Shown here: positions 1 to 64,000 of the stretch, in pieces | Layout: each line of letters opens with the position of its first letter | Numbering within the stretch: position 1 is the first letter of the stretch | From: a virus | Lineage: Duplodnaviria > Heunggongvirae > Uroviricota > Caudoviricetes | Direction: 5' to 3' (one strand) | Virus record (IMG/VR): IMGVR_UViG_3300025913_000018 | Length of the DNA: 64,000 nucleotides | Made by a program: the position numbers and the translations under genes | The notes under the pieces: model-generated | Database searches by the model: none | Told to the model about the DNA's origin: nothing | Seen by the model: the letters and a program-made list of their open reading frames with translations, nothing else

Positions 1-191
1 CGCGCGCGGACCGCGAACGCGGCGTCGATCTCCGCCTGTTCTTCGCTGGAGACCTCCGGACACGGGGCCCCCGACCACCGATATCCCTCCTCCGAGCTTC
101 CACCGAGCGCCGCGTCCACTTCCCACCCGCTGAGAGGGGTCGCCTTCTTCTCGACGGCTTCGATCTCTTGAAGCTCGCGTTCGCTGATCAT
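1..191 (-). CDS. hypothetical protein, 5' part only (ATG at 189-191; 3' end lies beyond the window start)
   Basis: Minus-strand ORF reading MISERELQEIEAVEKK... from 191 down to base 1. Its start overlaps the stop of the upstream gene as ATGA. Confidence 0.4.
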   Translation of the reverse strand, partial: MISERELQEIEAVEKKATPLSGWEVDAALGGSSEEGYRWSGAPCPEVSSEEQAEIDAAFAVRA

Positions 192-746
192 GGCGTCTCT
201 CCGATCTCACAGTCCGAATAGAAGTCGTTCCACGTCTCGATCAGCTCGCCCACTCGCTTCGGTTCGAGGGGCGAAAGCTTCTTCATCGGTCGTTGGTACC
301 CCGGAGAGACTTCGCTGTCTGAATAGGGCTTTCCGACGATCATGATCGACCAGGAGGACTCGGGAGCGCGGACGTAGTGCCACGCGTGAGGGTCCGTCAT
401 CTCATATGTGATCGTCCCTCGAATCCTCTGGACGACGGCGCGCGGCGGAGGCTCTCCCGAACGAGTCCCGTCGTATCCGACGCCATGCTCGTAGATCCCC
501 TCGCTTCGGACGACCTTCACGATCGAAGGCCACGGGTGAGGGTGCCAGAGGGCTTCGCTCGAAGCGCATGGAAGGACGTGGTGAAGGAAGACGCGATGGT
601 GTGCGTCCAGCTGGAACCAGAGTCTCTCCACGAACGGAGGAGAATAGTCCACGAAGACGCTCTGGAAAGACCCCCGAGTCGCCTCGTGGAGACGGCGCGG
701 AAGTTCTTTCTCAACCCGATCGAGAAGCCCCCAGAGATTGGTCATG
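188..746 (-). CDS. cupin-like protein (two His-rich motifs, HPHPW...E and P.G..H)
   Basis: ORF 188..991 trimmed to the internal ATG at 744-746 (MTNLWGLL...), which overlaps the upstream stop as ATGA. The cupin call rests on weak motif resemblance. Confidence 0.45.
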
Positions 747-1038
747 ACGGAAACGGATCCTTCCCGCTCCACACTCGACGACGACCCTTCGCCGTGAGGA
801 AGTAGTCGAACCCTCGGTAGAACCTCGAAGGCTTTCGGTACATGAACTTCGCAGCCACGAGACGGCGAAGCGCCTTCCGAACCGAAGTCTCCTTCTGTCC
901 GCCGAAGTGGAGGTAGTACCCGACCTGGGTCCCGTTGCCGAAGGTTTTGAACGTCTGATCGAGGATTCGGAAGGGAAGGCGAAGAGCCCACTCTCGCCGG
1001 ATCTTCTTCAAACGCTCTTTCTCGGCCTTGGTCGTCAT
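742..1038 (-). CDS. hypothetical basic protein
   Basis: 98-aa ORF MTTKAEKERLKK...; its stop overlaps the next start as ATGA. Confidence 0.5.
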   Translation of the reverse strand: MTTKAEKERLKKIRREWALRLPFRILDQTFKTFGNGTQVGYYLHFGGQKETSVRKALRRLVAAKFMYRKPSRFYRGFDYFLTAKGRRRVWSGKDPFPS

Positions 1039-1053
1039 CCTCCCCTTACCCCC

Positions 1054-1380
1054 TCAACAGCCGTCGTCGTCTTCCCGCGAGAAGCGGTGTTGGGGAGAGA
1101 TCTCCTTTCGGATCTGCTCGTCGAGCGCCATTCGGATCAGACCGAACCTACGTCCGGCTCGACGCGTAGCACTCTGTTTGGCCTCTTCGTACCCCTTCCC
1201 CATCTGCTGGTGCTCGAAGCGAAGGGCTTCGTGGATGAATTCTCTTTCCGCCAGGGACAACCCCCGTCGAAGGGTACCCAGGAGTTCTTCCCGAGCTTCT
1301 TCCTTCGCTTGGAGACGGATCTGGTGTTCGTAGTTCTCGCCGATCTCGGACATGGTCTCTCCTACTTGTTGCACTCGCAC
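1054..1380 (-). CDS. hypothetical protein
   Basis: ORF track; charged helical-looking protein. Confidence 0.4.
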   Translation of the reverse strand: MRVQQVGETMSEIGENYEHQIRLQAKEEAREELLGTLRRGLSLAEREFIHEALRFEHQQMGKGYEEAKQSATRRAGRRFGLIRMALDEQIRKEISPQHRFSREDDDGC

Positions 1381-1783
1381 ATCGGGCCGCCGCCCTGCCA
1401 GGTACGGATCCCACAGTTCTCACACAGGGCGTTCGGCTGCTCGAAGTAGACCCTAGCCCGATTCGACTGGATCATTGACACGATAAGGTGCATCCCCTCG
1501 TCCGTTCCGAGGGCCTTACACTTCAAGGCCTCCTGAGCCAGGTACGAAGCCCACGCGGCCGGGGACATGTCTCCGAAGGTCCCTAGGTCGTCCGAGTCGC
1601 CCTCCGGGTCGGAGACGGCCGGGATCGTTCGAGCCAGTTCGTGGACGATTCGGATGTGCTTCCGTTGAGTCTTCCCGTTGATGTAGGCGAGGAACCAGGC
1701 GTTCACCGCGTCGTTGATCGGGACGAGAGCCGAGGCGTCGACCGGAGCGATCGTATCCTCGTCTTCAAGAACGACTTGGGTCA
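1362..1783 (-). CDS. hypothetical protein with C-terminal CxxC...CxC
   Basis: Start trimmed to ATG 1781-1783 (MTQVVLEDED), preceded by GGAGTAAGAG SD. Confidence 0.45.
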
Positions 1784-1791
1784 TGTAGCTC

Positions 1792-2100
1792 TTACTCCGA
1801 GAAGGCCACGCCGAAGGAGAGAAGGACGCGACGGCGGCGAACAGTAGCGACGGCATGGGGTGTGATGTCGGGGCGAAAGACGATCAGCCGTCCGAGTCGG
1901 AACGAAGCCTCTCCCTCGAAGTTGTCTTCGCCGAGAAGGCGAAAGTTGGCTCTCCAGTGTCGACGTCCCGGGACGGGGTCGGTATGGGTGGGGATCGACG
2001 TACCCACCGGGTAGTCGATCACGTAGAGGTCCCAGCTACGACCCGAGGCGAGCCTCAGTTTCCAGTAGCCAGTCCCCTGGCGTCCTCGTTCCCAGCGCAC
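1792..2100 (-). CDS. hypothetical protein
   Basis: ORF track, 102 aa. Confidence 0.4.
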   Translation of the reverse strand: MRWERGRQGTGYWKLRLASGRSWDLYVIDYPVGTSIPTHTDPVPGRRHWRANFRLLGEDNFEGEASFRLGRLIVFRPDITPHAVATVRRRRVLLSFGVAFSE

Positions 2101-2274
2101 TCAGGCTTCCGGAGTCGCGTCACGGAAGCGGGCGAGCGCGGAGATCGCGTCCTTCAGAGCTTCGCGCTGCTTCTCGGAGAGAACGCGAACGTGATCTGAG
2201 GCCAGCTCGATCAGGATGTTCGAGCACCAACGGACCCCTGCGGCGACGAGTGAGACTCGGGTTTCTTCTTTCAC
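2101..2274 (-). CDS. small hypothetical protein (~57 aa, GTG start)
   Basis: Unlisted small ORF VKEETRVSLVAAGVRW...TPEA filling the gap; GTG 4 nt after the upstream stop. Confidence 0.3.
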   Translation of the reverse strand: MKEETRVSLVAAGVRWCSNILIELASDHVRVLSEKQREALKDAISALARFRDATPEA

Positions 2275-2277
2275 GAC

Positions 2278-2742
2278 TCAGGCCGCCTTCGCGACGTCGG
2301 CCGCCCAATCGGGAAGGTGGGCGCCGTTCTCCGAGAGGAGCTTCAGGTACGCGGCGTGGATCGCGATCGCCTTCTCTCCGATCTTCGGATCGAAGGTGAG
2401 GTAGAGGGCGGAGCGACGGTCCGAGGTTCCCGCCATGACGCGGACCTTGAACCCGTTCGCCTTCAGAATCGACGCGAGGCGAAGGATCTCCGCCTCGTAG
2501 GCCGCACCGTAAAGCGAGCGATTGCCGATCTGGAAGGTCCGGCCCTTGTACTCCGTCGCGCTCTCCATCCAGAAGTTCGGAGAGATCCCCGCGAGGAACC
2601 TCCGCATCTCGTCCTCGGCGACGTTGTAGACGCGATTTGCCATGACCGAAGCCACCGGGGCATACCCGCCGAAGGCTTCGTGGCTGAACTTCACGTCGAA
2701 AGCGAGCCAGGCGGCCGAGAACGTAGCGAGTAGCGTTTCCAT
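2278..2742 (-). CDS. hypothetical protein
   Basis: 154-aa ORF METLLATFSAAW... with the 30-bp promoter motif 8 nt upstream of the ATG. Confidence 0.55.
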   Translation of the reverse strand: METLLATFSAAWLAFDVKFSHEAFGGYAPVASVMANRVYNVAEDEMRRFLAGISPNFWMESATEYKGRTFQIGNRSLYGAAYEAEILRLASILKANGFKVRVMAGTSDRRSALYLTFDPKIGEKAIAIHAAYLKLLSENGAHLPDWAADVAKAA

Positions 2743-2748
2743 ATCCTA

Positions 2749-2778
2749 GTAACGGACGGGAGGGAGGTTTCTACACTG
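2749..2778 (-). promoter_or_regulatory. conserved 30-bp promoter-like motif (mRNA sense GAGTGTAR-N11-TCGTTCGTTAC), instance a
   Basis: Plus strand gtaacggacgg-N11-ctacactg, ending 6-8 nt before the ATG of 2278..2742. Confidence 0.6.
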
Positions 2779-2800
2779 TCTCCGGAAGTTCCAGAAACAG

Positions 2801-3538
2801 CTAGAATTTCCCCTGTCTTTCGTCCTCTTCCTTCATCTTTCGCTGGAGAGCCGCGATCCGTCGAAAGCGCTCCACCCCGAGATCTCGGAGGTCTTCGAGG
2901 CTCTTGTATTTCGGAGGCGGGGAAGTGAGCCACGCGTCGAGGGACTCGACATCGCGGTCTTCCCCCACGTACACGAAGAGCGGGTTCAGAGGCGCCAGTT
3001 CGGAGACGAGCGCGCGGTTGTGGGTGACGATGTAGGCGGCCTGGAGAAGCTCGGGCTTCTTCTTCATGAAGGTCGCGATCTCCCGACCCATGCACGCCGC
3101 CCACCCATCGCTGAGACCGATGTCAGGTTCGTCCCAGAAGATCGCGTGAGGCTTCTCGCGCTTCTTCGAGGTACTGATCGCCCCGAGGACCGTGTTCGCC
3201 GGGTTCGCCCCGGTCGATTCTTGATCCTCACCCCCGTAGACCATGACCATGATCGGGTTGTAGGAGACGTTTCGGCGACCCTCCATGCTAATGTGGATCA
3301 ATTCGACGTCGAGTCGACGGTAGCCGATCGTGATGATCCTCCGAAGGAAGCTCTTCCCTCCGGCGTTCTCTCCGACGATCACGACGAGAGGCGGAACCTT
3401 CCCCCTCGGCGCCGTGTACTGGAGAGTGACCGGAGGGTACTCCTGGTCGGACTCCGCGCAGAAGTAGGTCAACCCCTGGCAGAAGTTGAGCAACTGAACG
3501 GAAGAGGGGCCCTTCGGTTTCAGTTCCTTGCCGCTCAT
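2801..3538 (-). CDS. AAA/ABC-type ATPase (Walker A VVIVGENAGGKSF, Walker B IFWDEPDIGLS)
   Basis: P-loop GxxxxGKS near the N-terminus, hhhhDEP Walker B; resembles AAA_21/AAA_15 ABC-like ATPases. Confidence 0.7.
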   Translation of the reverse strand: MSGKELKPKGPSSVQLLNFCQGLTYFCAESDQEYPPVTLQYTAPRGKVPPLVVIVGENAGGKSFLRRIITIGYRRLDVELIHISMEGRRNVSYNPIMVMVYGGEDQESTGANPANTVLGAISTSKKREKPHAIFWDEPDIGLSDGWAACMGREIATFMKKKPELLQAAYIVTHNRALVSELAPLNPLFVYVGEDRDVESLDAWLTSPPPKYKSLEDLRDLGVERFRRIAALQRKMKEEDERQGKF

Positions 3539-3831
3539 CGTCGAACCCTGTTCAGTCTCTTGATCGGTTCCTGGACGAGCGTCTTGTGGGCGAGTCCGAC
3601 CTGAGAATGCCCACCGTAGTCGCTGGCGGACACGAGGTACGAAGACCCTTCCTTCGGGAGGTCGTCCTCACCCGGAACGGAGTTGACGTACACGTAGAAG
3701 GCTGGGCCTCCTGCCTTCGTTCGTACCTGGAGCCCCGTTCCCTTCTTAATGGGAGGACCCTCGATCGAGGCGACCCAGGTACTGGTCACCTTCGCTTGGG
3801 AACGAAGGGAACGTCTTTCTTGATCTTCCAT
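3535..3831 (-). CDS. hypothetical protein
   Basis: Start chosen at MEDQERR (ATG 3829-3831), preceded by AGCGTAAGGAAGAA SD. Confidence 0.4.
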   Translation of the reverse strand: MEDQERRSLRSQAKVTSTWVASIEGPPIKKGTGLQVRTKAGGPAFYVYVNSVPGEDDLPKEGSSYLVSASDYGGHSQVGLAHKTLVQEPIKRLNRVRR

Positions 3832-3968
3832 TTCTTCCTTACGCTGGCCCATCCAAGAAGCTCTTCGATCAAGAAATAGAGGAGCCACAGGCTCACTCCG
3901 ACGACAACCTGGACCGCGACTCGAAACGATTCTTTCATGAACCTACGGTCGTTCGGACGACAGGTTCG

Positions 3969-4364
3969 TTACTTCTTTTCGAGGAGCTTGCAGTCGATGA
4001 TCTGGGACCCTTCCTGGAGGGTCTCTACGAGAACTCGGTTCCCCTCGAACAGAACCTCATCCCCGGGACGAAGTCCGATCCCCACCGAGGGACTCGTCTC
4101 GCAGAGACTCCCGTCGGTGAGGTACACGTTCGAGTAGTCCGAGAACGAGTGGACGCAGACCACCTTCCCCGACCTTCGCGTTCGCTCGGGGTGAGAGAAC
4201 GTTGCCCAACTCGTGTGGATGTGGGGTTCGTTCGGAGAAAACCCTCTCTTCGAGAGGAGCTTCCATCCGGGCGGGACCCAGATCTCGGGTTGGTTGTCGC
4301 GAGTGAACGAGGCGTCGTTCCGGATAGTCCACTCAATCTTCGGAGGCACTTCCCTCACCTTCAT
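3969..4364 (-). CDS. hypothetical protein
   Basis: ORF track, 131 aa. Confidence 0.45.
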   Translation of the reverse strand: MKVREVPPKIEWTIRNDASFTRDNQPEIWVPPGWKLLSKRGFSPNEPHIHTSWATFSHPERTRRSGKVVCVHSFSDYSNVYLTDGSLCETSPSVGIGLRPGDEVLFEGNRVLVETLQEGSQIIDCKLLEKK

Positions 4365-4725
4365 CCTTCAGGGACGAGTAGCGGATGTAGGTGTTGGTCG
4401 CGGGGTCCATGAACGAGCTGAGGCCCCGCGCTTCCTCTTCCGTGATGATCCGGTACACTGCCGCCTGGATGATGTGGACGTGACCGAGGTTACAGGTCGC
4501 CGTCTTCTCCTCGGAGATCAGGAGCGTCTTCAGGACGTCGTCGGTAAGGATCCCCTGACTGTCACAGTTCGTGTCGTCCACGACGTTCGTGAAGGCCGGC
4601 CGAGCCCCGCAGTTCGGACAAAGCGATCGCTTCTCTTCCTCGCCTCCGAAGTAGTAGGGGTCGTCCCAGTTCCCGTGGAGGTGTCCGTTCTCACAGAACA
4701 CCTGAGCGTAGCCTTCCCAAGACAT
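4333..4725 (-). CDS. zinc-finger-like protein (C..H, CPNCG, C..H)
   Basis: Trimmed to MSWEGYAQVFCENGHLHG... with ATG 4723-4725 and GGGAGTAAGG SD 6 nt upstream. Confidence 0.5.
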   Translation of the reverse strand: MSWEGYAQVFCENGHLHGNWDDPYYFGGEEEKRSLCPNCGARPAFTNVVDDTNCDSQGILTDDVLKTLLISEEKTATCNLGHVHIIQAAVYRIITEEEARGLSSFMDPATNTYIRYSSLKDEGEGSASED

Positions 4726-4733
4726 AGGAGACC

Positions 4734-5021
4734 TTACTCCCGAGCGGAGGATCGGTAGGGAGAGACCGGGCGAACAACTTCTTCGATTCGGTCTCCTGAG
4801 TTGTACACCCCGAGACGATCTTTGAATACGGACATTTTGCCTTTCGAGATCACAAAGATCCGAACGGCTCTGTACTGAAGCTCGCGAATCGGCATGGGAG
4901 TGATCCCAGGCTCGGGATCGAGGATGCTGGTCTTCATCGACCCGTCCGCGAACACGTAGATGAAGGTGATTCGATTCTTCCGATCTACGATCATGACCCC
5001 ACCTTCTCGAACTACGATCAT
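4734..5021 (-). CDS. hypothetical protein
   Basis: MIVVREGGVMIVDRKN...; ATGA overlap with the upstream stop. The N-terminus is encoded by a tandem ~24-nt imperfect repeat. Confidence 0.4.
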   Translation of the reverse strand: MIVVREGGVMIVDRKNRITFIYVFADGSMKTSILDPEPGITPMPIRELQYRAVRIFVISKGKMSVFKDRLGVYNSGDRIEEVVRPVSPYRSSARE

Positions 5022-5308
5022 GAGCCCGCCTTTCCGAACAGTTCGAGCAACAGTCCATTCACCTTCAAGATCGTCTCGGACCTCTCCGGCGTTCGGTCTT
5101 CCCCGTAGCAGTCCACCCACGGAGCCCCGTCGTTCTGATGGCCGTTGTACTTCAACTTCCCGCCGAAGCCGAGGGTCCCGCAGAACCGCCACTCCACGAA
5201 GCGATCTTCCACGCGAACGTAGTGGCCAAAGATCTCCCCGTCCTCCGGTCGGGCTCCCGCGTGCTCCACGAGAATCGCCCAGACCTTCTTCGCCTTCTCC
5301 TGATCCAC
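5018..5308 (-). CDS. hypothetical protein
   Basis: 96-aa ORF MDQEKAKKVWAILVEH... Confidence 0.5.
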   Translation of the reverse strand: MDQEKAKKVWAILVEHAGARPEDGEIFGHYVRVEDRFVEWRFCGTLGFGGKLKYNGHQNDGAPWVDCYGEDRTPERSETILKVNGLLLELFGKAGS

Positions 5309-5554
5309 TTACGCCCCCACTTCTTCGAGGCGCCACGTCGTAGCTCTCCGCGGCCCCCGACGAGGCGTCCACCGACTCGCGAACGTCATGCACTTCTCGT
5401 GACGCATCGGGTACCCAGTGAGGTACGTCTTCTCGTCGTTGAGTCGCTCTCCGGTCCGAGGGTGAACCTGAACGACCACGACGTGATAGAGGCGCTTTCC
5501 CTCAGCGCGGGCCGCCTCGCGTTCTTTCTCAGCGTCGATTTCGAGAGGACTCAT
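5309..5554 (-). CDS. hypothetical protein
   Basis: 81-aa ORF with GGAAGAG SD. Confidence 0.45.
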   Translation of the reverse strand: MSPLEIDAEKEREAARAEGKRLYHVVVVQVHPRTGERLNDEKTYLTGYPMRHEKCMTFASRWTPRRGPRRATTWRLEEVGA

Positions 5555-5563
5555 CGCTGAGGG

Positions 5564-5938
5564 TTACTCTTCCTGGCCCAAGAAGAAATTGAGCGCCTGG
5601 CGGTACTTTTCCGAGTAGAGGAAGCAGTCCTTCCGGTGCCTCTCCACGACGCCCCATTCGAGGTCGCACAAGCGACAGCGGAACGTAGTACGTCCGTTCG
5701 TTCGCTCGATTCGAAGGGGCGTCGCAAGAAGGTCCGCCACCTTCGTCAGGGTCTCCCGAGAGGCATGGGAGACCCCATTGTCGTCGCAATCCCTTCCCTG
5801 AGCGCACCCGTTCTCGTTGACGCGTTCGGGCTGGATCTCCCCCGAGACGACGGGGCAATCCTCGTAGCCGTACTTGCACCCTCCGTGACCCGGAAGAGGG
5901 CAACAATGGGAGGGGCAACAACGTCGATCGGCGTTCAC
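5564..5938 (-). CDS. Cys-rich hypothetical protein
   Basis: 124-aa ORF with many Cys (CCPSHCCPLPGHGGC...). Confidence 0.45.
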   Translation of the reverse strand: MNADRRCCPSHCCPLPGHGGCKYGYEDCPVVSGEIQPERVNENGCAQGRDCDDNGVSHASRETLTKVADLLATPLRIERTNGRTTFRCRLCDLEWGVVERHRKDCFLYSEKYRQALNFFLGQEE

Positions 5939-6237
5939 TTCTTCGGTCTCTCTTCGTCGGCGAGGATTTTCTTCATGGTCTCGTCCGAGAGGGGCCAGGG
6001 CTGACCTGCGTGGACGAAGGCTCGGATCCCGAGGCGCTCGCTTCGGTACGGGATCTCCTCGCCTGGAGCGAACAGCTCATCCGCAAGCTTCATGACGTCA
6101 CGAGCTGCGCTGTCGTAGGCGGCCCCTAGCCCATCGCTGAACTCGGTCTCGTCGGAAGCCAGTCGACTCGATTGAGCCTCCTTCCGGAGCTTCGCCGCGA
6201 GACGTTCGAGCTTTCGAGCGATTTCGAACTTGTCCAC
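5935..6237 (-). CDS. hypothetical protein
   Basis: 100-aa ORF with ATGA coupling at 5935-5938. Confidence 0.5.
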   Translation of the reverse strand: MDKFEIARKLERLAAKLRKEAQSSRLASDETEFSDGLGAAYDSAARDVMKLADELFAPGEEIPYRSERLGIRAFVHAGQPWPLSDETMKKILADEERPKK

Positions 6238-6765
6238 CTAGGCCTCTTCGATCTTCCCCGTGGGACGAAGGGGCGCGACGACTGCCTTACGCTTCGCCAT
6301 GAACTTGTTGAACGCGTCGTTCTCGGCCGTAGCGAAGGCCTCGGCCTCCACTACGATCTTCGAGAGCCGTTTGCGAAGCGCCTCGCATTGAGGGAGCGAG
6401 AGGAAGACACCCACCCGGAACGAGGGGAGCGTGTAGAAGCCCTTCCCCGCAACCCACTCCGGCTCTTTCTGGTCGCTTTGGGAGAGGATGTAGAGGTAGT
6501 CGCTGACGTCCTTCGCGGGGACGTGGATGGTGAGTCCGTCGATCGGTTCGAGTACGTAGATCTTCCGACGGGAAGAAGCCATCCCCCCGAGATCCAGATG
6601 GCCGTCGGTAGTCGGAGTCCGATCGGGCTCGTGGAACTCCACCCGATGCTTTTCGGTCGCGTCCTTCCTCCACAGCTCCACCAGGTTGTCCGCGATCGAG
6701 TCCTCGCACAAGGTTCGAGGCGGGCTGAGATCGGCGAAGCCCGGGAACAGGTACATCCAGGTCAT
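6238..6765 (-). CDS. hypothetical protein
   Basis: Trimmed to MTWMYLFPGF... (ATG 6763-6765), overlapping the upstream stop as ATGA. Confidence 0.45.
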   Translation of the reverse strand: MTWMYLFPGFADLSPPRTLCEDSIADNLVELWRKDATEKHRVEFHEPDRTPTTDGHLDLGGMASSRRKIYVLEPIDGLTIHVPAKDVSDYLYILSQSDQKEPEWVAGKGFYTLPSFRVGVFLSLPQCEALRKRLSKIVVEAEAFATAENDAFNKFMAKRKAVVAPLRPTGKIEEA

Positions 6766-7559
6766 GCCGGCCTCCGAACGAGAGCGGGGCGGACTTGGAG
6801 GAGGTAGAGGATGTCGTCGTGGATCGCCCACTCGATGTCCAGAACCTCGAAAGACGGGAACGCGTCGCGGCACTTCTCCGTCAGCTCGACGAGCGCGTCC
6901 AGCTCGTCAGTTCCGAGAAGGAGCTTCGAGTGAGTCTCCACCTCGACCTTCAGAGTCCCGATCACGGGGCTCGGCTGGAACATGACGGTCTGGTGACCGA
7001 GACGCGCTGGAGGGTCTACCGTCTCCCCCGTGAGCCGGTACTGGTCCGGGTCGACGATCCCCTGAACGATCGCCTCCCCGAGTCCTCGAACCGCCTCGAC
7101 GACATACTCGTCGGCACCCGTTGCGGGGTTCCGAGTGAAGAGGACCCCCGAGAGTTCGGCCGGGATGAAGGTCTGGATGCAGACGGCCATTTCCGGAGCC
7201 CCCGACACCCCTAGGCGCCTTCGGTACTCCTCCGCCCGCGGCGAGTAGGCCGAAGCCTCGACGCCCCGAATAGCCTCCTCTAGGAACTTCTTCGGGACGT
7301 TCAGGCTGGTGGAGTGGATCCCGGCGAAGGAAGCCTCCACCCCGTCCTCTTTCGGAGCCGAAGAGCGAACCGCGTACGGACCCTGAAGAAGCCCCTCGAC
7401 GAGGGTTCCGATCTCGTCCGGAAGGTCTGCCACCTCCGAGACCGAGAGGGCGAGCCCGTCCGGAACCGGAAGCCCGGCACGAAGGGCGATCGCGAGGGCC
7501 GCCGTCTTCCCGCCGTAGAGGCGAGAGTCGATCGCGTCCGCGAGCGAGGTGAGGGTCAT
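6762..7559 (-). CDS. PEP synthase / pyruvate-phosphate-dikinase N-terminal (PPDK_N, ATP-grasp-like) nucleotide-binding domain protein
   Basis: YGGKTAALAIALRAGLPVPDGLALS and SSAPKEDGVEASFAGIHSTSLNV resemble the GGKAANL...GxPVPxGF and SSA..ED...SFAGQ..T motifs of PEP synthase / rifampin phosphotransferase N-domains. ATGA-coupled to the upstream gene. Confidence 0.65.
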   Translation of the reverse strand: MTLTSLADAIDSRLYGGKTAALAIALRAGLPVPDGLALSVSEVADLPDEIGTLVEGLLQGPYAVRSSAPKEDGVEASFAGIHSTSLNVPKKFLEEAIRGVEASAYSPRAEEYRRRLGVSGAPEMAVCIQTFIPAELSGVLFTRNPATGADEYVVEAVRGLGEAIVQGIVDPDQYRLTGETVDPPARLGHQTVMFQPSPVIGTLKVEVETHSKLLLGTDELDALVELTEKCRDAFPSFEVLDIEWAIHDDILYLLQVRPALVRRPA

Positions 7560-8968
7560 TCGTCGTCTCCCGTGTCCTGGTACGGGGAGGGGTGGCTGAT
7601 GTAGCCGCGATCCGAGTCGAGGCGGAGCTTCATCCCCCTCGGGTAGCGCTTCACCGCGTCCTTCACGCGGAAGATCGGGATCCGCATCTCACGGGCGATG
7701 ATCGAGAGGTGGGAAAGCTCCCCGCCGTTCTCGGTGATGATTCCGCGCGCCTTCTCGATCGCTGCGTTGTTCTCGGGCGTGTTGCTGAGGTCCTTCAGGA
7801 CGAAGATGCAGCCGGGGGATTCCCCGACGTACCCCTCGCACTCCGGAGCCGACGCCAAAACGGTGCACTCGAAATTCCCGTATTTCGCCTGGACCTCGCC
7901 CATCTTCGCGAGAGCCGCTTCCATGACAGGGTTCCGAGAGAAGGAAGATCCTTCTTCGAAGGAGATCCCCGCCCCGAGCAACCAGTCGGTGTGGTAGGGG
8001 TCGTCCATCTGCATCTTCATCCCCGAGACCGAGACTTCCTTCCATTCCGGGGCGAGATGGCGAAGGGAGTGGGAACGACGAAGGGCCCAGTTCTCGAAGG
8101 GCGCGAGGGGGACCTGGAACGTTCGACCGTCCGACGTGACGAGATCGAAGAGGTTCCCATTGGCCTGCTTCAGGACGTCCTCTCGGATCTGAACGAGCTT
8201 CGCCTGGTAGGCGATCTCCCGCTTCATGTCCTCCTCTTCTTGGAACTCGGCTTCGCACTCGGCTTCCTCGCGAGCCTCACGCTCCCCGCGGTAGTCGCGG
8301 TGGTCTTCTTCCTCGTCCGGCGACCCCATCGCTCCGATCGCGCTGATCTTGTGGCCGGCGGCGACGTACTCGCGAATGGCGTCTTCGGGGAGGAGAAGCT
8401 CGTCGCGCCAGAAGGGGGCTTCTCCGACCGGCTCGAACAGGAAGAAGCGGCAGCGTCTGTGGTCGTAGTCGCTCTTCCGGTCGCGGGGGATCTCCACGCA
8501 GATCACGCCCTCGTGAGCGTAGTGGCGGGCCCGGTTCTTCCACCATTTACGGATCAGCGCCATGTGCTCGGGCGCCGTCCCGATATCCTCGTTGGGGTCG
8601 GGCAGGTCGAGCGAAGCGGAGATCGCGTCCTCGGGGCTGAAGGCCACGACCTCGGCGTACGGGCGATACCACGCGTTCTTGATCTTCACGCGACCGGCGT
8701 AGATGAACGCCAGGGTCTTCTGGTACTTCGCCGAAGAACGGTCCTTCGCGACTCGGATCCCCTTCGACGAATCGCCGGTGAACTTCTTCAGACCCTTCAG
8801 GACGTCGATCGCGACGCCCTGAAGCTCCCCCGGATTCCCTCCCGAGAGGGACGTCTGGATCATCCGCCACGCCTTCCCCGGAGCGTCGGAGAGGAGCAAG
8901 CCCCGAGCGTGCTCGGTGATGAAGGAACCCTCGATCAGGAAGTGGGCGACGCGTTCCGTACTGGTCAT
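7556..8968 (-). CDS. protein with C-terminal PEP-utilising (phospho-histidine swivel) domain; N-terminal ~380 aa unknown
   Basis: C-terminus ARGIITENGGELSHLSIIAREMRIPIF resembles the PEP-utilizers mobile domain GG.TSHAAI.ARE.GIP with its catalytic His. An acidic EEED-rich linker sits mid-protein. Confidence 0.65.
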   Translation of the reverse strand: MTSTERVAHFLIEGSFITEHARGLLLSDAPGKAWRMIQTSLSGGNPGELQGVAIDVLKGLKKFTGDSSKGIRVAKDRSSAKYQKTLAFIYAGRVKIKNAWYRPYAEVVAFSPEDAISASLDLPDPNEDIGTAPEHMALIRKWWKNRARHYAHEGVICVEIPRDRKSDYDHRRCRFFLFEPVGEAPFWRDELLLPEDAIREYVAAGHKISAIGAMGSPDEEEDHRDYRGEREAREEAECEAEFQEEEDMKREIAYQAKLVQIREDVLKQANGNLFDLVTSDGRTFQVPLAPFENWALRRSHSLRHLAPEWKEVSVSGMKMQMDDPYHTDWLLGAGISFEEGSSFSRNPVMEAALAKMGEVQAKYGNFECTVLASAPECEGYVGESPGCIFVLKDLSNTPENNAAIEKARGIITENGGELSHLSIIAREMRIPIFRVKDAVKRYPRGMKLRLDSDRGYISHPSPYQDTGDDE

Positions 8969-9162
8969 GACGCCTCCGAGATCTTCTTCCAGGTACCCTG
9001 GTAGACCTGGCCGGCCGCCGCTTTCGCGGTCATGTGGTGGACGAAGCGCTTCGCCTTCTTCGGGTCGAGGGTGTACCCGCCTTCGAGGCCTCGCCCGGCG
9101 ATCGCCTTCGAGAGGTTCACGAGGTAGGCCCCCTGGGACATCACGACGTAGTGAGCCTTCAT
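8965..9162 (-). CDS. small hypothetical protein
   Basis: MKAHYVVMSQGAYLVNL...; GGAGGAA SD; ATGA overlap at both ends. Confidence 0.45.
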   Translation of the reverse strand: MKAHYVVMSQGAYLVNLSKAIAGRGLEGGYTLDPKKAKRFVHHMTAKAAAGQVYQGTWKKISEAS

Positions 9163-9665
9163 TTCGGTTCCTCCGGATTGGCGAGGTCTTTCATCCATCG
9201 CTGAGCGTCCGCCTTCTGGACGAAGACCAGCCAGGGGCGATCGTCGCGGTGTAGGGAAGGGACGCTCAGCGTAGTGCCCGTATCGAGCGCCCACCAGGCG
9301 TCGTGCTTCGTAGCGAGTCGACGAAGAGTGGTCGTCGGTTCGACCAACGACTGTCGGATCCGAGAGACATCCTGGAGGCGGTGCTTCATCGGACCGAGCT
9401 GGTCCTTCACGAAGTCGGTCGCCTGGACGAGGTACCGCGGATCTCCGAGGAACCAGAGGGCCTTCGCCTCGGAGTGACCGTGTTCGAGCTTCAAGATCTG
9501 AAGGTCAACGAGATGCTCTCGCATCCGACGAGTCGCTTCCCCGAGGCGTCCGTACTCGAACTCCGCCGACCCCATGTAATCGAACGTGAAGTGTCGGTTG
9601 ATCCCCTTCATGTCCTCACGGACTCGATCTCGACGGTTCACGCGCTGGACGAGGTACGGGGTCAC
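9159..9665 (-). CDS. hypothetical protein
   Basis: 168-aa ORF. Confidence 0.5.
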   Translation of the reverse strand: MTPYLVQRVNRRDRVREDMKGINRHFTFDYMGSAEFEYGRLGEATRRMREHLVDLQILKLEHGHSEAKALWFLGDPRYLVQATDFVKDQLGPMKHRLQDVSRIRQSLVEPTTTLRRLATKHDAWWALDTGTTLSVPSLHRDDRPWLVFVQKADAQRWMKDLANPEEPK

Positions 9666-9856
9666 TTTCGGTCTCCCTTGAGGCAGAAGACCAGGCGAAG
9701 TCGACCGGTCACCGGGACTCCGTTCGTGGCGTCCCCCTGCCGGATCTTACGCGCGACCATGGCGATCGCCCGCCCTCGCTTCCGACCGTACGAAACCGTG
9801 TCGAAAGGAACGGGGTCCCCTTCGCTCTCGAATCGAATCCAGAAAGCACGTCTCAT
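9662..9856 (-). CDS. small hypothetical protein (64 aa)
   Basis: MRRAFWIRFESEGDPVPF...; ATG 6 nt downstream of promoter motif instance b. Confidence 0.45.
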   Translation of the reverse strand: MRRAFWIRFESEGDPVPFDTVSYGRKRGRAIAMVARKIRQGDATNGVPVTGRLRLVFCLKGDRK

Positions 9857-9862
9857 GCCAGA

Positions 9863-9892
9863 GTAACGAACGACCTCCGCCCCTTTACACTC
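9863..9892 (-). promoter_or_regulatory. conserved 30-bp promoter-like motif, instance b
   Basis: Plus strand gtaacgaacga-N11-ttacactc. Confidence 0.6.
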
Positions 9893-10391
9893 CCGGAGCG
9901 AAGCCCTGGCTCTCGACGAAGGACGCCAGGGTCTCGATGGCCGTTTCCAGCTCGATCTTCCGGATCGCCTCGTCCACGATCTTCCGGTGGTCGAAGCACC
10001 AGACGACGGAGTCCAGATCTCGAAGGGAGACCATCTTGAAGTCCTTCGCGTCGTCGCCCGCGACGGGGAGCTGGTTCGGATCTTTCGGAGACCCGAGGAA
10101 GGCGACCGAGACAACGTGCTGACGAGGATCTCGGGCCGGGTCCGAGTACACGCCGATGAGGCGCATCTTCTCGCCGTCGATGTCCAGGTTGGTCTCCTCC
10201 TTCGCCTCCCGAAGGGCAGCCGTCTCGACCGCCTCCCCGTAGTCCACGAAGCCCCCTGGAAGGGCGAGACCCAGGGGCGGGTTCCGACGCTCGATCACGA
10301 CGATCTTCGAGTCGAGGATCTCCGGAGCCCGGTAGAGGATCACGAGATCCACCGCGAGGGACGGGCACTTGTATTCGGCTTTGGAAGTCAT
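9885..10391 (-). CDS. NUDIX hydrolase
   Basis: Nudix box LPGGFVDYGEAVETAALREAKEETNL (GX5EX7REUXEEXGU). Start MTSKAEYK overlaps the upstream stop as ATGA. Confidence 0.8.
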   Translation of the reverse strand: MTSKAEYKCPSLAVDLVILYRAPEILDSKIVVIERRNPPLGLALPGGFVDYGEAVETAALREAKEETNLDIDGEKMRLIGVYSDPARDPRQHVVSVAFLGSPKDPNQLPVAGDDAKDFKMVSLRDLDSVVWCFDHRKIVDEAIRKIELETAIETLASFVESQGFAPGV

Positions 10392-10615
10392 GACGGCCAC
10401 TCGGCCCCTTCTTGGGTATCGGTCCAGTACAATCGAGTCGTGAAGGTGTCGTCGTCCCCGTCGAAACGAGGAGAGAACGCCGCGCACACCTTCACGCGAC
10501 GTCCGGTGTTCTTCTGGAAGTACTGACCGTACACCCCTGGCTCGTAGACCCACTCGCCTCCGTGGGTACGCCGAAGACGCTCGATCAGCCGATCTCGTTT
10601 TCGACGAGAGGTCAT
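10388..10615 (-). CDS. small hypothetical protein
   Basis: MTSRRKRDRLIERLRR...; ATGA overlap. Confidence 0.4.
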   Translation of the reverse strand: MTSRRKRDRLIERLRRTHGGEWVYEPGVYGQYFQKNTGRRVKVCAAFSPRFDGDDDTFTTRLYWTDTQEGAEWPS

Positions 10616-11097
10616 GTCCAGGTCGTGAGGTACGTAGAGCGACCGAGGCGGCCGATGTTCTTCATCCACTCGGCGACGCGCTGAAGAGCCACGATCTCCT
10701 CCCCGACAGGCAGGATGAACTTCCGACGGAGACCGTCCCACACGTACCAGGACGTCGGCTCTGTCCACCACCACCAGCTGTCCCAGAAACCCTCCTCAGA
10801 TCTCTCGGACACGAAGACCTTGAACGCGTTCACCTCATCGATCGGATTGGCGAACGCGATCGCCCCGAGCGAGACGAGATCGAGCTTCGGGTTGTAGTGA
10901 GATCCGGAGGGAAGACGAATCACCTCCTGGTCCCCGAACTTCTCGCGTTCCCACGCCCGAACGTCCACGAGTTCCTCGTTCTGGATCTTGAAGAACGAGT
11001 AGCCGACGAACTTCACGAAGGTGTCGATGTCCTCGTCGGTGAGGAAGCAACGCATGTCCTCCTTCTTGAAGTAGTAGTAACCGCCCTCAGCTCCCAT
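10612..11097 (-). CDS. hypothetical protein
   Basis: 161-aa ORF with GAGGAG SD. Confidence 0.5.
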   Translation of the reverse strand: MGAEGGYYYFKKEDMRCFLTDEDIDTFVKFVGYSFFKIQNEELVDVRAWEREKFGDQEVIRLPSGSHYNPKLDLVSLGAIAFANPIDEVNAFKVFVSERSEEGFWDSWWWWTEPTSWYVWDGLRRKFILPVGEEIVALQRVAEWMKNIGRLGRSTYLTTWT

Positions 11098-11422
11098 TTC
11101 TCAACTCCTCGAAGCGACGGATCAGCTCCATGACCCGGGAGTCCCCAAGGGAGCGAAAACACGTTCGCGAGGAAGCATAATGAGAGTCGGCGAACGATCG
11201 ACCCTCTTGATACTTCAGGACCCCATTCTCGTCATCGGAATCCTCGTATCCGTCGCACGCCCAGACCATGTCTCTGGAGTCCTGGAGGGAAAGATTCCTG
11301 CCGCACACTCGACACGGAGGTGGTTGCCGGACCTTGTACGTCTCCCGAACCACTTCGATCAGCTCATCGTGGGTGAGCTGATCGATCGGTCGCGTGAAGA
11401 GCATATCAGGAATCGTAGACAT
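11087..11422 (-). CDS. zinc-ribbon hypothetical protein
   Basis: CRVCGRNL...C motifs; 111 aa. Confidence 0.45.
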   Translation of the reverse strand: MSTIPDMLFTRPIDQLTHDELIEVVRETYKVRQPPPCRVCGRNLSLQDSRDMVWACDGYEDSDDENGVLKYQEGRSFADSHYASSRTCFRSLGDSRVMELIRRFEELRNGS

Positions 11423-11430
11423 GGGAAACC

Positions 11431-11964
11431 TCAGAACAGGGGAAGGTGGCCGAGTGAGATCACGTCTTCTCGTCGAGTTCCCTCGGTGAAGACTGCGAGA
11501 GTGGCGACGTGGGTCGCTCCGATCTTCGTCACCAACGCCTTCAACGCGTCGAGAGTTCCGCCCGACGACACGACATCGTCCACGAAGGCGACGCGCTTTC
11601 CTCGGAGGCGCTCCACGTCCTCTTCGGAGAGATAGAGTGTCTGGACCCGATCCGTAGTGATGCTCTTCACCTCGACCGAAACAGTCTCCCCCATGTATGG
11701 CTTCCGCTCCTTCCGAGCAACGAAGGTAGGGAGTCCGCTCTCACGTCCAAGAACGTGGAGAAGAGCTTGAGCCTTCCCGTCCGGCATGAGGAGCGCTTTC
11801 ACTCCAGACGGGAGCTTCGCTGCGAGAGCCTTACCGGCGGCCTCGGCTAGATTCCAGTCCCCGAGGATGTTGAACAGGGCCACTCGAACGCCTGGAGCTA
11901 CCTCGCGAATCGGCAGGAGCCGTATTGCGGGGCCGATCTCTATCTCGACGAATTCTTCGCCCAT
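11431..11964 (-). CDS. type I phosphoribosyltransferase (APRT/HGPRT-like)
   Basis: PRPP-binding motif VAFVDDVVSSGGTL; ~178 aa from MGEEFVEIEIG with GGGCGTAAGC SD. Confidence 0.7.
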   Translation of the reverse strand: MGEEFVEIEIGPAIRLLPIREVAPGVRVALFNILGDWNLAEAAGKALAAKLPSGVKALLMPDGKAQALLHVLGRESGLPTFVARKERKPYMGETVSVEVKSITTDRVQTLYLSEEDVERLRGKRVAFVDDVVSSGGTLDALKALVTKIGATHVATLAVFTEGTRREDVISLGHLPLF

Positions 11965-11972
11965 AGGTTTGC

Positions 11973-12248
11973 TTACGCCCTTCGATCCAAGTGCTCGCGC
12001 TTCGCCAATACGGCCTTCACGCGCGCTTCGTAGTCGAGGGCCTCCTTCCAACAGATCATGAAATCGGCCCGATCTTTCTCCGACATTCCAACGCACTGGG
12101 AGAAGTGTTCCCCGCAAGAGTCGCAGACGTTCCCGTTCGAAGCCCGCCGAGCAATCTTCAGAACTTGGAGGAGACGTTGAGTCGAGAGCTTCGCCAACTT
12201 CTCGTCGGGAAGGGGGTGGGGGGCCTTGAACCAACTCGCCCAAGTCAT
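11973..12248 (-). CDS. small hypothetical protein with CDSCGEH motif
   Basis: MTWASWFKAPHPLP...; ATGA coupling. Confidence 0.4.
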   Translation of the reverse strand: MTWASWFKAPHPLPDEKLAKLSTQRLLQVLKIARRASNGNVCDSCGEHFSQCVGMSEKDRADFMICWKEALDYEARVKAVLAKREHLDRRA

Positions 12249-12880
12249 GGCTCGTACCTCGATCGATCGAAACCTTCGGGAGGAGACCAACCCTCGGCGA
12301 GGGCCTCCTTCATCCACTCTCGGAGCGGAGGCTTTCGCCCGAGGAAGGTGTAGAGCCGGCACAGGTCGTCGTAGTCGTCCCGAAGGGCGAGAAGCAGTCC
12401 TTCGAGATCTTCGAGCTTCTTCGCCTCGTCGCCGTTCGTGGCGTACCAAACCGAACCTTCAGCGTCGACCGCCCACCACTCCGTGGGGTCCTCTCTCCCG
12501 GAGAAGATACCTCCCCCACCTCGAAGAGGCAGAGGCGGGAAACCCAGGAACTCCACCATCCATGGGAAGTTGTCTCGGTCCCTGACCTCGACCATGCAGC
12601 GGCCTTCGACGATCATCGGGTTCTGAGTCGCCACCCCCCAGAACACCGGCTGGTACCCTTCCGGAAACTTGCCGGCCTTCCTCGCCTCGAAGAGAACGTG
12701 ATCGAGGCGAGCCTTCTCCCGAGCGCGCTCGGCGTCGATCATGCGCATTCGGATCTCGTGAGCCTCGATGTTCTTCCGCTCGACCTCGATACGGGCCTCG
12801 AAGCCTGCGCGCTCCTTCTCCGTGAACGTGGCGAGACGTTCCTCGGGAGAAGCCTTCTTGTAGCGGTTGAACGCGGTCAT
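12245..12880 (-). CDS. hypothetical protein, paralogue family A member 1
   Basis: 211 aa, similar to 13682..14368: KAGKFPEGYQPVFW vs AEGKFPADERFIPTF; C-terminus LGRKPPLREWMKEALAEGWSPPEGF vs LGRKPPLPEWIRTALQKGWTPPSDF. Confidence 0.55.
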   Translation of the reverse strand: MTAFNRYKKASPEERLATFTEKERAGFEARIEVERKNIEAHEIRMRMIDAERAREKARLDHVLFEARKAGKFPEGYQPVFWGVATQNPMIVEGRCMVEVRDRDNFPWMVEFLGFPPLPLRGGGGIFSGREDPTEWWAVDAEGSVWYATNGDEAKKLEDLEGLLLALRDDYDDLCRLYTFLGRKPPLREWMKEALAEGWSPPEGFDRSRYEP

Positions 12881-13158
12881 AGGTTGTCTTGGTAGTAGGC
12901 TTCCGCCCTACTGCATTCGAGCCACTTCACGATGGATTGGCAGAAGTGGTAACCGCAGGAGAAGGCTAGGAAAGCGATCAGCCCTCGTTCCGGAACGCAG
13001 AACGCTGTCGCCACCCCGCTCACGAGAAACGTCGCGAAGGCGATGTACGTTTGTCGTCGGAAGCGGCGAACGTCGGAGAGGGAGTACGTCCGGGTGTACA
13101 TCCGCGGGGGAGCCGCGATCATCTGGGACTGAGAGTGAGGAGGACGACTCATGCTCAT
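12877..13158 (-). CDS. small membrane protein (2 predicted TM helices)
   Basis: Hydrophobic stretches IAFATFLVSGVATAFCV and LIAFLAFSCGY. Confidence 0.45.
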   Translation of the reverse strand: MSMSRPPHSQSQMIAAPPRMYTRTYSLSDVRRFRRQTYIAFATFLVSGVATAFCVPERGLIAFLAFSCGYHFCQSIVKWLECSRAEAYYQDNL

Positions 13159-13685
13159 GTTGAGGGACTTTCGTACTTGGCCTTCAGCCGTTCGTACTCC
13201 CTACGCTCTTTCGACTCGTCTTCCTGAGCCAAGCGCTCGATGTAAGAGTTCGTCTCACTGAGAAACAGTGAGATTCCTTCTTGCACTTTCTCCATGCGAG
13301 TCTCGTACTCCGCCAGGCGTTTCTCGTAGTCCTCGGTATGGACCTTCCGAACGGTCTCGATCTTCAGGCACGCGTCGTCGTGGTAGGGGACCGCAGTCAC
13401 CCGAGTCGACTCGAAGATCTTCTTCAGATCGAGGATGTCCTCAGCCCGGTGAGGGGTACGTTCCAGGACGAAGGCGATGATGTCGGAGAGAAGATTGCCG
13501 TGGTCGTACTCGTCCAGAAGGTTGACCTCTTCGTAGGTCTCTTCGGGCGGGGACGTGGACATCCCCGGAAGGACCGGGGCGCCGAATCGCCGAAGCTTCG
13601 GGATGGAGAGCCACACCCTCCGGGCCTCCTCCCAAGAGGCGCGGGTCTCCACCCCCAAGGCCAAGATCTCTTCCTTCGTCCTCAT
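13155..13685 (-). CDS. hypothetical protein
   Basis: Trimmed to MRTKEEILALGVE (ATG 13683-13685), overlapping the stop of 13682..14368 as ATGA. Confidence 0.45.
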   Translation of the reverse strand: MRTKEEILALGVETRASWEEARRVWLSIPKLRRFGAPVLPGMSTSPPEETYEEVNLLDEYDHGNLLSDIIAFVLERTPHRAEDILDLKKIFESTRVTAVPYHDDACLKIETVRKVHTEDYEKRLAEYETRMEKVQEGISLFLSETNSYIERLAQEDESKERREYERLKAKYESPST

Positions 13686-14368
13686 ACGGTCTCCTCGAAG
13701 TCTTCGCGCCGGAAGTCGGAAGGCGGGGTCCACCCCTTCTGAAGGGCTGTTCGAATCCACTCGGGAAGCGGCGGCTTCCTCCCGAGAAGTTCGTGGATGG
13801 TCTGGAGATCCGAGAGATCTTCCTTCGCCTCCGCGAGTAGCTGGTCGCTCGTGACTCGGCCGAGGCTACCACCATGGGCCGAGTCCATCCAGCAGACTCC
13901 GGCCGAATCGATCGCCCAACACGTCGGGATATCCCAACCGGTGTGCCAGACGGAACCCGTTCCGCGAAGCGGGAGCACCGGAAGGCCTTCCCACTCTTCT
14001 TCGATGTAGAACTCGGTGAGACGTTCTCGACTTCCCTTCGGACTCTCGATCCGAACGAGATGGTCGACCATGTAGGGGTCTCTCCCGTCCTTGTAGCGGA
14101 AGGTCGGGATGAAGCGCTCGTCCGCGGGAAACTTCCCCTCAGCGCGGGCCTTCGCGGTGATCTCGCTTTCTACCCGCGCGAGCCTCTCGTTCTCCCGAGC
14201 GAGGTTCTCATCGCTGAGGCGAGCGCGCCGCAAGCTGTCGTCGGCGCGACGCGTGGCGATGTCCTGGATCTCGGTCCTCAGCTCCGGGGAAGCCTTCTGA
14301 CGCTCCTCGTAGGAGAGGGAGATGAACGCGTCGAGCTTCTCGATTTCTTCTTCGGTGGGGGCGCTCAT
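13682..14368 (-). CDS. hypothetical protein, paralogue family A member 2
   Basis: 228 aa; see 12245..12880. Confidence 0.55.
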   Translation of the reverse strand: MSAPTEEEIEKLDAFISLSYEERQKASPELRTEIQDIATRRADDSLRRARLSDENLARENERLARVESEITAKARAEGKFPADERFIPTFRYKDGRDPYMVDHLVRIESPKGSRERLTEFYIEEEWEGLPVLPLRGTGSVWHTGWDIPTCWAIDSAGVCWMDSAHGGSLGRVTSDQLLAEAKEDLSDLQTIHELLGRKPPLPEWIRTALQKGWTPPSDFRREDFEETV

Positions 14369-14370
14369 GA

Positions 14371-14577
14371 TCAGATGCTCTGGATGAAGTCGAGGATGGA
14401 GTTCCTCTCGTCTTGGGTCGGGCTTGGACTGTTACTCGCTCGGCGCGCGTAGAACGTCGCCCAAGCGCCCGGCATGTCCCCCGAGCAAGCGAGACGAACG
14501 AAGAGACGTCGATCCTCACCGTTCGGGAGGAAGACTCGAAGGAGCTGATGCCCGGGGTGAAGCTTCAGATCGTTCAC
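14371..14577 (-). CDS. small hypothetical protein
   Basis: 68-aa ORF. Confidence 0.35.
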   Translation of the reverse strand: MNDLKLHPGHQLLRVFLPNGEDRRLFVRLACSGDMPGAWATFYARRASNSPSPTQDERNSILDFIQSI

Positions 14578-14855
14578 GAGACCACTTCCACTTCGTAGCT
14601 CGCGAGATCGAACTGCTTTCCGTCCGGGGCCCGGACGGAGTAGATCACGAGGGCTTCCTCGGGAAGGCCCGTCCCGGGCTTCACATCGTGATCCACATCG
14701 TCGTCGTTCTCCACGGTGTTCGAGACGACGACACCGGTGAACCCGAGGTCTTCCTTCTGAGGATGGGGATCGCGACCCAAGAGGCCGTACTGGTCGATCT
14801 CGACGAGACGAACACGAGCGCCGAAGGGGAGGATCACGGTGGGGTCGTAGGACAT
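14574..14855 (-). CDS. hypothetical acidic protein
   Basis: MSYDPTVILPFGARV...; ATG 14853-14855 one nt from the upstream stop. Confidence 0.45.
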   Translation of the reverse strand: MSYDPTVILPFGARVRLVEIDQYGLLGRDPHPQKEDLGFTGVVVSNTVENDDDVDHDVKPGTGLPEEALVIYSVRAPDGKQFDLASYEVEVVS

Positions 14856-14856
14856 G

Positions 14857-15357
14857 TCACGGCTCCATGGGGCAGGGGAGTTTCTCTTCGCTTCGCGCCG
14901 TCCCCCACGCGTACCAGGGCGCGCGAGGATCTCCGCAGGTCGTCTCGGTCTCGCGGATCGCGAGCATCGCCTCTCGATGGGAGGCGTAGGGACCACGAAC
15001 GATCCGGGTCTTCCCCTTCTCGTTCCGAACGCTGACGTAGTAGTTCCCCGGACGCGGGTCGACGGGACCGAAGCGGATCGTCGGGTCGTAGGGAGCGGGA
15101 TTCTCGCGAACCCACCGCTCGATCTTCCGGTAGCGCCAGCGGCACTCCCCGCCCCGATACTCGCGTTCGAGGGCGCGGCCCCCGTCCCAGATCTGGACGA
15201 TGAACGCTTCGATCGTCTCGGGGGCGAGGGGCGCGAGAAGGCCAGCGTGGGAGAGGGCCTCGATCACGTCGCTCTCGAAGAGGCGCTCGTTCTCGATCGT
15301 CGCGCGGAACGCGAGACCGTAGATGATCCCGTTGAGGGCCGAGTCGACGTGGTTCAT
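14857..15357 (-). CDS. hypothetical protein
   Basis: 166-aa ORF. Confidence 0.5.
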   Translation of the reverse strand: MNHVDSALNGIIYGLAFRATIENERLFESDVIEALSHAGLLAPLAPETIEAFIVQIWDGGRALEREYRGGECRWRYRKIERWVRENPAPYDPTIRFGPVDPRPGNYYVSVRNEKGKTRIVRGPYASHREAMLAIRETETTCGDPRAPWYAWGTARSEEKLPCPMEP

Positions 15358-15602
15358 GAGCCCCCTCCTTCGAATTGGACCTCAACTAGACCGTCTTCGA
15401 AGTCCTCGTTGGTCAGGTCGAACCACTTGTTCCGCGAGTCGCACTCCTCGCAACAGTACTGAGCGGCCGTGAGGGTCTCCCAGGGCTTGTTCGTCCAGCA
15501 GATCACCCCTCCGAGCCCTCCGTCCCACTTGGTGGCGTTCGGCTTCCCGCAGAACTTGCAGATCCTCTGAGCGGGATCTCGAACCGGCTTGAAGTTGTTC
15601 AT
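15354..15602 (-). CDS. zinc-ribbon protein (CKFCG...CCEEC)
   Basis: 82 aa with ATGA overlap at both ends. Confidence 0.5.
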   Translation of the reverse strand: MNNFKPVRDPAQRICKFCGKPNATKWDGGLGGVICWTNKPWETLTAAQYCCEECDSRNKWFDLTNEDFEDGLVEVQFEGGGS

Positions 15603-15775
15603 GACTTCTTCTCCCGATATTGACGGATGTGACCGAGAATCTCCTTCCGACGGCGAAGACGCCAGTGCCAGTCGGTCTTCACTTCGGCCCGACTCTTGAA
15701 GAGTCGGAAGGCCAAGATCTTGTGAATCTCGGCCTCTCGTTCGGGCGTGATCACGACCCCCACGGGCGCTTCCAT
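15599..15775 (-). CDS. small hypothetical protein
   Basis: MEAPVGVVITPEREAEIHKILAF... Confidence 0.35.
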   Translation of the reverse strand: MEAPVGVVITPEREAEIHKILAFRLFKSRAEVKTDWHWRLRRRKEILGHIRQYREKKS

Positions 15776-16056
15776 CCCGAGTACTGGATCGCCGAAGCGT
15801 CGCGCCAGAGGTCGACGGCGAACTTCCCGACGTTCGCCCACTCTTGATCCGAACCGTTCTCCTCGTCCACGACGTTCTGAGCCGCGACCGCTGCGAGGAG
15901 GTTCGAGCAAACGAGACCCCAACGGATCTCGTTCGAGACGTGCTTCCAACCCTCCCCGAGGGTGTTCTTCGCGTTCTCGACCGCCGACCAGGCGATCTTC
16001 TGCGAACGGGTCGCCTCGGACTTCGTCTTCGGGCGATTCGTCGTTTCCGTGTTCAT
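15751..16056 (-). CDS. hypothetical protein
   Basis: MNTETTNRPKTKSEATRSQKIAW...; lies ~100 nt downstream of motif instance c. A 28-aa hydrophobic micro-ORF may occupy the leader. Confidence 0.45.
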   Translation of the reverse strand: MNTETTNRPKTKSEATRSQKIAWSAVENAKNTLGEGWKHVSNEIRWGLVCSNLLAAVAAQNVVDEENGSDQEWANVGKFAVDLWRDASAIQYSGWKRPWGS

Positions 16057-16155
16057 GACATCACCGCGAGGAGAGCGATCGCCGCGGACCAACCCGCGAG
16101 CCAAAGGAAGACACCGTTTCGTTCGAGAAAGTCCACTTCGTTACCCTCCGCCTCT

Positions 16156-16185
16156 GTAACGAAGGGGAACCAATTCCTTACACTC
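16156..16185 (-). promoter_or_regulatory. conserved 30-bp promoter-like motif, instance c (variant CCCTTCGTTAC)
   Basis: Plus strand gtaacgaaggg-N11-ttacactc. Confidence 0.5.
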
Positions 16186-16203
16186 TCCCGATCAAGAAAC
16201 TGG

Positions 16204-16557
16204 TTACTGTTGATTCTCTTGAGTTTTCGGCGGAAGCCCCAGGCGTCGCCTGTCTTCCCCCGTCGGAATTCCGAAGGAGAAGGCCGCGCTCTGGGCCTCG
16301 GACCAGTTCCCGATCTTGCTCTCGTAGTCCTTCCCGACGCCCATCATCCGGGCCACCCCGGAGACCCTCCCCGCCCCGATGAACAGGTGGATCGAGTAGT
16401 AGGTCAGGAACTCCGCTCGGACCAGGTAGAGCGTGAACCGGGGCTGCTTCTTGAAGAAGCTCTTTTCCCGGGACTCGAACCGCTCGACTTTCCAGCCGCG
16501 ATCCTCCGCGTACTTGATCAATGCGAGGGATTTCACCTGCGTAATCGTGGGCTTCAC
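16204..16557 (-). CDS. hypothetical protein (GTG start, GTGA-coupled)
   Basis: VKPTITQVKSLALIKYAEDRGWKVERF... Confidence 0.4.
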   Translation of the reverse strand: MKPTITQVKSLALIKYAEDRGWKVERFESREKSFFKKQPRFTLYLVRAEFLTYYSIHLFIGAGRVSGVARMMGVGKDYESKIGNWSEAQSAAFSFGIPTGEDRRRLGLPPKTQENQQ

Positions 16558-16766
16558 GGCTCGACCTCGTGGAAGAGGATCTCGAAGTTCCCACGGATCA
16601 TGTCCCGTGTCTCTTCCGTGTCGGCCCATACCATCTCGTTCCGATGGAACAAGGAAGGCCGATACTCGACTCGACGCATGGAGACGAGGCCTCCCGTGAA
16701 GGAGGTAACGCGCCACCGAACCCGAGAGGAGTCGGTAACCATCATCCCTACCGAGAGTTTCATCAT
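16554..16766 (-). CDS. small hypothetical protein
   Basis: MMKLSVGMMVTDSS...; ATGA overlap. Confidence 0.4.
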   Translation of the reverse strand: MMKLSVGMMVTDSSRVRWRVTSFTGGLVSMRRVEYRPSLFHRNEMVWADTEETRDMIRGNFEILFHEVEP

Positions 16767-16999
16767 GAGGCCCACTCCGGGACGAAGACCATCGCATCCG
16801 GACCCTTCGCGAGGGTTCCGGTCCCCGGAAGGATCCGGCGAATCTGGAGGCGGTACTGGGCGGTCCCTTCCCGCTCTTCCGCTCGAACGCGAGCGATGAG
16901 CTCATCGAGCGAAAGCCCGAGCGCGTTCGCGATCGTACGGATCGGGACGGGGTTTCCCTCGTAGAAGCAGCCCACGGTCTCGCTAATCTCGGTCGCCAT
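16763..16999 (-). CDS. small helix-turn-helix DNA-binding protein
   Basis: IRTIANALGLSLDELIARV looks like an HTH. Preceded by promoter-motif variant d and a short inverted repeat. Confidence 0.5.
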   Translation of the reverse strand: MATEISETVGCFYEGNPVPIRTIANALGLSLDELIARVRAEEREGTAQYRLQIRRILPGTGTLAKGPDAMVFVPEWAS

Positions 17000-17016
17000 A
17001 GTCGGTTCCTGGACCT

Positions 17017-17046
17017 CTAACGGTCGAGGACCGACTCTTTACACTC
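17017..17046 (-). promoter_or_regulatory. conserved promoter-like motif, instance d (variant TCGACCGTTAG)
   Basis: Plus strand ctaacggtcgaggaccgactctttacactc. Confidence 0.45.
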
Positions 17047-17263
17047 GCGGAACCGGGGAAGCGAGCGGAGGCGCGACGGCTTCCGGGGGGATCGTAGGCG
17101 TGTCGGAGCAGATCTCGACGGGGAGATACTCCCCCGGTCCTTCGCACGGGGAGTCGGGGAGGAATCCGGACTCCGTCATCCACCCGAGAACCACCGGATC
17201 TCGATAGAAGTTCGGGACGAAAGCCATGCGACGGGCGGTGCTCTTCTTCACTGTATCACTCAC
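17039..17263 (-). CDS. hypothetical protein
   Basis: 74-aa ORF (GTG start). Confidence 0.35.
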   Translation of the reverse strand: MSDTVKKSTARRMAFVPNFYRDPVVLGWMTESGFLPDSPCEGPGEYLPVEICSDTPTIPPEAVAPPLASPVPRV

Positions 17264-17634
17264 TTCGTGATGTATTTCAGAGACTTCAGCTCAGAGAGGC
17301 GCTTTTCCAGGACGTCCAGATCGAACCGAAGGAGGGAGGAAAGATCGAGGGCAGAAACGGTGTCCCCACGAGCGAGGATCTCTTCCGCCTCCTCTACGTT
17401 CCGATAGAGATTTTCCGCGACGACGCGAATCGCGGTCACGATCTCGACGCCGTTCTCGGAGGAAGATGGGTCCTCGGTCCCGACGACCTCGTGGATGATC
17501 TGGAGCAATACCTTGTGCTCCCAGGACCCCTCGGCTGGGACGTCCTCGTCCTCCACCACTCCGCCCGCGTCCTTGAATCCCTGGTTGTACGCGCGGTTGG
17601 CGATCTTCATCGCTTCTTCGAGGGAAATCTTCAT
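17260..17634 (-). CDS. hypothetical acidic helical protein
   Basis: MKISLEEAMKIANRAYNQGF... Confidence 0.45.
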   Translation of the reverse strand: MKISLEEAMKIANRAYNQGFKDAGGVVEDEDVPAEGSWEHKVLLQIIHEVVGTEDPSSSENGVEIVTAIRVVAENLYRNVEEAEEILARGDTVSALDLSSLLRFDLDVLEKRLSELKSLKYITK

Positions 17635-17639
17635 CTGAT

Positions 17640-17945
17640 TCACCACTTGCAAGGGAGAAGCGCCGAGACGTCGAGGGTTCGCTCGACCTTCGGGAGTCCG
17701 CCGTTCTCGACGACGACACTGTCTCCGGTCCGAGAGACCACGTAGACGCGATCGTAACGGCCGATCTCGATCGCCTTCGAACCCGCGACAAGAGCGTCTC
17801 TCGAAGGGTTCCGGCACGGGCAGATGGGCTGGCAGGAAGAGCAGATCTTCCGGCGACATCCGTTCTTACAGTTACGGCGCGGGTCCCGAGTGCTGGGGGT
17901 ACGACACACCTCGCAACTCGTCCGCTGGTTGCTTCCGAGACGCAT
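17640..17945 (-). CDS. Cys-rich zinc-binding protein
   Basis: CEVCRT...CKNGC..KICSSCQPICPC. Confidence 0.45.
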   Translation of the reverse strand: MRLGSNQRTSCEVCRTPSTRDPRRNCKNGCRRKICSSCQPICPCRNPSRDALVAGSKAIEIGRYDRVYVVSRTGDSVVVENGGLPKVERTLDVSALLPCKW

Positions 17946-18298
17946 CAGTCCGCCTCTTCCTCGGGGCCGCCCCACGCTTCGACCGCCGCTGCGTTGAACT
18001 GCTCGTCGTGAGCGTCGGCCCAGCGCTCGAAGGCTTCGCGCTCCTCCCTAAAGGCTTCGCGCTCCGACCCGTCGTCGGCCCGTACGCGGACCCCGAGGAT
18101 GTCCTCGACGCCCGGGGGCTGACCGTAGTAGTCGATATCCGAGGCGGCCGTGTACAGGCCCCCACTTCCCGGGAAACCCGGATCGATCGAGACGTCCACG
18201 ACGAACGTGATCCCTAGGAATCGGAGGTCTTCCCCTTGAAGGTCCGAACCTTCATGGAGGGTGATCTCGACGGTCGCGTCTGCTTCGGTGTCGCTCAT
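17945..18298 (-). CDS. highly acidic hypothetical protein
   Basis: 117 aa; promoter motif e ends ~8 nt upstream of the ATG. Confidence 0.55.
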   Translation of the reverse strand: MSDTEADATVEITLHEGSDLQGEDLRFLGITFVVDVSIDPGFPGSGGLYTAASDIDYYGQPPGVEDILGVRVRADDGSEREAFREEREAFERWADAHDEQFNAAAVEAWGGPEEEAD

Positions 18299-18304
18299 GG
18301 TCTT

Positions 18305-18334
18305 GTAACGAACGGGGGGAGCTTCCCTACACTC
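18305..18334 (-). promoter_or_regulatory. conserved 30-bp promoter-like motif, instance e
   Basis: Plus strand gtaacgaacgg-N11-ctacactc. Confidence 0.6.
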
Positions 18335-18773
18335 GAACCTTCATCTTGGTGACGGCGACGAGGGCGAGGATCTTCTTGTACCGAAGCTCGGCCGGAAGTA
18401 TCGGCCTTTCGACCGAAGGGAAGAAGGGGATCTGGAAGTCCTTCATATCCTTCACGTAGTCCCTCGTGAAGGAGTCGAGAGTGAGGAAGGGGATCGCCTC
18501 GGGGGAGATCATCCGCCGAGCCCTCTCTCGACTCGTGATGTCTGAGAAGGCTTCGAGAACGATCGACGACTCCCTCAAGGTTTCTTGGAGGATCTCGCGT
18601 TCGAAATCCATAGCGTCATCGATCAGGATCGCCGTCACCGGATGCCCGCGGAGGAGAGGGATTCCGTACGGGATGATGTCGGGCGCGTTCCCGTAGATGG
18701 TCTCCAGATCTACCACCGCGATCTTCGAGGGTCGCTTCGGAGATCGTTTCGACTTTCGCGAACCTCGACTCAT
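18327..18773 (-). CDS. hypothetical protein; possible RNase-H-fold/DEDD-like nuclease (VVDLETIYG)
   Basis: DxE(T) motif near the N-terminus; weak evidence. Confidence 0.4.
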   Translation of the reverse strand: MSRGSRKSKRSPKRPSKIAVVDLETIYGNAPDIIPYGIPLLRGHPVTAILIDDAMDFEREILQETLRESSIVLEAFSDITSRERARRMISPEAIPFLTLDSFTRDYVKDMKDFQIPFFPSVERPILPAELRYKKILALVAVTKMKVRV

Positions 18774-18780
18774 GGAACCG

Positions 18781-19566
18781 TTACTCCCCCGCGTTCGAGG
18801 CCAGGAGCGAACCCGTTCCCGAAGCGAACACCCGAGCCAGCGTCTTCTGAAGATCGGCGCCGAGCAGCGAATCGAGCTTCGAGAGAAGTGTCTCCATCGC
18901 CTCGACGATCGCGAGGAGCGCAGCGCGGTTCTCGGTCGTATCGGGAACCATCCCGACCACCGACTGGAGGGAAGAGTCCGGAGATCCGTACCGTCCCTTC
19001 GCGAAGATCTCGCCGACCTCCGGCCACCCGTCCTGGATCAGGTTCCGACCGCGCTGGGGAAGGGTGTAGTAGCGCCACTTCTTCTCGCCCAGGATCGTCG
19101 TCGTCTCGACCGCTTCGACCTTGAGTCCGACCCTCTTGTAGACGTCCAGGTGGGCCGTGGGGTATCCGAAGAGCGAGCGCTCGCTGACCTTCGTCCCGTA
19201 CGAGACGCCACCGTTGGGTCCGAACGGGTAGTGAGGCGCTTCCGGATCGTACCATCCCCCCTTCCCGTCGGGACGACGAGTCCCGTCCACGGTGACGAGC
19301 AGCATCCGCGACCAAGTCACGACCGCGCGCTCCTGGATCTCCTTCATCGCGAGCGCCGTGATGGCGTTGAGGTCGGTCCCTTCGTGGCGGATGTCGAAGT
19401 CGTTGTTGATCACGACGAACAAGGTCGAGCCGATGGGCATCGACCTCTGCTTGAAGCCCTCCTCCCTCGTCTTGGTCATGTAGACGTCGATCTCAAAGAC
19501 CTTTCCCTCGACCATGACGGTCTCGACGTCGATCTTCTTCCCACCGGTGACGGGTCGCTTCGCCAT
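18781..19566 (-). CDS. hypothetical protein
   Basis: 261-aa ORF. Confidence 0.55.
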   Translation of the reverse strand: MAKRPVTGGKKIDVETVMVEGKVFEIDVYMTKTREEGFKQRSMPIGSTLFVVINNDFDIRHEGTDLNAITALAMKEIQERAVVTWSRMLLVTVDGTRRPDGKGGWYDPEAPHYPFGPNGGVSYGTKVSERSLFGYPTAHLDVYKRVGLKVEAVETTTILGEKKWRYYTLPQRGRNLIQDGWPEVGEIFAKGRYGSPDSSLQSVVGMVPDTTENRAALLAIVEAMETLLSKLDSLLGADLQKTLARVFASGTGSLLASNAGE

Positions 19567-19569
19567 GAT

Positions 19570-19875
19570 CTACTCCCACTCCAACAAGAGCCAGACGCCT
19601 CGATCCGGGATCGTCCCCGACGAGTACGAGAGGGTGGCCTCAGAAGGACCCACGGAGACCTTCCAGTCGTGAGGGAAGTCCTCCAGAAAGGCCCCTTGAA
19701 GGTGGACCGGCGAGTAGGGGAGCGTCGGGGAAACGCTCTCCGAACGAAACCTCGGAAGGGTCCAGACCGCCTCGGGGCGCTGCCTCTTCAGAGGCGCGAA
19801 CGAGATGCGGACGGTCCCCTTCCCGGGAGGTACCCACAGCAACTGTTGAAGCTTCGACACGGTTCCTTCTCTCAC
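19570..19875 (-). CDS. hypothetical protein
   Basis: 101 aa; promoter motif f immediately upstream. Confidence 0.45.
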   Translation of the reverse strand: MREGTVSKLQQLLWVPPGKGTVRISFAPLKRQRPEAVWTLPRFRSESVSPTLPYSPVHLQGAFLEDFPHDWKVSVGPSEATLSYSSGTIPDRGVWLLLEWE

Positions 19876-19877
19876 TC

Positions 19878-19907
19878 GTAACGAACGAGCGCGGAACCTT
19901 TACACTC
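19878..19907 (-). promoter_or_regulatory. conserved 30-bp promoter-like motif, instance f
   Basis: Plus strand gtaacgaacga-N11-ttacactc. Confidence 0.6.
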
Positions 19908-19910
19908 CGA

Positions 19911-20141
19911 TCAGGTACCGCCGACGCAGGGCATGTCCCCGCACCACGCCGGGGCGTCTACGTTCGCGTCTCCCGAGCCCGAGTCAAGCCCGACGTCCGC
20001 CTGACCTACGTCGAATCCGGAGTCGGCGTCGTCGCTCGCGTCGAGAAGCGGAGCCGAGTCCGCGTAGCCCGAATCGGAGACCGGATTCGTGGAACACGAA
20101 CATCCAGAGAGAACCGAGAGAACCAGAAAAAAACGCATCAT
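19911..20141 (-). CDS. small Asp/Ser/Gly-rich lipoprotein
   Basis: MMRFFLVLSVLSGC lipobox signal peptide; GAAGGA SD. Confidence 0.55.
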   Translation of the reverse strand: MMRFFLVLSVLSGCSCSTNPVSDSGYADSAPLLDASDDADSGFDVGQADVGLDSGSGDANVDAPAWCGDMPCVGGT

Positions 20142-20368
20142 TCCTTCTTCTGAGGCTCCTTCAAGCCCCCTCCGTTCATGTAGTGAGCACCGCACTTCGA
20201 GCACCAGGTATTCGTCGTTGCCGACATCTGGTGAGATCCTCCCGGGCCGTAGACCCGGTGCATGGGGTCCCCTCGGTACTCGTGGGTCGTGTGAGAAACC
20301 AGGGCGCCTCCGCAACCGGAACAGAACGTTCCAGTCTCGGCGGGCCCTGGTTTGATCTCTCGCTTCAC
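20138..20368 (-). CDS. zinc-ribbon protein
   Basis: CSGCGG...CSKCG. Confidence 0.45.
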   Translation of the reverse strand: MKREIKPGPAETGTFCSGCGGALVSHTTHEYRGDPMHRVYGPGGSHQMSATTNTWCSKCGAHYMNGGGLKEPQKKE

Positions 20369-20371
20369 CGA

Positions 20372-20770
20372 TCAGCGACCGCGATCGCCCCGACGGCCGC
20401 GCGAGTCGTCACCCCGATCGTCTCGACGACCACCCCCGCCTCCGCCGCCGAAGTCGTCACGACGACCTCCACCGAAGCTCGTGGGACGGCCGCCTCCCCC
20501 TCCTCCGCCACCGGCCGAGCGCTCCAGGGCCTCGTTCACGTTGATGGTGCGGGGCGGGTTGCCCATGACGCTTCCATCCATCGCCTTGATCGCCTTCGCG
20601 GCCTGATCGTCGGTCGCGTACGTGACGAACCCGAACCCGCGCGAACGACCCGTCTCCCGATCGGAGATCACCTTGGCATCGCGGACGTCGCCGAAGGAGA
20701 CAAACGCCTCCTTCAGATCCTCGTCGTTGACGCCCCACGGAAGACCACCCACGAACAGCTTCTTTCCCAT
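20372..20770 (-). CDS. glycine-rich RNA-binding protein with RRM domain
   Basis: RNP-2 KLFVGGLPW and RNP-1 RGFGFVTY, followed by GGGGGGGG / RGG-like tail. Confidence 0.8.
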   Translation of the reverse strand: MGKKLFVGGLPWGVNDEDLKEAFVSFGDVRDAKVISDRETGRSRGFGFVTYATDDQAAKAIKAMDGSVMGNPPRTINVNEALERSAGGGGGGGGRPTSFGGGRRDDFGGGGGGGRRDDRGDDSRGRRGDRGR

Positions 20771-20846
20771 CTCACGACTCCCTTGAGTTCAGAACCAGGC
20801 ACCAGAGAAGCAACCTTACGCTCCAATCAGAGCGGATTCGACCGGG

Positions 20847-21437
20847 TCAATCCTCTTCTTCGGGCTCGGGAGGGAAGACCTTCGAAAGCTCGCGGACTCC
20901 CTGAGCGAAGTTCTTCAGTACCTTCTCGACCTTCCGAAGACTGTCCAATTCGTCGGCGATGCAGTAGGCTTCTTGGATCGTGATCTGAAGGGAGCGTCCC
21001 TTGCTCTCGAAGGCGTAGTCTTTCAGCTTCCGGGTGTCGATGATGTTGGGCTCGTTCCACTCCCCCTTCGCGAAGAAACCGTCGCTGGGTCTCGGGTTCG
21101 GAGCAGGGTCCGGAATGTCTCTCGGAGGTCCTTCGGCCCGTTCACCGTCTTTGAACCCTGGGAGGAACTTCACTCCCACCGTATGGGGGACGGCGATCCG
21201 GAAGCTCAACCCACAGTTCTGACACGAATGGGTGTGGTGAGGTTTCGTCGCGAAAGCTCCCTCGTCGATGTGGCGGGTATGACACATCGGACACTGAAGG
21301 ATCATCGGGATCGGAGCGAGGAGCTTCGCGACCTCGTGGACGATAACCCCCTCAGTAAGATCCACGTTCTTCGGGAGTCGATCGTCGAGGAGCGCGCGCA
21401 GCATGTCGTAGAGGGTCGGCTTTCCGGACTCAATCAT
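20847..21437 (-). CDS. zinc-binding hypothetical protein
   Basis: CPMCH...H.H.C.NC; 196 aa. Confidence 0.5.
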   Translation of the reverse strand: MIESGKPTLYDMLRALLDDRLPKNVDLTEGVIVHEVAKLLAPIPMILQCPMCHTRHIDEGAFATKPHHTHSCQNCGLSFRIAVPHTVGVKFLPGFKDGERAEGPPRDIPDPAPNPRPSDGFFAKGEWNEPNIIDTRKLKDYAFESKGRSLQITIQEAYCIADELDSLRKVEKVLKNFAQGVRELSKVFPPEPEEED

Positions 21438-21727
21438 GAGAACACCTCTTTCACGACAGACGGGGGGAGGGCCGGGATCTCCCTACAGGAGCACCGGTCA
21501 CATCGATCCGTTCGAAGACCTTCGGGGATCGGACCTTCCGGCTCGACCCAGATACGGATGTCGGTCGAGGCTTCCGTCGTCGGAGCGTCGCCGCGAACGT
21601 GACGGACGACTCCCGTGAGAACGAACTTCTTCGCGGTGAACTTCAGCTGAGCCCCGGCGAGAGAGCCCGGTGGGTCGTCTGCTTGGAGGATCTCGACCCG
21701 AACTCGGTCGCCCTTGTTGAGGTACAT
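21434..21727 (-). CDS. hypothetical protein
   Basis: 97 aa with ATGA overlap. Confidence 0.45.
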   Translation of the reverse strand: MYLNKGDRVRVEILQADDPPGSLAGAQLKFTAKKFVLTGVVRHVRGDAPTTEASTDIRIWVEPEGPIPEGLRTDRCDRCSCREIPALPPSVVKEVFS

Positions 21728-21750
21728 CCAGCCCTTACCCCCCTAGGAAC

Positions 21751-22371
21751 TTACGGGATACGACAAAGACCTCTTACCCAACTCCACCATTGTTGGTAGG
21801 TGCGTTCCACCTGACGATAGAAATTGGCGTCCGAAGAGTACCCGTCTCGGTACGACTCAACCTGTTCCAATCCCCCAGGAGACGCCGGGTCGCATCGACT
21901 CGTACTGATACGGTGGATGTTTCCGCTCAGTTCCATCGAAGCCTGTTCCGAAGGAACTGAGAATTGCTGTCCTCCAACTGGTCGTCTGAGTAGCTCCAAC
22001 ACGACCCTCAAGGGACGGATCTCGTACCCTCGGGCGGACGGATCCTCCATCTGAAGCGCCGAATTGATCTCGACCTCACATTGCCTTACGCTCGCTCGGC
22101 AAGCCTCGTCGTAGAACGAGTACACGGTCGGATCCGAGGACGGACGACAGATCGCGGTGACGTTCAGGAGCGCTCCGGACGCCTGCTGAAGAGCGGCTAT
22201 CGTTGGACCGAGAAGCGTCGTCGGGTAGTCGGGCGTCTGGGCCACCGTGCTGCACTCGGACGGGACACGACCATGGGCCCCGTGAGGCGGTTGGGCTCTC
22301 GCGCCCGCCCCCGCATACCCTAGGACTGCTGTCGCCGCGAGTATGGAAATCGAAACACAGATCTTCTTCAT
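21751..22371 (-). CDS. secreted hypothetical protein
   Basis: N-terminal signal peptide MKKICVSISILAATAVLGYAGAGARA; GGAGGGA SD. Confidence 0.55.
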   Translation of the reverse strand: MKKICVSISILAATAVLGYAGAGARAQPPHGAHGRVPSECSTVAQTPDYPTTLLGPTIAALQQASGALLNVTAICRPSSDPTVYSFYDEACRASVRQCEVEINSALQMEDPSARGYEIRPLRVVLELLRRPVGGQQFSVPSEQASMELSGNIHRISTSRCDPASPGGLEQVESYRDGYSSDANFYRQVERTYQQWWSWVRGLCRIP

Positions 22372-22400
22372 CTAATCCCTCCGAATGCGTTTAGGGAATC

Positions 22401-22604
22401 TCACTCCGCTTCGGTAAAGCGGATCGTGATCCTCTGGCCCGACTCGACGATCTCACCCTGGGCGACCCAGGAGCGCTTTCCTCGGACGCGCTTCGCGCTG
22501 GTCGAGTGGACGAGGAAGTGACCGGTGAGGTCCGCTCCCGTGACGTCGAGGGAGTAGACCTTCCCGGGCTGAACTTCGAAGGTGACGGGGCGAGTGGTGG
22601 CCAT
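22401..22604 (-). CDS. small hypothetical protein
   Basis: 67 aa; promoter motif g 10 nt upstream. Confidence 0.45.
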   Translation of the reverse strand: MATTRPVTFEVQPGKVYSLDVTGADLTGHFLVHSTSAKRVRGKRSWVAQGEIVESGQRITIRFTEAE

Positions 22605-22614
22605 AGGTATCTCG

Positions 22615-22644
22615 GTAACGACCGAGCGCCGCTAGGTTACACTC
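22615..22644 (-). promoter_or_regulatory. conserved 30-bp promoter-like motif, instance g
   Basis: Plus strand gtaacgaccga-N11-ttacactc. Confidence 0.55.
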
Positions 22645-23059
22645 ACTCCAGTTCGAGCGAGACGATCTGCTCCGGAACGACCTTCAGGTCCTCGCTACCG
22701 CAGTAGCATTCGGCCAGGTAGAAGATGACGTTTCGGTGAACCTGATCGTCGCGGGACTGCTCGATCCGCCGATGCGCTCGGGCGAGGAGCCGAGCCCGCT
22801 GTTCTTCGATCGGGGAAGCCTTCTCCGGATCTCCGAAGCGATGGTAGCGGAAGAGCCCGCCCCACCCGTGCATCCCGACCTTCCGGAAGACGCGACCGTC
22901 GGTGAGCGTCAGCTTGAAGATCCCGTACTCCCCGCACCGCCCTTCCCCGCCCGAGTCTCGAATGCTCTGGGCGTGTGCGGCGATCTCCGCGAGCGCGGTC
23001 TTCTCTCGAACGTCGTTGAAGAACGAAACCCCTACCGGACTCTTCAATGGAACCCCCAT
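22643..23059 (-). CDS. hypothetical protein
   Basis: 138-aa ORF. Confidence 0.5.
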   Translation of the reverse strand: MGVPLKSPVGVSFFNDVREKTALAEIAAHAQSIRDSGGEGRCGEYGIFKLTLTDGRVFRKVGMHGWGGLFRYHRFGDPEKASPIEEQRARLLARAHRRIEQSRDDQVHRNVIFYLAECYCGSEDLKVVPEQIVSLELE

Positions 23060-23247
23060 CGAGCGGCCTCTTGGATGAAGAGGCGAAGTAGATCAGGACC
23101 TGTCGTTTCCAGAGCGCCCCACGTGAAGACCTTCTTCACCTTCATGAGGCGTCCGCAGGCGTCCGCGCAGACGGGCCGGTTGTCGAACATCAAGGCCTTC
23201 CGACCTCGAAGGTTCTCTCGACACGCTGCGCAGAACATCCCCTTCAC
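23044..23247 (-). CDS. small zinc-binding protein
   Basis: CAACREN...CADACG. Confidence 0.4.
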   Translation of the reverse strand: MKGMFCAACRENLRGRKALMFDNRPVCADACGRLMKVKKVFTWGALETTGPDLLRLFIQEAARWGFH

Positions 23248-23256
23248 GGGAAGACC

Positions 23257-23583
23257 TCAGCCGCGGAGCTTGTAGACGGCGCTGCGCGAAATCCCGAGCC
23301 GACGCGCGGCCTCCGAGACGTTCCCGCCCGAAGCCGAGAGCGTCTCGTGAACGAGCGCGGTCGTGATCTTCCGCTCCTCCGTCTGCTCCTTCGGAGCGTC
23401 CATCGCCCCCGCCATCTTCCGGGTCCGCTTCCGAGCCGCTCGCGGGGGCTGGAAGGTCGTACCCATCTGGAGCTTCGCGATGGCGTCCAGGGCGACCTGC
23501 CGAGCCGAAGCCTGGATCAGGTCGGAGAGGTCCTTCGTGAAGGTGTCGATTGCGTTCTGGATCTGTGTGCTCATGTTCTTCAT
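23257..23583 (-). CDS. Fis-type HTH DNA-binding protein
   Basis: C-terminus GNVSEAARRLGISRSAVYKLRG matches the Fis/NtrC-family HTH. Confidence 0.65.
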   Translation of the reverse strand: MKNMSTQIQNAIDTFTKDLSDLIQASARQVALDAIAKLQMGTTFQPPRAARKRTRKMAGAMDAPKEQTEERKITTALVHETLSASGGNVSEAARRLGISRSAVYKLRG

Positions 23584-23644
23584 CTCTTACTCTCCGGGGA
23601 GTATCCCCCTCTCAGACTCTACCAGTACGGATGGCTTGAAAGCC

Positions 23645-23988
23645 CTACGGACGGAACTCGTTCGGAACCTTCAGGAGGTCCAATTCTTCGGCGGAGAGGC
23701 CCGCCTCGCGAAGCTTCTTGGCGAGGGCCAGCTTCCGCGTCTCTTCTTCGGTCGGGGCCGAGACCTTCACGGCTTCGCCCATAACGATGCGAAGGTCTCG
23801 ATTCTTGTCGGCGATGACCTGGATCTTCACGACCTTCGCCCCAGGGCGATCGCGAACGAGAAGAGCAGCGGAATCCTCCGACCAGTAGAAGAGATCCGTC
23901 GACCCTTCCTTTTCGCCCTCCACGGCGAAGACGGTGTAGATCTTGCCTGGAAGGATGGCGGGAATCTTGAACGGTTTCGGATTCTTCA
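23645..23988 (-). CDS. hypothetical protein
   Basis: MKNPKPFKIPAILPGKIYTVF...; ATGA overlap. Confidence 0.45.
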
Positions 23989-24477
23989 TGACGACTTTAC
24001 TCCCTGTAGGACTTGCTTCTCTTCTGAGTCGGAGAGCGTCCACAACCCCATCATACCCTTCGCCGGAACGGGTATGGAGAGGGGTCGGACGTCCTCCAAA
24101 AGCCACCCTACCGGCCCGAGCCACCACGGATCTGAGTCGAGGGTGAGAAGCCGCGCTCGAAGCGCCTCGTTCGGGTCCGAGTCGCTGAAGAGGTCGAGGA
24201 TCCCCCGGTCCCCCGCCATACGAATCTCCCGCCTCCCGTCCCGAAGGTCCAACGCGCCAACGACGATTGCCGTAGCCACGACGGCCGACCTCGGGAGGGG
24301 TTCGGGTATCTCGACGCCAGGAGGGAGCTTCCAGGCGTCCTTACGGGCCGCCCCCGCGTGGATAGCGAACCTCTCTCCAAGAAGGTTCTCCGGAGGGAGC
24401 CAGGTCCGGTTCTCCACGAACTTTCCGTAGAGGGCTACGCCGCTCGCGTAGGGCTGCCAAAGGGTGAGGGCTCTCAT
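23986..24477 (-). CDS. ASCH domain protein
   Basis: MRALTLWQPYASGVALYGKFVENRTW matches the ASCH/PUA-like N-terminal signature. Confidence 0.65.
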   Translation of the reverse strand: MRALTLWQPYASGVALYGKFVENRTWLPPENLLGERFAIHAGAARKDAWKLPPGVEIPEPLPRSAVVATAIVVGALDLRDGRREIRMAGDRGILDLFSDSDPNEALRARLLTLDSDPWWLGPVGWLLEDVRPLSIPVPAKGMMGLWTLSDSEEKQVLQGVKSS

Positions 24478-24715
24478 TGTCGGACGATCTTGTGGAGGCG
24501 GCCGTCGCTGTCGTAGATGAACGTTTCAAGGAGAGGGACGACCAAGTCTTGGGGCGCGCGACGGTGAGCCTTTCGGTAGTCCTCGATCGGCCACACCTTC
24601 TCGACGTTGTGGTGTCCGCCGTAGATCTCGTAGACCACGACCTCCGAGTCCCCCTTTCCGTAGATGTACGTACAGGTCGGCTTCCCGGGGAAACGGTAGG
24701 GGTGGCCGCTCACGC
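24474..24715 (-). CDS. small hypothetical protein (GTG start)
   Basis: VSGHPYRFPGKPTCTYIYGKG...; GTGA coupling. Confidence 0.35.
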
Positions 24716-25006
24716 GGGGAAAGCCGCGACGCTCGCCTTCAGGTCGTCCTCTCGACGACGAAGCTCCGAGAACGCGTCGAGGACGGCCCCATCGGGAGTC
24801 GAACTGATTCGACCGAACTCTCCGGAGAGACCCTCGACCGTACATGTCCAGTTGTCCCGACGGACGGTGGTAGAGATCCTCTCCGTCCACTTCTCCAGAA
24901 GGAGCTTCGTGTGGGATGTCAACGACACGCGCCACACCCTCGGCTTCTCGCAGGTGAACCGGAGGCCTCGAACGATCATGTCCTTCGACTCGGAGGGGTC
25001 AGTCAT
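24710..25006 (-). CDS. hypothetical protein
   Basis: 98-aa ORF. Confidence 0.45.
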   Translation of the reverse strand: MTDPSESKDMIVRGLRFTCEKPRVWRVSLTSHTKLLLEKWTERISTTVRRDNWTCTVEGLSGEFGRISSTPDGAVLDAFSELRRREDDLKASVAAFPA

Positions 25007-25984
25007 GGTTCTCCTCGCTCGAACAGAGCGCTTTCGCCATCGCCGGGGTGATGAACGAGAGGTCGATCGGATTGTCCAATCTCTCGTTGATCACTTCCGC
25101 TACTTCCTTCGGGGAAAGGCTGCTGCCTCTCTCCCGATTCGATCCGCCGATGATGTCCGAGCCTCCCCACGGGGCGTCATCCTCGGCGCTGAGGGCTCCG
25201 TACAGGTCCTGGACCGGGAAGTCGACGTACCGCGAACGCCGACCGATCGTATAGACGTTCCGACCGTCGGGGCGCCGAGCGACGAGGCTCACGTACCCGT
25301 CGAGCTTCCCTTCCGCGAAGAGAGCGAATCGGGCGTCATTCCCTCCCGTCTCTTCGATCACCTTGAAACGAGGCGACTCGTAGAGGACGTGGTGTCGAGT
25401 GTCCAGGTTTCGGAGACCGGCCGAACCCATGAACGCTTGGGTGAGGTTGTTCATCACCGACTGGATACAGTTTCGGATTACCGACTCGTTCGCAGCCGCG
25501 AGCGCGCCCGACTTTCGGAGGTCCGAGTACGGGCTAAAGACCCAGGTGTGCTGCTGGAGAACCCGTTCATCGAGGCTCATCGGATAGGCGCCGCCGGTGA
25601 TGTCGAGGCGATCGCTCAGTTCGAGGAAGCGGTTGATGATGGGGTGGCTCTGGACGCCGGTGAAGCTCTTCCACCGCGAGATCAACCAGACCGCGAAGGA
25701 GGTGTCCTGGTCCGGATCATTCACGTAGATCGTCGCGTTCCCGTCGAACCGCTCCATGAGGCCGCCCTTGATCGCGAACATGACCTGCTTCGCGGTGCTC
25801 ATGGTCGCTTCTCGGATGCACGAGTCGTGGTGGTCGAAGTTGACGTGGAGCGTACGCTCGTTCCAGTTCGGACCTCCGGTCACGATCCCGTCGAGCGCGA
25901 TCGAACACTTCGGCGCAGAGGCCACGAAGGCCTCCCAGGTCATGACGTGACGCGGGAGGACGACGAGATTGATGTTGTCGTTCA
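24999..25984 (-). CDS. hypothetical protein (328 aa)
   Basis: MNDNINLVVLPRHVMTWEAF...; contains VNFDHHD. No confident family. Confidence 0.5.
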
Positions 25985-26353
25985 TTCGTGGGCTTTGATG
26001 GAGCTCATGAGGTCGATCGCGAGCTTGTAGCTCTCGCACTCCGGGTTTACGCCCGAGACAATCGTGTACGAGCCTTCGCCGAAGAGAAGGTGGAGGTGCC
26101 ACCCCTCATTCTCCTCAGTCGCCCCGTCGTCTCTCCAGGAAGCCTCCGACTCTGGGTCCCGGTACACGAGCCACTCCGAAGGGATCTTCACGTCCCGATC
26201 GAAGTGACGAAGAGGCTCGGTGTCCTCTTCCGAGTCCACTCCCGCGATCTCCGCCTCGGGCCAGGTCAAGGAGATCAGCTTCAGGAGAAAGCGCGCCTTC
26301 GAGGGCGTCGGCTTCGATTCCAGGATGTGGTCGTGTCCTCCGATCTCCATCAC
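25982..26353 (-). CDS. acidic hypothetical protein
   Basis: 123 aa. Confidence 0.5.
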   Translation of the reverse strand: MMEIGGHDHILESKPTPSKARFLLKLISLTWPEAEIAGVDSEEDTEPLRHFDRDVKIPSEWLVYRDPESEASWRDDGATEENEGWHLHLLFGEGSYTIVSGVNPECESYKLAIDLMSSIKAHE

Positions 26354-26655
26354 TTCTCTCCTCGGTAGAGCCTCTGGGCGGCTGCCAGGCCCTTCTCTCG
26401 AAGCTCCTTCTCGAACTCATCGAGAAGGCGCCAGGAGCTTAGGGCGCAGAAGGCGCGAGCCAGCCACTCGGGCAACCCACACCATCTCCCTTCCTCGTCC
26501 ACGAACCCCTCGCGAACATAGTGGGCCGCGAGGAAAAGCGAATGGGTGTCGTTCTTTTCCGGCTGCAGATTCGGCCAGTCGACGAATCGAGGATCCCACG
26601 TCGCCGGGTCTTCTCCGAGGAGATGAGTCCAGTTCGCTCGGCGCGCTTCGGTCAC
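26350..26655 (-). CDS. hypothetical protein
   Basis: 101 aa with ATGA overlaps. Confidence 0.5.
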   Translation of the reverse strand: MTEARRANWTHLLGEDPATWDPRFVDWPNLQPEKNDTHSLFLAAHYVREGFVDEEGRWCGLPEWLARAFCALSSWRLLDEFEKELREKGLAAAQRLYRGEK

Positions 26656-27587
26656 GCGTTCTTCCCTTCGTATCGCTCACCGGTGTCGGTGAACACGATG
26701 CCGTCTTCGAGAGTCACTCGAACCGGACGAGTCTCGAAGCGCTCGCGGCTCGTCTTCTTGTCGCGCCGTTCCTCGTGGAGAGCGTCATTCTCGTCCCACC
26801 GATCGAAGATCTCCTCGACCTCGGCCTTCGTCTCGTAGATGCAGTACCCGAGCAGGTTGGAGACGATCGCCTTCGGACCGCCTTCCTTTTCCAGAATCGC
26901 GAAGCCCTCCACCGGACCGAAGTAGAGATCGGTCGCCAGCTCGTTGACCGTCTTGAACGCCGGGAGGAATCGAGCGACGAGCAGGGCCCGATCGACCTTC
27001 TGCGCGGCCGAGATCGGAAGGGGGTTCCCGTTGTCGTCCTTCCGGTTGAGGAGCCGACTCCACGAGATCGCCGTACAGGAAGCGCTCACGATCGTGAGAG
27101 CCTTCTCCAGCGGGGAGACGTGGTCCTTCATCGACCGAGGGACCTCGTCTCGGTGGTGGTCCTTCACGAGATGCCAGATCGCGGCAAGGACCGCCCACGG
27201 ATCTTCGATCCCCTTCTCGATCGAGTCGAGAAGGTCCGGGAAGGTCGCGAACAGAGACTCCGACCCATCGTGGGATTCCTGGAGGAAGGCGAGGCGCGAG
27301 AGGTCCTGGGGCTTCGCCCATTCCTCAGCGAACCGGAACCACCCGTCCACGAGGTCCTGACAGGCGCTCGAATTCGCGCAGCAACCTCCGATGTAGAACT
27401 CACCGTCGTTTCGCGCGATCTTCACCCACGTCTCGGCCGAGAACGGGATCGACACGGACGAGAAGCGAGGGAGGTCGAAGCGCTTTCGATCGACCCCAGG
27501 CTCTCCTCGGTACTCGTAGTCGAACCCGTACTCGCACCCGAGCTTCGTGAGGGCAGCCTTCGCGGTTTCGAAGTCGATTTTGCTCAT
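26652..27587 (-). CDS. hypothetical protein (311 aa)
   Basis: Long ORF with codon-like composition. Confidence 0.55.
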   Translation of the reverse strand: MSKIDFETAKAALTKLGCEYGFDYEYRGEPGVDRKRFDLPRFSSVSIPFSAETWVKIARNDGEFYIGGCCANSSACQDLVDGWFRFAEEWAKPQDLSRLAFLQESHDGSESLFATFPDLLDSIEKGIEDPWAVLAAIWHLVKDHHRDEVPRSMKDHVSPLEKALTIVSASCTAISWSRLLNRKDDNGNPLPISAAQKVDRALLVARFLPAFKTVNELATDLYFGPVEGFAILEKEGGPKAIVSNLLGYCIYETKAEVEEIFDRWDENDALHEERRDKKTSRERFETRPVRVTLEDGIVFTDTGERYEGKNA

Positions 27588-27802
27588 GTCTTGGGCTTAC
27601 GCTTCTTCGGCTTCGACATCGCCAGGAGGATTCGAAGAAGACGCTCTCGCTCCTGGAACTTCTCCTCCGTGGAGAGCCTACCGAAAGCGTCGTAGTCCCC
27701 TTCAGGAGGGTCCTTACCCATCTCCGCGCGATAGTCCTGGCGATAGCGCTCCTCACATCCCGCATCGAGCTGGGCGAACGTGAAGGGGGCCGACAACTTC
27801 AT
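27584..27802 (-). CDS. small hypothetical protein
   Basis: MKLSAPFTFAQLDAGCEERYRQDY... Confidence 0.4.
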   Translation of the reverse strand: MKLSAPFTFAQLDAGCEERYRQDYRAEMGKDPPEGDYDAFGRLSTEEKFQERERLLRILLAMSKPKKRKPKT

Positions 27803-28068
27803 CGCTGGACGATCCCCTTCTCCTCGTCGGTCATCTCCCGAGGCGTGAAGGGAACGCTGGGGATGTCCGTAGCCACCCCGCACACGGGGCAGATGAAGGT
27901 GTTGTAGTATTCCGAAGATCCGTCGTGGCTGTGGTGGGCAGTCCGGAACACGTCCTTCTGCTCGACGAGGAGCAGAGAGCTGCACCCACCCCCACCGTTC
28001 CCGTCTCCGGTACAGGTGTGCTTCCTCGCCCAACCCTTCTGAGGGTTGCCTTTCACCAAAACTCTCAC
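27799..28068 (-). CDS. zinc-ribbon protein (GTG start)
   Basis: CTGDGNGGGGC...CPVCG; GTGA coupling. Confidence 0.4.
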   Translation of the reverse strand: MRVLVKGNPQKGWARKHTCTGDGNGGGGCSSLLLVEQKDVFRTAHHSHDGSSEYYNTFICPVCGVATDIPSVPFTPREMTDEEKGIVQR

Positions 28069-28445
28069 GGTGTCCTTTCCGGAGCCCCGCCAAGATCTTG
28101 GGGCGCCGACGGATCCGTTACGCCCGGTCTCTGAAGTCGCTCTGGGTGAGGATCCCGGTACCGCTCCCCGCCCGGCTTTCGAAGCCACTCGTCCACCTCG
28201 TGGTTGAGGATGCGCTTCAGAGAGTCGAGGACCGCGCGTTCTTCCGGCATGTAATCCGGGTAGAAACACTCTGTGGTTACGGGTCCGAGGCATCCCGTAT
28301 CTACGTCGGGCGCCCAGAAGGTGATCTTCACCTTGTATTCGCCTCGGCGCTGGTGATCGTTGAATGGGAAAAACTCATGGGGGTTGCGATCGATCTCGAT
28401 CTTCGCGTCCTGGATCCTGAACTTCCCCAGGGACCACTCGCTCAT
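28065..28445 (-). CDS. hypothetical protein
   Basis: 126 aa. Confidence 0.5.
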   Translation of the reverse strand: MSEWSLGKFRIQDAKIEIDRNPHEFFPFNDHQRRGEYKVKITFWAPDVDTGCLGPVTTECFYPDYMPEERAVLDSLKRILNHEVDEWLRKPGGERYRDPHPERLQRPGVTDPSAPQDLGGAPERTP

Positions 28446-28672
28446 CGCGCGTTCTTCTCTTCGGTGAGGAACTCCTCAATCGCCGGCTTCACCCAACAGC
28501 TACAGACGTCGTAGCTGTCCTCGTCGGTAAGCGAGGCGTAGCCTCCAGCCGCCGGGAAGTGAGAACCGTCGGAGGTAGTGTGGGCTTTCTTCGGGCCGTG
28601 AGGACATCCCAACTCGTGACGAATCAGGGAGCCTTGGAGGAGGGTACGAGCGGCCTTCGCTAGCGTTGACAT
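28442..28672 (-). CDS. small hypothetical protein
   Basis: 76 aa. Confidence 0.4.
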   Translation of the reverse strand: MSTLAKAARTLLQGSLIRHELGCPHGPKKAHTTSDGSHFPAAGGYASLTDEDSYDVCSCWVKPAIEEFLTEEKNAR

Positions 28673-28673
28673 C

Positions 28674-29044
28674 CTACTTCTTTCCGCACACGATACAGGT
28701 CCCGAAGCTGAAGTCGGAGACGCCCGTAGGGGTCTCGTCTCCCAGCTCCTTCCCGCACGAGTAGCACTTCTCAGGGTTCACCGGTGGGATCACGAGGCTG
28801 AGCCGAAGCTCAGAGATCTCTTTCTCAGTCGAGGCTCCGCGATCGAGGGCTTCGAGGAACTGGCGGATCCTCTCCCGATCTCTCTTCAACCGATCGACGA
28901 GAGTCGACACAATCGGATAGCTCCCCTCGTGAAGACGAGCGCGAGCTTCCTCTTCGGTCGAAGGGAAGAGCATCGCCATGAGGAGACTCTCCGAGAACCG
29001 AATCGGATCCGAGTCCAAGGCCGCTTTCTCGGAGCGCTTCATCG
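28674..29044 (-). CDS. hypothetical protein with C-terminal CYSCG...CIVCG zinc ribbon
   Basis: MKRSEKAALDSDPIRF... Confidence 0.45.
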
Positions 29045-29548
29045 TCGACTCTTCCTCGTCTCGGGGTCCCAGCGTCTCTCGTTTTCCGGGACCCATCGGT
29101 ACTTCGGGAAGAGGTCCACCGCGTTGTACCGCCCCTCTTCGAGACCGAGAAGTCCGTCAGAAGCGGAGACGGACTCCCCGTTCCTGAAGTGGAAGCGAAG
29201 CTCCAGCACCCCCAACATCCCGAGCGCGAGCCACATCAGGACGTCGTGTACGTCGCCCATCTCCAAGTCTGGGACCAACCTCTTCACCTCGGAGGCATAG
29301 AAGTGAGTCTCAGGGGCCAGCCCCTGATCGAACTTCGCTTCGAGGAGAGCGTTGTAGAGGCGCTCGTGCTTCGAGGCTTCGCCCCAAACCTCTCGAATGA
29401 ACTTCAAGGGAGGGCTCACCGGAGCCGGAGGCAGGGAAAGAGAGCGAGCTTCCGGAGAGCCAGAGTACCTCTCTTGAACGCAGTACCAACACGCACGAGT
29501 TCGTATGTGTAGGTGATTGTGTTTCTTGCAGAGTTTCCTACTGGCCAT
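29039..29548 (-). CDS. hypothetical protein
   Basis: MASRKLCKKHNHLHIRTRACWYCVQE... Confidence 0.45.
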   Translation of the reverse strand: MASRKLCKKHNHLHIRTRACWYCVQERYSGSPEARSLSLPPAPVSPPLKFIREVWGEASKHERLYNALLEAKFDQGLAPETHFYASEVKRLVPDLEMGDVHDVLMWLALGMLGVLELRFHFRNGESVSASDGLLGLEEGRYNAVDLFPKYRWVPENERRWDPETRKSRR

Positions 29549-30039
29549 CAGGGTACCTGATTTGACCTCTCGACGAGAATCTCTTCGCGGACCCTCATGA
29601 GAAGCTTTCCAAGATGGTTCTCTCCGATCCCTCCGGCGTTCTCGTCCACGCCCCAGAACCGATCTCCCCAAGTAGTTCCCTCGATCAACTCCGCGTCTCC
29701 CGTGGAGATGAGTAGGGCTCGAAGGGTCGGGTACTTGAACTTCTGGACGAGGAGGGCGTACATGACCTTCACTCGAATGTCGTCCCAGTCGTCGCGTCGC
29801 GGAACCCGGCGACCGGCCTTCTTCGACTCGGAAGCGGTCATGGTCTGGAACGACTCGGTGAGCTGAACGCGATTCGGGATCTTCGAGTCGATCTTTGCCG
29901 CTTGGAAGGCGTTCTCGACCGAGGGCATCTTGAAGGACATCTTCTCCCCGTCGTGGGTGAAGCTGAGTACGACGGGGATCTGATAGAAGTTCGACAGGAA
30001 GCGATAGCTCCCTGAGAAACGACGGATGACCTCAGCCAT
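29548..30039 (-). CDS. NADAR / YbiA-like (DUF1768) N-glycosidase-family protein
   Basis: Signature RFLSNFY...E..FQA.K...GTTWGDRFWG; 163 aa. Confidence 0.75.
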   Translation of the reverse strand: MAEVIRRFSGSYRFLSNFYQIPVVLSFTHDGEKMSFKMPSVENAFQAAKIDSKIPNRVQLTESFQTMTASESKKAGRRVPRRDDWDDIRVKVMYALLVQKFKYPTLRALLISTGDAELIEGTTWGDRFWGVDENAGGIGENHLGKLLMRVREEILVERSNQVP

Positions 30040-30054
30040 CCCCTCGTTACTCCC

Positions 30055-30540
30055 TCAGTGATTCGAAGTGAGCCAGATCTGGTCGGTCGGCTTCAGCTCG
30101 TAGGAACTCGACACGAGCGGGACGGAGGGGTCGACGTTGAACGAAGAGGTCGACGCGAGATCAGACGTCACGAGCGTCGTTCCAGGGAACGAATCGCCGA
30201 CGTGGATGCCGGCCGATCCGTACTGAGGAGCGGAGTACCAGAACGGCTGAGTCCACGGCTCCACGACCGGGAAGGCAGGCTGGTACGGAACCGTGTAGGG
30301 AACGTACGGGACCGCGTAGGGGATGAAGATGGGGGTGTTGTACCAGAACGTCGTCTGAGGGAGTCCGCGGAAGACTTCCTCGACCGCCTTCTGGAAGGCC
30401 TCTCGAAGGGCCCTACGGCTCTCCTCGGAGACCTCGACGGGCTTCGACGGGGAAAGGGCCAGGGCGAACGCCGAGCACTCCTCGGGGGTTCCCTCGACCT
30501 CGGCGATCGAACCGTCCGGACGCGTGAACTTCATCTTCAT
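30055..30540 (-). CDS. hypothetical protein (Pro/Tyr-rich)
   Basis: 161 aa. Confidence 0.5.
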   Translation of the reverse strand: MKMKFTRPDGSIAEVEGTPEECSAFALALSPSKPVEVSEESRRALREAFQKAVEEVFRGLPQTTFWYNTPIFIPYAVPYVPYTVPYQPAFPVVEPWTQPFWYSAPQYGSAGIHVGDSFPGTTLVTSDLASTSSFNVDPSVPLVSSSYELKPTDQIWLTSNH

Positions 30541-30584
30541 GGGTAGGGCTCCTCCCTGAGGGACCGTACCCGAAGATCACCGGC

Positions 30585-30789
30585 TCACTCGTCCTTCAGG
30601 TCTTCGATCTCCCCGAGCGGACGACCGAACATGCTCTTCTCCAGGTCGTGTAGCGCCAGGGCCGCCTCCGAGGCGCGACGTTCCCCACGCCGATAGCCGC
30701 GCCGGTATCCGGCCATGTAGCCCACCCCGGCCCCCGAGAGCATCATCACCCAGACGAAAATGTAGTACCCGATGGTCATTCTTCGGACT
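30585..30789 (-). CDS. small membrane protein
   Basis: MTIGYYIFVWVMMLSGAGVGYMAGY TM helix. Confidence 0.4.
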
Positions 30790-31279
30790 TGATGTTGTAG
30801 AGGCGAAGTAGGGTGGAGGCGGTTCGACGAAGGAGGTACCGCCGAACGGGCTGCCTCATCGCTGGGTGAGGGGCTGCGGCTCCCGAAGCCCACCTCTTCA
30901 CGGTCGGACTACTTACCGAGAGGGCGTTCCCCAACTCTCCCGGCACCATGTCCATGACTTCGAGCGCGCATCGAACAACCCCCGAGAACTGAGCGTCGTC
31001 GGAGAGATCGGACTTCATCACTAGGTCTCGAAGATCCATGAGCCTCTGAGCCTTCGGTTCCGCCTTCAACCAAGCGGTCTTCTGAGGTTCGAGAGCCGCT
31101 TCGATCTCCTCGACCTTTGCCCGATCCATCGCGTGGTTGTCACACTCCAGGTTCGAGCAGCGAAGGACTTCGATGGTCTCGGGAACCGTCGTCGGAACCC
31201 CGGGAATCGCCTCCCATGGGATCCCCTTCGCGCTTCTCATCGAAAACTCGGAACCGCACACGCTACATCGAAGGGTCAT
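30776..31279 (-). CDS. zinc-ribbon + XRE-like HTH protein
   Basis: N-terminal CSVCG...C; C-terminal LSVSSPTVKRWASGAAAPHP HTH, paralogous to the next gene. Confidence 0.5.
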   Translation of the reverse strand: MTLRCSVCGSEFSMRSAKGIPWEAIPGVPTTVPETIEVLRCSNLECDNHAMDRAKVEEIEAALEPQKTAWLKAEPKAQRLMDLRDLVMKSDLSDDAQFSGVVRCALEVMDMVPGELGNALSVSSPTVKRWASGAAAPHPAMRQPVRRYLLRRTASTLLRLYNIKSEE

Positions 31280-31533
31280 AGAACGACCTCGATCTTCTTC
31301 AGGAGGAACCTTCGGAGCCCCTCTCTCATCCCAGGGGCAGGAGAGGTTACCCCGTTCTTCCACCGAGCTGCGGTGGGTCGACTGATCCTCATCCCTGAGG
31401 CGAAGTCCCCCTCCGACATCCCCAGAACGTCGCAAGCTCGTCGGATGGTTTCCGCGAACGAGGCGTCGTTTTGGAGGTCAACGTTCCGGACGTAGGAGCG
31501 AAACGTCTCCAGATCGGAAGGGGACGAGACCAC
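31276..31533 (-). CDS. small XRE-like HTH protein
   Basis: MRISRPTAARWKNGVTSPAPGMREGLRRFLL. Confidence 0.5.
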   Translation of the reverse strand: MVSSPSDLETFRSYVRNVDLQNDASFAETIRRACDVLGMSEGDFASGMRISRPTAARWKNGVTSPAPGMREGLRRFLLKKIEVVL

Positions 31534-31534
31534 G

Positions 31535-32461
31535 TCAGTGATCGCTCATCATGACGCCGAACCCGCTGTTCGGCACGAACATCGTCCGAGTCCCGGTGCT
31601 CTGGAGGACCGAGCTGAGCGCTTCGATCCGACGATACTCCAAGACCGACGGGGTCATCGAGGCGGAGATCGTCTGGTTCGCGTAAGCGGTCGCGTCCGCT
31701 TCGGCACGTGTCGTGTAGGCGGCCGTGTCCGCGACGATTCTCTGGGCCGTGGCGTGACCGTTCGCCTCGGTCTGAACTCGGTTCGCTTCAGCCTGAGCCG
31801 TGAGAAGAGCCTGCTGAGCGCGAACGGTCTCCTGACGTTGGTTCTGGACGGCTGCGATCGCGGCGTCGAGAGAGTCCGGAAGATCCGTCCCCTGTAGGAG
31901 GATGTTCTCCACGACGACCGCATTCGTCGGAACGTTTCGACTCGACAGAGCCTCTTCGAGACGAGAGTGGACGAGGTTCTCCATCATCGTCTGGAGCCGT
32001 GGGCGCTCGTCCACCAGCTCGATCGCTGTGAAGGTCGAGGCGGCGTCTCGGATCGCAGTGCGGACGATCGGATGTACGATCGTGTCCGCGTACGACTCTC
32101 CGTAGTACCGGTAGATCTGAGGCGCCGTCGTCGCGTTGAGATGGAACTGGACCGTCGCGCTGAGGATCACTTCCAGCTGGTCGTGGGAGAGGACGTGGAT
32201 CGCGTCTCCGCGGGCGATCGTGCTCTCCGGGGCTCCATCCTGAGAAGTGGTCGTTCCGCTCGTCCCCATCTCGTAGGCCTGGGTCCGAGTCGACATGTGG
32301 ATGACGTTCATCCACATGCTCGTGAAGTGGTAGCCCTCGGGATAGATCCACGGCTGGGTCTCGCCCCAATCGACCCCGACCCCGACCTCGCCGGGATTGA
32401 TAGTCTCGGAACACCCGATCGAGAACGCCGACGCCAACAGGAACATCAGAACACGAGTCAT
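31535..32461 (-). CDS. SPFH/band-7 (prohibitin/HflKC-like) lipoprotein
   Basis: Lipobox MTRVLMFLLASAFSIGC; SPFH-like core and Ala/Gln-rich coiled-coil tail. Confidence 0.65.
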   Translation of the reverse strand: MTRVLMFLLASAFSIGCSETINPGEVGVGVDWGETQPWIYPEGYHFTSMWMNVIHMSTRTQAYEMGTSGTTTSQDGAPESTIARGDAIHVLSHDQLEVILSATVQFHLNATTAPQIYRYYGESYADTIVHPIVRTAIRDAASTFTAIELVDERPRLQTMMENLVHSRLEEALSSRNVPTNAVVVENILLQGTDLPDSLDAAIAAVQNQRQETVRAQQALLTAQAEANRVQTEANGHATAQRIVADTAAYTTRAEADATAYANQTISASMTPSVLEYRRIEALSSVLQSTGTRTMFVPNSGFGVMMSDH

Positions 32462-32658
32462 CGCTCACCCTCCTAGATACAGAAACTACTCTTCTCGCTC
32501 TTCCAATTCGTGACGGCCGTCTTTCGACGTCGGCCACGCACCGCACAATAGGCACTGTCCAGTCTCCTCAGAGACCTTCCCTCGACAGGCCAGTATCACC
32601 ATCACGAGCCGGTCTCGGGAGATGATCTTCACCTCCTCGACGGTCTCGTCTTTCGGAA

Positions 32659-32844
32659 TCACTTCTTCCGGTCAGGGACGCCGAAGCCGTTGTCGTCCAC
32701 ATGCTGATCGGCGTGAGGCGCTCGTCCCGGAACCGGAGGTCCCCACGGGGATCGTCGATCGATGAAGGGGATGTAATCTCCCTCCGAGGTGTAGTTGCTG
32801 CGTTCGTGGTGAGGAATCGTAGCCGGGTCTCGCTTCTCAGTCAT
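32659..32844 (-). CDS. small hypothetical protein
   Basis: 61 aa. Confidence 0.3.
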   Translation of the reverse strand: MTEKRDPATIPHHERSNYTSEGDYIPFIDRRSPWGPPVPGRAPHADQHVDDNGFGVPDRKK

Positions 32845-33065
32845 CGCCCCTCGTTTCGAAGATCACGCTTCGACAGTTCGACCAACAACTCATCCGTCCC
32901 CGCCGACTTCAAACCCTCGACGGTCCGAAGCTCTTCCTCAACCCGAACCTTCACGATCCGCTCGTCCCTCCACGCGAGGTACCGACGAGTGAGGTAGGAC
33001 AGGAACACCCCGCTCGGGACGCCGAGAAGGAATCCGAAGAGGATGAAGATTTCAAGGCGAACCAT
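32841..33065 (-). CDS. small membrane protein
   Basis: N-terminal TM MVRLEIFILFGFLLGVPSGVFL; GGCGTAAGG SD. Confidence 0.5.
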   Translation of the reverse strand: MVRLEIFILFGFLLGVPSGVFLSYLTRRYLAWRDERIVKVRVEEELRTVEGLKSAGTDELLVELSKRDLRNEGR

Positions 33066-33074
33066 TTCTTGACC

Positions 33075-33572
33075 TTACGCCCGGTTCTTCGTCAAGAGCA
33101 ACGCGCGCTCAGTTCCGACGCGCGTCCCCAGGAGGATGATGGCCTTCTCGACGAAGGCGCCTCGGAATCGGAGACGCCATCGAAGGGGCCACGTCTCGCT
33201 CAGGATGTCGAGTAGGACAGGCGTAGGGAGACGGCTGGCGTCGATCTGGAGAAGCATCCCGTCGATCACCTGGACTTCGTCCGGAGAATGATCGTCGATC
33301 CAACAGATAGCAGAGATCCCCGCTTCCTCGGCGGCGTCGCCTTCCTTGTCGTACCAGGCCGCCCAGGTGGCCTGACGGTACGGGTCGGCCCGCCCTTCGT
33401 TCGGATACGCGCAAGGCGTCCTAGGGGCGATACAGGGCTTCGTAACACCATCCTCGGGCGGGCCCTCAGCGCATACGCACGCGGGGTTCGAGGCCATGCA
33501 GGCTTCGCCCGGATCTTCGATCCCGCAGTCGAGGCACCAGGCCCCCGGCCACCCACTCCACCGATGGGTCAT
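33075..33572 (-). CDS. Cys-rich hypothetical protein
   Basis: 165 aa. Confidence 0.5.
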   Translation of the reverse strand: MTHRWSGWPGAWCLDCGIEDPGEACMASNPACVCAEGPPEDGVTKPCIAPRTPCAYPNEGRADPYRQATWAAWYDKEGDAAEEAGISAICWIDDHSPDEVQVIDGMLLQIDASRLPTPVLLDILSETWPLRWRLRFRGAFVEKAIILLGTRVGTERALLLTKNRA

Positions 33573-33850
33573 TCTCCCCGGTAGCCCGCGTAGTGACCCG
33601 AGGGCGCCCAGAAGTTCCGACCGAGAACCGGAAGGCGAATCACCCTCCCGCCGAGCAGAGGCTGGAACCGACCCGCCTCCTCTTCCCCGATCGCCTGGGT
33701 GAGGCGGTCCATGTCGATCGAGTAGAGTTCGGGCAGGTCCGTACCCCGAACGTGTTCGAGAGGACCGATCGCCCCGTCCCAGATGAAGACGGCGTTGTGT
33801 TCCCTCGCGAGAGCGAAGAGGGCGCGGAGATCGGGGTCGACGTAGGTCAT
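33569..33850 (-). CDS. hypothetical protein
   Basis: 93 aa with GGGCGTAAGG SD. Confidence 0.5.
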   Translation of the reverse strand: MTYVDPDLRALFALAREHNAVFIWDGAIGPLEHVRGTDLPELYSIDMDRLTQAIGEEEAGRFQPLLGGRVIRLPVLGRNFWAPSGHYAGYRGE

Positions 33851-33869
33851 AGGACCCTTACGCCCAAGT

Positions 33870-34763
33870 TCACGGAAACTTTCTCGTCGGGGCTCTCGAT
33901 AGGCCCGGCGGACGGATCAACTCGTCCGTGAGCTTCGAGGGGAGATCGTTCGTCTTCCCGAGGAGCGACCCGAGCCCCAAACAGAGCGCCGCGAGGGTGT
34001 CTACGTCGCCTCCGAGGGCGACCGCCTGTACGAGAAGCTCGTGGAGGGTCTCGTGCCGTAGGAGGAGCCCGAAGGCGGCCTCAACGATCATCCTCCCGCT
34101 CGTAGAACCGACCCTCCATTGGACCGGATCCCAGAACCGAGGGTCGGCCCATCCGAGGTGGGACATTGTGGTCGTGAGACCGGTACGAGTCCCGTTGTAG
34201 GCCGCCAGCGCCACGGCCACCGCCGCGTCGATCGAGTCCGGATGGTGGTGGGTAGCGCGAGCCTGAGCTATCGCCGCCGTCATGACGTGATACCCGGCGA
34301 ACTTCTTCTCACCGGTGAATGGGCTGATCAAGCCGACCGGAATCGCTCGCATCGCCGCCCCGCACGTGTCCTTCAGGTTCGTCTCGATTCCTTCGCGGCA
34401 TCTCGCCATGAGGTCGAGGCCTGGTGTCACGCTTCGAGCGGCCTCGGGGAGAACGGCTCTCATCCGGCCGCCATAGCCGGGGGCGGGGTCGAACTTGTAC
34501 TCGGCGACGAACTCGTCCGCGAAGTCCACCGACCTCCACCAGAACTCCGTCTTCATGACCGCGAGCGTCATCTGGGTGTCGTCGGTCGTTCCTCCCGGTC
34601 GATGGTTCCGATCGAGCCCGTGGACTCGGTAGGTGAGCCCGTCGTTGTTCTCCTTCACGAAGGAGAGAGGACGCATCTCGAACCCGGCCCCGTAAGCGTC
34701 GCCCACCATGAAGGCGAGAAGCCACTCGGAAACGGTCTCGACCTCGGGATAGTGCTCAGACAT
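33870..34763 (-). CDS. ADP-ribosylglycohydrolase (ARH/DraG family)
   Basis: N-terminal GDAYGAGFE, GGTTDDTQMTLAV, C-terminal GGDVDTLAALCLGLGSLLG; 297 aa. Confidence 0.8.
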   Translation of the reverse strand: MSEHYPEVETVSEWLLAFMVGDAYGAGFEMRPLSFVKENNDGLTYRVHGLDRNHRPGGTTDDTQMTLAVMKTEFWWRSVDFADEFVAEYKFDPAPGYGGRMRAVLPEAARSVTPGLDLMARCREGIETNLKDTCGAAMRAIPVGLISPFTGEKKFAGYHVMTAAIAQARATHHHPDSIDAAVAVALAAYNGTRTGLTTTMSHLGWADPRFWDPVQWRVGSTSGRMIVEAAFGLLLRHETLHELLVQAVALGGDVDTLAALCLGLGSLLGKTNDLPSKLTDELIRPPGLSRAPTRKFP

Positions 34764-34766
34764 CGT

Positions 34767-35117
34767 CTACTCCTGGCGCGGATCGGTACCGAAGATCTGA
34801 GGGTCGAAAGGAAAGACCTTCTTGAAGTCGGGCTTGTTCACGACCCCCCAGAGAATCGTCTCGTCCTTCGAGAGCCACGAAAGCCCGCTGGGCTCTTCGT
34901 TCCCCGAGTACCAGACGAGGAGGTCCTGGTCCAGGTACACCACCGTCGGTTCGCGGTCCCCGAGCTTCATCCAGTAGTATCCGGGCTGGGTGGGGACGAA
35001 ACGAACCTTCAGCGCCTCGCACCTCGGGCACTCGCTTTCCAGAAAGCGGTTCTCTGAAAGCGGAAGACCCCTCGCCATACAGAGAAAGCAAACCTTCGGG
35101 TCGGCCGTGAACTCCAT
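34767..35117 (-). CDS. hypothetical protein
   Basis: 116 aa. Confidence 0.5.
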   Translation of the reverse strand: MEFTADPKVCFLCMARGLPLSENRFLESECPRCEALKVRFVPTQPGYYWMKLGDREPTVVYLDQDLLVWYSGNEEPSGLSWLSKDETILWGVVNKPDFKKVFPFDPQIFGTDPRQE

Positions 35118-35118
35118 C

Positions 35119-35322
35119 TCAAGCGCCGAGCTTCGCGATCGCCCGCTTCAGCTCCGTCTGGTAGCTTGACAGAATCGCGCCCGCGACCATCGGGTTGTGA
35201 TGACGTGTCGACTCTCGCTTGAAGGTCTCTCCGTTCGGGAGCTTCACGACGAGGCGCGCTCTCCAACCTTCCTGATCGTTGAGGTACTTGATGGAGCCCT
35301 TCGAGCCACGGAGCTTGTTCAT
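35119..35322 (-). CDS. small hypothetical protein
   Basis: 67 aa. Confidence 0.4.
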   Translation of the reverse strand: MNKLRGSKGSIKYLNDQEGWRARLVVKLPNGETFKRESTRHHNPMVAGAILSSYQTELKRAIAKLGA

Positions 35323-35969
35323 TTTTTCTTGAACCCCAGGGTGTAGTCGTCGGCGTAGAGGAGGTCGAGGATCGCGATCTGGTTTTCCGGATCGTACGAA
35401 GCCTGGATAGTCGGAGGGAGGTCCGGGATCGTACCGTCGAACGGCTGAGGGGGCTCCGGAGCCTTCGGCCCTAGCCGAAGCAGGAGCATCTCCCGAAGGC
35501 GATGGGATTCGACGACGATCCGATCGGGGGAGATCCGAATCGAGACATAGGCGTAGTCTCGGTCCCCCTCCATGAGATGGGTCTTCCCGTCCCCCGAATC
35601 GCAGGTGTTGAACCCGAGAGATCGAAGCCAGTAGACGGTCTCGACGATTCCGGGGTTGAGGTCGGGGATCTCTCGAACCTCATCCGCAATCTTCATCTCT
35701 CTCTTCAAGACGTACGTCTTCCCGTACTCGTTCTGGAAAGCGATCAGAGACCCCTCAGAGGAGTACGCGGGGATTCGAAGTTCGTCGACTCTCTCCTTGA
35801 GGACGTCCGCGAAGACGATGCGGTCTCGATCAGAATCGTCCCGCTTATCGATGTGGAGCTTCTGGCGAAATCGTTCGAGCTGTTCGCGTTCGGTCGCGCA
35901 GGAGTAGATTATCCCCTCGTGGAGGTACCACCAGAACTGGAGTCGAAACGCGACGTTCACCTCACTCAT
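35319..35969 (-). CDS. hypothetical protein
   Basis: Trimmed to MSEVNVAFRLQFWW... Confidence 0.5.
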   Translation of the reverse strand: MSEVNVAFRLQFWWYLHEGIIYSCATEREQLERFRQKLHIDKRDDSDRDRIVFADVLKERVDELRIPAYSSEGSLIAFQNEYGKTYVLKREMKIADEVREIPDLNPGIVETVYWLRSLGFNTCDSGDGKTHLMEGDRDYAYVSIRISPDRIVVESHRLREMLLLRLGPKAPEPPQPFDGTIPDLPPTIQASYDPENQIAILDLLYADDYTLGFKKK

Positions 35970-35977
35970 GGGATACC

Positions 35978-36175
35978 TCAGAGAGACCGACTGATACGGT
36001 CCAGATCGAAGGGAGCCGCGCACTCCTTACAGAGGAACCGCGGAAGACGAACGCGAACGCCCCCTACACGGAGCGCCTGGCCTCGAAGAGAAGCGGGGAT
36101 CTGGCCCTCGAAGATCGCGACGTCCACCGCATCGCGAATGTAATGCTCAAACTGGAAGTGAGTGAGGAGCATCGG
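35978..36175 (-). CDS. small hypothetical protein
   Basis: MLLTHFQFEHYIRD...CKEC. Confidence 0.35.
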   Translation of the reverse strand, partial: PMLLTHFQFEHYIRDAVDVAIFEGQIPASLRGQALRVGGVRVRLPRFLCKECAAPFDLDRISRSL

Positions 36176-36209
36176 CACGTCCCATCGTCGAAGGACGCGC
36201 TCGAACACT

Positions 36210-36548
36210 TCAGCGTCGGTCACTGAGGTCCCTTCGTTCCGGGATCCACCCGCAGTGATCGAGTTCGTCCGGGGACCAGTTCTCTCCGTCCGACATGAGC
36301 AGAAGTACCTCCCCCGGAGGTACATGGAGAGAGTCCTCGAAGACCTTCACCACCTTCATCGGTCCGAAGAGCTTCGGCTCCGTGACCCCCTTCGGATGCG
36401 TCCACTCGGCCCCCACGTACTCCCCAGCCCTCTCGTCGGAGGCGGGGTGGGTGTCGCAAAGGACACGGATCGCCTCGGTCGTCTCCGCAGAGAACTCGTT
36501 CCCCAGGAATCGACTCCGGAGGTACTTGAGAGCCTCGCGCGGGGTCAT
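36210..36548 (-). CDS. hypothetical protein
   Basis: MTPREALKYLRSRF...; GGCGTAAGG SD. Confidence 0.5.
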   Translation of the reverse strand: MTPREALKYLRSRFLGNEFSAETTEAIRVLCDTHPASDERAGEYVGAEWTHPKGVTEPKLFGPMKVVKVFEDSLHVPPGEVLLLMSDGENWSPDELDHCGWIPERRDLSDRR

Positions 36549-36753
36549 GGAAACCTTACGCCTTCGAAGGCCTAGTGCCAGCCCTTTTCGATCTCGACGT
36601 CGTGGAGGGCGAGGGCGATGTCGGCGCGCGGATACGAGCGATCCAGGAGGTAGATCATCATGTGAACCTCCAAGTTCTCTTTCGTCGCGCACCGACGAAA
36701 GTCCCTCACCATCTCGTCGTACTTGGCCTGATCCTGAGGTTGTTGAGCCACTT

Positions 36754-37113
36754 CTACCTCAGACCGAGAAGGAATGACGCGAAGCGAGGATGGGCGAGGG
36801 CGTTGGAGACGTTGCGGTTGAGCGACACGAGGTCGTCGCAATCGATCGTCACCGAGAGGTGGGGGATCGCCAGGGTCATCGGCCACCCGGTTCGAAGAGG
36901 CCAGACCTGGAACATCTGAGCCGACCCTTTCGAACCGGAGGCATGAAAGAGGAAGCGATTGTCCACGTACTCGACGGTGACCCTCAGAGAACCGTCGCCG
37001 AAATGAACCTTGAACGCGTGGTTCAGCTTTCGAGCGAGTTCGCTCATGTCGTGAGAGCAAGCGTCGGAGGTCGCCCCCTTCAACCCCACTTTCAGAGCCG
37101 TCGCGAAGTCCAT
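36754..37113 (-). CDS. hypothetical protein
   Basis: MDFATALKVGLKG...; coupled to the upstream micro-ORF via TAATG. Confidence 0.45.
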   Translation of the reverse strand: MDFATALKVGLKGATSDACSHDMSELARKLNHAFKVHFGDGSLRVTVEYVDNRFLFHASGSKGSAQMFQVWPLRTGWPMTLAIPHLSVTIDCDDLVSLNRNVSNALAHPRFASFLLGLR

Positions 37114-37196
37114 TACGCCCTGCACCCGAGGCACGGACCGTAGCCCTTACGGCAGTTGGAGCACCAGAGGAGCTTCTTGATTCGGAGGTAGCCCAT
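37113..37196 (-). CDS. 27-aa Cys-rich micro-protein (MGYLRIKKLLWCSNCRKGYGPCLGCRA)
   Basis: Perfect GGGCGTAAGG SD 7 nt upstream; CxxC...CxxC; stop overlaps the next start. Confidence 0.35.
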   Translation of the reverse strand: MGYLRIKKLLWCSNCRKGYGPCLGCRA

Positions 37197-37212
37197 GAGG
37201 AGACCTTACGCC

Positions 37213-37539
37213 CTACGACTTGTCGAGCTTCTGGACCCACCCGTACGCAGAATCCATCATGCGTACGGCGCGTTGCTCTTCAGCTTCCGATCCGCACTCT
37301 CGCTTCTGGGCGATCTCGCGGTACCCATACCACCGCGCGTGATCCGCGATCATACGAAGTCCGCCCCGAGCCGGCTTCGACAAGCGCGCTTCGCGGCGTC
37401 CCTCTTCTCGCGCCGCCTCTACGATCTCGGCGAGTAGACCTCCGAGCCATCCCGTACGTCCGCGATACCCATCACCATCGCGTTGAATGGCTTCGGGTAC
37501 TTTCGAGAGGAGCTGGTTGACCTTACTGCGTCTCGTCAT
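37213..37539 (-). CDS. hypothetical protein
   Basis: MTRRSKVNQLLSKVPEAIQRDG... Confidence 0.45.
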   Translation of the reverse strand: MTRRSKVNQLLSKVPEAIQRDGDGYRGRTGWLGGLLAEIVEAAREEGRREARLSKPARGGLRMIADHARWYGYREIAQKRECGSEAEEQRAVRMMDSAYGWVQKLDKS

Positions 37540-38117
37540 TCCGACTTCGTCTTCTCGATCTCGGCGAGAGCGTCCACATCCCGAACGAGCATATCCAGCT
37601 CGCCGGAGACCCGGTTCTTGTCCTTCGTTCCGCGGAGGAGGGTGCTTCGATCCGCCATGACCTTCGCGGCCATGTGAAGACCCGAGGCTCGACCCCGAGC
37701 GGTGAGCTGACCGATCGTGATCTTCCCGAGCTTCGCCGCCTCGGCCGTGGCCAACCGGTTCTCTGCCAGTTCGGCGCGCTCCCGAGCCTCGTCGCGCTGT
37801 TCCCGGATCTTCCGCCCGGCCTCGGCCTCGTCTCGCCAGAGAGACTCGTAGTAGCCCTCTTTCCGAGTCGAGAAGCTCGAACTCACGGCGACTGAGGACG
37901 GTTCGGTTTCGAGCAGACCCAGGTTCTTCTGAAGTTCGTCTCCGAAGAGACCGACCTGAGCGAAGATCTCCCCGAGGGGTCCGGAGGCCTTCGAAGAGAT
38001 CTCCGAGAACGGAATCATCGAGATCTTCTTGGAGATCTCGATGAGGTCCTTCTTCACCCCGCGGACGATCTGTTCCTGTAGGTCCTTCGGGATCTCGTCC
38101 CACTTCTGATCAGTCAT
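37536..38117 (-). CDS. hypothetical coiled-coil protein
   Basis: 193 aa. Confidence 0.55.
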   Translation of the reverse strand: MTDQKWDEIPKDLQEQIVRGVKKDLIEISKKISMIPFSEISSKASGPLGEIFAQVGLFGDELQKNLGLLETEPSSVAVSSSFSTRKEGYYESLWRDEAEAGRKIREQRDEARERAELAENRLATAEAAKLGKITIGQLTARGRASGLHMAAKVMADRSTLLRGTKDKNRVSGELDMLVRDVDALAEIEKTKSE

Positions 38118-38478
38118 GGCGACTCTCCTCGACCTTGTCCTGGTGCCCGCCGTAGAAGTAGTCCTCCTCAGGGATCGCCTTCACGGCTTCGTCGATCTGC
38201 TTCTCGATCTCCTCGATCGAAAGACCCGCGAAGGTCCCGAGCATGTACGCGATGAGGTACATGTACTTCGCCCGCGAAGCCTGGAGCCATTGGTAGCCCT
38301 TCGTCACGCAGTCTCGTTCGGCATACCAGATGAAGGTGTTCTCGTCCGCGAGAGCCTCGCGATGGAACCGATCGAAGACGCTCTCTCGTTCGAGGAACTT
38401 GACGTACTTGTTCAAGTCCCGACGGCTCTTTCCGCACCGGGCTGCCAGACGATCGTGCTCCTCGATGTGAGAGTTCAC
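38110..38478 (-). CDS. hypothetical protein
   Basis: 122 aa. Confidence 0.5.
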   Translation of the reverse strand: MNSHIEEHDRLAARCGKSRRDLNKYVKFLERESVFDRFHREALADENTFIWYAERDCVTKGYQWLQASRAKYMYLIAYMLGTFAGLSIEEIEKQIDEAVKAIPEEDYFYGGHQDKVEESRHD

Positions 38479-38481
38479 GGC

Positions 38482-38790
38482 CTACCCCTCGTCTTCGACG
38501 GAAGCTCCGAGGAGATCGAGGGCGAGACGGGCGCTGACCGCTCGGACCCTGGCGTTCTCCAGCATGGAAGCGACCCGGACGAGATTCCCCGGAGTCCCAG
38601 CCCCGTCCGCCACGCGCTCTTCGGAAGTGGCCTCGCGACGGAGACTCTCCGCATAGATCTTGATGTTCGTCAGGGCGGTCTTTCGCTCGTGACGGAGACG
38701 ATAGACGACGGACTCCCGATCCTTTCGCTCTTGCTCCAGAGCCTTCTTGAAAAGCTCGGCGTCGGTTTCGGTTTCGATCTTCTTGACCAT
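38482..38790 (-). CDS. hypothetical protein
   Basis: 102 aa. Confidence 0.5.
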   Translation of the reverse strand: MVKKIETETDAELFKKALEQERKDRESVVYRLRHERKTALTNIKIYAESLRREATSEERVADGAGTPGNLVRVASMLENARVRAVSARLALDLLGASVEDEG

Positions 38791-38797
38791 GGAGTCC

Positions 38798-39346
38798 TTA
38801 CACCTTCCCGGTCTTCTTGACCGAACGGATCGCAGCCTCGACCTGACGGATATCCGTCGTCGCGAACATCTCGACGAGGGACCGAACGACGTCCCAGCCG
38901 TCCACCTTCTCGGCGACCGCGCGAGCGATCAGAGTCGAAAGGGGGTCTTCGATCGGGATGAGCGAGTTCACCACGTCGTGAGAGAAGTCCGTGGACGGAG
39001 AAACCGACAGGGAGGTCTTCTTCCCCTCGTCCGTCATCCTCGACGTCTTCATGATGTCGATGCGGGTGAACTCGAAGGGCGTTCCGCGCTGACCCTGGAG
39101 CGAGATGTCGGTCACGGCGATCTTCAGACCGCCGACGTCGTCTTCCTTCGTGAAGACGGAGGCCTTGAAGACCGTGTCGACCGGGATCCGATCGATCCCT
39201 CGATGGTCGCTCGACGGAAGCCGGCAACGCCGGTCGTGGTTGAAGTTCGTGACTGTACGATCGAGCCGGTAGGACTTCCCGTCCTCATACTCGAAGTCCT
39301 TCTCGGACAGCTTCACGGTCGAACGTTCTCGGGTCTTCGCAGTCAT
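38798..39346 (-). CDS. hypothetical protein
   Basis: 182 aa; promoter motif h upstream. Confidence 0.55.
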   Translation of the reverse strand: MTAKTRERSTVKLSEKDFEYEDGKSYRLDRTVTNFNHDRRCRLPSSDHRGIDRIPVDTVFKASVFTKEDDVGGLKIAVTDISLQGQRGTPFEFTRIDIMKTSRMTDEGKKTSLSVSPSTDFSHDVVNSLIPIEDPLSTLIARAVAEKVDGWDVVRSLVEMFATTDIRQVEAAIRSVKKTGKV

Positions 39347-39363
39347 CTCTGTCTCCTGTAGTC

Positions 39364-39393
39364 GTAACGAACGAGGTTCGCCGGACTACACCT
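39364..39393 (-). promoter_or_regulatory. conserved 30-bp promoter-like motif, instance h
   Basis: Plus strand gtaacgaacga-N11-ctacacct. Confidence 0.55.
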
Positions 39394-39580
39394 TCGTCTT
39401 CTGACGGTCGGCTTCGCGCTTCCAGAACCGGTCGCGACACTTCATCGCGTGCCTTCGGCTCGGATGGAGATGACCGAGGCCGCACGCGTAGCGGACCGGA
39501 CAAGGGATACTCACCCCTCGGTTCTTCGGCATACGGACCGGTTCGATCGGTCCGAGCGAGGTTCGAGTCGGTTCGGTCAC
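39386..39580 (-). CDS. small basic protein (GTG start)
   Basis: GGAGGG SD 8 nt upstream of the GTG. Confidence 0.4.
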   Translation of the reverse strand: MTEPTRTSLGPIEPVRMPKNRGVSIPCPVRYACGLGHLHPSRRHAMKCRDRFWKREADRQKTKV

Positions 39581-39583
39581 GGC

Positions 39584-39744
39584 TCAGCCCTCCGAGGCGA
39601 GCGCGCGATCGAGTCGACGGCGCGCGCGAGTGATGCGGCGCTTCGCGACGCGACGAAGGACCGAAGAGCGGTGGCTGCTGTTGCGACGCGCGTCTGCGAG
39701 GAGGTAGTCGCGATCCGTGAGGAGCTTCGGGAGGTTCTTGGTCA
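39584..39744 (-). CDS. small basic protein
   Basis: MTKNLPKLLTDRDYLLADARRN... Confidence 0.3.
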
Positions 39745-39990
39745 TGACGGAGTCTCCTTCATCGCTTCCGAGAGGACCTCGATCGCCGCTCGACGCGAGG
39801 AAGCGCCAGCCGTAACGAGACGACCTCGGAGGGACGCGGTCCAGACGAGTTCGGGGGTGGGGTTGTGAAGGTTGCCGTTCCGAGCGTACTTGAACCCGAC
39901 GCAGATCGACTGGACCTCGCCGCCCGCATCGCGAAGGTGCTTCGCGATCTTCGAGACGCGGCGGTCTCCTCGGGTACGGGTCTCGGTCAT
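39742..39990 (-). CDS. hypothetical protein
   Basis: MTETRTRGDRRVSKIAKHLRDAGGE... Confidence 0.45.
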   Translation of the reverse strand: MTETRTRGDRRVSKIAKHLRDAGGEVQSICVGFKYARNGNLHNPTPELVWTASLRGRLVTAGASSRRAAIEVLSEAMKETPS

Positions 39991-40103
39991 CGTCGTTCTC
40001 CTGAGTACCGGGTAGGGGGTCGAACCCACAGTTTCCTGCTCGAATCACCTTGGAAGGCTCTCCCTAGCCCGGGAGACTTTCTGTTCGAGTTACCGGCACC
40101 TAT
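39991..40103 (-). ncRNA. structured ~110-nt 5' leader / candidate cis-regulatory RNA between promoter motif p and the 39742..39990 gene
   Basis: Contains a perfect hairpin UCUCCC-GGGCUA-GGGAGA, CUCGAA/UUCGAG pairing and a GGGUUCGACCC element. No ORF with an SD. Confidence 0.3.
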
Positions 40104-40133
40104 GTAACGGACGACTCTCCCGATCCTACACTC
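40104..40133 (-). promoter_or_regulatory. conserved 30-bp promoter-like motif, instance p
   Basis: Plus strand gtaacggacga-N11-ctacactc. Confidence 0.55.
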
Positions 40134-40533
40134 TTTCGGACGTATCTTCTCCGATACTGGATGGGAAGATCGTGACCAGAGGAGCGTCGACTCGGGCGGA
40201 ATGGGCGTTGTAGGACCCCTCCCGAGTGAGAACGGGGACCCCGAGCTTCGTGGCGACGGCCTGATCCAGCTCGGGCCACGGGCCCACGTAGTCCGGGAGC
40301 CGGACGTGGAGTTTCCCGTTCACGAGCGCGTACCCGCGGATCTCCCCCTTCGCGGGCTTCGACATGACATGGACCCACCGGAGCGGAAGCGTCAGCTTCC
40401 CTTCGACGAGGGAAGGCTTCGCCTCGTCCCGTCCGAGGAAGTTCGAAGTGAAGACACTCGTCCCTTCGCTGATGCGATCGTCGAGAACGACCGAGAGCCG
40501 ACCGTCCGAGAAAGCTGTCTCGATCTCGTTCAC
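40126..40533 (-). CDS. hypothetical protein (GTG start)
   Basis: GGGAGG SD; GTGA coupling to the upstream micro-ORF. Confidence 0.4.
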   Translation of the reverse strand: MNEIETAFSDGRLSVVLDDRISEGTSVFTSNFLGRDEAKPSLVEGKLTLPLRWVHVMSKPAKGEIRGYALVNGKLHVRLPDYVGPWPELDQAVATKLGVPVLTREGSYNAHSARVDAPLVTIFPSSIGEDTSERV

Positions 40534-40682
40534 AGGGACCTCCCGAGAAAGAATGCGAGCGTGAGAAGGGCGAAGAGAACGAGAGCGTGCTTCCAGTAGT
40601 GGCGAACGTAGATCTCGACGTGAACGAGACCGTAAGTGAGAACGAACGCCCCGCCGATGAGAAACCCCAGGATGCGCTCCAT
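40530..40682 (-). CDS. 50-aa two-TM membrane micro-protein (MERILGFLIGGAFVLTYGLVHVEIYVRHYWKHALVLFALLTLAFFLGRSL)
   Basis: Unlisted small ORF filling the gap; overlaps its neighbours' stop and start. Confidence 0.4.
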   Translation of the reverse strand: MERILGFLIGGAFVLTYGLVHVEIYVRHYWKHALVLFALLTLAFFLGRSL

Positions 40683-41089
40683 CAGACTTCTCCGTACGCG
40701 CGAGGTTCGGGCTCGATCCGCTCGGCCATCTTCTCAACGGCGCGGATCTCGGCTTCGTAGTCGGAGATCACCGCGTCGATCATGCGACCGACGATCGCTT
40801 TCGCGAAGTTCATCCCCGGCCAGGGCTTGTTCCAGTCGCGAATGTGGTCCGCCCTCATCTTCCTCATGCTCTCGATCTCCGGCTCGACCCGAGCCCGGAC
40901 CCGAACGATGCGCGCGGCGTTCTCGTCACACTGCCCGCATGAGAGAGACGAGAAGGTGGGGAGATGGTTCTTCCCGGCGGTGCAGTGGTAGAGGATGTCT
41001 CCGAGGGGCGCGCAGGTGCGACAGATCCGGAGCGCGAGAGGTCCCGGCATCGGATCTTCGCACCACAGGCAACGGAGACCCGTCTTCAT
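40682..41089 (-). CDS. zinc-finger protein
   Basis: CLWCED...CRTC...C..C..C. Confidence 0.5.
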   Translation of the reverse strand: MKTGLRCLWCEDPMPGPLALRICRTCAPLGDILYHCTAGKNHLPTFSSLSCGQCDENAARIVRVRARVEPEIESMRKMRADHIRDWNKPWPGMNFAKAIVGRMIDAVISDYEAEIRAVEKMAERIEPEPRAYGEV

Positions 41090-41586
41090 CGCTTCGGCTC
41101 CTCTCGACCGTAGACTGACGCGACGCGACCCTTCGGGATTCCCCCGATGCTGGTACGCTTCGCTCCCGACTCGACCGGAACGAGGGCTTCACCCTTCTCC
41201 GGGGTGAGAAGCTTTTTCGCCGCGAGGACGATGCGTAGGAACTCTTTCGCCGCGAGATGGAACTGAAACTCTCCGCACGTGAAGCGAGACTTGTAGCTCC
41301 CGTCGGTCGAGTCGTTGGTGGAAGGACGCTCCAGCTCCTTCTGGTCGTCCCACGTCCAGATGAAGAACTGATCCGAGCCGCGGACTTCACCGAAGAAGAT
41401 GCGCACCGTGTTTCGCTCGAAGCCGTAGTTGATCGAAGCGCAGTAGCCGCGCTCGCGACCGTTCCGAAGCTCCGTGAAAGAGATTCTCCACAGAACATCC
41501 TCGTCGAAATTTGCCACGTCCAGGATATGGATGGCGATCGGACGGAAGGCCTGGGCCTGGAGATTCAATTCGTCTGCGAGTCTCAT
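41086..41586 (-). CDS. hypothetical protein
   Basis: 166 aa; promoter motif i upstream. Confidence 0.55.
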   Translation of the reverse strand: MRLADELNLQAQAFRPIAIHILDVANFDEDVLWRISFTELRNGRERGYCASINYGFERNTVRIFFGEVRGSDQFFIWTWDDQKELERPSTNDSTDGSYKSRFTCGEFQFHLAAKEFLRIVLAAKKLLTPEKGEALVPVESGAKRTSIGGIPKGRVASVYGREEPKR

Positions 41587-41602
41587 TTTCGGTTTCCTTC
41601 GT

Positions 41603-41797
41603 TCAGGTAACGATCGACTCGGGGGAGTTTACACTCCTCTCGATCCTACATCCGAGGCATCGGGCGAGACCTTCGGCGTCTCGTGTCGCGTCCTTCTCGT
41701 TGTTCGTGTATCGAACCGTGAGGACGCCCCCGGGGCCATGGAGGTACACGTACCAGTGGTGGTTCCCGAGGGTTCGGATCTCAACGAACGGAAGCAT
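41603..41797 (-). CDS. small hypothetical protein
   Basis: MLPFVEIRTLGNHHWYVYLHG... Confidence 0.4.
   Translation of the reverse strand: MLPFVEIRTLGNHHWYVYLHGPGGVLTVRYTNNEKDATRDAEGLARCLGCRIERSVNSPESIVT
41607..41636 (-). promoter_or_regulatory. conserved 30-bp promoter-like motif, instance i (inside the 3' end of the upstream CDS)
   Basis: Plus strand gtaacgatcga-N11-ttacactc. Confidence 0.55.
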
Positions 41798-41966
41798 CCT
41801 CGCCCCTCTCCTCTCCACCGGGGCAGTCGATCGGAAGGCCGGACGACTCCACGATCCGGAGCTTCACCTGCTTCTTGCATCGGAAGAGGGGGTGCTTCGG
41901 GTCGACCGCCATCGACGTGACCGGCCCGAAGTGAACGCATTTCCGGCACTCTGTTGGCTGGCTCAC
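41781..41966 (-). CDS. small zinc-ribbon protein
   Basis: CRKC...C..C. Confidence 0.4.
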   Translation of the reverse strand: MSQPTECRKCVHFGPVTSMAVDPKHPLFRCKKQVKLRIVESSGLPIDCPGGEERGEDASVR

Positions 41967-42322
41967 GGGTTCTCCCGTTCGTAGAGACGGGCCTCGACGT
42001 CGCGAACGTCCTGCTGAAGGGACTCGACCTTGTCGAGGAGGTCTCGAACGGCCTCAACCGGATCTCCGCCCGGCTTCAGAAGCCCTTCGGTCGCGAGGAA
42101 GGCGAGGACACGAAGACCCTCGTGAGTCATGATGCGGCCGACGTTCCTCATGTAGCCGGCCTGCTCCAGGACGTTCTGGAAGGGCTCCTCGGGCGGCATC
42201 CACTTCAGGATCGCCTTCATGTTCCGGTCCGAGAGGTGAAGACCTCCGATCCGCGAACCCTCGTCCTTCGTCGGCTCGTCGCCGTCGACCCAGCCCTTCG
42301 GCTCGTAGCTACCCTTCGTCAT
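41963..42322 (-). CDS. hypothetical protein
   Basis: MTKGSYEPKGWVDGDEPTKDEG... Confidence 0.5.
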   Translation of the reverse strand: MTKGSYEPKGWVDGDEPTKDEGSRIGGLHLSDRNMKAILKWMPPEEPFQNVLEQAGYMRNVGRIMTHEGLRVLAFLATEGLLKPGGDPVEAVRDLLDKVESLQQDVRDVEARLYERENP

Positions 42323-42524
42323 CGTCTTCTCCTCGCACCATGGTTCCGTCGGCCATGAGGCAGACGGTCGTGTTCTTTGCACTACGCCAGTTGGCTCGAT
42401 CTCCGGAGAGAATCGTCGCGGGCCCCTGGAAGCCTTGAGCCTTCATATGCTCGCAGGCGTGCTCTCGATCTTCCTTCTTCTCGACGAGAATGAGGTTGCC
42501 GTAGACGTTGACGAAGAGAGACAT
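42309..42524 (-). CDS. small hypothetical protein
   Basis: 71 aa. Confidence 0.4.
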   Translation of the reverse strand: MSLFVNVYGNLILVEKKEDREHACEHMKAQGFQGPATILSGDRANWRSAKNTTVCLMADGTMVRGEDDDEG

Positions 42525-42531
42525 GAGACCC

Positions 42532-42828
42532 TCAGAGCGAAGTGTAGAGACCGGTGTGATGCTCGATCACGGTCCGGAGCTGGTCGTTGTAAACGAACGA
42601 GGCCGAAGAGACCTCCTTCACCGTAACACCACGAGCGCGGAGGAAGGTGAGCGAGTAGGTGTCGCTCGGGTCGAGGGTCACCACCACGTGGGTAACGCTC
42701 CTCGCGTTCTTCCCGATCCGGAAGTGGACCGACTTCTCGTCACCGACCATCTGCTTCGCGCCGATCATGACGAGGGCGCGGCGGCCGATCTGATCGAGGA
42801 TGGTGTTCGCTACGGTCATGTCGCTCAT
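42532..42828 (-). CDS. hypothetical protein
   Basis: MSDMTVANTILDQIGRRALVMIGAK...; promoter motif j upstream. Confidence 0.5.
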   Translation of the reverse strand: MSDMTVANTILDQIGRRALVMIGAKQMVGDEKSVHFRIGKNARSVTHVVVTLDPSDTYSLTFLRARGVTVKEVSSASFVYNDQLRTVIEHHTGLYTSL

Positions 42829-42847
42829 GTTCGTCGTCTCCGCCTCT

Positions 42848-42877
42848 GTAACGAACGACCCCGCGACCCCTACACTC
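42848..42877 (-). promoter_or_regulatory. conserved 30-bp promoter-like motif, instance j
   Basis: Plus strand gtaacgaacga-N11-ctacactc. Confidence 0.6.
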
Positions 42878-42880
42878 GGT

Positions 42881-43512
42881 TCAGGCGTTTTTCCACTTTC
42901 CGACTTCGCGGTAACTATCGCCCCAAACCTCCAGCATTTCGTGGTTGAAGTCGAGGCGAACGACGAGGTTCTGGCGCAGATCCTTGAAGCCATACTCCCG
43001 GGTCAGGTACGAGAGAAGAGCCTCCGATCGGAGGGAGACGTTGAACGGGCGCTTCGCCCCCTTCAACTCGTCGAGCCGCGAGAGGAACGAAGGCGGGACC
43101 TTGAAGTCCTCCTCGTTCGGGGCCCCGTAGGCTCCTCCGAACACCCAGTAGACGGCCACGAACTTCCGACCGTCCTGCCCGAAGGCCATCTGGTAGACGT
43201 GGCCCGAGCGGCGGCAGATCGCGAGAACCCACCCCGGTGCGTTGTCGTAGGGGAGACCCCCGAACATCCGGGCCTCCATCTCCGCGTCGAAGCTCTCGTT
43301 TCCATACGGGTCGAGAACGAGGAAGGTCTCCGCGCCCACCTTCAAGTCGAAGTTGAAGAGTCGACTCGGGCCCGGAGCGCGCGTCCCACTGCTGTGAGAT
43401 GACCACAACCCCTCGGTGCAGTAGACCTTCGAGATGACCTTTCCCTCGACGGCGGTGTACTGGACCGGTCGATAGGCGTCGGAAGGGAGATCGAGGCGAG
43501 GCTTCTTCATGA
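42881..43512 (-). CDS. hypothetical protein (210 aa)
   Basis: MKKPRLDLPSDAYRPVQYTAVEGK...; motif k 6 nt upstream. Confidence 0.55.
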
Positions 43513-43515
43513 TGT

Positions 43516-43545
43516 GGTAACGAACGAGAGGCGAAGCTCTACACT
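43516..43545 (-). promoter_or_regulatory. conserved 30-bp promoter-like motif, instance k
   Basis: Plus strand gtaacgaacga-N11-ctacactc. Confidence 0.6.
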
Positions 43546-43889
43546 CAGAAAGGCGGGCGATGGAATCCGAGAAGAGCCAGCTCATCGTCGGTGAGGCCGG
43601 AGGCTTCAAGCTTCTTCATGACGCGACTCCGATCGTCGTCATTCACGTCTGCGAAGACTGGCGACAACTCCCCGACCCAGAAGTGACCGTCCTTGTCCAC
43701 GACCGCGGAGAACTTGGAGACCTTCGCCGAGGTCCCGCTCGGACCCTTGTTGCTTCCGTAGATCTGAGCGTGACGCTTGTCGAAGAAGTAACGCGTGACC
43801 TTGTTCGGCCCTCGTCCTTCGCAGTCGGTCGCCTCTTCGGCTCCGTAGACTTCGAGGATGTCGCCCGGGACGTACTTGGGAAGGTCCAT
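43545..43889 (-). CDS. hypothetical protein
   Basis: 114 aa. Confidence 0.5.
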   Translation of the reverse strand: MDLPKYVPGDILEVYGAEEATDCEGRGPNKVTRYFFDKRHAQIYGSNKGPSGTSAKVSKFSAVVDKDGHFWVGELSPVFADVNDDDRSRVMKKLEASGLTDDELALLGFHRPPF

Positions 43890-43896
43890 CCCTCCC

Positions 43897-44322
43897 TTAC
43901 TCCGGGCGCTCGTCGGTCTCTCCTGCGAGGTACTCCTTCAGGTCGACCCGTCCGCTGAAGGAGACGGGGATGAAGACTCGTCCCAGCGCTCGATGAGCGA
44001 AGTACCGGTGCCATCCGTCGATCAAGATCGGCTCGGGGTAGACGTGGCCGCGATCGCACTTGCAATCCAAGACGATCGGTTCTTCGAGGTCCTTCTCCGA
44101 CGTCGTCAGGAAGAGGATTCGGCCGGCGTGCTTTTCCGCCGACCACGAACCCTTCCCCCCCGAGTCCACGGTCTCCGAGTAGCTCTCGTCGATCAGAGGA
44201 AGACCCTCGACCTCCAGGAGGTCCTGGTTGAACCCCGAGCCCCACGGGTCGTATGTGTCGCCGAAGAACTCCTCCAGTCTCTCGACGAGGAGCATGTCGA
44301 TGATGTCTTCAGATTGGTCCAC
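43897..44322 (-). CDS. ParB-like nuclease domain (ParBc) protein
   Basis: PILIDGWHRYFAHRALG matches the ParB/Srx GxHR motif. Confidence 0.55.
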   Translation of the reverse strand: MDQSEDIIDMLLVERLEEFFGDTYDPWGSGFNQDLLEVEGLPLIDESYSETVDSGGKGSWSAEKHAGRILFLTTSEKDLEEPIVLDCKCDRGHVYPEPILIDGWHRYFAHRALGRVFIPVSFSGRVDLKEYLAGETDERPE

Positions 44323-44342
44323 AAGAAGCTTACGCTCTGCGC

Positions 44343-44784
44343 TTAGAGAGCGATCGTCTTTGTCGATCCGTCCGAGAAGACGGCGCGGAAGGTCTTCGGG
44401 GCGAGGTCGGTAACTGGAACCAGCGGGATGTACGAGATCTCGGCAGAACGCCGGTACGGACTCTTCGTTTGATCTGTCGAAGGGACCTGAGCGACGAGGG
44501 CCGCGATCGTCTCTGTTGAGGCCTCGATCTTCACCACGAGGGGACCGATCCTCTTCAACTCCGCGATCGTCTTCTCCATCCCCCTGAGCGCTTCTCCGAG
44601 GTCGTAGTCGTGAGGAGCGCGGATCAGGTACCGGCCCTCGAACACTTCAACCGTCTTCCCGCGGGCATCGAACACCTCGCGAGCGCGTTCTCGACGTTCG
44701 GGCGCGCACTCAGGACAGAAGTGGATGCCAGCGTCCACGCCTGGAGGAGGGGCCCAAGGCCGACCGCAGAAACGACAGGTCAAT
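44343..44784 (-). CDS. zinc-ribbon hypothetical protein (TTG start, TTGA-coupled)
   Basis: LTCRFCGRPW...FCPECAPE; no ATG or GTG available in frame. Confidence 0.4.
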
Positions 44785-45178
44785 CGAACCGAGCGAAGTC
44801 GCCCCTCGCCGCAGGAGTGAACACGAACACCGTCGCGTCCCGGCCGTCCGGATCGGTGACGAGAGGGTTCCCGCCTCGGAACCCTACCACACGCTGGAAC
44901 CGTGGGATCCCGCTCGGATCCGGCTCGCCCGTTGAGCAGTCGACGAGCTGGATGAACTCCTCGATCTCTCGATACCGAAGCCCGGTAGGACCGTCGTCGG
45001 TAGCGACCTCGATCGTCGGGTTGTCGGAGCACTCGGTCGCGTCTCCGCACCCATGGGTCGACTCGTAGATCACGAGCGTGTCCCCGCCTTCGCCCATGTT
45101 CTGAGCGACGCCCAGGACGAAGTAGATCCCACCATTGTAGTGGACGTAGAAGCCCTTCTTCACTCGATGCTCAGTCAT
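44780..45178 (-). CDS. DUF1653-like protein
   Basis: GFYVHYNGGIYFVLGVAQN...TLVIYES resembles the DUF1653 core. Confidence 0.5.
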   Translation of the reverse strand: MTEHRVKKGFYVHYNGGIYFVLGVAQNMGEGGDTLVIYESTHGCGDATECSDNPTIEVATDDGPTGLRYREIEEFIQLVDCSTGEPDPSGIPRFQRVVGFRGGNPLVTDPDGRDATVFVFTPAARGDFARFD

Positions 45179-45759
45179 GGCTTCTGCTTACCCTCGGGGA
45201 TGAGATGGGTCAGGGCACTCATGACCTGCTCCATCGCCAGGCGCGTCGAAAAATCGAAGTCCGGGTCTTCGTAGTGGCTCGCGAACTTCACCCAGGAGTG
45301 AAGGTTACTCGTGGCCACGAAGACGGGAGGATGACTGCTCCCCTTCTGGACGACGGGCCACGACATCAGGAATCGAGTGTCTCGCGCGAAGGCCCACTCG
45401 ACCTCAGTCGGAAACCGGGCGAAGAGGAGGCTCAGAGTGGTCCACCTCAAGGCCCAGTCGTGATCCTTCGTGAGGCAGAGATCTCCCAGCTCATCCGTCG
45501 TGAGCTGGTTTCGGTTCATGTACGTGAGAACGGCCGAGAGCCCGAGCGCCTTTCGAACTTCCCCTGCGATGTCGTCGGTCGACCCTCCGCACCATCGGTA
45601 GCGAAGTCTCTCCGCCGTCTCGTCCAGAGTGATCGGGAAGCCTCCCACGGCGACGACGTGAACTCCTTCATGACGACGAGCGAACTCTTCCGCTCGTTCG
45701 AGAACGGTCCCCTTCGGAAGCGCTCCTACGGCGCGGTGTAAGTCGAGGAAGGAGATCAT
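45175..45759 (-). CDS. hypothetical protein
   Basis: MISFLDLHRAVGALPKGTVLERAEE... Confidence 0.5.
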   Translation of the reverse strand: MISFLDLHRAVGALPKGTVLERAEEFARRHEGVHVVAVGGFPITLDETAERLRYRWCGGSTDDIAGEVRKALGLSAVLTYMNRNQLTTDELGDLCLTKDHDWALRWTTLSLLFARFPTEVEWAFARDTRFLMSWPVVQKGSSHPPVFVATSNLHSWVKFASHYEDPDFDFSTRLAMEQVMSALTHLIPEGKQKP

Positions 45760-46613
45760 GACGCAGACGTTCGGGGAGAAGGTGGTCCGAACATCGGAAC
45801 GTACTCGTTCCATCCTTCGGGGAGCTTCGTGTGGGAGCGTCTCTCTCGATTGAACGCGATGAGCTTCGCATCCATGACGGGATCCGTATCGAGGAGGTGG
45901 TAGAAGTCCTCGATCATCCACATCGTCAGCTCCAGGCCGTCGAGGTTCGGGTTGTATCGCGCGTTCGGAAGACCGATCGGGTACCACCCCGTCTTCTTCA
46001 TGAGGTTCCAGTTGTGGTCGATGAGGCATCGATCCGCTTCGAGCATCGGCACGTAGTCGTCCACGAACCTCGTGGCCATGTCCGACTCTCGAACCCAGCG
46101 GGGCCGACTCTTCTTGTGGAGGAGATCGTCGAGACGAGCCGCGATCTGAGGGATCGAACGTCCCCGGAGAGGTCCTTCGAGAAGCCCGATAGCGTTCCGT
46201 GTTTCGAGGAATGGCTTCAGGGACGGGAAGTTCGCGGCGATCGATCCCGCGAGGGCGAACTCGGTGAGGGTGAGGACCGCTACCTCTCCGCACATCTGAG
46301 CGCGCTTGTAGAGGAAGAAGTCGTCCTCGGTCATGTGAGGGCTCGGGATCGGAAGACCCCAGAGCTGGTGGAGGCAGTCGTGAGCCCGGTAGAAACACGA
46401 CTTCACCGCCGTCTCCAACTGGTCCTTCCCCGTTCGAACCGTCGGAGAGATCGGAGTCCATCGCGGGGCCCACGGTACGGGCTCCTTGGACATCGTAGCC
46501 CCAGATTCCAGAATGCGGGCGGCGACTGCGTCCCACTCTCGCGGAAAGACGAGGTGCATGAACGTCGAGAGGTCTCGCGTGTCGAACGCCTTCAGGAAGT
46601 TCATCTCGTTCAT
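45756..46613 (-). CDS. hypothetical protein (285 aa)
   Basis: MNEMNFLKAFDTRDLSTFMHLVFPREWD... Confidence 0.55.
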   Translation of the reverse strand: MNEMNFLKAFDTRDLSTFMHLVFPREWDAVAARILESGATMSKEPVPWAPRWTPISPTVRTGKDQLETAVKSCFYRAHDCLHQLWGLPIPSPHMTEDDFFLYKRAQMCGEVAVLTLTEFALAGSIAANFPSLKPFLETRNAIGLLEGPLRGRSIPQIAARLDDLLHKKSRPRWVRESDMATRFVDDYVPMLEADRCLIDHNWNLMKKTGWYPIGLPNARYNPNLDGLELTMWMIEDFYHLLDTDPVMDAKLIAFNRERRSHTKLPEGWNEYVPMFGPPSPRTSAS

Positions 46614-47107
46614 CGGTCGAACCCTCTCCGAACGATCAGGTGGTTCCCCTTACTCTCTGGAGAGAAGGCGGTCCCCGGAAGCGTTGCCTCGACCGTGAAG
46701 GTCGAGAACAGCTCGTCTCGAAGCTTCTCCGGGATCAACAAGAGCACGTCCTCGATCTCGTTCGCGTAGATCCACGCGAGAAGGAACGGAAGAAGCTCGT
46801 AGGGCGGATTGCTGATTACGCAGACCTTGGACTTGGACTGGACCTCCTCGCCCGGATAGACCCCGCTGTAAGCGATCCGCGTCCCTCTGAAATCCATCTC
46901 CCTCAAAAGGAGATACGGGTGGGTCAGCTTACACAACCCGGGCTCGATCTCCCAGGCAGTGACGATCGGGCCCCGATCGAGGATCAGCTTCGTGAGGACC
47001 CCGGTCCCCGCTCCGATCTCGAATACGTGGCGCCCCTTCAAGTCCAATCGGGAGAGGACGCGTTCGTGGTACGAGGTATCCCGGAGCATATGCTGTTCGA
47101 GGTTCAC
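46610..47107 (-). CDS. small SAM-dependent methyltransferase with NPPY motif (N6-adenine / N4-cytosine DNA MTase-like or HemK-like)
   Basis: Motif I VFEIGAGTGVLT, then motif IV VISNPPYE. Confidence 0.65.
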   Translation of the reverse strand: MNLEQHMLRDTSYHERVLSRLDLKGRHVFEIGAGTGVLTKLILDRGPIVTAWEIEPGLCKLTHPYLLLREMDFRGTRIAYSGVYPGEEVQSKSKVCVISNPPYELLPFLLAWIYANEIEDVLLLIPEKLRDELFSTFTVEATLPGTAFSPESKGNHLIVRRGFDR

Positions 47108-47409
47108 AGTCTCCGCTTACCCTTTATTCCGGGGAGGAAACCGAAGTCCACGGAGTCCTGCCTCAACCGTTCGAACCCAGCGAGTAGCTCGGGCTTCTCA
47201 AGCCCCATCGCTCGAAGTTCCTCGACCCGACGACCGTGAGCGGCGTTGAAACGCTTCACGTACTTGATTCGAGCGATGTGGATCCCCTCGTAGTCACCGT
47301 CGCTGTCTCCGCAACGAAGCGTTCTCACCTTGTGAGCGTTGCACCAGGTAACCGGACAGTAGACAGGGTGGTCCTTCACCCAACCGTCCTCGTCGGTATC
47401 CAGATCCAT
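47104..47409 (-). CDS. hypothetical protein
   Basis: MDLDTDEDGWVKDHPVYCPVTWCNAHK... Confidence 0.45.
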   Translation of the reverse strand: MDLDTDEDGWVKDHPVYCPVTWCNAHKVRTLRCGDSDGDYEGIHIARIKYVKRFNAAHGRRVEELRAMGLEKPELLAGFERLRQDSVDFGFLPGIKGKRRL

Positions 47410-47423
47410 TTTGAGATCTGAGT

Positions 47424-48044
47424 TCACTTTCGGTTCTGTTCCACGAGGGCCTGAGAGAACCGGGGCTCCGCGAGTCCGGTTCCGTACGCCCACTTCAGCG
47501 ACGTCGAGATGGCGTCGTAGGGACCGGGAACCGATCGAACGCCGTAGGAGCCGACCTCGATCCCGCCCACGTACAGGTCGTTTCCGTTCTGAGTGATGAC
47601 GCGCTTCATAGAGGCGCCTTCCTCATGGAAGAACTCAGCCGCATCCGCAATGAGCTTCGAGAAGCCCTCCTGAGGATCCGGGTTCGGAACGAACAGCTCC
47701 ACCTTCATGAAGGTCTTCTGGTGAATGGCGGAACGAGGGTCGCCCCGGAAGCACGGGCTGACCCCGACGATCGGCGTGACGGGATCTATCGCCATGCGTC
47801 TCAACAGCCAGAGGAAGGACTGCTCGGCCGAACCCACCAGCTCCCCGAACGCCCGATCGCCGACGGAGATCTGGTAAGGGGTTGCCCCCGGTGGGAGAGT
47901 CTCGCGGACGATTTCCGCGGGGACCACCCAAGGCGCCTCGGCGTACGCGTAGCCCAGGCTCCGGTAGAACTCGACCGCCCGACCGATCCGAGACCAGTCG
48001 ATCGGGACGTTGTCAAGGAATTCGAGGGGTTCGGGTTCCGTCAC
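47424..48044 (-). CDS. class II aminoacyl-tRNA-synthetase-like catalytic core (AsnA/PoxA-like), truncated
   Basis: Motif-2-like SPCFRGDPRSAIHQKTFMKVELF. Only ~206 aa; no anticodon-binding domain. GTG start with AAGGAGG SD. Confidence 0.45.
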   Translation of the reverse strand: MTEPEPLEFLDNVPIDWSRIGRAVEFYRSLGYAYAEAPWVVPAEIVRETLPPGATPYQISVGDRAFGELVGSAEQSFLWLLRRMAIDPVTPIVGVSPCFRGDPRSAIHQKTFMKVELFVPNPDPQEGFSKLIADAAEFFHEEGASMKRVITQNGNDLYVGGIEVGSYGVRSVPGPYDAISTSLKWAYGTGLAEPRFSQALVEQNRK

Positions 48045-48267
48045 GGAAGACCTCCTTCGTCCGCTCGTTCATCTGCCTCAGATCATCCATCGAGACGCCG
48101 AGCTTCTCCGCGTACCCCTCGATCGCCCCGTAGAGGTCGGCCAGCTCGCAGAGTTCCATGATGAAGATGCCCTGCTCGTTCGAGTCCTCCAGCTCCTCAA
48201 GTTCCTCTCGAATCTTGGAGATCTCCCCGTAGACTCCCGGCGCGATTTCTCGTTTGTGGTACCCCAC
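48013..48267 (-). CDS. MazG-like nucleotide pyrophosphohydrolase domain protein (small)
   Basis: IREELEELEDSNEQGIFIMELCELADLYGAIEGYAEKLG resembles the MazG EExxE...D helix pair; GTG start after GGGCGTAAAGAGG. Confidence 0.45.
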   Translation of the reverse strand: MGYHKREIAPGVYGEISKIREELEELEDSNEQGIFIMELCELADLYGAIEGYAEKLGVSMDDLRQMNERTKEVFRDGTRTPRIP

Positions 48268-48308
48268 GTCCTCTTTACGCCCCTCGCCTCTCTCGGTAAG
48301 GTTCGAAC

Positions 48309-48542
48309 ATGAGCACCGCCAATTGGAAAGTCCCCTTCCGCCAGGTCTACACGAACTCGTTCCGCGAGTGGGTGAAGTGGAGCATCTGGTGTCACTTCGT
48401 GATCCGGGTCTTCCCGGGCGCGCGAGACCTGAAGTCCGACGCTCTTCAGGACTACTACCGTGAGAACCCGGCGGAGATGTACAACCAGTACCGCTACGTT
48501 TGGGGCCACGGCGAGGACACGCGTCCGGACGCCGTAGCCTGA
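48309..48542 (+). CDS. hypothetical Trp-rich protein (plus strand)
   Basis: GGTAAGG SD then ATG; strand switch. Confidence 0.5.
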   Translation: MSTANWKVPFRQVYTNSFREWVKWSIWCHFVIRVFPGARDLKSDALQDYYRENPAEMYNQYRYVWGHGEDTRPDAVA

Positions 48543-48550
48543 GTCTCCGG

Positions 48551-48831
48551 TGGGACCTAGGAAAGCGACGGTAGGGCCGGGGTCTACCCGCCATCTCGTG
48601 AAGGACCGTTACGGGGTCTTTCACGAACCTCATCCGCTTATGTTCTCCTCGGAACGCATCTCTCGGATCCGAAAACGCCTCCTGGTTCTCCTAGCAGACA
48701 ACGCCGAGGCTGTGGAGACGGCGGGTCGCGTGTACTACAACGAAACCCGGGATCAACTGGAATTCGAGGGCAACCCTCCCAGCGACAATCCTCCCGGCCT
48801 TACCCTTCTGTGGGAAAAGCCGCCCGCCTAA
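48551..48831 (+). CDS. hypothetical protein (plus strand)
   Basis: 93 aa, immediately after the previous gene. Confidence 0.45.
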
Positions 48832-50108
48832 GGCAGGTACGAGACCATCGCCCGGAACGCCCCTTCCAACCCTCCTCCGAAGAGAGAGTCGAGGGTGACG
48901 GGGTGTTGGTCTTTCCGTCGTCGAGGCGTCGGGAACTTCGGCTCGTTCGGAGCGATCAACACGAGCAAGTAGTGGAGGGACGTAGGCCTCACCGAGAAGC
49001 CGTCGTCGCGAAGACGATCGATGATCCTCGCGAGCGCGGAGATCGTCGCTCTCGTCGGATAGAAAGCGGATCGACCTTCGAGGGGTCTCTCGTATTTCGA
49101 GGTCGTCGCCTCCAGCACCGAGAGAGGGATCGGAGGTCGGACTCCAGGTCCCGCCTTAGCCCTGTTCATGAGGTAGTTTCGGTCGTTCGTCCAATCCTTC
49201 GTTCTTTGGTCGGCGGAGATCTTCTGACGCTTGCCCAGCTCCAACCTAGCGCGGTAGGAGTCGAGAGATCGATGCGTTTGTCGGAGATTGTCCGGAGAGG
49301 GACCCACCTCGAAAGTGCGACGGTATGGGTAGCCCTCCGGCGGTTTGTCTAGCCAGTGACGCGGATCTCCGAGCGCTAGCTCGTTCATGAACTCGATCTC
49401 GTCGTGGACGACGAACTTCGCGAATCCGTTCGTCAAGCTTCCGTCGGCGAGAGTCTCCACCGACTCGAACAGAAGTCGGATTCCCTCCTCAGTGTTAGAG
49501 CGGTCGATCGGCCAAGGGTGATCGATGTTACCTCCGCTGGCCCTCGCCTGACAGGTGGCGCAGACGTGGTCACCTACCTTCGGTTTCTTTTCCCAAGCGT
49601 CGGAGATCGCAAAGCGACACAGCGTCATCTTCCCGTCGTAGGAGGCGTGGTCTCGGGTAACCGTCGATCTCGTGCTGTGAGTGTTCGTTCCTCGCCTTCG
49701 GAACCAGAGCAAATTGGGTGGGGGGCGAACTGGTTGCTCTGGGTGAGCGATCTCCTCGGCGATTGCTTCGGGAGAGTCACCCACCGTCTCTCCGATGTCG
49801 ACCAAGTAGGCGAGACCCTCGGACTCGCCCCAGATCCACGATCCCACCTTCACTCCCGGATACAAAGTCCGGTGCCAGGCCGGTCCCTTGTACATGGGGA
49901 GCCTCGCCACGGACAGGACCGAGAGGAGCTTCGCCTCTTCGACTCCGAAGCGAACGCGGAGGCGGCGACCACGCTGAAGAGAATGGAGACCGACGAGAAG
50001 CGACTTCACGTCAGAAGCAATCGGAGTGGACGACTCTGGACGATCCGTCGGATGGGCGACCCTGAACCCCTGGATTCTCTGAGTGGTGGCTACTAGCTCA
50101 TTCGGCAA
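48828..50108 (-). CDS. hypothetical protein (426 aa)
   Basis: Long ORF, no recognisable motif; convergent with the plus-strand pair. Confidence 0.55.
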   Translation of the reverse strand: MPNELVATTQRIQGFRVAHPTDRPESSTPIASDVKSLLVGLHSLQRGRRLRVRFGVEEAKLLSVLSVARLPMYKGPAWHRTLYPGVKVGSWIWGESEGLAYLVDIGETVGDSPEAIAEEIAHPEQPVRPPPNLLWFRRRGTNTHSTRSTVTRDHASYDGKMTLCRFAISDAWEKKPKVGDHVCATCQARASGGNIDHPWPIDRSNTEEGIRLLFESVETLADGSLTNGFAKFVVHDEIEFMNELALGDPRHWLDKPPEGYPYRRTFEVGPSPDNLRQTHRSLDSYRARLELGKRQKISADQRTKDWTNDRNYLMNRAKAGPGVRPPIPLSVLEATTSKYERPLEGRSAFYPTRATISALARIIDRLRDDGFSVRPTSLHYLLVLIAPNEPKFPTPRRRKDQHPVTLDSLFGGGLEGAFRAMVSYLP

Positions 50109-50175
50109 GAGAAGATCCTAGAACTTTCTACGAGGTCTCTACCTTCACCCGAACGATCGGGCGAGGCGACGGCTC

Positions 50176-50601
50176 CTACACGTTGTACTTGCCGTCGCGG
50201 ACGTCCTTCACGAATTGGGCGACCTTCTGGCGAGCTTCTTTCACGCTCTCCAACTCGCGTAGAGCCGCCTTACGGATCGCCTCGATCAGAGCGGGGATCT
50301 GCTGAGCCGCCGCGATCCGATCAGCCCGAGAAGCACTCGTGACTGGCACTTCGTCGTTCTGTTGAGCCACGTAGAGACCCCACTCCCGTCCCTTCTTCTT
50401 GAAGGTCAGGATGGCCCCCGGTCGAAGGTCGACCTCGGCCCACACCCCGTACCGCATCTCTTCGATGACCTGTTCGGCTTGCCTCAGGGCCATGTTGAGA
50501 GCGTCGGTCTCCTCTTGAAGGAGGTCGCCGGTGACTTCTCCCGAGATCTCGGGCTTCGAGGTCTCGGGATCCTTGGGCTTCTGGCGTCGAACGACGGTCA
50601 T
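50176..50601 (-). CDS. hypothetical protein
   Basis: 141 aa. Confidence 0.55.
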   Translation of the reverse strand: MTVVRRQKPKDPETSKPEISGEVTGDLLQEETDALNMALRQAEQVIEEMRYGVWAEVDLRPGAILTFKKKGREWGLYVAQQNDEVPVTSASRADRIAAAQQIPALIEAIRKAALRELESVKEARQKVAQFVKDVRDGKYNV

Positions 50602-50741
50602 GTCAACCTCAGCATCTTCACGTTGTTACGCTGCGGGCTCAAGGATTGGCCTAAGAGACCCGAGGCGGGACTCGGACGACCGTAGACCCGGTCCCGATCG
50701 AAACGGCTCCTAGGGGCGCGTAGGAGGGGGGTAACACCTGT

Positions 50742-51113
50742 ATGGATCAAGACCAACCCCTCGTCCCCGTCGACCTCGATTCCCTCCCTCGACCGAGCGG
50801 TTACTCGGACTGGCCGATCGACCGAACGGTCCCCCCGATCGCGATCGGACAGAAGATCTACCTTCGGACGTCCTGTTCGATCGGTCACGGAGAGACCGAC
50901 GTCCGAGGAGGCCTGGCCACCGTGAAGAGGGTCTCGCTGGGAGGAAGCGCCGGAAAGCTTCAGCCCTTCATCGAAACGAAGGAAGTCCCTGGTCACGGGT
51001 ACAACTGGGCTTCTCTCGCGGAGCAACAGGAGGAACTGAAGAAGCGATTCGGAGACTCCGCCGCCCTTCCGGATCCTGACTACCGCCCCGAGTTCAATAC
51101 GGGACGACTCTAG
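50742..51113 (+). CDS. hypothetical protein (plus strand)
   Basis: GGAGGGGGG SD; divergent from 50176..50601. Confidence 0.5.
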   Translation: MDQDQPLVPVDLDSLPRPSGYSDWPIDRTVPPIAIGQKIYLRTSCSIGHGETDVRGGLATVKRVSLGGSAGKLQPFIETKEVPGHGYNWASLAEQQEELKKRFGDSAALPDPDYRPEFNTGRL

Positions 51114-51114
51114 C

Positions 51115-51387
51115 ATGAGGTCCGCTGACGGGGAAGAGTGCGAGAGGCTGGAGAAGCTCTTGCTTTCGAAAGAGCAGCTTCGTGTCGTCAACAACGAAGG
51201 GTACGAACGCGAAAAGGGAGAGCGAAGCCCTCGGTGGGACCTCGACCCTCCCCAACGCGAGAACTACGAGTCCCCGATCCGGTACATCCTCGCCCTTCGA
51301 GACTACGCGAATCGCGTCTTGGCGAGCGAGCCTAGACCTTCACCCGGAAGGTCTTCACGATCAGGTCGCGAACCGAAGCCGACCTGA
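51115..51387 (+). CDS. hypothetical protein (plus strand)
   Basis: Overlaps the previous stop as TAGCATG. Confidence 0.4.
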   Translation: MRSADGEECERLEKLLLSKEQLRVVNNEGYEREKGERSPRWDLDPPQRENYESPIRYILALRDYANRVLASEPRPSPGRSSRSGREPKPT

Positions 51388-51613
51388 ACTTCAGGTCGTC
51401 CATCGCACCTCGGTACGGGGCGAACCCTCGGACCCCACCCTCTTCGAGACCGGCGAGGAACCCCGCGTTGTGGCGGTACGCGCCCCAGCGAAGAAGAGCG
51501 TCCCCGAGGTTCCCCTTCTTCGCAGCGGCTTCCGCCTCATCGAGCGCCTTCTTTGCATCTTCGAAGGTGGCGCGGATGAGGGGGTTGGTCGGGGTCGTTG
51601 CTGTGGACGTCAT
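51332..51613 (-). CDS. hypothetical protein
   Basis: 93 aa. Confidence 0.45.
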   Translation of the reverse strand: MTSTATTPTNPLIRATFEDAKKALDEAEAAAKKGNLGDALLRWGAYRHNAGFLAGLEEGGVRGFAPYRGAMDDLKFRSASVRDLIVKTFRVKV

Positions 51614-52146
51614 TCCTCGCCTCCGTTCATGATCTGCAGACGACTCGGGTCGTTGGACTGCCCCGCGCGCGGCTCACGGGACTTCGATTCGGTGAGGGCC
51701 GGGTAGCGAACCGCCGTCAGCTTGTGCCAGGCCTCGTGAGCCGCACGCGCCTCGGCTCGACAATCCGTGAGGTCGTCCAGGTTCATAGCGACGCTCCTCA
51801 TGTAGACGAGGGTCGAGGCGACGCGCGACATCGAGTTCCCCGCGCTGACGGCGCGCGCGATGTCGAAGTGTTCGGTTCGATCGAAGCGAGGCGTCACCCA
51901 CGCCTTCGTCGGAGGTTCCTCCCAGACATTCCAGACCAGGACCCCCTGGACGAGTTTGTTCTCGGACGAGAGGATGAAGGAGAACCCCGAGGGTCCCACT
52001 CGAATGTCGTCGAGGATGATGTTCTTCGTCCCCACGATGTAGTGCTCGTGGATCTGAGCGAGGGCGCTCAGGACGCGATTCGACGGGAGGCTTCGGAACT
52101 CCCGGCTGGCGAAGATGATCGAGAGTTGCTGAGAATCGAAGCTCAT
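51610..52146 (-). CDS. hypothetical protein
   Basis: MSFDSQQLSIIFASREFRSLPSN... Confidence 0.5.
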   Translation of the reverse strand: MSFDSQQLSIIFASREFRSLPSNRVLSALAQIHEHYIVGTKNIILDDIRVGPSGFSFILSSENKLVQGVLVWNVWEEPPTKAWVTPRFDRTEHFDIARAVSAGNSMSRVASTLVYMRSVAMNLDDLTDCRAEARAAHEAWHKLTAVRYPALTESKSREPRAGQSNDPSRLQIMNGGEE

Positions 52147-52499
52147 GAGGAGATCTCCGCGGACGAGGTTGAGGTTGACGTTTCGTTCTTCGAGGGGGCG
52201 ACCACCGCCAGAGCGACGCTGATCAGCTCGTCGATGTCCTTCTGGGGGAAGCTCTTCGCGCTGACGTTCTTCTCGACGTAGCGCGGGCCGGACCCGAGAC
52301 ACTCCCCCGGAATCGAATGGACGTCCCTCCACTGGCCGCCGTCCCACCGTTCGATCCGGCCGTAGCTCTGATCGACGTAGGCGTTGAAGCGGAACTTCAT
52401 CCGGAACCGATGGTTCCCAGAAGCGAAGATCCGCTCCAGGAACCACGACTGCTCGCCGTTCCAGACGCGCTCGTACAGAACCTTCATCTTCTTCGTCAT
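52143..52499 (-). CDS. hypothetical protein
   Basis: MTKKMKVLYERVWNGEQSWFLERIF... Confidence 0.5.
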   Translation of the reverse strand: MTKKMKVLYERVWNGEQSWFLERIFASGNHRFRMKFRFNAYVDQSYGRIERWDGGQWRDVHSIPGECLGSGPRYVEKNVSAKSFPQKDIDELISVALAVVAPSKNETSTSTSSAEISS

Positions 52500-52750
52500 G
52501 CCGCCACCTTCTCCTCGTCGAGCGAAGCGAGTCCGATGTCGATCGCGGCCTGGCGATCCTTCCGCCACGCGAGTGTGATCGGGGACTCCGAGACCTCCGT
52601 CGTGGCGATCTGCCACGAGTAACCCGAAGGAGTCACGCCCGAAGCCTTCTCGGCCCAGTAGCGACGTACGAGAAGGAACTTCCCGACGGCCTCCCACGAC
52701 GTGTGGGCGGTTCCGCTCTCCGGGTTCGTGGTCCAGTTTCCAGTTTCCAT
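52496..52750 (-). CDS. hypothetical protein
   Basis: METGNWTTNPESGTAHTSWEAVGKF...; GGCGGAGGACGAGACG SD. Confidence 0.45.
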   Translation of the reverse strand: METGNWTTNPESGTAHTSWEAVGKFLLVRRYWAEKASGVTPSGYSWQIATTEVSESPITLAWRKDRQAAIDIGLASLDEEKVAA

Positions 52751-52769
52751 CGTCTCGTCCTCCGCCCCT

Positions 52770-52799
52770 GTAACGAACCAGTCGCGGTTCGTTACACTC
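52770..52799 (-). promoter_or_regulatory. conserved 30-bp motif, instance l - perfectly palindromic variant (GTAACGAACC-AGTCGC-GGTTCGTTAC)
   Basis: The 10-6-10 inverted repeat suggests a dimeric DNA-binding protein half-site GTAACGAAC. Confidence 0.55.
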
Positions 52800-53056
52800 A
52801 CTTTTTCTTGGCGTAGTAGACGATCGTGCAGCGATTCCCGCGGGTGACTGCGACGTACTGAGCGAAGATGTTCTTGCGCTGATCGCTCACGTCGTCGAAG
52901 GCGCCCGGATCCTTGAGGGCCTTCTCCACGAGTTTCAAGGCGCGAGTGACCGCGCCCTTGCTGTTCGGGTCAGCTACCTCGTGGTAGTTCCCTGAGCAGC
53001 CGCAGCAGCACTTGTTGGCCTTCCCGAAGTAGACCCTCTCGACCACCAGATTCATG
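52798..53056 (-). CDS. Cys-rich hypothetical protein
   Basis: MNLVVERVYFGKANKCCCGCSGNYHE... Confidence 0.45.
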
Positions 53057-53080
53057 GATTCCACTGTAGCCTCCGCTCAT

Positions 53081-53110
53081 GTAACGAACGAGGACGGAGC
53101 TTCTACACTC
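53081..53110 (-). promoter_or_regulatory. conserved 30-bp promoter-like motif, instance m
   Basis: Plus strand gtaacgaacga-N11-ctacactc. Confidence 0.6.
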
Positions 53111-53639
53111 ACGTGTCGATCAAGGCCCGGGTCGACCAGTAGACGATCGACTTCGCGAACTGCTCGGCCGTGAAATCCCCTTTCGTTCCGCCAGGAAGCT
53201 CCAGGAAGTTCCGGGCCATCGTCATCGGGTCCATCGGCTCTTCCTCCTCGGTCTCCCGAGCGTTGATCGAGACGATCTCCCAAACCGCGTCGGTCGTTGC
53301 CTCCGCGCCCAAGACGGTCTTCGAGTAGAGAACCACGAAGACGAACTTCGCTGGGGCCTTCCCGCCCTTCGCTCGGACGCTGAGGAACTTCGCTTCCCCT
53401 TCGCGACGCGCTTGGAAGATCGCCCGAAGCTCGGTCTCGGAGGTCACCGGTACCGTGCTGCTCCAGAATCCTTCCGGAGGAACAGGGACGAGGGCGACTC
53501 CCTTCTTGTAGCCCTCCTTCGCCCTGAAGAAGTTCGCCTCCACGAGAGCGACGAGATCCTCCCACGTCCCTTCGTAGTGGGAGTAGGGAGCCTCGGGCGT
53601 TTGCCGGAGGACGAACTTGTTCACGCCGATCTTGGTCAT
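53109..53639 (-). CDS. hypothetical protein
   Basis: MTKIGVNKFVLRQTPEAPYSHYEG... Confidence 0.5.
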   Translation of the reverse strand: MTKIGVNKFVLRQTPEAPYSHYEGTWEDLVALVEANFFRAKEGYKKGVALVPVPPEGFWSSTVPVTSETELRAIFQARREGEAKFLSVRAKGGKAPAKFVFVVLYSKTVLGAEATTDAVWEIVSINARETEEEEPMDPMTMARNFLELPGGTKGDFTAEQFAKSIVYWSTRALIDT

Positions 53640-54133
53640 GGGACTGTTACTCCGAAGGCGCCCAAGATCTTGGAGGTGAAGTCCTTCGGGAGGCTCGGGA
53701 AGCGTTCCGCGAAGGCCGAAACCTTGTCGAGAGGATCTCTCTCCAACCCCAGGTAATCGGCGACGGTCTCGCCCCCTTCCTTCCCCCAGAAGTAGACGGC
53801 GAGGCTCCAGTGAAGCTCGCAGACCCGATCCTCTTCCCATTGAGCGTCCTCGCCCGAGACGACTCTAGGAGCCGCGGAAGGGTTCGCCGGGTCCGGGCCG
53901 AGCCCGAACTCGGGAAGGTGCCTACGGGCTGGCGAGGAGAGGAGAACGTGGGCGACGTCGTGGAGGGAGAGGATGATATCGCTCTCCGAGGTTCGAAGCA
54001 GTCCCGAACCGTCCCAGGTGTATCGAGTGAAGGGGGAGACCTTCCACCGGATCCGATACGAGGGATCGATCGACCGAACGAGCCGAAGCGCGAGCTTTCG
54101 GACCCTTCGAACGTCGCTCGGGAGAATGATCAT
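53636..54133 (-). CDS. hypothetical protein
   Basis: 165 aa. Confidence 0.5.
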   Translation of the reverse strand: MIILPSDVRRVRKLALRLVRSIDPSYRIRWKVSPFTRYTWDGSGLLRTSESDIILSLHDVAHVLLSSPARRHLPEFGLGPDPANPSAAPRVVSGEDAQWEEDRVCELHWSLAVYFWGKEGGETVADYLGLERDPLDKVSAFAERFPSLPKDFTSKILGAFGVTVP

Positions 54134-54492
54134 GGGGCCGACCGGCGGAAGATCATCCCACCCGAACGGGCAAGAAGAAGGGTGAGGTGACCGACGGCAC
54201 GGCTGATCTCTTCGGGCGTCGTCGGAGCCCCCTGGAGCGAAGCCTCGGGCCCGCCGTCCGAGAATCGAAAGCGAGGCTCACCTTCGATGATGTCCACGCG
54301 GACGGAGACCGTCCCGAAGATGCGGCTCCCCGAGAGGTGCTGCTCGGCGGCCACGAAGATCTCCTCGGTCGGGCTTCCTTCCCGCCCTGCGGCGAGGGAG
54401 TGGAGACCGACGGCGATCGCCGCCGACCCACAGAAGCCATCGTCGTATCCGAGGCCAGGGACGTCGGAGCGAGGGAACAGGAGGGTGGTCAT
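54130..54492 (-). CDS. hypothetical protein
   Basis: MTTLLFPRSDVPGLGYDDGFCG...; motif n 6 nt upstream. Confidence 0.5.
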   Translation of the reverse strand: MTTLLFPRSDVPGLGYDDGFCGSAAIAVGLHSLAAGREGSPTEEIFVAAEQHLSGSRIFGTVSVRVDIIEGEPRFRFSDGGPEASLQGAPTTPEEISRAVGHLTLLLARSGGMIFRRSAP

Positions 54493-54498
54493 GCCTAC

Positions 54499-54528
54499 GT
54501 AACGAACGAGAGCGCGACCTCTACACTC
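54499..54528 (-). promoter_or_regulatory. conserved 30-bp promoter-like motif, instance n
   Basis: Plus strand gtaacgaacga-N11-ctacactc; overlaps the stop of the upstream gene. Confidence 0.6.
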
Positions 54529-54994
54529 AGAGGAGACGAAGATGGGCCGCGAGGTTGCGGAGAATGTACTGGCGGTCTTCCGCCCCTTCGCCCGTGTTGT
54601 GGGAGATCGAGACCTCGCACATCTGAGCCGCCTTCTCATAGGCAGCCTTCTCTACGTCGATCAAGGACTTCTGGAACGCGAGCGACTCCCGACCGTGGTA
54701 GGCGCACTCTCCGGATTGATACTCGGAAGGACGACCGCACCAGCACCGAGGGCCATCCGGAGCGTCCATCTGACAAGCCCCCGCGAGGGCGAGGCTCCAC
54801 CCGAGCTTCACAGCAGCTTCGAGGGTGCAGTCGACCAGCGTCTCTGCCCTCGCGATTTCGGTGCCCATGCACTTCGCGACCCAACGCTGGTCGGGCCACC
54901 GAGATCCTCGGGCCGGCTTCTCGAAGGAGACTCCTCCGTGATAATCCAGGTAGGCGCTCGCGCTCTGGTACTGGACCGCTCGGAAGTCGTTCAT
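54527..54994 (-). CDS. Cys-rich hypothetical protein
   Basis: 155 aa; GAAGGAG SD. Confidence 0.55.
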   Translation of the reverse strand: MNDFRAVQYQSASAYLDYHGGVSFEKPARGSRWPDQRWVAKCMGTEIARAETLVDCTLEAAVKLGWSLALAGACQMDAPDGPRCWCGRPSEYQSGECAYHGRESLAFQKSLIDVEKAAYEKAAQMCEVSISHNTGEGAEDRQYILRNLAAHLRLL

Positions 54995-55000
54995 GGAGCG

Positions 55001-55195
55001 TTACTCCTTCACCAGAATGTGGCCCGCTTCCTTCACCCACTTCTCGGCCGAGGTCCTCGAACTGAAGTGAAGGACGGGTCGGATCGACTTCCAGATCTTC
55101 CGCTTCGAACTCGGCTTCGAGGTCGAGGTGAAGACGCGGAAAGCTGAAGAGCCGTCCTCCTCGGTCCGGAGATTCACCTTCGCGTAGGTCGTCAC
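55001..55195 (-). CDS. small basic protein
   Basis: 64 aa. Confidence 0.4.
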   Translation of the reverse strand: MTTYAKVNLRTEEDGSSAFRVFTSTSKPSSKRKIWKSIRPVLHFSSRTSAEKWVKEAGHILVKE

Positions 55196-55201
55196 GGTTA
55201 G

Positions 55202-55426
55202 TTACTCCCGCTCTCGTTCGAGATTCGCCACGAGCACATGGTTCCGACGGGCGATGATTGACCCAGCCGTCTCGCTGATCTCGATCGAGTCGAAGGGGAT
55301 GACGTGCTTCTGGCGGTGGGCGAGCTTCAAGGTGAGGCTCGTCGCTCCGACCTCGACCCAAGCCTTCTCTTCGCCGATGTCAGGGTGGCGAATCAGCCAC
55401 CGTAGATGCGAGTACGAGTTCCTCAT
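55202..55426 (-). CDS. hypothetical protein
   Basis: MRNSYSHLRWLIRHPDIGEEKAWVEV... Confidence 0.4.
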   Translation of the reverse strand: MRNSYSHLRWLIRHPDIGEEKAWVEVGATSLTLKLAHRQKHVIPFDSIEISETAGSIIARRNHVLVANLERERE

Positions 55427-55689
55427 CGCTTCGTCCCGTAGTCGACGATCTGAACCGCAAGAGGAGGCGCGTTGTCGATCCGCCTCTTCATCTCGGCCTG
55501 AATGTACTCCAGGATGTACTCGCACCCCGGAGCGCGGGTCAGCGGATCTCGCGACCACTTCAGCAGGGTGGTGTTGCTCGCGCGACCCACTTCCCTGGTC
55601 CAAGCCTGGTTCCCCGTGACGCCTCCCCCCATCATCGAACTGACCACATCCTTCACGGCTTGGCTCAGCGTCTTTTCGACGGGAATCAA
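55423..55689 (-). CDS. hypothetical protein
   Basis: 88 aa. Confidence 0.45.
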   Translation of the reverse strand: MIPVEKTLSQAVKDVVSSMMGGGVTGNQAWTREVGRASNTTLLKWSRDPLTRAPGCEYILEYIQAEMKRRIDNAPPLAVQIVDYGTKR

Positions 55690-55970
55690 TTCGGCCGCTC
55701 GTTTTCCGACGCGGGCGGAGGCGTCACCAGGGGCTTCGTCTCGGGAGGAGTCGCGGGCGTGTACGTGTGGGTGATCTTCACCGAGTAGTTCTTCGTCATG
55801 AAGCTGTCCCTCACGAAGGCGTCGGTGAGCTTCTCGACCGCGGACTTTCGGATCCGACGGCGAGGTCTCTCCGCCTCGGGAGTTCCGCGAGGAACGAACA
55901 TCAGGATCAGGAAGAACCCGAGAAACCCCAGGACCCCGAATCCAACGGCGACAGCTTCAGGCCAGTTCAT
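55686..55970 (-). CDS. membrane protein (N-terminal TM helix, Pro/Thr-rich tail)
   Basis: MNWPEAVAVGFGVLGFLGFFLILMFV; GGCGTAAGG SD. Confidence 0.5.
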   Translation of the reverse strand: MNWPEAVAVGFGVLGFLGFFLILMFVPRGTPEAERPRRRIRKSAVEKLTDAFVRDSFMTKNYSVKITHTYTPATPPETKPLVTPPPASENERPN

Positions 55971-55979
55971 ACTTGAACC

Positions 55980-56312
55980 TTACGCCTCGGGTTCGACGTC
56001 CCCAAACCGATGCGCGCACCACTGGCACTCCACCCTCTGCTCCTTCGAGGCGTCGACCCGAAGGACGAGGATGTCCAGGAACCAGGTCTTCTCGCCCTCC
56101 TTCGTCCAGTAGACGCTCCGCATCCTCCTCTTCGGAAGATGGTCGCAGTGAGGACATCTCAACGCGTTCACGTTGACGAGGGTCTCCGAGAACAACGGCA
56201 TCTCTAGCTGAAGACGTGAGTGGAGCGGGAGACGAGGCTCCACGGGTAGCTCTTCCCTCACTCGAAACGCTCCGACGTACTCGGGTTCAGAGGTGACGTA
56301 GACCGGCTTCAC
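55980..56312 (-). CDS. zinc-binding hypothetical protein (GTG start)
   Basis: VKPVYVTSEPEY...CPHCDH...CQWC. Confidence 0.4.
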   Translation of the reverse strand: MKPVYVTSEPEYVGAFRVREELPVEPRLPLHSRLQLEMPLFSETLVNVNALRCPHCDHLPKRRMRSVYWTKEGEKTWFLDILVLRVDASKEQRVECQWCAHRFGDVEPEA

Positions 56313-56941
56313 TCGTCGTCTCGCGGTACGGGTCCGTGGGTCGGACAATCGCTCGAAGGGACCCCTTCGTGATAGTCGCCCGGACCACAGGCACAGGTGG
56401 GCAGGAACGTTGAGCAAGGCCCGGAGTGTCCGTTCCTGAGAAAACAAGAGAGTCCCGAAACCACTTTCCCGCAGAACGCGAGCGGTTGTCGATCGGGTTC
56501 CCCCGCATAGACCGTCTCGTGAGGCTTCCATGCAGCCAGGCGTTGGTACTTCTCCTCGGTGGAGTGACCGTCGTACTTTCCTGCATAGGCTGGGAACCCC
56601 GAAGAGGACTTTCGGTCCTCCGCCGTCATGTGCCACGAGACCTGACCCGTGGGGAGGTCGATGTAGAGGATCGGCCACGCCATCGCGTCTTCCGGATCCA
56701 TCGAGAGATCGAGACCCCATCCGACGCGATGACCAAGGCGAGAGGCCGAACGAGCGAGCGAGAGAACCACCTTCGAACGCTCGGCGTAGACCTCGTTGAG
56801 GTTCTGGTTGGCCTTTTCGAGAGCGCCCATGGCCTTCTTCGCCAGTTCCAGGAGTTCGTTGGAGGAGGCCTCGGCCCGCTCCGAACGGCCCTCATGGAGC
56901 TTCAGGAGCTTCTCGTAGGTCTTCAGCAGTTCGTCGATCAT
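56309..56941 (-). CDS. hypothetical protein
   Basis: 210 aa. Confidence 0.55.
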   Translation of the reverse strand: MIDELLKTYEKLLKLHEGRSERAEASSNELLELAKKAMGALEKANQNLNEVYAERSKVVLSLARSASRLGHRVGWGLDLSMDPEDAMAWPILYIDLPTGQVSWHMTAEDRKSSSGFPAYAGKYDGHSTEEKYQRLAAWKPHETVYAGEPDRQPLAFCGKVVSGLSCFLRNGHSGPCSTFLPTCACGPGDYHEGVPSSDCPTHGPVPRDDE

Positions 56942-57231
56942 TTCCCCACCTTCAACCGATCGATCTCATCGTGGGCTTCCACGAGGTACGAGCAGAGGTC
57001 GGGAATGTCCGCGATCGCCGCGTCCCGAGCTTCGCGCTCCATGATGAGCTGTTTGATCACCGATTGGAGAAGGGCAATCGAGTCCTCGATCTGCTTTCCT
57101 TCTCGGATCCGAGTGAATGCGCCCTTGATCGTTAGGACCGAACCGTCCACCGGAACGGGTTGAGGGGCGAGGGCTGCCGTTCGACGGACCTCGATCGCGG
57201 CGAGCTTCTTCTCCAGAATGTCTCTGGTCAT
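56938..57231 (-). CDS. hypothetical protein
   Basis: 97 aa. Confidence 0.5.
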   Translation of the reverse strand: MTRDILEKKLAAIEVRRTAALAPQPVPVDGSVLTIKGAFTRIREGKQIEDSIALLQSVIKQLIMEREARDAAIADIPDLCSYLVEAHDEIDRLKVGK

Positions 57232-57440
57232 TCGTTCTCCTTCGGCCTCGGTTTTCCTCCCCAGAAGGTCGAACTCACCCCGGTCCGACGCTCCTTCCGG
57301 GAGGCCTCGCGCTTACGCTTCTTCCGAGCGCGAGCGACGGAAGGAGCGTCGCAATCGCGCTTCTTGTTTTCGCCCTTCCAGTGAGGTCCGTGCTCGGAAC
57401 GTTTCTTCTCGTCCCGGCGAGCGTTGTCGTGATTGCTCAT
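57228..57440 (-). CDS. small highly basic protein
   Basis: Lys/Arg-rich, 70 aa. Confidence 0.4.
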   Translation of the reverse strand: MSNHDNARRDEKKRSEHGPHWKGENKKRDCDAPSVARARKKRKREASRKERRTGVSSTFWGGKPRPKENE

Positions 57441-57444
57441 GGGG

Positions 57445-58014
57445 TTACATGTCCGTGAGGTCGATCTCTTCGCCCGTGATCGCTTCCGTACACGTCACGA
57501 TCGTCCCGATCGAAGTGTGAGTGATCTTCCAGGTGTACCCGCCGCCAATCGCTCCGTAGTAGGGGCCGCCACCGGTCATCCTCTTCATCCTCTCACCGGT
57601 GTTCTGCTTCGCGACGGCTTTCGCTCGAACCTCTTCGGTCCATCGCAACCAGCGCTCGTACTGGAGCCGATCGAGCGTAATCCCGACGGTCATCTCCAGC
57701 TCCCACACCATCGGACGTCTCATCGTCATCTGGAACTCGTGGTCGAGCCCGTGATTGTAGAGGGCGATGACCTTCGTCGTCCAGTACGAATCCTCGTTCT
57801 TGTAGAAGAGACCGTGGATCTCCCGCGGGTCCTCGCCCTTCTTCACACCTAACGTGTACTCCGTCCCGTCCGTGACGGCTATCACGAAGAGATGGGTGTC
57901 CCCGGCTTCCTTACTGGCGGAGAGCCATCCGCGAAGCTTCTCGCGGTCGACCACTCGATCGCTGAGGTCTCCGTACGCCTTCAACTCTTCTGGGGTGGGT
58001 TCGCGAACGGTCAT
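57445..58014 (-). CDS. hypothetical protein
   Basis: 189 aa; GAAGGA SD. Confidence 0.55.
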   Translation of the reverse strand: MTVREPTPEELKAYGDLSDRVVDREKLRGWLSASKEAGDTHLFVIAVTDGTEYTLGVKKGEDPREIHGLFYKNEDSYWTTKVIALYNHGLDHEFQMTMRRPMVWELEMTVGITLDRLQYERWLRWTEEVRAKAVAKQNTGERMKRMTGGGPYYGAIGGGYTWKITHTSIGTIVTCTEAITGEEIDLTDM

Positions 58015-58196
58015 GGGGAATCCTTCTCGAAACTGGGAGACCTACAGTCCGCCCCGTCCTCGGAGAGATGGGGACGAAAAGCCGAGGCGGGGTCGCTGAA
58101 GATCCGACCGCATCGCTTACAGGTACACGAACGCTCTTCGTCGGTAACGAACCGACCCAGAACTCGGTTCTCGAAGGGTGATTCCTTCTCTATCAT
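58011..58196 (-). CDS. small zinc-ribbon protein
   Basis: CTCKRCG...C. Confidence 0.4.
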   Translation of the reverse strand: MIEKESPFENRVLGRFVTDEERSCTCKRCGRIFSDPASAFRPHLSEDGADCRSPSFEKDSP

Positions 58197-58492
58197 TCTT
58201 CGGGCTTGGGCTTGTAGTACGCGTCCTCGTGTACGTCAGAGAGATGGATGAGAGCGAGATGGGAAAGCGCGAGCGAGTTGATCACCACGTCCGCAGCCCC
58301 GAGAGCGTCTTGAAGAAGTTGTTTCCTCGCCCCTCTCTTCCCTCGAAGACTCTCTGCGATCTCGGCGCGAACACCCCTGTAGAATAAGACCTGGGTCTTG
58401 ATCTGGTCGATGTGATCGCAGAGGGGGATCTCCCCCGGGCAGAAACGGTCCCCGTCGAAAATGACGAGATGGTTTCGCTTCGTCTTCTTCAT
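58193..58492 (-). CDS. hypothetical protein; possible NYN/PIN-like domain (HLVIFDGD)
   Basis: Weak resemblance of the N-terminal hhhFhDG.N motif to NYN-domain nucleases. Confidence 0.4.
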   Translation of the reverse strand: MKKTKRNHLVIFDGDRFCPGEIPLCDHIDQIKTQVLFYRGVRAEIAESLRGKRGARKQLLQDALGAADVVINSLALSHLALIHLSDVHEDAYYKPKPEE

Positions 58493-58794
58493 GACTCCTC
58501 TTCCTCTTCCGTTTTCTCGATGGAGTTGGCGTAGATGCGCTCGACCTCTTTGTATCCGAGATGGGCGTCGAGGGCGCAGAGACGAGCTTCTTGGAGGCGA
58601 GCCCTCTTCGTCAGTCTCTGGTTGAGGAGAATCTGACGAGAGCTGATCATGTCAGCGACGTAGTACAACCCGACGCCAACGAAGAGCCAGACCGAAGCGA
58701 TCATACTCCGTGTTCCGAACCCAGAGATCCAGGCGGAAAGAAAACCGCCTGAAAGCATTCCGAGGAACGGGACGAATCGAGGAAGGATCTTCAT
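58489..58794 (-). CDS. membrane protein (two TM helices; holin-like topology)
   Basis: Hydrophobic segments FVPFLGMLSGGFLSAWISGF and IASVWLFVGVGLYYVA. Confidence 0.45.
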   Translation of the reverse strand: MKILPRFVPFLGMLSGGFLSAWISGFGTRSMIASVWLFVGVGLYYVADMISSRQILLNQRLTKRARLQEARLCALDAHLGYKEVERIYANSIEKTEEEEES

Positions 58795-58804
58795 CGACCC
58801 TCCA

Positions 58805-59533
58805 TTACTCGGTAGAGATTCTGGGCTTCAGGTCGACGATGATCGGAGGGTTCTTCGGCTTCCCGTCCGCGTTGAAGAGCGCCGCGTTCAGACAGAGCGT
58901 TCCGAACTCCGTGACGTAGAGACCTCGACGAGGATGGATGTGTCCGAAGGCGTGGATACGGGGCTTCACCCTCTCGATCGCCCGACGGAGCGCGGGCGAG
59001 CCCGTGAAGTCGTAGTACCCATCCTTCCGGATCATGAGATCCAGAATCCCCTTCGGAGGACTGTGGGTGACGAGAACGTCGATCGGACCCCGAATGTGGT
59101 TGAAGGCCCGCTCGTCTTCGCCTGGGGTAGTCGTCTGGAAGGCGAAGTCTCCGCAGTACCCGACCCAGGGCGCCCCGTAGAACACCAGCCCCTCGACCGT
59201 AGCCGCCCCGTCCTGCAGGTAGATGACCCCGGCCCGGCGGAAGCGGTCTCGTGCCATGGCGGGGCCTTCCGGCCACCCCTTACGGGTGAGGGGACAGGTC
59301 TCGTCCAAGATCTCGTCATGGTTCCCCGCGACGACCACGATGTGCTTCACGTACCCCTTCTTGAGGAGCATCGCGCACCAATCAGCGAACGTCCCCAGCT
59401 CCCCAAGCGTGCCGTGGTACTCGCAGAAGTCCCCGCAGTGGACGAGGATGTCGATCCCCGCCTTCTTCGTCAGGAACTGAGTGACCTTCGTGTGATGAAG
59501 GTGGGTGTCGCTGATGAAGGCGAGGCGGGTCAT
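58805..59533 (-). CDS. calcineurin-like metallophosphoesterase
   Basis: Motifs ISDTHLHH, GDF, GNHD, THSPP, GHIH. Confidence 0.75.
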   Translation of the reverse strand: MTRLAFISDTHLHHTKVTQFLTKKAGIDILVHCGDFCEYHGTLGELGTFADWCAMLLKKGYVKHIVVVAGNHDEILDETCPLTRKGWPEGPAMARDRFRRAGVIYLQDGAATVEGLVFYGAPWVGYCGDFAFQTTTPGEDERAFNHIRGPIDVLVTHSPPKGILDLMIRKDGYYDFTGSPALRRAIERVKPRIHAFGHIHPRRGLYVTEFGTLCLNAALFNADGKPKNPPIIVDLKPRISTE

Positions 59534-59745
59534 ACGCGAGAGAGCGGGATACGGAAGCGTTCCCCCGAATCTGTCTTCACGTGGATGTGGTCATCGGCCC
59601 CGACCCAGAAAGCGACGAACCCGACCGGAGGCGGCTCTGGCTCGTAACCCGGAGGTCTCTTCTGAGCGAGGTACGTGATCCCGGGCTCTATGAACTTCAG
59701 GGGTTGAAAGGTCTCCGCAACCTTGGTGATGGTATCATCGCTCAT
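59530..59745 (-). CDS. small hypothetical protein
   Basis: 71 aa; GAAGGGGG SD. Confidence 0.45.
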   Translation of the reverse strand: MSDDTITKVAETFQPLKFIEPGITYLAQKRPPGYEPEPPPVGFVAFWVGADDHIHVKTDSGERFRIPLSRV

Positions 59746-59767
59746 GACGGGACGTTACCCCCTTCAC

Positions 59768-60280
59768 TCAAAAGACGGGGTTCTGTCCGTTTTTGAGTTC
59801 GTCGCAGAACTGATCCCAATCCTCTTCCGGAGGCTCCGAAGAGACGAAGCGCTGGCAGGCCTCCTCTGGAGAGAGCGGGGGTCCGAGATCGATCGAACCC
59901 ATACTGAGCCCGAGGTCTCGAACGAACTCACGAGCGCACGAAGGGGAACAGAACATCGTCCCATCGTACACGTAGTCCCTACAGGTAGCGCACGGACCCG
60001 TGGGCAACGGGCGATGAGGCTTCTTCGGGTCGACCTCTTCGTACGAGGGGACGATCCCGTCGAACTGAGCGACGGTCGGATCAACGACCGAACCGTCCGG
60101 AGCGACGCACCACCAGTGGGTATCTTCGCCCCACAGGCAGAAGACAAACCCGCACGCTCTTCGAAGCTCGGGGAACTCCGCGACCATCTCTCGCGTCGCC
60201 TCTCCGCACCGCCCCCGGACGAAGTTCTTGTGACGAGCGACGAAAGCCGCTGTCCACGCCTCGTAACGAGGATCGCTCAC
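59768..60280 (-). CDS. Cys-rich hypothetical protein (GTG start)
   Basis: GTGA coupling. Confidence 0.45.
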   Translation of the reverse strand: MSDPRYEAWTAAFVARHKNFVRGRCGEATREMVAEFPELRRACGFVFCLWGEDTHWWCVAPDGSVVDPTVAQFDGIVPSYEEVDPKKPHRPLPTGPCATCRDYVYDGTMFCSPSCAREFVRDLGLSMGSIDLGPPLSPEEACQRFVSSEPPEEDWDQFCDELKNGQNPVF

Positions 60281-60675
60281 AGGGCGCAACACTCGGTGTG
60301 AGCCTTCGACGAACCCTTCTGGTGGTAGGTCTTCGAGGCTTCGATCGGTTGCTTGCAGAAGCAGCACGGGTCTTTGTGGGTCGTCTTCGCCGTCTTCAAC
60401 GGTCTCTCTCGAAGGAGTTCCTTCCAGCGGACACGAGCAGCTTCTCGGTGGGCCGCTTCCTGTTCCGCGTCTCGCTTCTCCAACGCCTCCATGAAGGCGT
60501 CCGACATCAGATACCCCTTCTGAGCGAGGTAGTAGACGATCGCGTTACGGTAGGGACCAGGGGCAGTCCGAGTGACCTTCGCCTCGGCTTCCTCCTGGGA
60601 GAAGATGTGGTCCGCCGAAACTTGGGCCATGAAGTTGTTCGCCGCGGGTCCGCGGAGGGTCACTGTACGCATCAC
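60277..60675 (-). CDS. hypothetical protein
   Basis: 132 aa; C-terminal CCFCK...HTECC. Confidence 0.5.
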   Translation of the reverse strand: MMRTVTLRGPAANNFMAQVSADHIFSQEEAEAKVTRTAPGPYRNAIVYYLAQKGYLMSDAFMEALEKRDAEQEAAHREAARVRWKELLRERPLKTAKTTHKDPCCFCKQPIEASKTYHQKGSSKAHTECCAL

Positions 60676-60962
60676 TCGCTCCTCGTTACGAACTCGAACA
60701 TCTCGATGTCGACCAACGTAGTCTCCAAGACGCAGTCCTCGCTCATGAAGAGGATCGGACGAAAGAACATCCGGATTCGATCGTTCGGAGCCGGGAGGGA
60801 CTCCTTCGGACCCAAGAACAGGCCACGCTTCGAAGCCTCCGAGGCGATCCCGAGGATGGAAAGGAAGCCCCCCTCCTCCGACTTCAGGAAGAGCTTCAGG
60901 CGAAGGGCTTCGACCCGAGCGTCTTCGAAGGAGTAGTGCTTGATCTGTACGGGTTGGCCCAC
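60672..60962 (-). CDS. hypothetical protein (GTG start)
   Basis: GGCGTAAGG SD. Confidence 0.45.
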   Translation of the reverse strand: MGQPVQIKHYSFEDARVEALRLKLFLKSEEGGFLSILGIASEASKRGLFLGPKESLPAPNDRIRMFFRPILFMSEDCVLETTLVDIEMFEFVTRSE

Positions 60963-60975
60963 GTATCCCTTACGC

Positions 60976-62328
60976 CTACCAGAGCTTGTCCCCCGCCCGA
61001 GGCCCGAAAGACTGAACAGCCACCGGGATATCCAGCTCCTGTTCGAGCTTCCTCACGTAGTCCCCCACGTCGTCGTTTCGAACGGTCTGATAGATCGGCC
61101 TACACCCGAGAAGGTCTCGGGTGAGCTGGCTCTGATAGTCGAGGTCCCCAGGCGCGCGAGGACGAAGGGAACTAGCCCGACCCCCTTCCATGAAGAAGCG
61201 TTCCTCGCTCCCCGGAGGAACCTCGTACGCCTCGCACATCGACCACTGAGGGAAATAGCGAAGTCGATCCAGACACGTCACCGCGAGTTCGGTGATGTCG
61301 GGGCACAGACTGAGCGCGTAGCGAGCGAGGGGGAGATCGAACCACCCCACTCGGAAAGATCCTTGCCATCCTGCGTCATGGTTGGCGGCGTCCCGGAGCG
61401 CCTTAGTGAGCGCCTCGTTCTCGGTCGGGAACGGTCCCTGACCGTGACGGGTCGAGTAGGCGCGGAGAACGCCGATACGACGGACCGGACCTTCGCGCCC
61501 CGATTCCTTGATCAGGTCGTCGGCGTTCTTCGTCGTGGTCGTACTCCACGTCGTGTGTGGATGGAACCCGTGCCACTCATCCAAGAGGACTCCCTGAGCC
61601 CCTTCGAAGATGACGTGTTCGGTTCCAGAGATCTGAGCCTCGACCTGATACGGAGCCGCGATGTGGACCATCTCTCCCACATCGAAGTAGAGGAGAAGGG
61701 CCATCTCCTCCAGCATTCCGATCTTGCGGAAGACTCGAAGGTCCTCCGAAGCGCTTTCCATTCCCTGGAGCTTCGGGAGAAGAGGTTCGATCTGAGCCAA
61801 CTTCAACTCCCGAAGCTGGTTCATCTTGCTCAGGAGGATCTTCGAGTCCCGAAGGTCCCCAGCTCGAAGGACGAGATCCGGATGGTCGAGGGAGTCCCCT
61901 ACCGTCTCCCCGACACCCAACCCACACGTACCGTGACGACCTTCTCCCCTCGCCATCTCCCGAAGGCGGTTGGCTGCTTGCTGGTAGGGGGAGATCACGA
62001 GCGCCCTCTCGTCGACCACGAGTCGAGAAAGAGCGTCACTCACCCCGATGGAGATGAGATGGTTGTTCTCAGCGAGGAGACCGGAAGGGTGGAAGACGAA
62101 GTGCTTCGAGAGAAGCGTTCGAGACCCGGGAACGAATGTAGCCGCCCCGAACTGAGAGAACACATGCTCTCTTCCGTCCGGGGCGACAACACGATGACCA
62201 GCTTGGGCGCCGCCATTGTGCCTCACTACGAGAGGCGGCGACGAACAGCGACGCGCGATAGCGTCGACCATCGTGCCCTTACCCGCGTCACCGAAACCGA
62301 GATCTACGACGACGTGGGTAGAGGGCAC
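60976..62328 (-). CDS. adenylosuccinate synthetase family protein (PurA/PurZ-like), divergent
   Basis: VVVDLGFGDAGKGTMVD (PurA P-loop GDEGKGK), RHNGGAQAGHRVV (QGGHNAGHT), HVIFEGAQGVLLDEWHG, AYSTRHGQGPFPTE. The Asp-binding loop reads GWQGSFRV instead of TTGRRRR, and CLD replaces the GTP-specificity KLD. Confidence 0.75.
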   Translation of the reverse strand: MPSTHVVVDLGFGDAGKGTMVDAIARRCSSPPLVVRHNGGAQAGHRVVAPDGREHVFSQFGAATFVPGSRTLLSKHFVFHPSGLLAENNHLISIGVSDALSRLVVDERALVISPYQQAANRLREMARGEGRHGTCGLGVGETVGDSLDHPDLVLRAGDLRDSKILLSKMNQLRELKLAQIEPLLPKLQGMESASEDLRVFRKIGMLEEMALLLYFDVGEMVHIAAPYQVEAQISGTEHVIFEGAQGVLLDEWHGFHPHTTWSTTTTKNADDLIKESGREGPVRRIGVLRAYSTRHGQGPFPTENEALTKALRDAANHDAGWQGSFRVGWFDLPLARYALSLCPDITELAVTCLDRLRYFPQWSMCEAYEVPPGSEERFFMEGGRASSLRPRAPGDLDYQSQLTRDLLGCRPIYQTVRNDDVGDYVRKLEQELDIPVAVQSFGPRAGDKLW

Positions 62329-62337
62329 GGCAGGACC

Positions 62338-63315
62338 TCAGATACGAACGGTGCCGCCGGTCGAGTCACCCGAGTCGGGGAGCTTCCCGACGAGGGAACC
62401 CGGCGTCGCGCGAGCGAGGGCATCCTTCAGCGGAACGATCGCCGCTCCGACCGACTTCACGGTTCCGGCGCTCGCGCCCGAGTCGCGAAGCACCCCGTTC
62501 ACCGCATCGATGGAGTGGCCCTCGCAGAGACCGATCGTCGCCGCGATCAGCTCGCAGATGCTTCCCGGATCGTCGAGCTTCAGCGCACGCTCTCCGAGCA
62601 GCTCCTTCCACCCGGCGAGGATCGAGGGATGATTGCCCGTGGGCGTCCCCACGACGATGTGGAAGACGTTGTAGCGGCTCTGACACGCGCGGATCAGATC
62701 CTTCACCTGGACGTCGGCCTCGTTCGAGTCACCGAAGATCCGCAACGCCTCGTCGCGCTTGATCGTCGGCCAGACCAGCTCGTCGCCGATCGTGAAGAGG
62801 TAGCCCGGCTTCCCGCGCTTCTCCCAGCAATCGATGCTGGTGTGATTCGCGAAGAAGTAGTGGGCGAGCCCGTACGACTCCATGTTCTGACCACCACCGT
62901 TCCCCTCGATGTAGATGTCGGTCAGGCACTGGTCGATCTCCAGGCCCGACTCGAACTGACCGACCTGGAACGGGGTCGTGTCCGAGTACGAGTCGCCCAC
63001 AGCCCCGAAGAGAACCTGGGGGTGGGGGATCACGCTCTTCTCGACGAGCATCCGCATCAGCCCACCCAGCTTGTGCTGGGCGAACTCGAAGGGCGTGTGG
63101 CCCATCGATCCCGTGACGTCGAAGATCACGCCGATCGCGTTCGACTCCGGGTGATCCGCCGAATCGCGCGACTCGCGAACCTTCACCCCCTTCGGGTCGA
63201 GACTCGGCTTGAGCTTCGTCGAGAAGACCTTCGCCTTCGCCGTTCCGTAGTCCATCGTTGCACGGGGTGCGCTGATGTTCTTGTACGCATCATCCGACCA
63301 ACTGGAGTAACCCAT
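62338..63315 (-). CDS. von Willebrand factor type A (vWA) domain protein
   Basis: MIDAS motif IGVIFDVTGSMGH (DxSGS). Confidence 0.65.
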   Translation of the reverse strand: MGYSSWSDDAYKNISAPRATMDYGTAKAKVFSTKLKPSLDPKGVKVRESRDSADHPESNAIGVIFDVTGSMGHTPFEFAQHKLGGLMRMLVEKSVIPHPQVLFGAVGDSYSDTTPFQVGQFESGLEIDQCLTDIYIEGNGGGQNMESYGLAHYFFANHTSIDCWEKRGKPGYLFTIGDELVWPTIKRDEALRIFGDSNEADVQVKDLIRACQSRYNVFHIVVGTPTGNHPSILAGWKELLGERALKLDDPGSICELIAATIGLCEGHSIDAVNGVLRDSGASAGTVKSVGAAIVPLKDALARATPGSLVGKLPDSGDSTGGTVRI

Positions 63316-63332
63316 CTTCGACCTTCTTTCGT

Positions 63333-64000
63333 TCAGACTCGCGGAGGCATCGTAAACGCACGATACTTCCTCTTCCCGAAGTTCTTCTCCAGAACTTCAT
63401 CGTAGACCCGGTAGGCGTCCCACCCGTTCTTGATGCCGCCGGAGCGACACACGGTGAAGAACGCATCCACGTTCGCGGGAACGTCCGAGCGGACCTTCCC
63501 CTTTCGATCCGAGACGAGGAGCGCCGCGCACTCCCCGATGAGCTGGACGTCCAGCACCGAGGTCGCCGGAGCCTTCTTCAGTACCGAGGCAGGGTACATG
63601 TCCTTCCGCGAGGCGCTGATGGCGGTGAGCCGCTGGCCGCTCTGAACCGCGTACGACCAGCCGACGATCCGAGCCCCGTGACCCACGGGATCGACCAGGA
63701 CGTGCTCCGGAAGAACAGCTCCGTGAACGAGGTTGTGGCTGTGGATCCAGCCGAGTCCCTCGAAGGCGCGACGAATCATCCACGCCGCATCCCGCACGTC
63801 GAGCCCGTCCGGGTACGCCGTCCGAACCTCCGCGAGACTGAAGTAGCCCTCGGCTACGTCGAGAACATTCACCCTTCGGTGCTTCCCGCCCTCGATCATC
63901 GGGAAGCTGTCCAGGAGCTTCGGGAAATACTTCTGGAAGACGGGCGCCTTCGCATCGTCCTTTCCGTGGATGTTCGCGAGGAAACGCGCCTCGTTGTCGA
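63333..64000 (-). CDS. protein-kinase-like fold protein with degenerate catalytic motifs (probable pseudokinase); N-terminus beyond window end
   Basis: LGWIHSHNLVHGAVLPEHVLVD...ARIVGWSYA aligns to kinase subdomains VIb-VII (HRDLKPENILL...DFG) with HRD to HGA, N to H and DFG to GWS. The reading frame continues to base 64000. Confidence 0.45.
   Translation of the reverse strand, partial: DNEARFLANIHGKDDAKAPVFQKYFPKLLDSFPMIEGGKHRRVNVLDVAEGYFSLAEVRTAYPDGLDVRDAAWMIRRAFEGLGWIHSHNLVHGAVLPEHVLVDPVGHGARIVGWSYAVQSGQRLTAISASRKDMYPASVLKKAPATSVLDVQLIGECAALLVSDRKGKVRSDVPANVDAFFTVCRSGGIKNGWDAYRVYDEVLEKNFGKRKYRAFTMPPRV

Follow-up and report, generated by a model that had tools for sequence, protein, structure and literature searches.

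A vWA-linked relative of adenylosuccinate synthetase with a remodelled substrate pocket in a Caudoviricetes genome

This analysis indicated that the PurA-like gene close to the end of the window (the whole 64,000-nucleotide stretch of Caudoviricetes DNA analysed here) belongs to a large, unnamed subfamily of the adenylosuccinate synthetase (AdSS) superfamily, set apart by a remodelled pocket and an obligate vWA-domain partner, and that its product probably acts, together with its partners, as a GTP-dependent ligase using an amine other than aspartate. In the mechanism proposed here, GTP would still serve to phosphorylate a purine nucleotide on its 6-oxo group, and the phosphate would then be displaced by a neutral, non-aspartate amine, giving an N6-substituted adenine nucleotide or conjugate. 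This reaction would take place in complex with the vWA protein, or would act on it, and the J-domain pseudokinase encoded in the same operon may tie the complex to host DnaK/Hsp70.

The PurA-like open reading frame is genuine, with a GTG start, and an identical protein is among the gene calls of two public contigs (100,834 bp and 472,929 bp). The product matched PF00709 over its full length (residues 6-444, E = 8e-66, 222.9 bits against a Pfam cut-off of 27) and phrog_1211 at 4e-75, while it remained below the cut-offs of the NCBIfam PurA equivalog models NF002223 (176.6 bits against 402) and TIGR00184 (155.2 against 395.55), as did a member of the family from Rhodococcus. It was rightly described as a divergent PurA-like synthetase in an earlier, sequence-only reading of this DNA. 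In a neighbour-joining tree, a distance method applied here with an outgroup of four sequences, all 50 bootstraps set the vWA-linked family apart from E. coli PurA, from one canonical phage PurA and from two PurZ sequences. Relatives are called adenylosuccinate synthetase in GenBank and JGI annotations, and the family label in PHROGs and RefSeq is "2-aminooxy adenylosuccinate synthetase". A nucleotide search of the last 9 kb of the window against phage genomes gave no match.

Table 1. Genes and sequence motifs considered in this work, with their positions in the window.
Feature	Coordinates	Strand	Evidence and remarks
PurA-like enzyme, 450 aa, vWA-linked subfamily of the AdSS superfamily	60976..62328	-	PF00709, phrog_1211, residue map
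P-loop GFGDAGKGT, residues 11-19	62272..62298	-	D13 and K16 kept in 135/135; E14A and K18T changed
NGGAQAGH, residues 38-45	62194..62217	-	H41 in 135/135; Asn38 replaced by Gln (Q in 135/135)
GTCGLGVG, residues 133-140, GTTGRG equivalent	61909..61932	-	T129C (C in 125/135); R131L (position 131 hydrophobic)
Remodelled "aspartate loop" AGWQGSFRVGW, residues 319-329	61342..61374	-	Stands in place of E. coli GATTGRRRRTGW, one residue shorter
VTCLD, residues 350-354, TKLD equivalent	61267..61281	-	K331C; D333 kept in 135/135
vWA-domain partner, 325 aa	62338..63315	-	MIDAS DVTGS; invariant N-terminal Met-Gly; disordered C-terminal tail ending R-[LIV]
J-domain pseudokinase, C-terminal 222 codons	63333..64000	-	HPD motif; J-domain profile matches up to 1.5e-8
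Small acidic helical protein, 84 aa, phrog_6408	48013..48267	-	Outside the PurA-like module
Class II aaRS-like protein, 206 aa, phrog_4806	47424..48044	-	Conserved partner of the 84-aa protein

Residues were numbered after E. coli PurA by residue-by-residue alignment and their conservation was evaluated in 135 relatives, while a further motif scan covered 120 database relatives. Their roles are those known from E. coli PurA, where Asp13 serves as the base and His41 as the acid. The residues involved in binding GTP/Mg2+ and in activating the purine lactam are kept: Asp13, Lys16, His41 and Gln224 were present in all 135 family sequences, and Thr239 and Asp333 were invariant or nearly so. Asp13 is essential (PMC12884076). 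Such retention suggests that the first half-reaction, the GTP-dependent phosphorylation of the purine 6-oxo group, is probably the same as in E. coli PurA (PDB 1ADE and others), which the protein also resembles in fold and length class, some 31% of the aligned columns being identical.

By contrast, as judged from the alignments, all the side chains that hold L-aspartate in PurA are lost. Thr300, Thr301, Arg303, Arg305 and Arg131 were absent in either register of the shortened loop, which phmmer and MAFFT align one residue apart, and Arg304 was not kept either; the sole E. coli loop residue retained was Arg306 (134/135), which could yet bind a carboxylate and counts, to that extent, against a non-aspartate amine. 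Arg303 touches both the aspartate and the 2'-OH of IMP, and the nucleotide pocket is lined by the equivalents of N49, T132, Q190, V241 and R146' (PMC8342488). The IMP pocket was modified as well, since Thr239 alone was kept from the set Asn38, Thr129, Arg143', Thr239 and Val273 (N38Q, T129C, R143H, V273H), and Ser240 was also changed. The new residues were nearly fixed among the 135 relatives (N38Q, T129C, S240W, V273H, G302Q and R305F), with Gln302 in 133 of the sequences, an aromatic residue at position 301 in 126 and Phe305 in 108, while position 331 was shared between Cys (60), His (59) and Asn (12).

Every motif quoted in the sequence-only reading was found in the translation, including FEGAQG (residues 241-246) and AYSTRHGQGPFPTE (residues 290-303), and the three substitutions which it stressed were correct when aligned to E. 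coli PurA, namely E14A/K18T, K331C with D333 kept, and the remodelled aspartate loop. N38Q, T129C, R131L, R143H, S240W and V273H come in addition to its list. The altered motifs, compared across relatives, are family-wide signatures rather than decay, and the conservation of the altered loop in 135 sequences argues for a selected feature, in line with the earlier proposal that loss of the Arg cluster points to a different acceptor chemistry. The gene product thus reads as a remodelled relative of adenylosuccinate synthetase whose aspartate-binding site is lost.

The immediate upstream context, with its vWA and J-domain pseudokinase genes, was absent from the sequence-only reading and is decisive. 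The operon runs from the pseudokinase through the vWA protein to the PurA-like gene, which is last, with gaps of 17 nt and 9 nt, respectively, and with GAAGG and GAGG upstream of starts. The vWA partner displays the vWA fold and the MIDAS motif; one homologue gave a faint match to DUF444, the YeaH family (E = 0.22). The full pseudokinase gene encodes 363 aa (7905..8996 of locus L001) and extends beyond the end of the window. Its family profile matched J-domain structures, at best with 1.5e-8 and with 5e-8 for E. coli DnaJ, and the HPD tripeptide was found in 109 of 118 homologues. The kinase fold was weakly detected (Pkinase at 1e-6 in one homologue, and a match to phrog_3043). The Asp of HRD was missing from 117 of the 118 homologues and present in one, and that of DFG, present in 51, is lacking from the window protein; these two residues mark an active Hanks-type kinase.

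Linkage between the vWA and PurA-like genes was indeed tight. In a survey of bacteria and phages made from the vWA protein, which included Bxz1 gp247-250, 153 of 160 loci had a PurA-like open reading frame directly downstream in the same orientation, and 104 had a kinase-like gene adjacent upstream. The HMM built from 118 sequences detected no kinase-like gene in 43 of the 160 loci, nor in Rhizobium and Vibrio phages, which also carry the vWA and PurA-like pair, and Pfam found nothing in the genes upstream of such kinase-less pairs. The J-domain partner is thus not obligatory, since about a quarter of the loci have no detectable kinase-like gene. Homologous operon partners were found in the window, Myxococcus, Oscillochloris, a 3-Mb metagenome contig and Bxz1, and the arrangement is kept across Chloroflexota, Actinomycetota, Planctomycetota, Bacteroidota, Myxococcota and many phages, including cluster C mycobacteriophages. 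The vWA partner family comprises 2,413 clusters at 50% identity, spans no fewer than 578 bacterial species genomes and no fewer than 545 viral contigs, and includes about 200 cluster C mycobacteriophages.

A close known counterpart is the cluster C mycobacteriophage protein named "PurA-like adenylosuccinate synthetase" (Bxz1 gp250, Catera, ScottMcG and about 200 others), a name which is annotation only. It belongs to the same subfamily, with 39% identity and the same signature residues, and Bxz1 possesses the triad, gp247 being the J-domain kinase-like protein and gp248 the vWA protein; unlike in the window, its vWA and PurA-like genes are separated by an additional 90-aa gene, gp249. Searches of the literature other than author manuscripts, in which earlier comparative-genomics work may have escaped notice, turned up no publication dealing with the triad or with what the cluster C PurA-like gene does. 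Pairs of a vWA protein and a Ser/Thr kinase are known from bacteria, in the TerY-P triad and in PrkA-YeaH. These resemble the window module in placing a cytoplasmic vWA/MIDAS protein beside a kinase-fold protein, whereas the kinase fold of the window has no catalytic Asp and bears an N-terminal J-domain, and the module has no PP2C phosphatase, its third partner being an enzyme of the AdSS family.

Other features of these loci were considered. A known anti-phage defence system was rejected, PADLOC-DB 2.0 assigning no system to the triad: the PurA-like and vWA proteins had no match in this database and the kinase-like protein had weak kinase-domain matches only. BLAST of a reduced set of locus open reading frames revealed no universal fourth gene, once the top "clusters", which were Arg-rich off-frame shadow frames, had been discarded. 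The one additional gene that emerged was an NrtR-like regulator, of the ADP-ribose-responsive type, encoded beside the module in Actinomycetota. A link to the NAD/ADP-ribose genes of the window (ADP-ribosylglycohydrolase, NADAR, NUDIX and PRTase) was set aside, as these lie at least 27 kb away and are not co-conserved, and covariation linking residues of the vWA N-terminus with those of the PurA-like pocket was likewise rejected, being uninterpretable without phylogenetic control.

Among the alternatives, the one which survives best, although we regard it as unlikely, is that of a catalytically silent or switch-like binder of GTP or purine nucleotides, which would sense purine levels or regulate the vWA/J-domain pseudokinase complex as a GTPase switch. 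PurA indeed has a P-loop GTPase-type fold, and partners such as a pseudokinase devoid of catalytic Asp and a protein-binding vWA domain resemble a signalling or chaperone assembly rather than a pathway. vWA proteins are moreover often paired with P-loop NTPases, as in MoxR-vWA pairs and chelatases, which counts in the same direction. However, the catalytic base and acid and the lactam-binding Gln vary little or not at all among the 135 sequences, and the same is true of the new pocket residues Gln38, His273 and Gln302, as would be expected if catalysis and the recognition of a specific small substrate were under selection.

It is improbable, in our opinion, that the enzyme is a direct aminase converting IMP (or a related nucleotide) to AMP with ammonia, in the manner of CTP synthase, thereby restoring adenine nucleotides without adenylosuccinate lyase. 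Loss of all the carboxylate-binding residues would suit a small neutral nucleophile, and one lineage has, within a normal triad, a PurA-like domain fused to a Peptidase_S51 domain, which has a class I glutamine-amidotransferase-like fold. This fusion is nevertheless a single case, and direct amination accounts neither for the obligate vWA partner nor for the new, bulky aromatic residues or the changes near the nucleotide 5'-phosphate.

A bolder possibility, quite improbable at present, is that the activated purine nucleotide would be put onto a protein amine. The best candidate would be the invariant N-terminal glycine of the vWA partner, exposed by Met excision, with the J-domain pseudokinase bringing in DnaK for assembly or remodelling of the complex once modified. 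The vWA protein would then be joined by its N-terminus to the purine nucleotide C6 (+330.04 Da for IMP). Such a transfer would explain why the carboxylate-binding residues of the aspartate site have given way to aromatic and hydrogen-bonding ones, why the vWA and PurA-like genes are inseparable, and why the partner has an unvarying Gly2 across phyla; if true, it would represent a post-translational modification not known before.

It appears very unlikely that the phage carries here an auxiliary metabolic gene for an ordinary adenylosuccinate synthetase, which would convert IMP, aspartate and GTP to adenylosuccinate so as to raise AMP supply during infection. Full-length similarity to PF00709, intact D13, K16, H41 and Q224, and the names given to relatives would all fit this role, and phages can carry a canonical PurA, such as that of Staphylococcus phage Kay with all canonical residues. 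Against it stand the scores far under both equivalog cut-offs, the replacement of the aspartate ligands and the changes at N38, T129, R143 and V273, consistent over 135 sequences, and the tight linkage to genes without a role in purine synthesis, those of the vWA protein and the pseudokinase. Adenylosuccinate lyase, furthermore, was not found among the window open reading frames in a Pfam sweep. The simple purine-salvage enzyme that the sequence-only reading had also envisaged is unlikely, given the loss of the aspartate ligands and of several IMP ligands.

The other frame of that reading, in which a PurZ-like enzyme and a MazG-like gene would make 2-aminoadenine (Z) or another non-canonical purine deoxynucleotide for the phage genome, was contradicted on several sides. 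PurZ and PurZ0 (phiVC8, S-2L, Acinetobacter phage SH-Ab 15497, Gordonia and Arthrobacter phages) are, like the window protein, phage-borne PurA paralogues with altered substrate specificity, and they have the PHROG/RefSeq label in common with the vWA-linked family. In phage PurZ and PurZ0, however, the catalytic Asp13 is replaced by Ser in 100% of cases (PMC12884076; bioRxiv 10.1101/2025.10.22.683976), as it is in our two PurZ references, whereas Asp13 is kept in the PurA-like protein and its 135 relatives. PurZ also keeps the aspartate-binding Arg and the R143' equivalent, both lost in the vWA-linked family, measures 351-388 aa (two references) and lies in a cluster with datZ, mazZ and polymerase genes (PMC12884076; PMC8342488). 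The NCBIfam PurZ model NF038379 matched residues 5-119 only, reaching 37.9 bits where the cut-off is 300, and among the matches listed the PurZ references were 19-21% identical to the protein. While genuine PurZ loci have DatZ, MazZ/DUF550 and a DNA polymerase alongside, the Pfam sweep of the 130 window open reading frames found no HD/DatZ, MazG or DNA polymerase family; the DatZ-like and DpoZ-like genes which the sequence-only reading had suggested looking for were thus absent from these frames, and no Z-cluster gene (DatZ, MazZ/DUF550, DutZ/DmtZ or PolA) was seen in the window or in the 8 kb beyond. The module is moreover chromosomal in hundreds of bacterial species, which is at odds with virion-DNA modification. 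PurZ identity was rejected on the retained Asp13, the sub-cut-off PurZ score, the opposite side of the tree split and the absence of adjoining Z genes, and a Z-base pathway is, despite the database label and a small, possibly MazG/HisE-like gene in the window, extremely unlikely.

This small gene is real, as claimed earlier: it matched phrog_6408 at 8.4e-28, has homologues in 244 phage records, and its conserved start MGYHKREI agrees with its coordinates. Its likeness to MazG was reduced to sub-threshold signals, E = 0.12 against Pfam PRA-PH and E = 2.1 for the family profile against the HisIE chain 7bgm. PDB searches with the single sequence and the profile gave noise apart from this one faint HisIE match, and Foldseek found no fold match, the single-sequence AF2 model being poor (pLDDT 69). 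The family has an invariant acidic pattern, E21 E22 E25 D28 E41 D44, comparable with the EExxE...ExxD metal motif, and a few GenBank records label homologues MazG-like. The supposed tie with the PurA-like gene, 13 kb away, did not hold: all of the 15 related IMG/VR loci have the 84-aa gene next to that of the class II aaRS-like protein, the two are also paired in phAPEC8-type phages, and the pairing extends to phages without a PurA homologue match. The 84-aa protein thus seems weakly HisE/MazG-like, and a matter separate from the PurA-like module.

Phage homologues of adenylosuccinate synthetase are at present sorted into two bins, PurA and PurZ, and the RefSeq/PHROG label puts a PurZ-like name on all of them. 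The vWA-linked proteins form a third class, at least as widespread, with a different substrate pocket and fixed protein partners, and its recognition averts false Z-genome calls from PF00709 matches. They belong to a module common to phages and their hosts which may touch Hsp70. This class is directly testable, since Bxz1 and M. smegmatis are tractable, and it probably marks a new reaction in the AdSS superfamily.

The PurA-like gene sits in a conserved module common to phages and bacteria, in which a J-domain kinase-like gene is followed by a vWA gene and then by the PurA-like gene. Both upstream genes are co-directional with it; 17 nt separate the kinase-like gene from the vWA gene and 9 nt the vWA gene from the PurA-like gene, with Shine-Dalgarno-like GAAGG and GAGG sequences. 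The trio recurs, in unchanged order, in Myxococcus qinghaiensis, in Oscillochloris and on a 3-Mb metagenome contig (pairwise BLASTP of the triad proteins, E 1e-32 to 1e-140), and corresponds to gp247, gp248 and gp250 of mycobacteriophage Bxz1. Species-representative bacterial genomes contain at least 578 relatives of the middle (vWA) protein, and IMG/VR contigs at least 545; bacterial carriers among the listed relatives were Chloroflexota, Actinomycetota (Rhodococcus, Nocardia, Actinomadura), Planctomycetota, Bacteroidota and Myxococcota. A profile of the middle protein matched 2,413 clusters at 50% identity among 1.84 billion representatives, 1,034 of them with E <= 1e-30. Linkage was surveyed in 160 loci, found from the middle protein alone. 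A PurA-like ORF was directly downstream of the vWA gene, on the same strand, in 153 of these, and at least three of the seven loci without an adjoining one were contig ends. Adjacent and upstream in 104 loci and elsewhere in the locus in 13, the kinase-like gene went undetected in the other 43, which include truncated loci; it was also undetected in two proteobacterial jumbo phages carrying the vWA and PurA-like pair, Rhizobium phage RHph_TM3_3_6 and Vibrio phage VB_VaC_TDDLMA. The core of the module is therefore the vWA and PurA-like pair, with the kinase-like protein as a frequent third member. Pfam, NCBIfam and PADLOC have no dedicated family for any of the three proteins, and our literature search found no description of the module; one paper notes a kinase-like fold in cluster C phages and nothing further (PMC12363180).

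Features of the window and of related loci (L, fetched locus; P, database protein)
Feature	Position	Strand	Description
PurA-like ORF	60976..62328	-	GTG start, 450 aa
vWA (middle) gene	between kinase-like and PurA-like genes	-	325 aa, DVTGS motif
Kinase-like gene	cut by window end; full sequence in L001 (locus holding the window triad)	-	363 aa
Open frame antisense to the triad	60940..63405	+	821 aa; shadow ORF, not a gene
Small acidic protein	48013..48267	-	84 aa, phrog_6408
Class II aaRS-like catalytic-core protein	47424..48044	-	206 aa, phrog_4806
aaRS-like/84-aa pair	47424..48267	-	conserved neighbours
PPDK_N gene	6762..7559	-	N part of split PEP-synthase/PPDK-like enzyme (6762..8968)
PEP-utilizers mobile domain gene	7556..8968	-	second part of the same enzyme
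ADP-ribosylglycohydrolase	33870..34763	-	
SPFH/Band_7 protein	31535..32461	-	
NrtR/NtrR-like genes	L031-L085 (e.g. L058 8217..8882; L044 4170..5003); L004 9475..10200		beside bacterial triads
C14/possible conflict-type neighbours	L002 3896..5880 and 13938..15758; L003 11705..12964; L188 10324..11628		
PurA-like/Peptidase_S51 fusion	L187 2262..4358		protein P0080
vWA + PurA-like pair, RHph_TM3_3_6	L169 1977..4251		
vWA + PurA-like pair, VB_VaC_TDDLMA	L170 2031..4113		

The middle protein is a vWA domain (predicted fold, pLDDT 93.1, pTM 0.90), whose MIDAS residues D66, T68 and S70 are invariant. Met-Gly is its N-terminus in 110 of 120 called proteins, as in practically every copy from the loci, and about 95/120 end, after a low-confidence tail, with Arg-[Leu/Ile/Val]. 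A Hint-module-like insertion after about residue 175 of one 581-aa homologue, P0275 (Pfam Hint, E = 2.4e-4), suggests a putative intein in this family. The upstream protein opens with a J-domain: HPD is found in 109 of 118 homologues, and a profile of the N-terminal 85 residues matched about 60 solved J-domains (best 1.5e-8; E. coli DnaJ 5e-8). Its C-terminal part is kinase-like at weak levels; His-Gly-Ala replaces the kinase His-Arg-Asp (Asp in 1/118), and the DFG Asp, present in 51/118, is missing from the window protein. We read it as a probable pseudokinase scaffold, which would recruit Hsp70.

The PurA-like ORF, which the sequence-only reading had described as a divergent synthetase with altered motifs, is real, and every motif quoted for it was found in the translation. 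Pfam Adenylsucc_synt spans the protein end to end (residues 6-444, E = 8e-66, 222.9 bits), and phrog_1211 was matched at 4e-75. For the residue map, the protein was aligned with E. coli PurA (1ADE numbering) by phmmer, and 142 sequences were aligned by MAFFT; the two alignments agree. Residue roles given without a source are background from the E. coli enzyme literature. Asp13, Lys16, His41, Gln224, Thr239 and Asp333 are retained in both alignments. The substitutions are N38Q, T129C, R131L, R143H, S240W and V273H, together with E14A, K18T and K331C, the last three being those already pointed out in the GDEGKGK and TKLD motifs. The aspartate loop is also remodelled as claimed, E. coli GATTGRRRRTGW becoming AGWQGSFRVGW, one residue shorter; its register is offset by one between the two alignments, and in either register T300, T301, R303, R304 and R305 are lost and R306 alone is kept. 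According to PMC8342488, R303 touches both the substrate aspartate and the 2'-OH of IMP; in S-2L PurZ, the counterparts of N38, T129, Q224 and V273 form the lining of the base pocket, and the phosphate pairs with the R143 counterpart contributed by the second subunit. Asp13 is the essential catalytic residue of PurA (PMC12884076). Judged by this map and these roles, the machinery for GTP-dependent activation of a purine lactam is preserved, but not the aspartate site or a large part of the nucleotide pocket.

Relatives at 44-64% identity were found in a search of 5.8 billion proteins, and the best 120 carry G[FY]GD[AS]GKG[TS], GGAQAGH, G[ST]CGxGxG, WQGxFRxGW and T[CHN]LD throughout. Across 135 family sequences from databases and fetched loci, Asp13, Lys16, His41, Gln224 and Asp333 are present in all and Thr239 in 134. 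The replacements are conserved too: Gln38 (for Asn) in 135, His273 (for Val) in 134, Gln302 (for Gly) in 133, an aromatic residue at 301 in 126, Cys129 (for Thr) in 125, Trp240 (for Ser) in 116 and Phe305 (for Arg) in 108. The earlier proposal that loss of the arginine cluster implies a changed acceptor is supported and extended by this conservation, and purifying selection maintains this pocket, but not for IMP plus aspartate. The copy of Vibrio phage VB_VaC_TDDLMA keeps Asn38 and Thr129, has Asn at 333 and may represent an intermediate of the family. A fusion of the PurA-like domain with a C-terminal Peptidase_S51 domain (E = 4e-20) was seen once, in an otherwise normal operon of J-domain/kinase-like, vWA and PurA-like genes on a 4.5-kb metagenome contig.

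The family combines a conserved catalytic core with a conserved but different pocket, obligate vWA linkage and operon packing, a J-domain pseudokinase being a frequent partner of the pair. We lean toward a reading in which the PurA-like enzyme would phosphorylate the purine 6-oxo group in a GTP-dependent manner, a neutral, non-aspartate amine would then attack the activated purine, in complex with or on the vWA protein, and the J-domain would bring DnaK. The protein might instead be a non-catalytic switch, which we hold to be unlikely. Within the GTP-dependent activation that we prefer, ammonia has a small chance of being the acceptor, and a protein amine, most likely Gly2 of the vWA partner, a slightly smaller one.

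An ordinary PurA is more doubtful still, since the protein's scores with the NCBIfam models of PurA equivalogs, 176.6 and 155.2 bits, fall below the cut-offs of 402 and 395.55; unlike this family, a canonical phage PurA (Staphylococcus phage Kay) has all the E. coli residues. In a neighbour-joining tree, a simple method applied with few outgroup sequences, the family stood apart from E. coli PurA, Staphylococcus phage PurA and two PurZ in 50/50 bootstraps. Within the adenylosuccinate-synthetase superfamily, the gene represents a new variant that has no name as yet. The PurZ (Z-base) role initially envisaged is very improbable: the PurZ model scores 37.9 bits against a cut-off of 300, and the Asp13 to Ser change that is the hallmark of all phage PurZ and PurZ0 (PMC12884076; bioRxiv 10.1101/2025.10.22.683976) is missing. 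Both PurZ references carry Ser at position 13 and retain the counterparts of R143' and R305, whereas the family has Asp13 and mostly Phe at 305. True PurZ genes used for comparison adjoin DNA polymerase, dATP triphosphohydrolase and dATP/dGTP pyrophosphohydrolase genes; by contrast, no HD/DatZ, MazG or DNA polymerase family came up when 130 ORFs of the window were scanned with Pfam, and DatZ, MazG and DNA polymerase were equally missing from the 8 kb past the window end.

The small gene noted as MazG-like alongside the PurA-like gene is indeed real and widespread, with homologues in 244 phage records, and the invariant acidic pattern of its family fits an EExxE...ExxD metal motif; the rest of its MazG/HisE likeness consists of sub-threshold matches. 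A link to the PurA-like gene did not hold: in the window the small gene overlaps the class II aaRS-like gene by 32 nt, and the two are neighbours in 15/15 related IMG/VR viral loci. The aaRS-like product is labelled 'histidyl/seryl tRNA synthetase' in phages. This pair also occurs in phAPEC8-type, Acinetobacter and Caulobacter phages, and the coliphages and Acinetobacter phages that carry it are not among the PurA-like matches; the 84-aa gene is not part of the PurA-like module. The 84-aa protein shows faint HisE/PRA-PH similarity; intriguingly, the two genes might be a HisZ-like and HisE-like pair.

The window (61% GC) resembles the accessory arm of a phage with a very large genome: its plausible genes are nearly all small and on the minus strand, and for many a PHROG is the sole match. 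Deposited phages included no near-identical relative. Public metagenome contigs 100,834 bp and 472,929 bp long encode a protein identical to the PurA-like one. The length of the second, the one-strand array of small PHROG-only genes and the lack of tRNA genes in the 64-kb window suggest that the phage is very large, of jumbo or mega size, that its host is GC-rich and that it lacks close relatives among GenBank phages. The closest vWA copy (75% identity) is on a 186-kb IMG/VR contig (L086). The frame antisense to the triad was rejected as a gene, its codon-position GC (0.75/0.45/0.65) being the shadow-ORF pattern of GC-rich DNA. Elsewhere in the window are genes for an ADP-ribosylglycohydrolase and for an SPFH/Band_7 protein, and two adjoining genes that together make up a PEP-synthase/PPDK-like enzyme, with further matches to NADAR, NUDIX, phosphoribosyltransferase, RRM_1, RrnaAD and DUF3228; several of these genes tie to NAD/ADP-ribose metabolism.

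In bacteria, caspase-like Peptidase_C14 genes lie a few genes downstream of the triad in Myxococcus and Chloroflexi loci, and a NADase_transloc protein and a PIN toxin are close to it in Myxococcus; such surroundings may represent a conflict-island context. Of 80 bacterial loci, 41, nearly all from Actinomycetota, have a Nudix plus winged-helix gene immediately next to the triad and co-directional with it; this gene is upstream of the kinase-like gene in some loci and downstream of the PurA-like gene in others, and was not seen in the phage of the window. It resembles NrtR/NtrR, an ADP-ribose-responsive repressor, with a Pfam WHD_NrtR match also seen, and its Nudix box is degenerate in some copies and intact in others. 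The presence of this gene next to the triad hints that the module is under the control of a NAD-derived signal.

Follow-up and report, generated by a model that had tools for sequence, protein, structure and literature searches.

Why a large phage should carry a vWA gene beside a gene for a kinase-fold protein with degenerate catalytic motifs is the question raised by this locus, which lies at the end of a 64,000-nucleotide stretch of DNA (hereafter, the window) from a tailed phage that is known from metagenomes only. A first-pass annotation had compared the two genes with the TerY-P triads and, given a metallophosphoesterase a few genes downstream, suggested a signalling or sensor module, or a decoy. 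Our analysis points in a different direction. We lean towards the view that the two genes are parts of a self-contained, co-transcribed module of three genes, the third of which encodes a divergent enzyme of the PurA family, and that this module would combine a GTP-dependent PurA-like ligase with an adaptor of the MIDAS type and a pseudokinase that serves as a scaffold and recruits Hsp70, in a system linked to NAD/ADP-ribose stress. Taking gene content and mechanism together, we hold this reading with slightly better than even confidence.

On the minus strand of the window, the trio reads, from 5′ to 3′, J-pseudokinase, vWA and PurA-like (Table 1), with 17 nt between the kinase-like and vWA genes and the PurA-like start codon placed 9 nt after the vWA stop. 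A megablast search of positions 58000-64000 against 50,697 phage records gave no match. As the first-pass annotation had recognized, the kinase-like gene is truncated by the window edge, but its full-length product could be recovered from identical metagenome contigs (L002/L003), and extending the sequence past position 64000 in this way revealed a protein of 363 aa with an N-terminal J-domain, the VAIK Lys and the αC Glu.

Table 1. Features of the three-gene locus and its surroundings (positions in the window)
Feature	Position	Strand	Remarks
Kinase-like gene	63333 to 64000, cut at the window edge	−	C-terminal 221 codons, residues 143-363 of 363
DNEARF, with αC Glu E145	63981-63998		in the kinase-like gene
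HGA in place of HRD	63717-63725		in the kinase-like gene
His in place of catalytic-loop Asn	63702-63704		in the kinase-like gene
GWS in place of DFG	63654-63662		in the kinase-like gene
vWA-fold protein	62338..63315	−	325 aa; MIDAS-type motif; hub gene of the trio
MGxSxWSxDxY	63280-63315		family-specific N-terminus of the vWA protein
RESRDSxxHP	63148-63177		family-specific motif of the vWA protein
DVTGS	63106-63120		MIDAS-type motif
GDE	62779-62787		MIDAS-type motif
Divergent PurA-family (adenylosuccinate-synthetase-fold) enzyme	60976..62328	−	450 aa; Pfam PF00709
P-loop GFGDAGKG	62275-62298		in the PurA-like gene
Metallophosphoesterase	58805-59533	−	Pfam Metallophos 8e-16

In the full-length kinase-like protein, the kinase fold follows the J-domain. 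The HPD motif (residues 51-53) is invariant in the family alignment (A3) and falls between predicted helices at residues 32-50 and 61-81; hhalign aligned the family profile with the E. coli DnaJ J-domain (residues 17-56) at 94.5% probability (E 8e-8), and Pfam DnaJ is recorded for several homologues. Going by this predicted helix II-HPD-helix III hairpin, the protein belongs to the J-domain proteins. Its resemblance to kinases survived both HMM and structure searches. It matches phrog_3043 “kinase” (1e-26), the homologue gp246 of mycobacteriophage Alice scores 37.9 bits with Pfam Pkinase, where 31.7 is the threshold, and an AF2 model (pLDDT 95.8) has a bilobal ePK fold that Foldseek matched to PknB, YabT, PknG, CASK, VRK3 and Aurora A (E ~1e-10, TM ~0.7). 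The first-pass annotation described all of the catalytic motifs as degenerate, and translation confirms this for HRD, the catalytic-loop Asn and DFG, but not for the VAIK Lys (K131) and the αC Glu (E145), which are retained in the full-length protein and invariant in the same alignment; E145 lies just inside the window, and the J-domain and the VAIK Lys lie beyond its edge. The suggestion that the protein is a pseudokinase or scaffold gains support from the family as a whole: the HRD Asp position is occupied by Ala, Gly or Ser in 135 of 137 members (and by Asp in 2), the DFG Asp is kept in just 45 of the 137, and an alignable N-lobe with the Lys and Glu is missing from a short form that accounts for 43 of 73 viral and 11 of 64 bacterial homologues. 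The long-form pseudokinases retain these two residues and could bind nucleotide or have some non-canonical activity.

A J-domain and a kinase fold are also found in one polypeptide in the eukaryotic GAK/auxilin-2, and Rki of phage RB43 is a phage J-protein presumed to hijack host DnaK. The trio protein resembles the former in carrying a J-domain with HPD and a kinase fold on a single chain, and the latter in that phages encode its J-domain, presumably to the same end. It differs from both in that its J-domain is N-terminal, its kinase is degenerate, and it is encoded by bacteria and phages in an operon with vWA and PurA-like genes. We know of no member of the J-pseudokinase family that has been studied.

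The identification of the neighbouring product as a vWA (MIDAS) protein was borne out by fold and motif. The protein matches phrog_2971 (1e-51) and has no Pfam family at E≤0.1 (no vWA/TerY, VWA or VWA_2 model) and no NCBIfam match, while the top PDB matches found by Foldseek for its AF2 model (pLDDT 92.9), which has a Rossmann-like vWA fold, are all vWA/MIDAS domains (E ~1e-4). Both MIDAS-type motifs are invariant among 50 homologues, and in the model D66-V-T68-G-S70 ends a predicted strand at residues 59-66 and G177-D178-E179 one at residues 171-177. We therefore place the protein in the vWA superfamily at the level of predicted fold and motifs only, with a putative metal site. Its N-terminal peptide and its RESRDSxxHP motif are invariant and specific to the family; the Met-Gly start and the conserved N-terminal peptide occur in 162 of 165 loci. 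In Alice gp247, an intein sits precisely at the MIDAS β4 loop, and inteins favour functional sites. Mean column identity in the family is 49%, with numerous invariant charged residues; conservation this strong is what one expects of a subunit that takes part in catalysis or carries the substrate more than of a passive adaptor. A 1498-aa “fusion” ORF in a Gemmataceae locus (L032) gave no Pfam matches outside the vWA part and was treated as a stop-free-frame artefact.

The vWA gene has no partner more constant than the PurA-like gene, which accompanies it in 78 of 79 viral and 69 of 73 genome loci. The first-pass annotation had not linked this third gene to the other two. Its product matches PF00709 (8e-66) and stays far below the NCBIfam PurA equivalog cut-offs (NF002223, 176.6 bits against 402; TIGR00184, 155.2 against 395.55). 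In E. coli PurA, Asp13, Lys16, His41 and Gln224 are catalytic and Asp333 is the GTP G4/guanine-specificity residue, with Thr300, Thr301, Arg303 and Arg305, together with Arg131, forming the aspartate site, and Asn38, Thr129 and Arg143′ the IMP 5′-phosphate site. When 78 trio-linked paralogues were scored by alignment to this protein, D13, K16, H41 and T239 were kept in all of them, Q224 in 77 and D333 in 75; these residues, the P-loop and the fold are what the trio enzyme shares with PurA and PurZ/PurZ0. Other positions are altered: N38Q (75), T129C (75), V273H (76), T300W/Y (71), T301Q (75), R303 deleted (77), R305F/W (65) and K331H/C (73), with R143 variable. In the window enzyme, the aspartate site reads W, Q, deletion, F and L, and the IMP-phosphate site Q, C and H, a pattern that recurs in 65-77 of the 78 paralogues. 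On this sequence evidence, the enzyme is neither PurZ nor ordinary PurA, from which it also differs by scoring below the cut-offs of both NCBIfam models and by its constant pairing with a vWA gene.

Across phages, the trio was counted in at least ~500 contigs, and across bacteria in 586 species or more, lower bounds that come partly from pattern-based scans. The adjacency of vWA and kinase-fold genes, the starting point of the earlier reading, is real and far above chance (73 of 77 eligible viral and 60 of 76 eligible genome loci), and all three genes are present at 71 of 76 eligible viral and 52 of 69 eligible genome loci sampled, the genome loci spanning Actinomycetota, Chloroflexota, Bacteroidota, Planctomycetota and Myxococcota. 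The order J-pseudokinase, vWA, PurA-like on one strand is found at 65 of 80 IMG/VR loci with GC contents of 25-70%, as well as in cluster C mycobacteriophages such as Alice (gp246, gp247 and gp249, with the small gp248 between the last two). Some loci are incomplete. Vibrio phage phiKT1024 and Rhizobium phage RHph_Y65 carry the vWA and PurA-like pair, and the genes upstream of vWA in these phages, examined as potential hidden J-kinases, have neither a Pfam match nor a J-kinase HMM match even at E≤10; the J-pseudokinase is also absent from ~20% of bacterial loci, for instance in Nocardia, which means that the core must be able to do without Hsp70 recruitment. In two Chloroflexota loci, the J-pseudokinase and vWA genes occur with the PurA-like gene not adjacent. 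Clustering of the genes that flank 80 bacterial loci showed nothing recurrent except NrtR-like regulators; the flanks in Chloroflexota, Bacteroidota and Planctomycetota hold, by Pfam, housekeeping genes unrelated to the trio (response regulator, thioredoxin-like, GAF, RlmN, EF-hand protein, sigma-70, LysR). In a PADLOC search, neither the vWA nor the PurA-like protein matched any defence system, and the kinase domain had weak matches only.

Genes for regulators like NrtR, a sensor of ADP-ribose, were detected by phmmer at 38 of 80 genome loci. In Actinomadura, an operon runs NrtR, J-pseudokinase, vWA, PurA-like, and on a 762-kb contig the order is NrtR, NAMPT, NMNAT-like, J-pseudokinase, vWA, PurA-like. 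Three phage loci (L113, L137 and L146) have Pfam-verified NrtR and NAMPT beside the trio genes, and an adjacent regulator with Nudix and NrtR winged-helix domains was found in these, in the Actinomadura locus L006 and in locus L008. This NAD link is restricted to Actinomycetota and ~5% of phage loci; there is no NrtR in the window or in the non-actinobacterial trio genomes, and no NAMPT near the window trio. The window phage also encodes an ADP-ribosylglycohydrolase. The enzymes of NARP1-3, phage pathways that reconstitute NAD+, comprise Adps/Namat, Nampt/Nmnat and PnuC/NadR (10.1101/2024.02.11.579819; PMC13464706), and some trio loci resemble these systems in lying beside NrtR, NAMPT and NMNAT-like (NARP2-type) genes. 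In contrast, none of the NARP enzymes described is PurA-like or a vWA or J-domain protein, and at most trio loci no NAD gene lies close by. NARP3 is the PnuC and NadR pair and is unrelated to the trio.

Put together in the mechanism that we favour, the PurA paralogue would be the catalytic effector. With its P-loop, catalytic base/acid (Asp13 and His41) and base-contacting Gln224 and Thr239 kept, it may still spend GTP on phosphorylating a 6-oxopurine nucleotide before transferring this to an amine; given the replacement of the aspartate pocket (Trp/Tyr, Gln, Phe/Trp and the deletion of Arg303), the acceptor is probably not free L-aspartate but a different one. The vWA protein, by its near-universal adjacency, may be the obligate partner of this enzyme, its metal site holding on to the enzyme or the acceptor by an acidic group, in the way that MIDAS adaptors work in the MoxR-vWA systems. 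The invariant HPD motif suggests that the J-pseudokinase, as a class-C J-domain protein, would recruit host DnaK/Hsp70 to the vWA/PurA-like pair, and since the family as a whole lacks the catalytic Asp and many of its members can dispense with the N-lobe, its C-lobe would serve as a docking scaffold, the client-binding part of such a protein, rather than as a phosphotransferase. The NrtR adjacency in Actinomycetota, and that of NrtR with NAMPT in some phages and bacteria, would tie the module to NAD+/ADP-ribose stress, and in a phage it may have an auxiliary metabolic or counter-defence function. The MoxR AAA+/vWA systems (CbbQ-CbbO, NorQ-NorD and RavA-ViaA) depart from this arrangement: they have an AAA+ ATPase, of which there is none in the trio, whose chaperone link is a J-domain that would recruit host Hsp70 and whose enzyme is a PurA paralogue, and the trio vWA protein is set apart by the invariant peptide at its N-terminus, by the RESRDSxxHP motif and by having no Pfam vWA match.

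Other explanations have to be weighed against this one. The TerY-P triad reportedly consists of the vWA protein TerY, a Ser/Thr kinase and a PP2C phosphatase, and a similar sensor/kinase/phosphatase switch, or a decoy, could be assembled here from the vWA and kinase-like proteins together with the phosphoesterase. This would fit a vWA gene that adjoins a Hanks-type kinase-fold gene, a phosphoesterase 3 kb away that matches PADLOC PDC-S10 (6e-51), and the weak matches of the kinase-like protein to the defence kinases MADS6 (3.5e-6), MkoA (3.8e-5) and PglW, but we consider it very improbable. The metallophosphoesterase is real, yet its proximity is not conserved, as among ~165 related loci it lies near the trio only in two copies of the window phage, and it was absent from every other trio locus examined. 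Moreover, it is calcineurin-like, we found no PP2C phosphatase with the trio, no vWA/TerY model of Pfam recognizes the vWA protein, the kinase-like protein has a J-domain and, almost throughout its family, no catalytic Asp, and the constant third gene is PurA-like; the analogy drawn by the first-pass annotation is not supported. We likewise give almost no credence to a role in a PurZ-type 2-aminoadenine (Z-genome) pathway, despite PHROG 1211, which labels the enzyme “2-aminooxy adenylosuccinate synthetase”, and the RefSeq product names in Alice and RHph_Y65. The score against the NCBIfam PurZ model is 37.9 bits (cut-off 300), the enzyme has lost the Asp pocket, on which PurZ continues to depend, and the same gene is chromosomal in Rhodococcus, Nocardia and Niastella, among others. 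In PurZ, a defining Ser (Ser14) replaces Asp at the Asp13 position (10.1101/2025.10.22.683976), whereas the trio enzymes have Asp there without exception.

Ordinary purine salvage deserves more attention, although we think it rather unlikely. The PurA-like enzyme would then boost phage AMP, as a canonical adenylosuccinate synthetase or by converting IMP and NH3 directly to AMP, and the vWA protein and J-pseudokinase would be its dedicated folding or stabilising factors. Pfam and NCBIfam do place the enzyme closest to PurA, databases uniformly name it adenylosuccinate synthetase, it retains the catalytic residues and Asp333, and some loci adjoin NAD salvage, a consumer of ATP. Against this stand the wide shortfall from the equivalog cut-off and the systematic change of both the aspartate-site and IMP-phosphate residues; bacterial carriers should also possess a normal purA (in locus L028, a canonical PurA is encoded 3 kb away), and no PurA with a housekeeping role is known to depend on a partner of the vWA or J-protein kind. 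A further possibility, about as doubtful, is that the paralogue couples a purine nucleotide via C6 to a protein or peptide amine, giving an N6-linked AMP-protein adduct, with the mature vWA N-terminal Gly as target or a host protein presented by the vWA protein, the J-protein and DnaK, and with other amide-bond enzymes sometimes extending or trimming the adduct. To our knowledge, no nucleotide-protein modification of this kind is known, and the support is inferential throughout. It includes a free-aspartate pocket that is now aromatic and has lost the carboxylate-binding Arg positions R131, R303 and R305, as well as the invariant vWA N-terminus, which may be merely structural. An R2K-clade ATP-grasp gene, of a clade predicted to comprise protein-peptide ligases (PMC4431377), directly follows the PurA-like gene at 29 of 80 viral loci, but these belong to one low-GC phage lineage. 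A bacterial variant has the PurA-like protein fused to Peptidase_S51 within a J-pseudokinase-vWA context, but this is a single 8-member cluster, and a search of all 165 loci found the domain in L171 only. Both vWA domains and J-domains serve to handle peptides or client proteins (PMC9503650). In a broader form, which we offer as a tentative and on balance unlikely proposal, the trio would be a new enzymatic system whose PurA-fold enzyme has exchanged free aspartate for another, new amine acceptor, induced in bacteria by ADP-ribose/NAD+ stress and used by large phages in takeover or counter-defence. The acceptor might be a protein or peptide N-terminus or a lysine (the vWA Gly or a delivered host protein), giving an N6-linked adduct; alternatively, the vWA subunit might complete the active site in trans, its invariant RESRDS arginines standing in for those lost from PurA, giving a new nucleotide metabolite.

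A full-text literature search found no published description of the trio as a unit. Its members currently go by other names: the vWA partner is listed as “hypothetical” or, if it contains an intein, as “HNH endonuclease”, the J-pseudokinase is a “serine/threonine kinase” or “molecular chaperone DnaJ”, and the PurA-like enzyme is an “adenylosuccinate synthetase” or, wrongly, PurZ. Relabelling these genes would affect purine-metabolism reconstructions and surveys of phage Z-genomes. Cluster C mycobacteriophages (Alice and Bxz1-like phages) and Rhodococcus or Nocardia offer tractable systems for experiments, and the linkage to NrtR and NAMPT provides a testable tie to the NAD+-depletion arms race. 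A PurA-fold enzyme that keeps the catalytic core and lacks the aspartate pocket predicts new nucleotide chemistry, and an N6-linked purine-nucleotide adduct, if it exists, would be a new kind of nucleotide-protein conjugation. The fusion of a J-domain to a pseudokinase, for its part, would be a new route by which phages and bacteria direct Hsp70.

The final 3 kb of the window hold three closely packed minus-strand genes, encoding a kinase-like protein with a J-domain (the J-pseudokinase), a vWA protein and a PurA-like protein. The 64 kb around this trio are phage-like, with 74 of 87 high-GC3 ORFs sharing one strand, and the ORFs are mostly small and without a Pfam or PHROG function. No tRNAs were found in the 64-kb window, and a megablast search of positions 58000-64000 against 50,697 phage records gave no DNA-level match. 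By exact-protein look-up, these genes also turned up on a pair of longer metagenome contigs, L002 of 100.8 kb and L003 of 110 kb, both of which carry sequence beyond position 64000. A 472,929-bp contig is listed with a PurA-like protein identical to the window's (P0241), so the source element, recovered here as contigs of ~100 kb, may in fact be a very large phage of the jumbo or mega class. Away from the trio, this phage has two additional, adjacent kinase-like genes and a gene for a WDGH-domain protein.

Features of the window and of related loci, with their family-model matches
Feature	Location	Strand	Details
Kinase-like ORF	63333->64000	-	cut by window edge
vWA ORF	62338-63315	-	325 aa; start 17 nt past kinase-like stop
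PurA-like ORF	60976-62328	-	450 aa; start 9 nt past vWA stop; Pfam Adenylsucc_synt 8e-66
Calcineurin-like metallophosphoesterase	58805-59533	-	Pfam 8e-16
WDGH-domain protein	56309-56941	-	Pfam 6.9e-6 (just under cut-off); several function-unknown PHROG families
ADP-ribosylglycohydrolase	33870-34763	-	Pfam ADP_ribosyl_GH 3.9e-28; PHROG 6572
Additional kinase-like gene	7556-8968	-	PHROG 18609 'kinase' 2.9e-4; PHROG 11532 1e-46
Additional kinase-like gene	6762-7559	-	PHROG 18609 'kinase' 3.7e-12
vWA gene with intein (Alice gp247)	L001 5705-7489
R2K-clade ATP-grasp	L107 2183-2938		Pfam R2K_2 4.4e-20
PurA-like + Peptidase_S51 fusion (P0320)	L171 2262-4358		698 aa; Peptidase_S51 4.1e-20

The trio is co-directional, tightly spaced and widely conserved, and the vWA/kinase-like pairing noticed in the first-pass annotation is real and far above chance. 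The arrangement recurs in cluster C mycobacteriophages at ~33% identity, as in Alice (gp246 'kinase', gp247, the small gp248 and the PurA-like gp249), and the vWA and PurA-like pair also occurs in Vibrio phage phiKT1024 and Rhizobium phage RHph_Y65. A one-genome-per-species scan found at least 586 loci and a scan of IMG/VR viral contigs at least 502, and 80 from each were analysed. Counting only loci with sufficient sequence on the side concerned, the PurA-like gene lies downstream in 69 of 73 genome loci, the J-pseudokinase is present in 60 of 76 and all three genes in 52 of 69; the corresponding viral counts are 78/79, 73/77 and 71/76. The genome loci belong to Actinomycetota, Chloroflexota, Bacteroidota, Planctomycetota and Myxococcota, while the exact order J-pseudokinase, vWA, PurA-like is found in 65 of the 80 viral loci, at 25-70% GC and on contigs that are often 130-437 kb long. 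In two Chloroflexota loci (L011 and L023), the J-pseudokinase and vWA genes sit together, no PurA-like gene adjoins them and a divergent sigma-70/TPR or LysR regulator comes next, so, locally at least, the pair is separable from the gene for the enzyme.

The kinase-like gene had been described from its in-window fragment as carrying HGA for HRD, His for the catalytic-loop Asn and GWS for DFG, and the translated fragment (...LVHGAVLPEHVLV...ARIVGWSYA...) agrees at each position. The kinase fold holds in HMM search (PHROG 'kinase' 1e-26, with one homologue passing Pfam Pkinase) and in structure search (pLDDT 95.8; Foldseek E ~1e-10 and TM ~0.7, with matches to PknB, YabT, PknG, CASK and VRK3). 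Extended past position 64000, the protein has 363 aa, and residues 1-81 form a J-domain in the AF2 model (helices 32-50 and 61-81, HPD 51-53). The HPD motif is invariant in the family alignment (n=53 sequences), the family profile matches the E. coli DnaJ J-domain (hhalign, 94.5% probability, E 8e-8), Pfam DnaJ is recorded for several homologues, and chromosomal homologues are named 'molecular chaperone DnaJ' by NCBI. The view that all catalytic motifs are degenerate is correct for HRD, Asn and DFG but too strong for the N-lobe, since it retains Lys in VAIK (K131) and Glu in alphaC (E145). In a set of 137 homologues, drawn from bacterial as well as viral loci, every member has the HRD His, only 2 have Asp at the catalytic Asp position and 45 retain the DFG Asp. 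Bacteroidota and most low-GC phages carry a short form (~290 aa) from which the Lys/Glu N-lobe has been lost; it keeps HPD as well as His249-Gly, Tyr277-Pro and Asp292 of the C-lobe. These counts and the short form indicate that conservation falls on the J-domain and on the surface of the kinase C-lobe rather than on a site of phosphotransfer, and they support the original reading of a pseudokinase or scaffold.

The only family-model match of the vWA protein is PHROG 2971, of unknown function (1e-51); searches of Pfam and NCBIfam gave none. Its initial assignment as a vWA (MIDAS) protein is upheld by a confident AF2 model (pLDDT 92.9, from 50 homologues), whose top PDB matches in Foldseek are only vWA/MIDAS domains, and by D66-x-T68-G-S70 and G177-D178-E179, which end predicted beta1 and beta4 in the MIDAS arrangement and are invariant across the family. 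The protein is unusually conserved (49% mean column identity), with an N-terminus of Met-Gly-x-[SG]-x-Trp-[SD]-x-Asp-x-Tyr in 162 of 165 loci and an invariant RESRDSxxHP motif upstream of beta1. In Alice gp247, an intein, indicated by weak Pfam Hint and Intein_splicing matches, splits the gene between 'RKGY' and 'IGDE' in the MIDAS beta4 loop, and the vWA-like gene is similarly split in many cluster C mycobacteriophages. The intein accounts for the gene being called an HNH endonuclease in one genome note (PMC9476963), and the copy in phage Pinkcreek carries this annotation.

The PurA-like protein scores 176.6 with the NCBIfam PurA model, against a cut-off of 402. Aligned to E. coli PurA, whose numbering is used here, the 78 trio-linked paralogues keep their catalytic core intact and have a reshaped acceptor pocket: the P-loop and catalytic Asp13, Lys16, His41, Gln224, Thr239 and Asp333 all remain, the L-aspartate site is systematically replaced (Thr300 to Trp/Tyr, Thr301 to Gln, Arg303 deleted, Arg305 to Phe/Trp, Arg131 variable) and the IMP-phosphate contacts are changed (Asn38 to Gln, Thr129 to Cys, Arg143 variable, Val273 to His). 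We take the roles of these residues to be those in the E. coli PurA literature. The protein is a separate paralogue of PurA, in which GTP-dependent activation of a 6-oxopurine nucleotide is probably retained and for which free aspartate is an unlikely substrate. Phage PurA homologues other than PurZ/PurZ0 have been pooled as 'other PurA homologs' (PMC12884076).

The neighbouring genes point in two directions, the first being NAD and ADP-ribose, which is sensed by NrtR regulators (PMC9503650 and references therein). In Actinomadura oligospora, NrtR (Nudix plus NrtR winged helix), J-pseudokinase, vWA and PurA-like genes form an operon with overlapping stop and start codons, and a 762-kb contig has NrtR, NAMPT and NMNAT-like genes followed by the trio. 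NrtR-like genes lie beside 38 of 80 genome loci, all Actinomycetota; NrtR-like and NAMPT matches occur together with trio genes in 4 of 80 phage loci, Pfam confirming NrtR in L113, L137 and L146 and NAMPT in L113, and in RHph_Y65 a PRTase-like and an NMNAT/Nudix gene lie immediately upstream. This linkage suggests that the module is deployed during NAD+ breakdown. Since the flanks outside Actinomycetota are unrelated housekeeping genes, the module itself is self-contained. The window phage has a second ADP-ribose-related gene, an ADP-ribosylglycohydrolase 27 kb from the trio.

The second direction is amide or peptide chemistry. An R2K-clade ATP-grasp gene, of a clade of predicted protein-peptide ligases (PMC4431377), directly follows the PurA-like gene in 29 of 80 viral loci (L104-L167), often overlapping its stop; these loci belong to one low-GC phage lineage. 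Genes of the RNA-repair type (HAD_SAK_2, RNA ligase, DNA ligase and a Rv2179c-like exoribonuclease) are also abundant in the flanks of this lineage. In one bacterial variant (L171), the gene for a PurA-like protein fused to Peptidase_S51 (dipeptidase E/cyanophycinase family) comes directly after those for a J-domain protein and a vWA-like protein.

We lean, somewhat beyond even chances, towards a model at the level of architecture, in which the PurA paralogue would be the effector enzyme, the vWA protein its obligate partner, whose metal site may anchor an acidic group of either the enzyme or the acceptor, much as in the MIDAS adaptors of the MoxR-vWA systems (CbbQO, NorQD), and the J-pseudokinase would dock on this pair by its C-lobe and recruit DnaK. 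Any one specific chemistry is much less probable than this architecture. Conjugation of nucleotides to proteins or peptides would fit the aromatic residues of the acceptor pocket, the links to R2K and S51 and the invariant Gly at the N-terminus of the vWA protein, and is nonetheless unlikely as a specific proposal; AMP synthesis, ordinary or ammonia-dependent and aided by dedicated chaperones, we hold to be similarly improbable.

Two readings based on known systems fare far worse. The first-pass annotation had likened the vWA and kinase-like genes, with the nearby metallophosphoesterase, to TerY-P triads, which have a PP2C phosphatase; no PP2C accompanies the trio, so the analogy fails on its defining features, and among the bacterial and viral trio loci analysed the phosphoesterase occurs only in two copies of the window phage and does not belong to the unit. 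We reject that reading: a TerY-P-like signalling triad is very improbable. The phosphoesterase also matches the PADLOC candidate defence family PDC-S10 strongly (6.4e-51). That the enzyme is PurZ is, if anything, less credible still: Ser in place of Asp13 is the defining feature of PurZ (10.1101/2025.10.22.683976), whereas all 78 trio-linked paralogues have Asp there, and the protein scores 37.9 against a PurZ cut-off of 300.

We found no prior description of the trio in open-access papers and bioRxiv preprints, although one may exist elsewhere; cluster C genome notes simply name a 'serine/threonine kinase' and a 'PurA-like adenylosuccinate synthetase' (PMC9476963). The trio combines known kinds of domain in an undescribed arrangement, as a variant of the systems that join a chaperone and a vWA adaptor to an enzyme, and there is a real, though minor, chance that its chemistry is categorically new. 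The original observation is the visible edge of a widespread, uncharacterised J-pseudokinase/vWA/PurA-paralogue operon, which would be deployed when NAD+ is broken down and, in phages, may serve in counter-defence or metabolic takeover.
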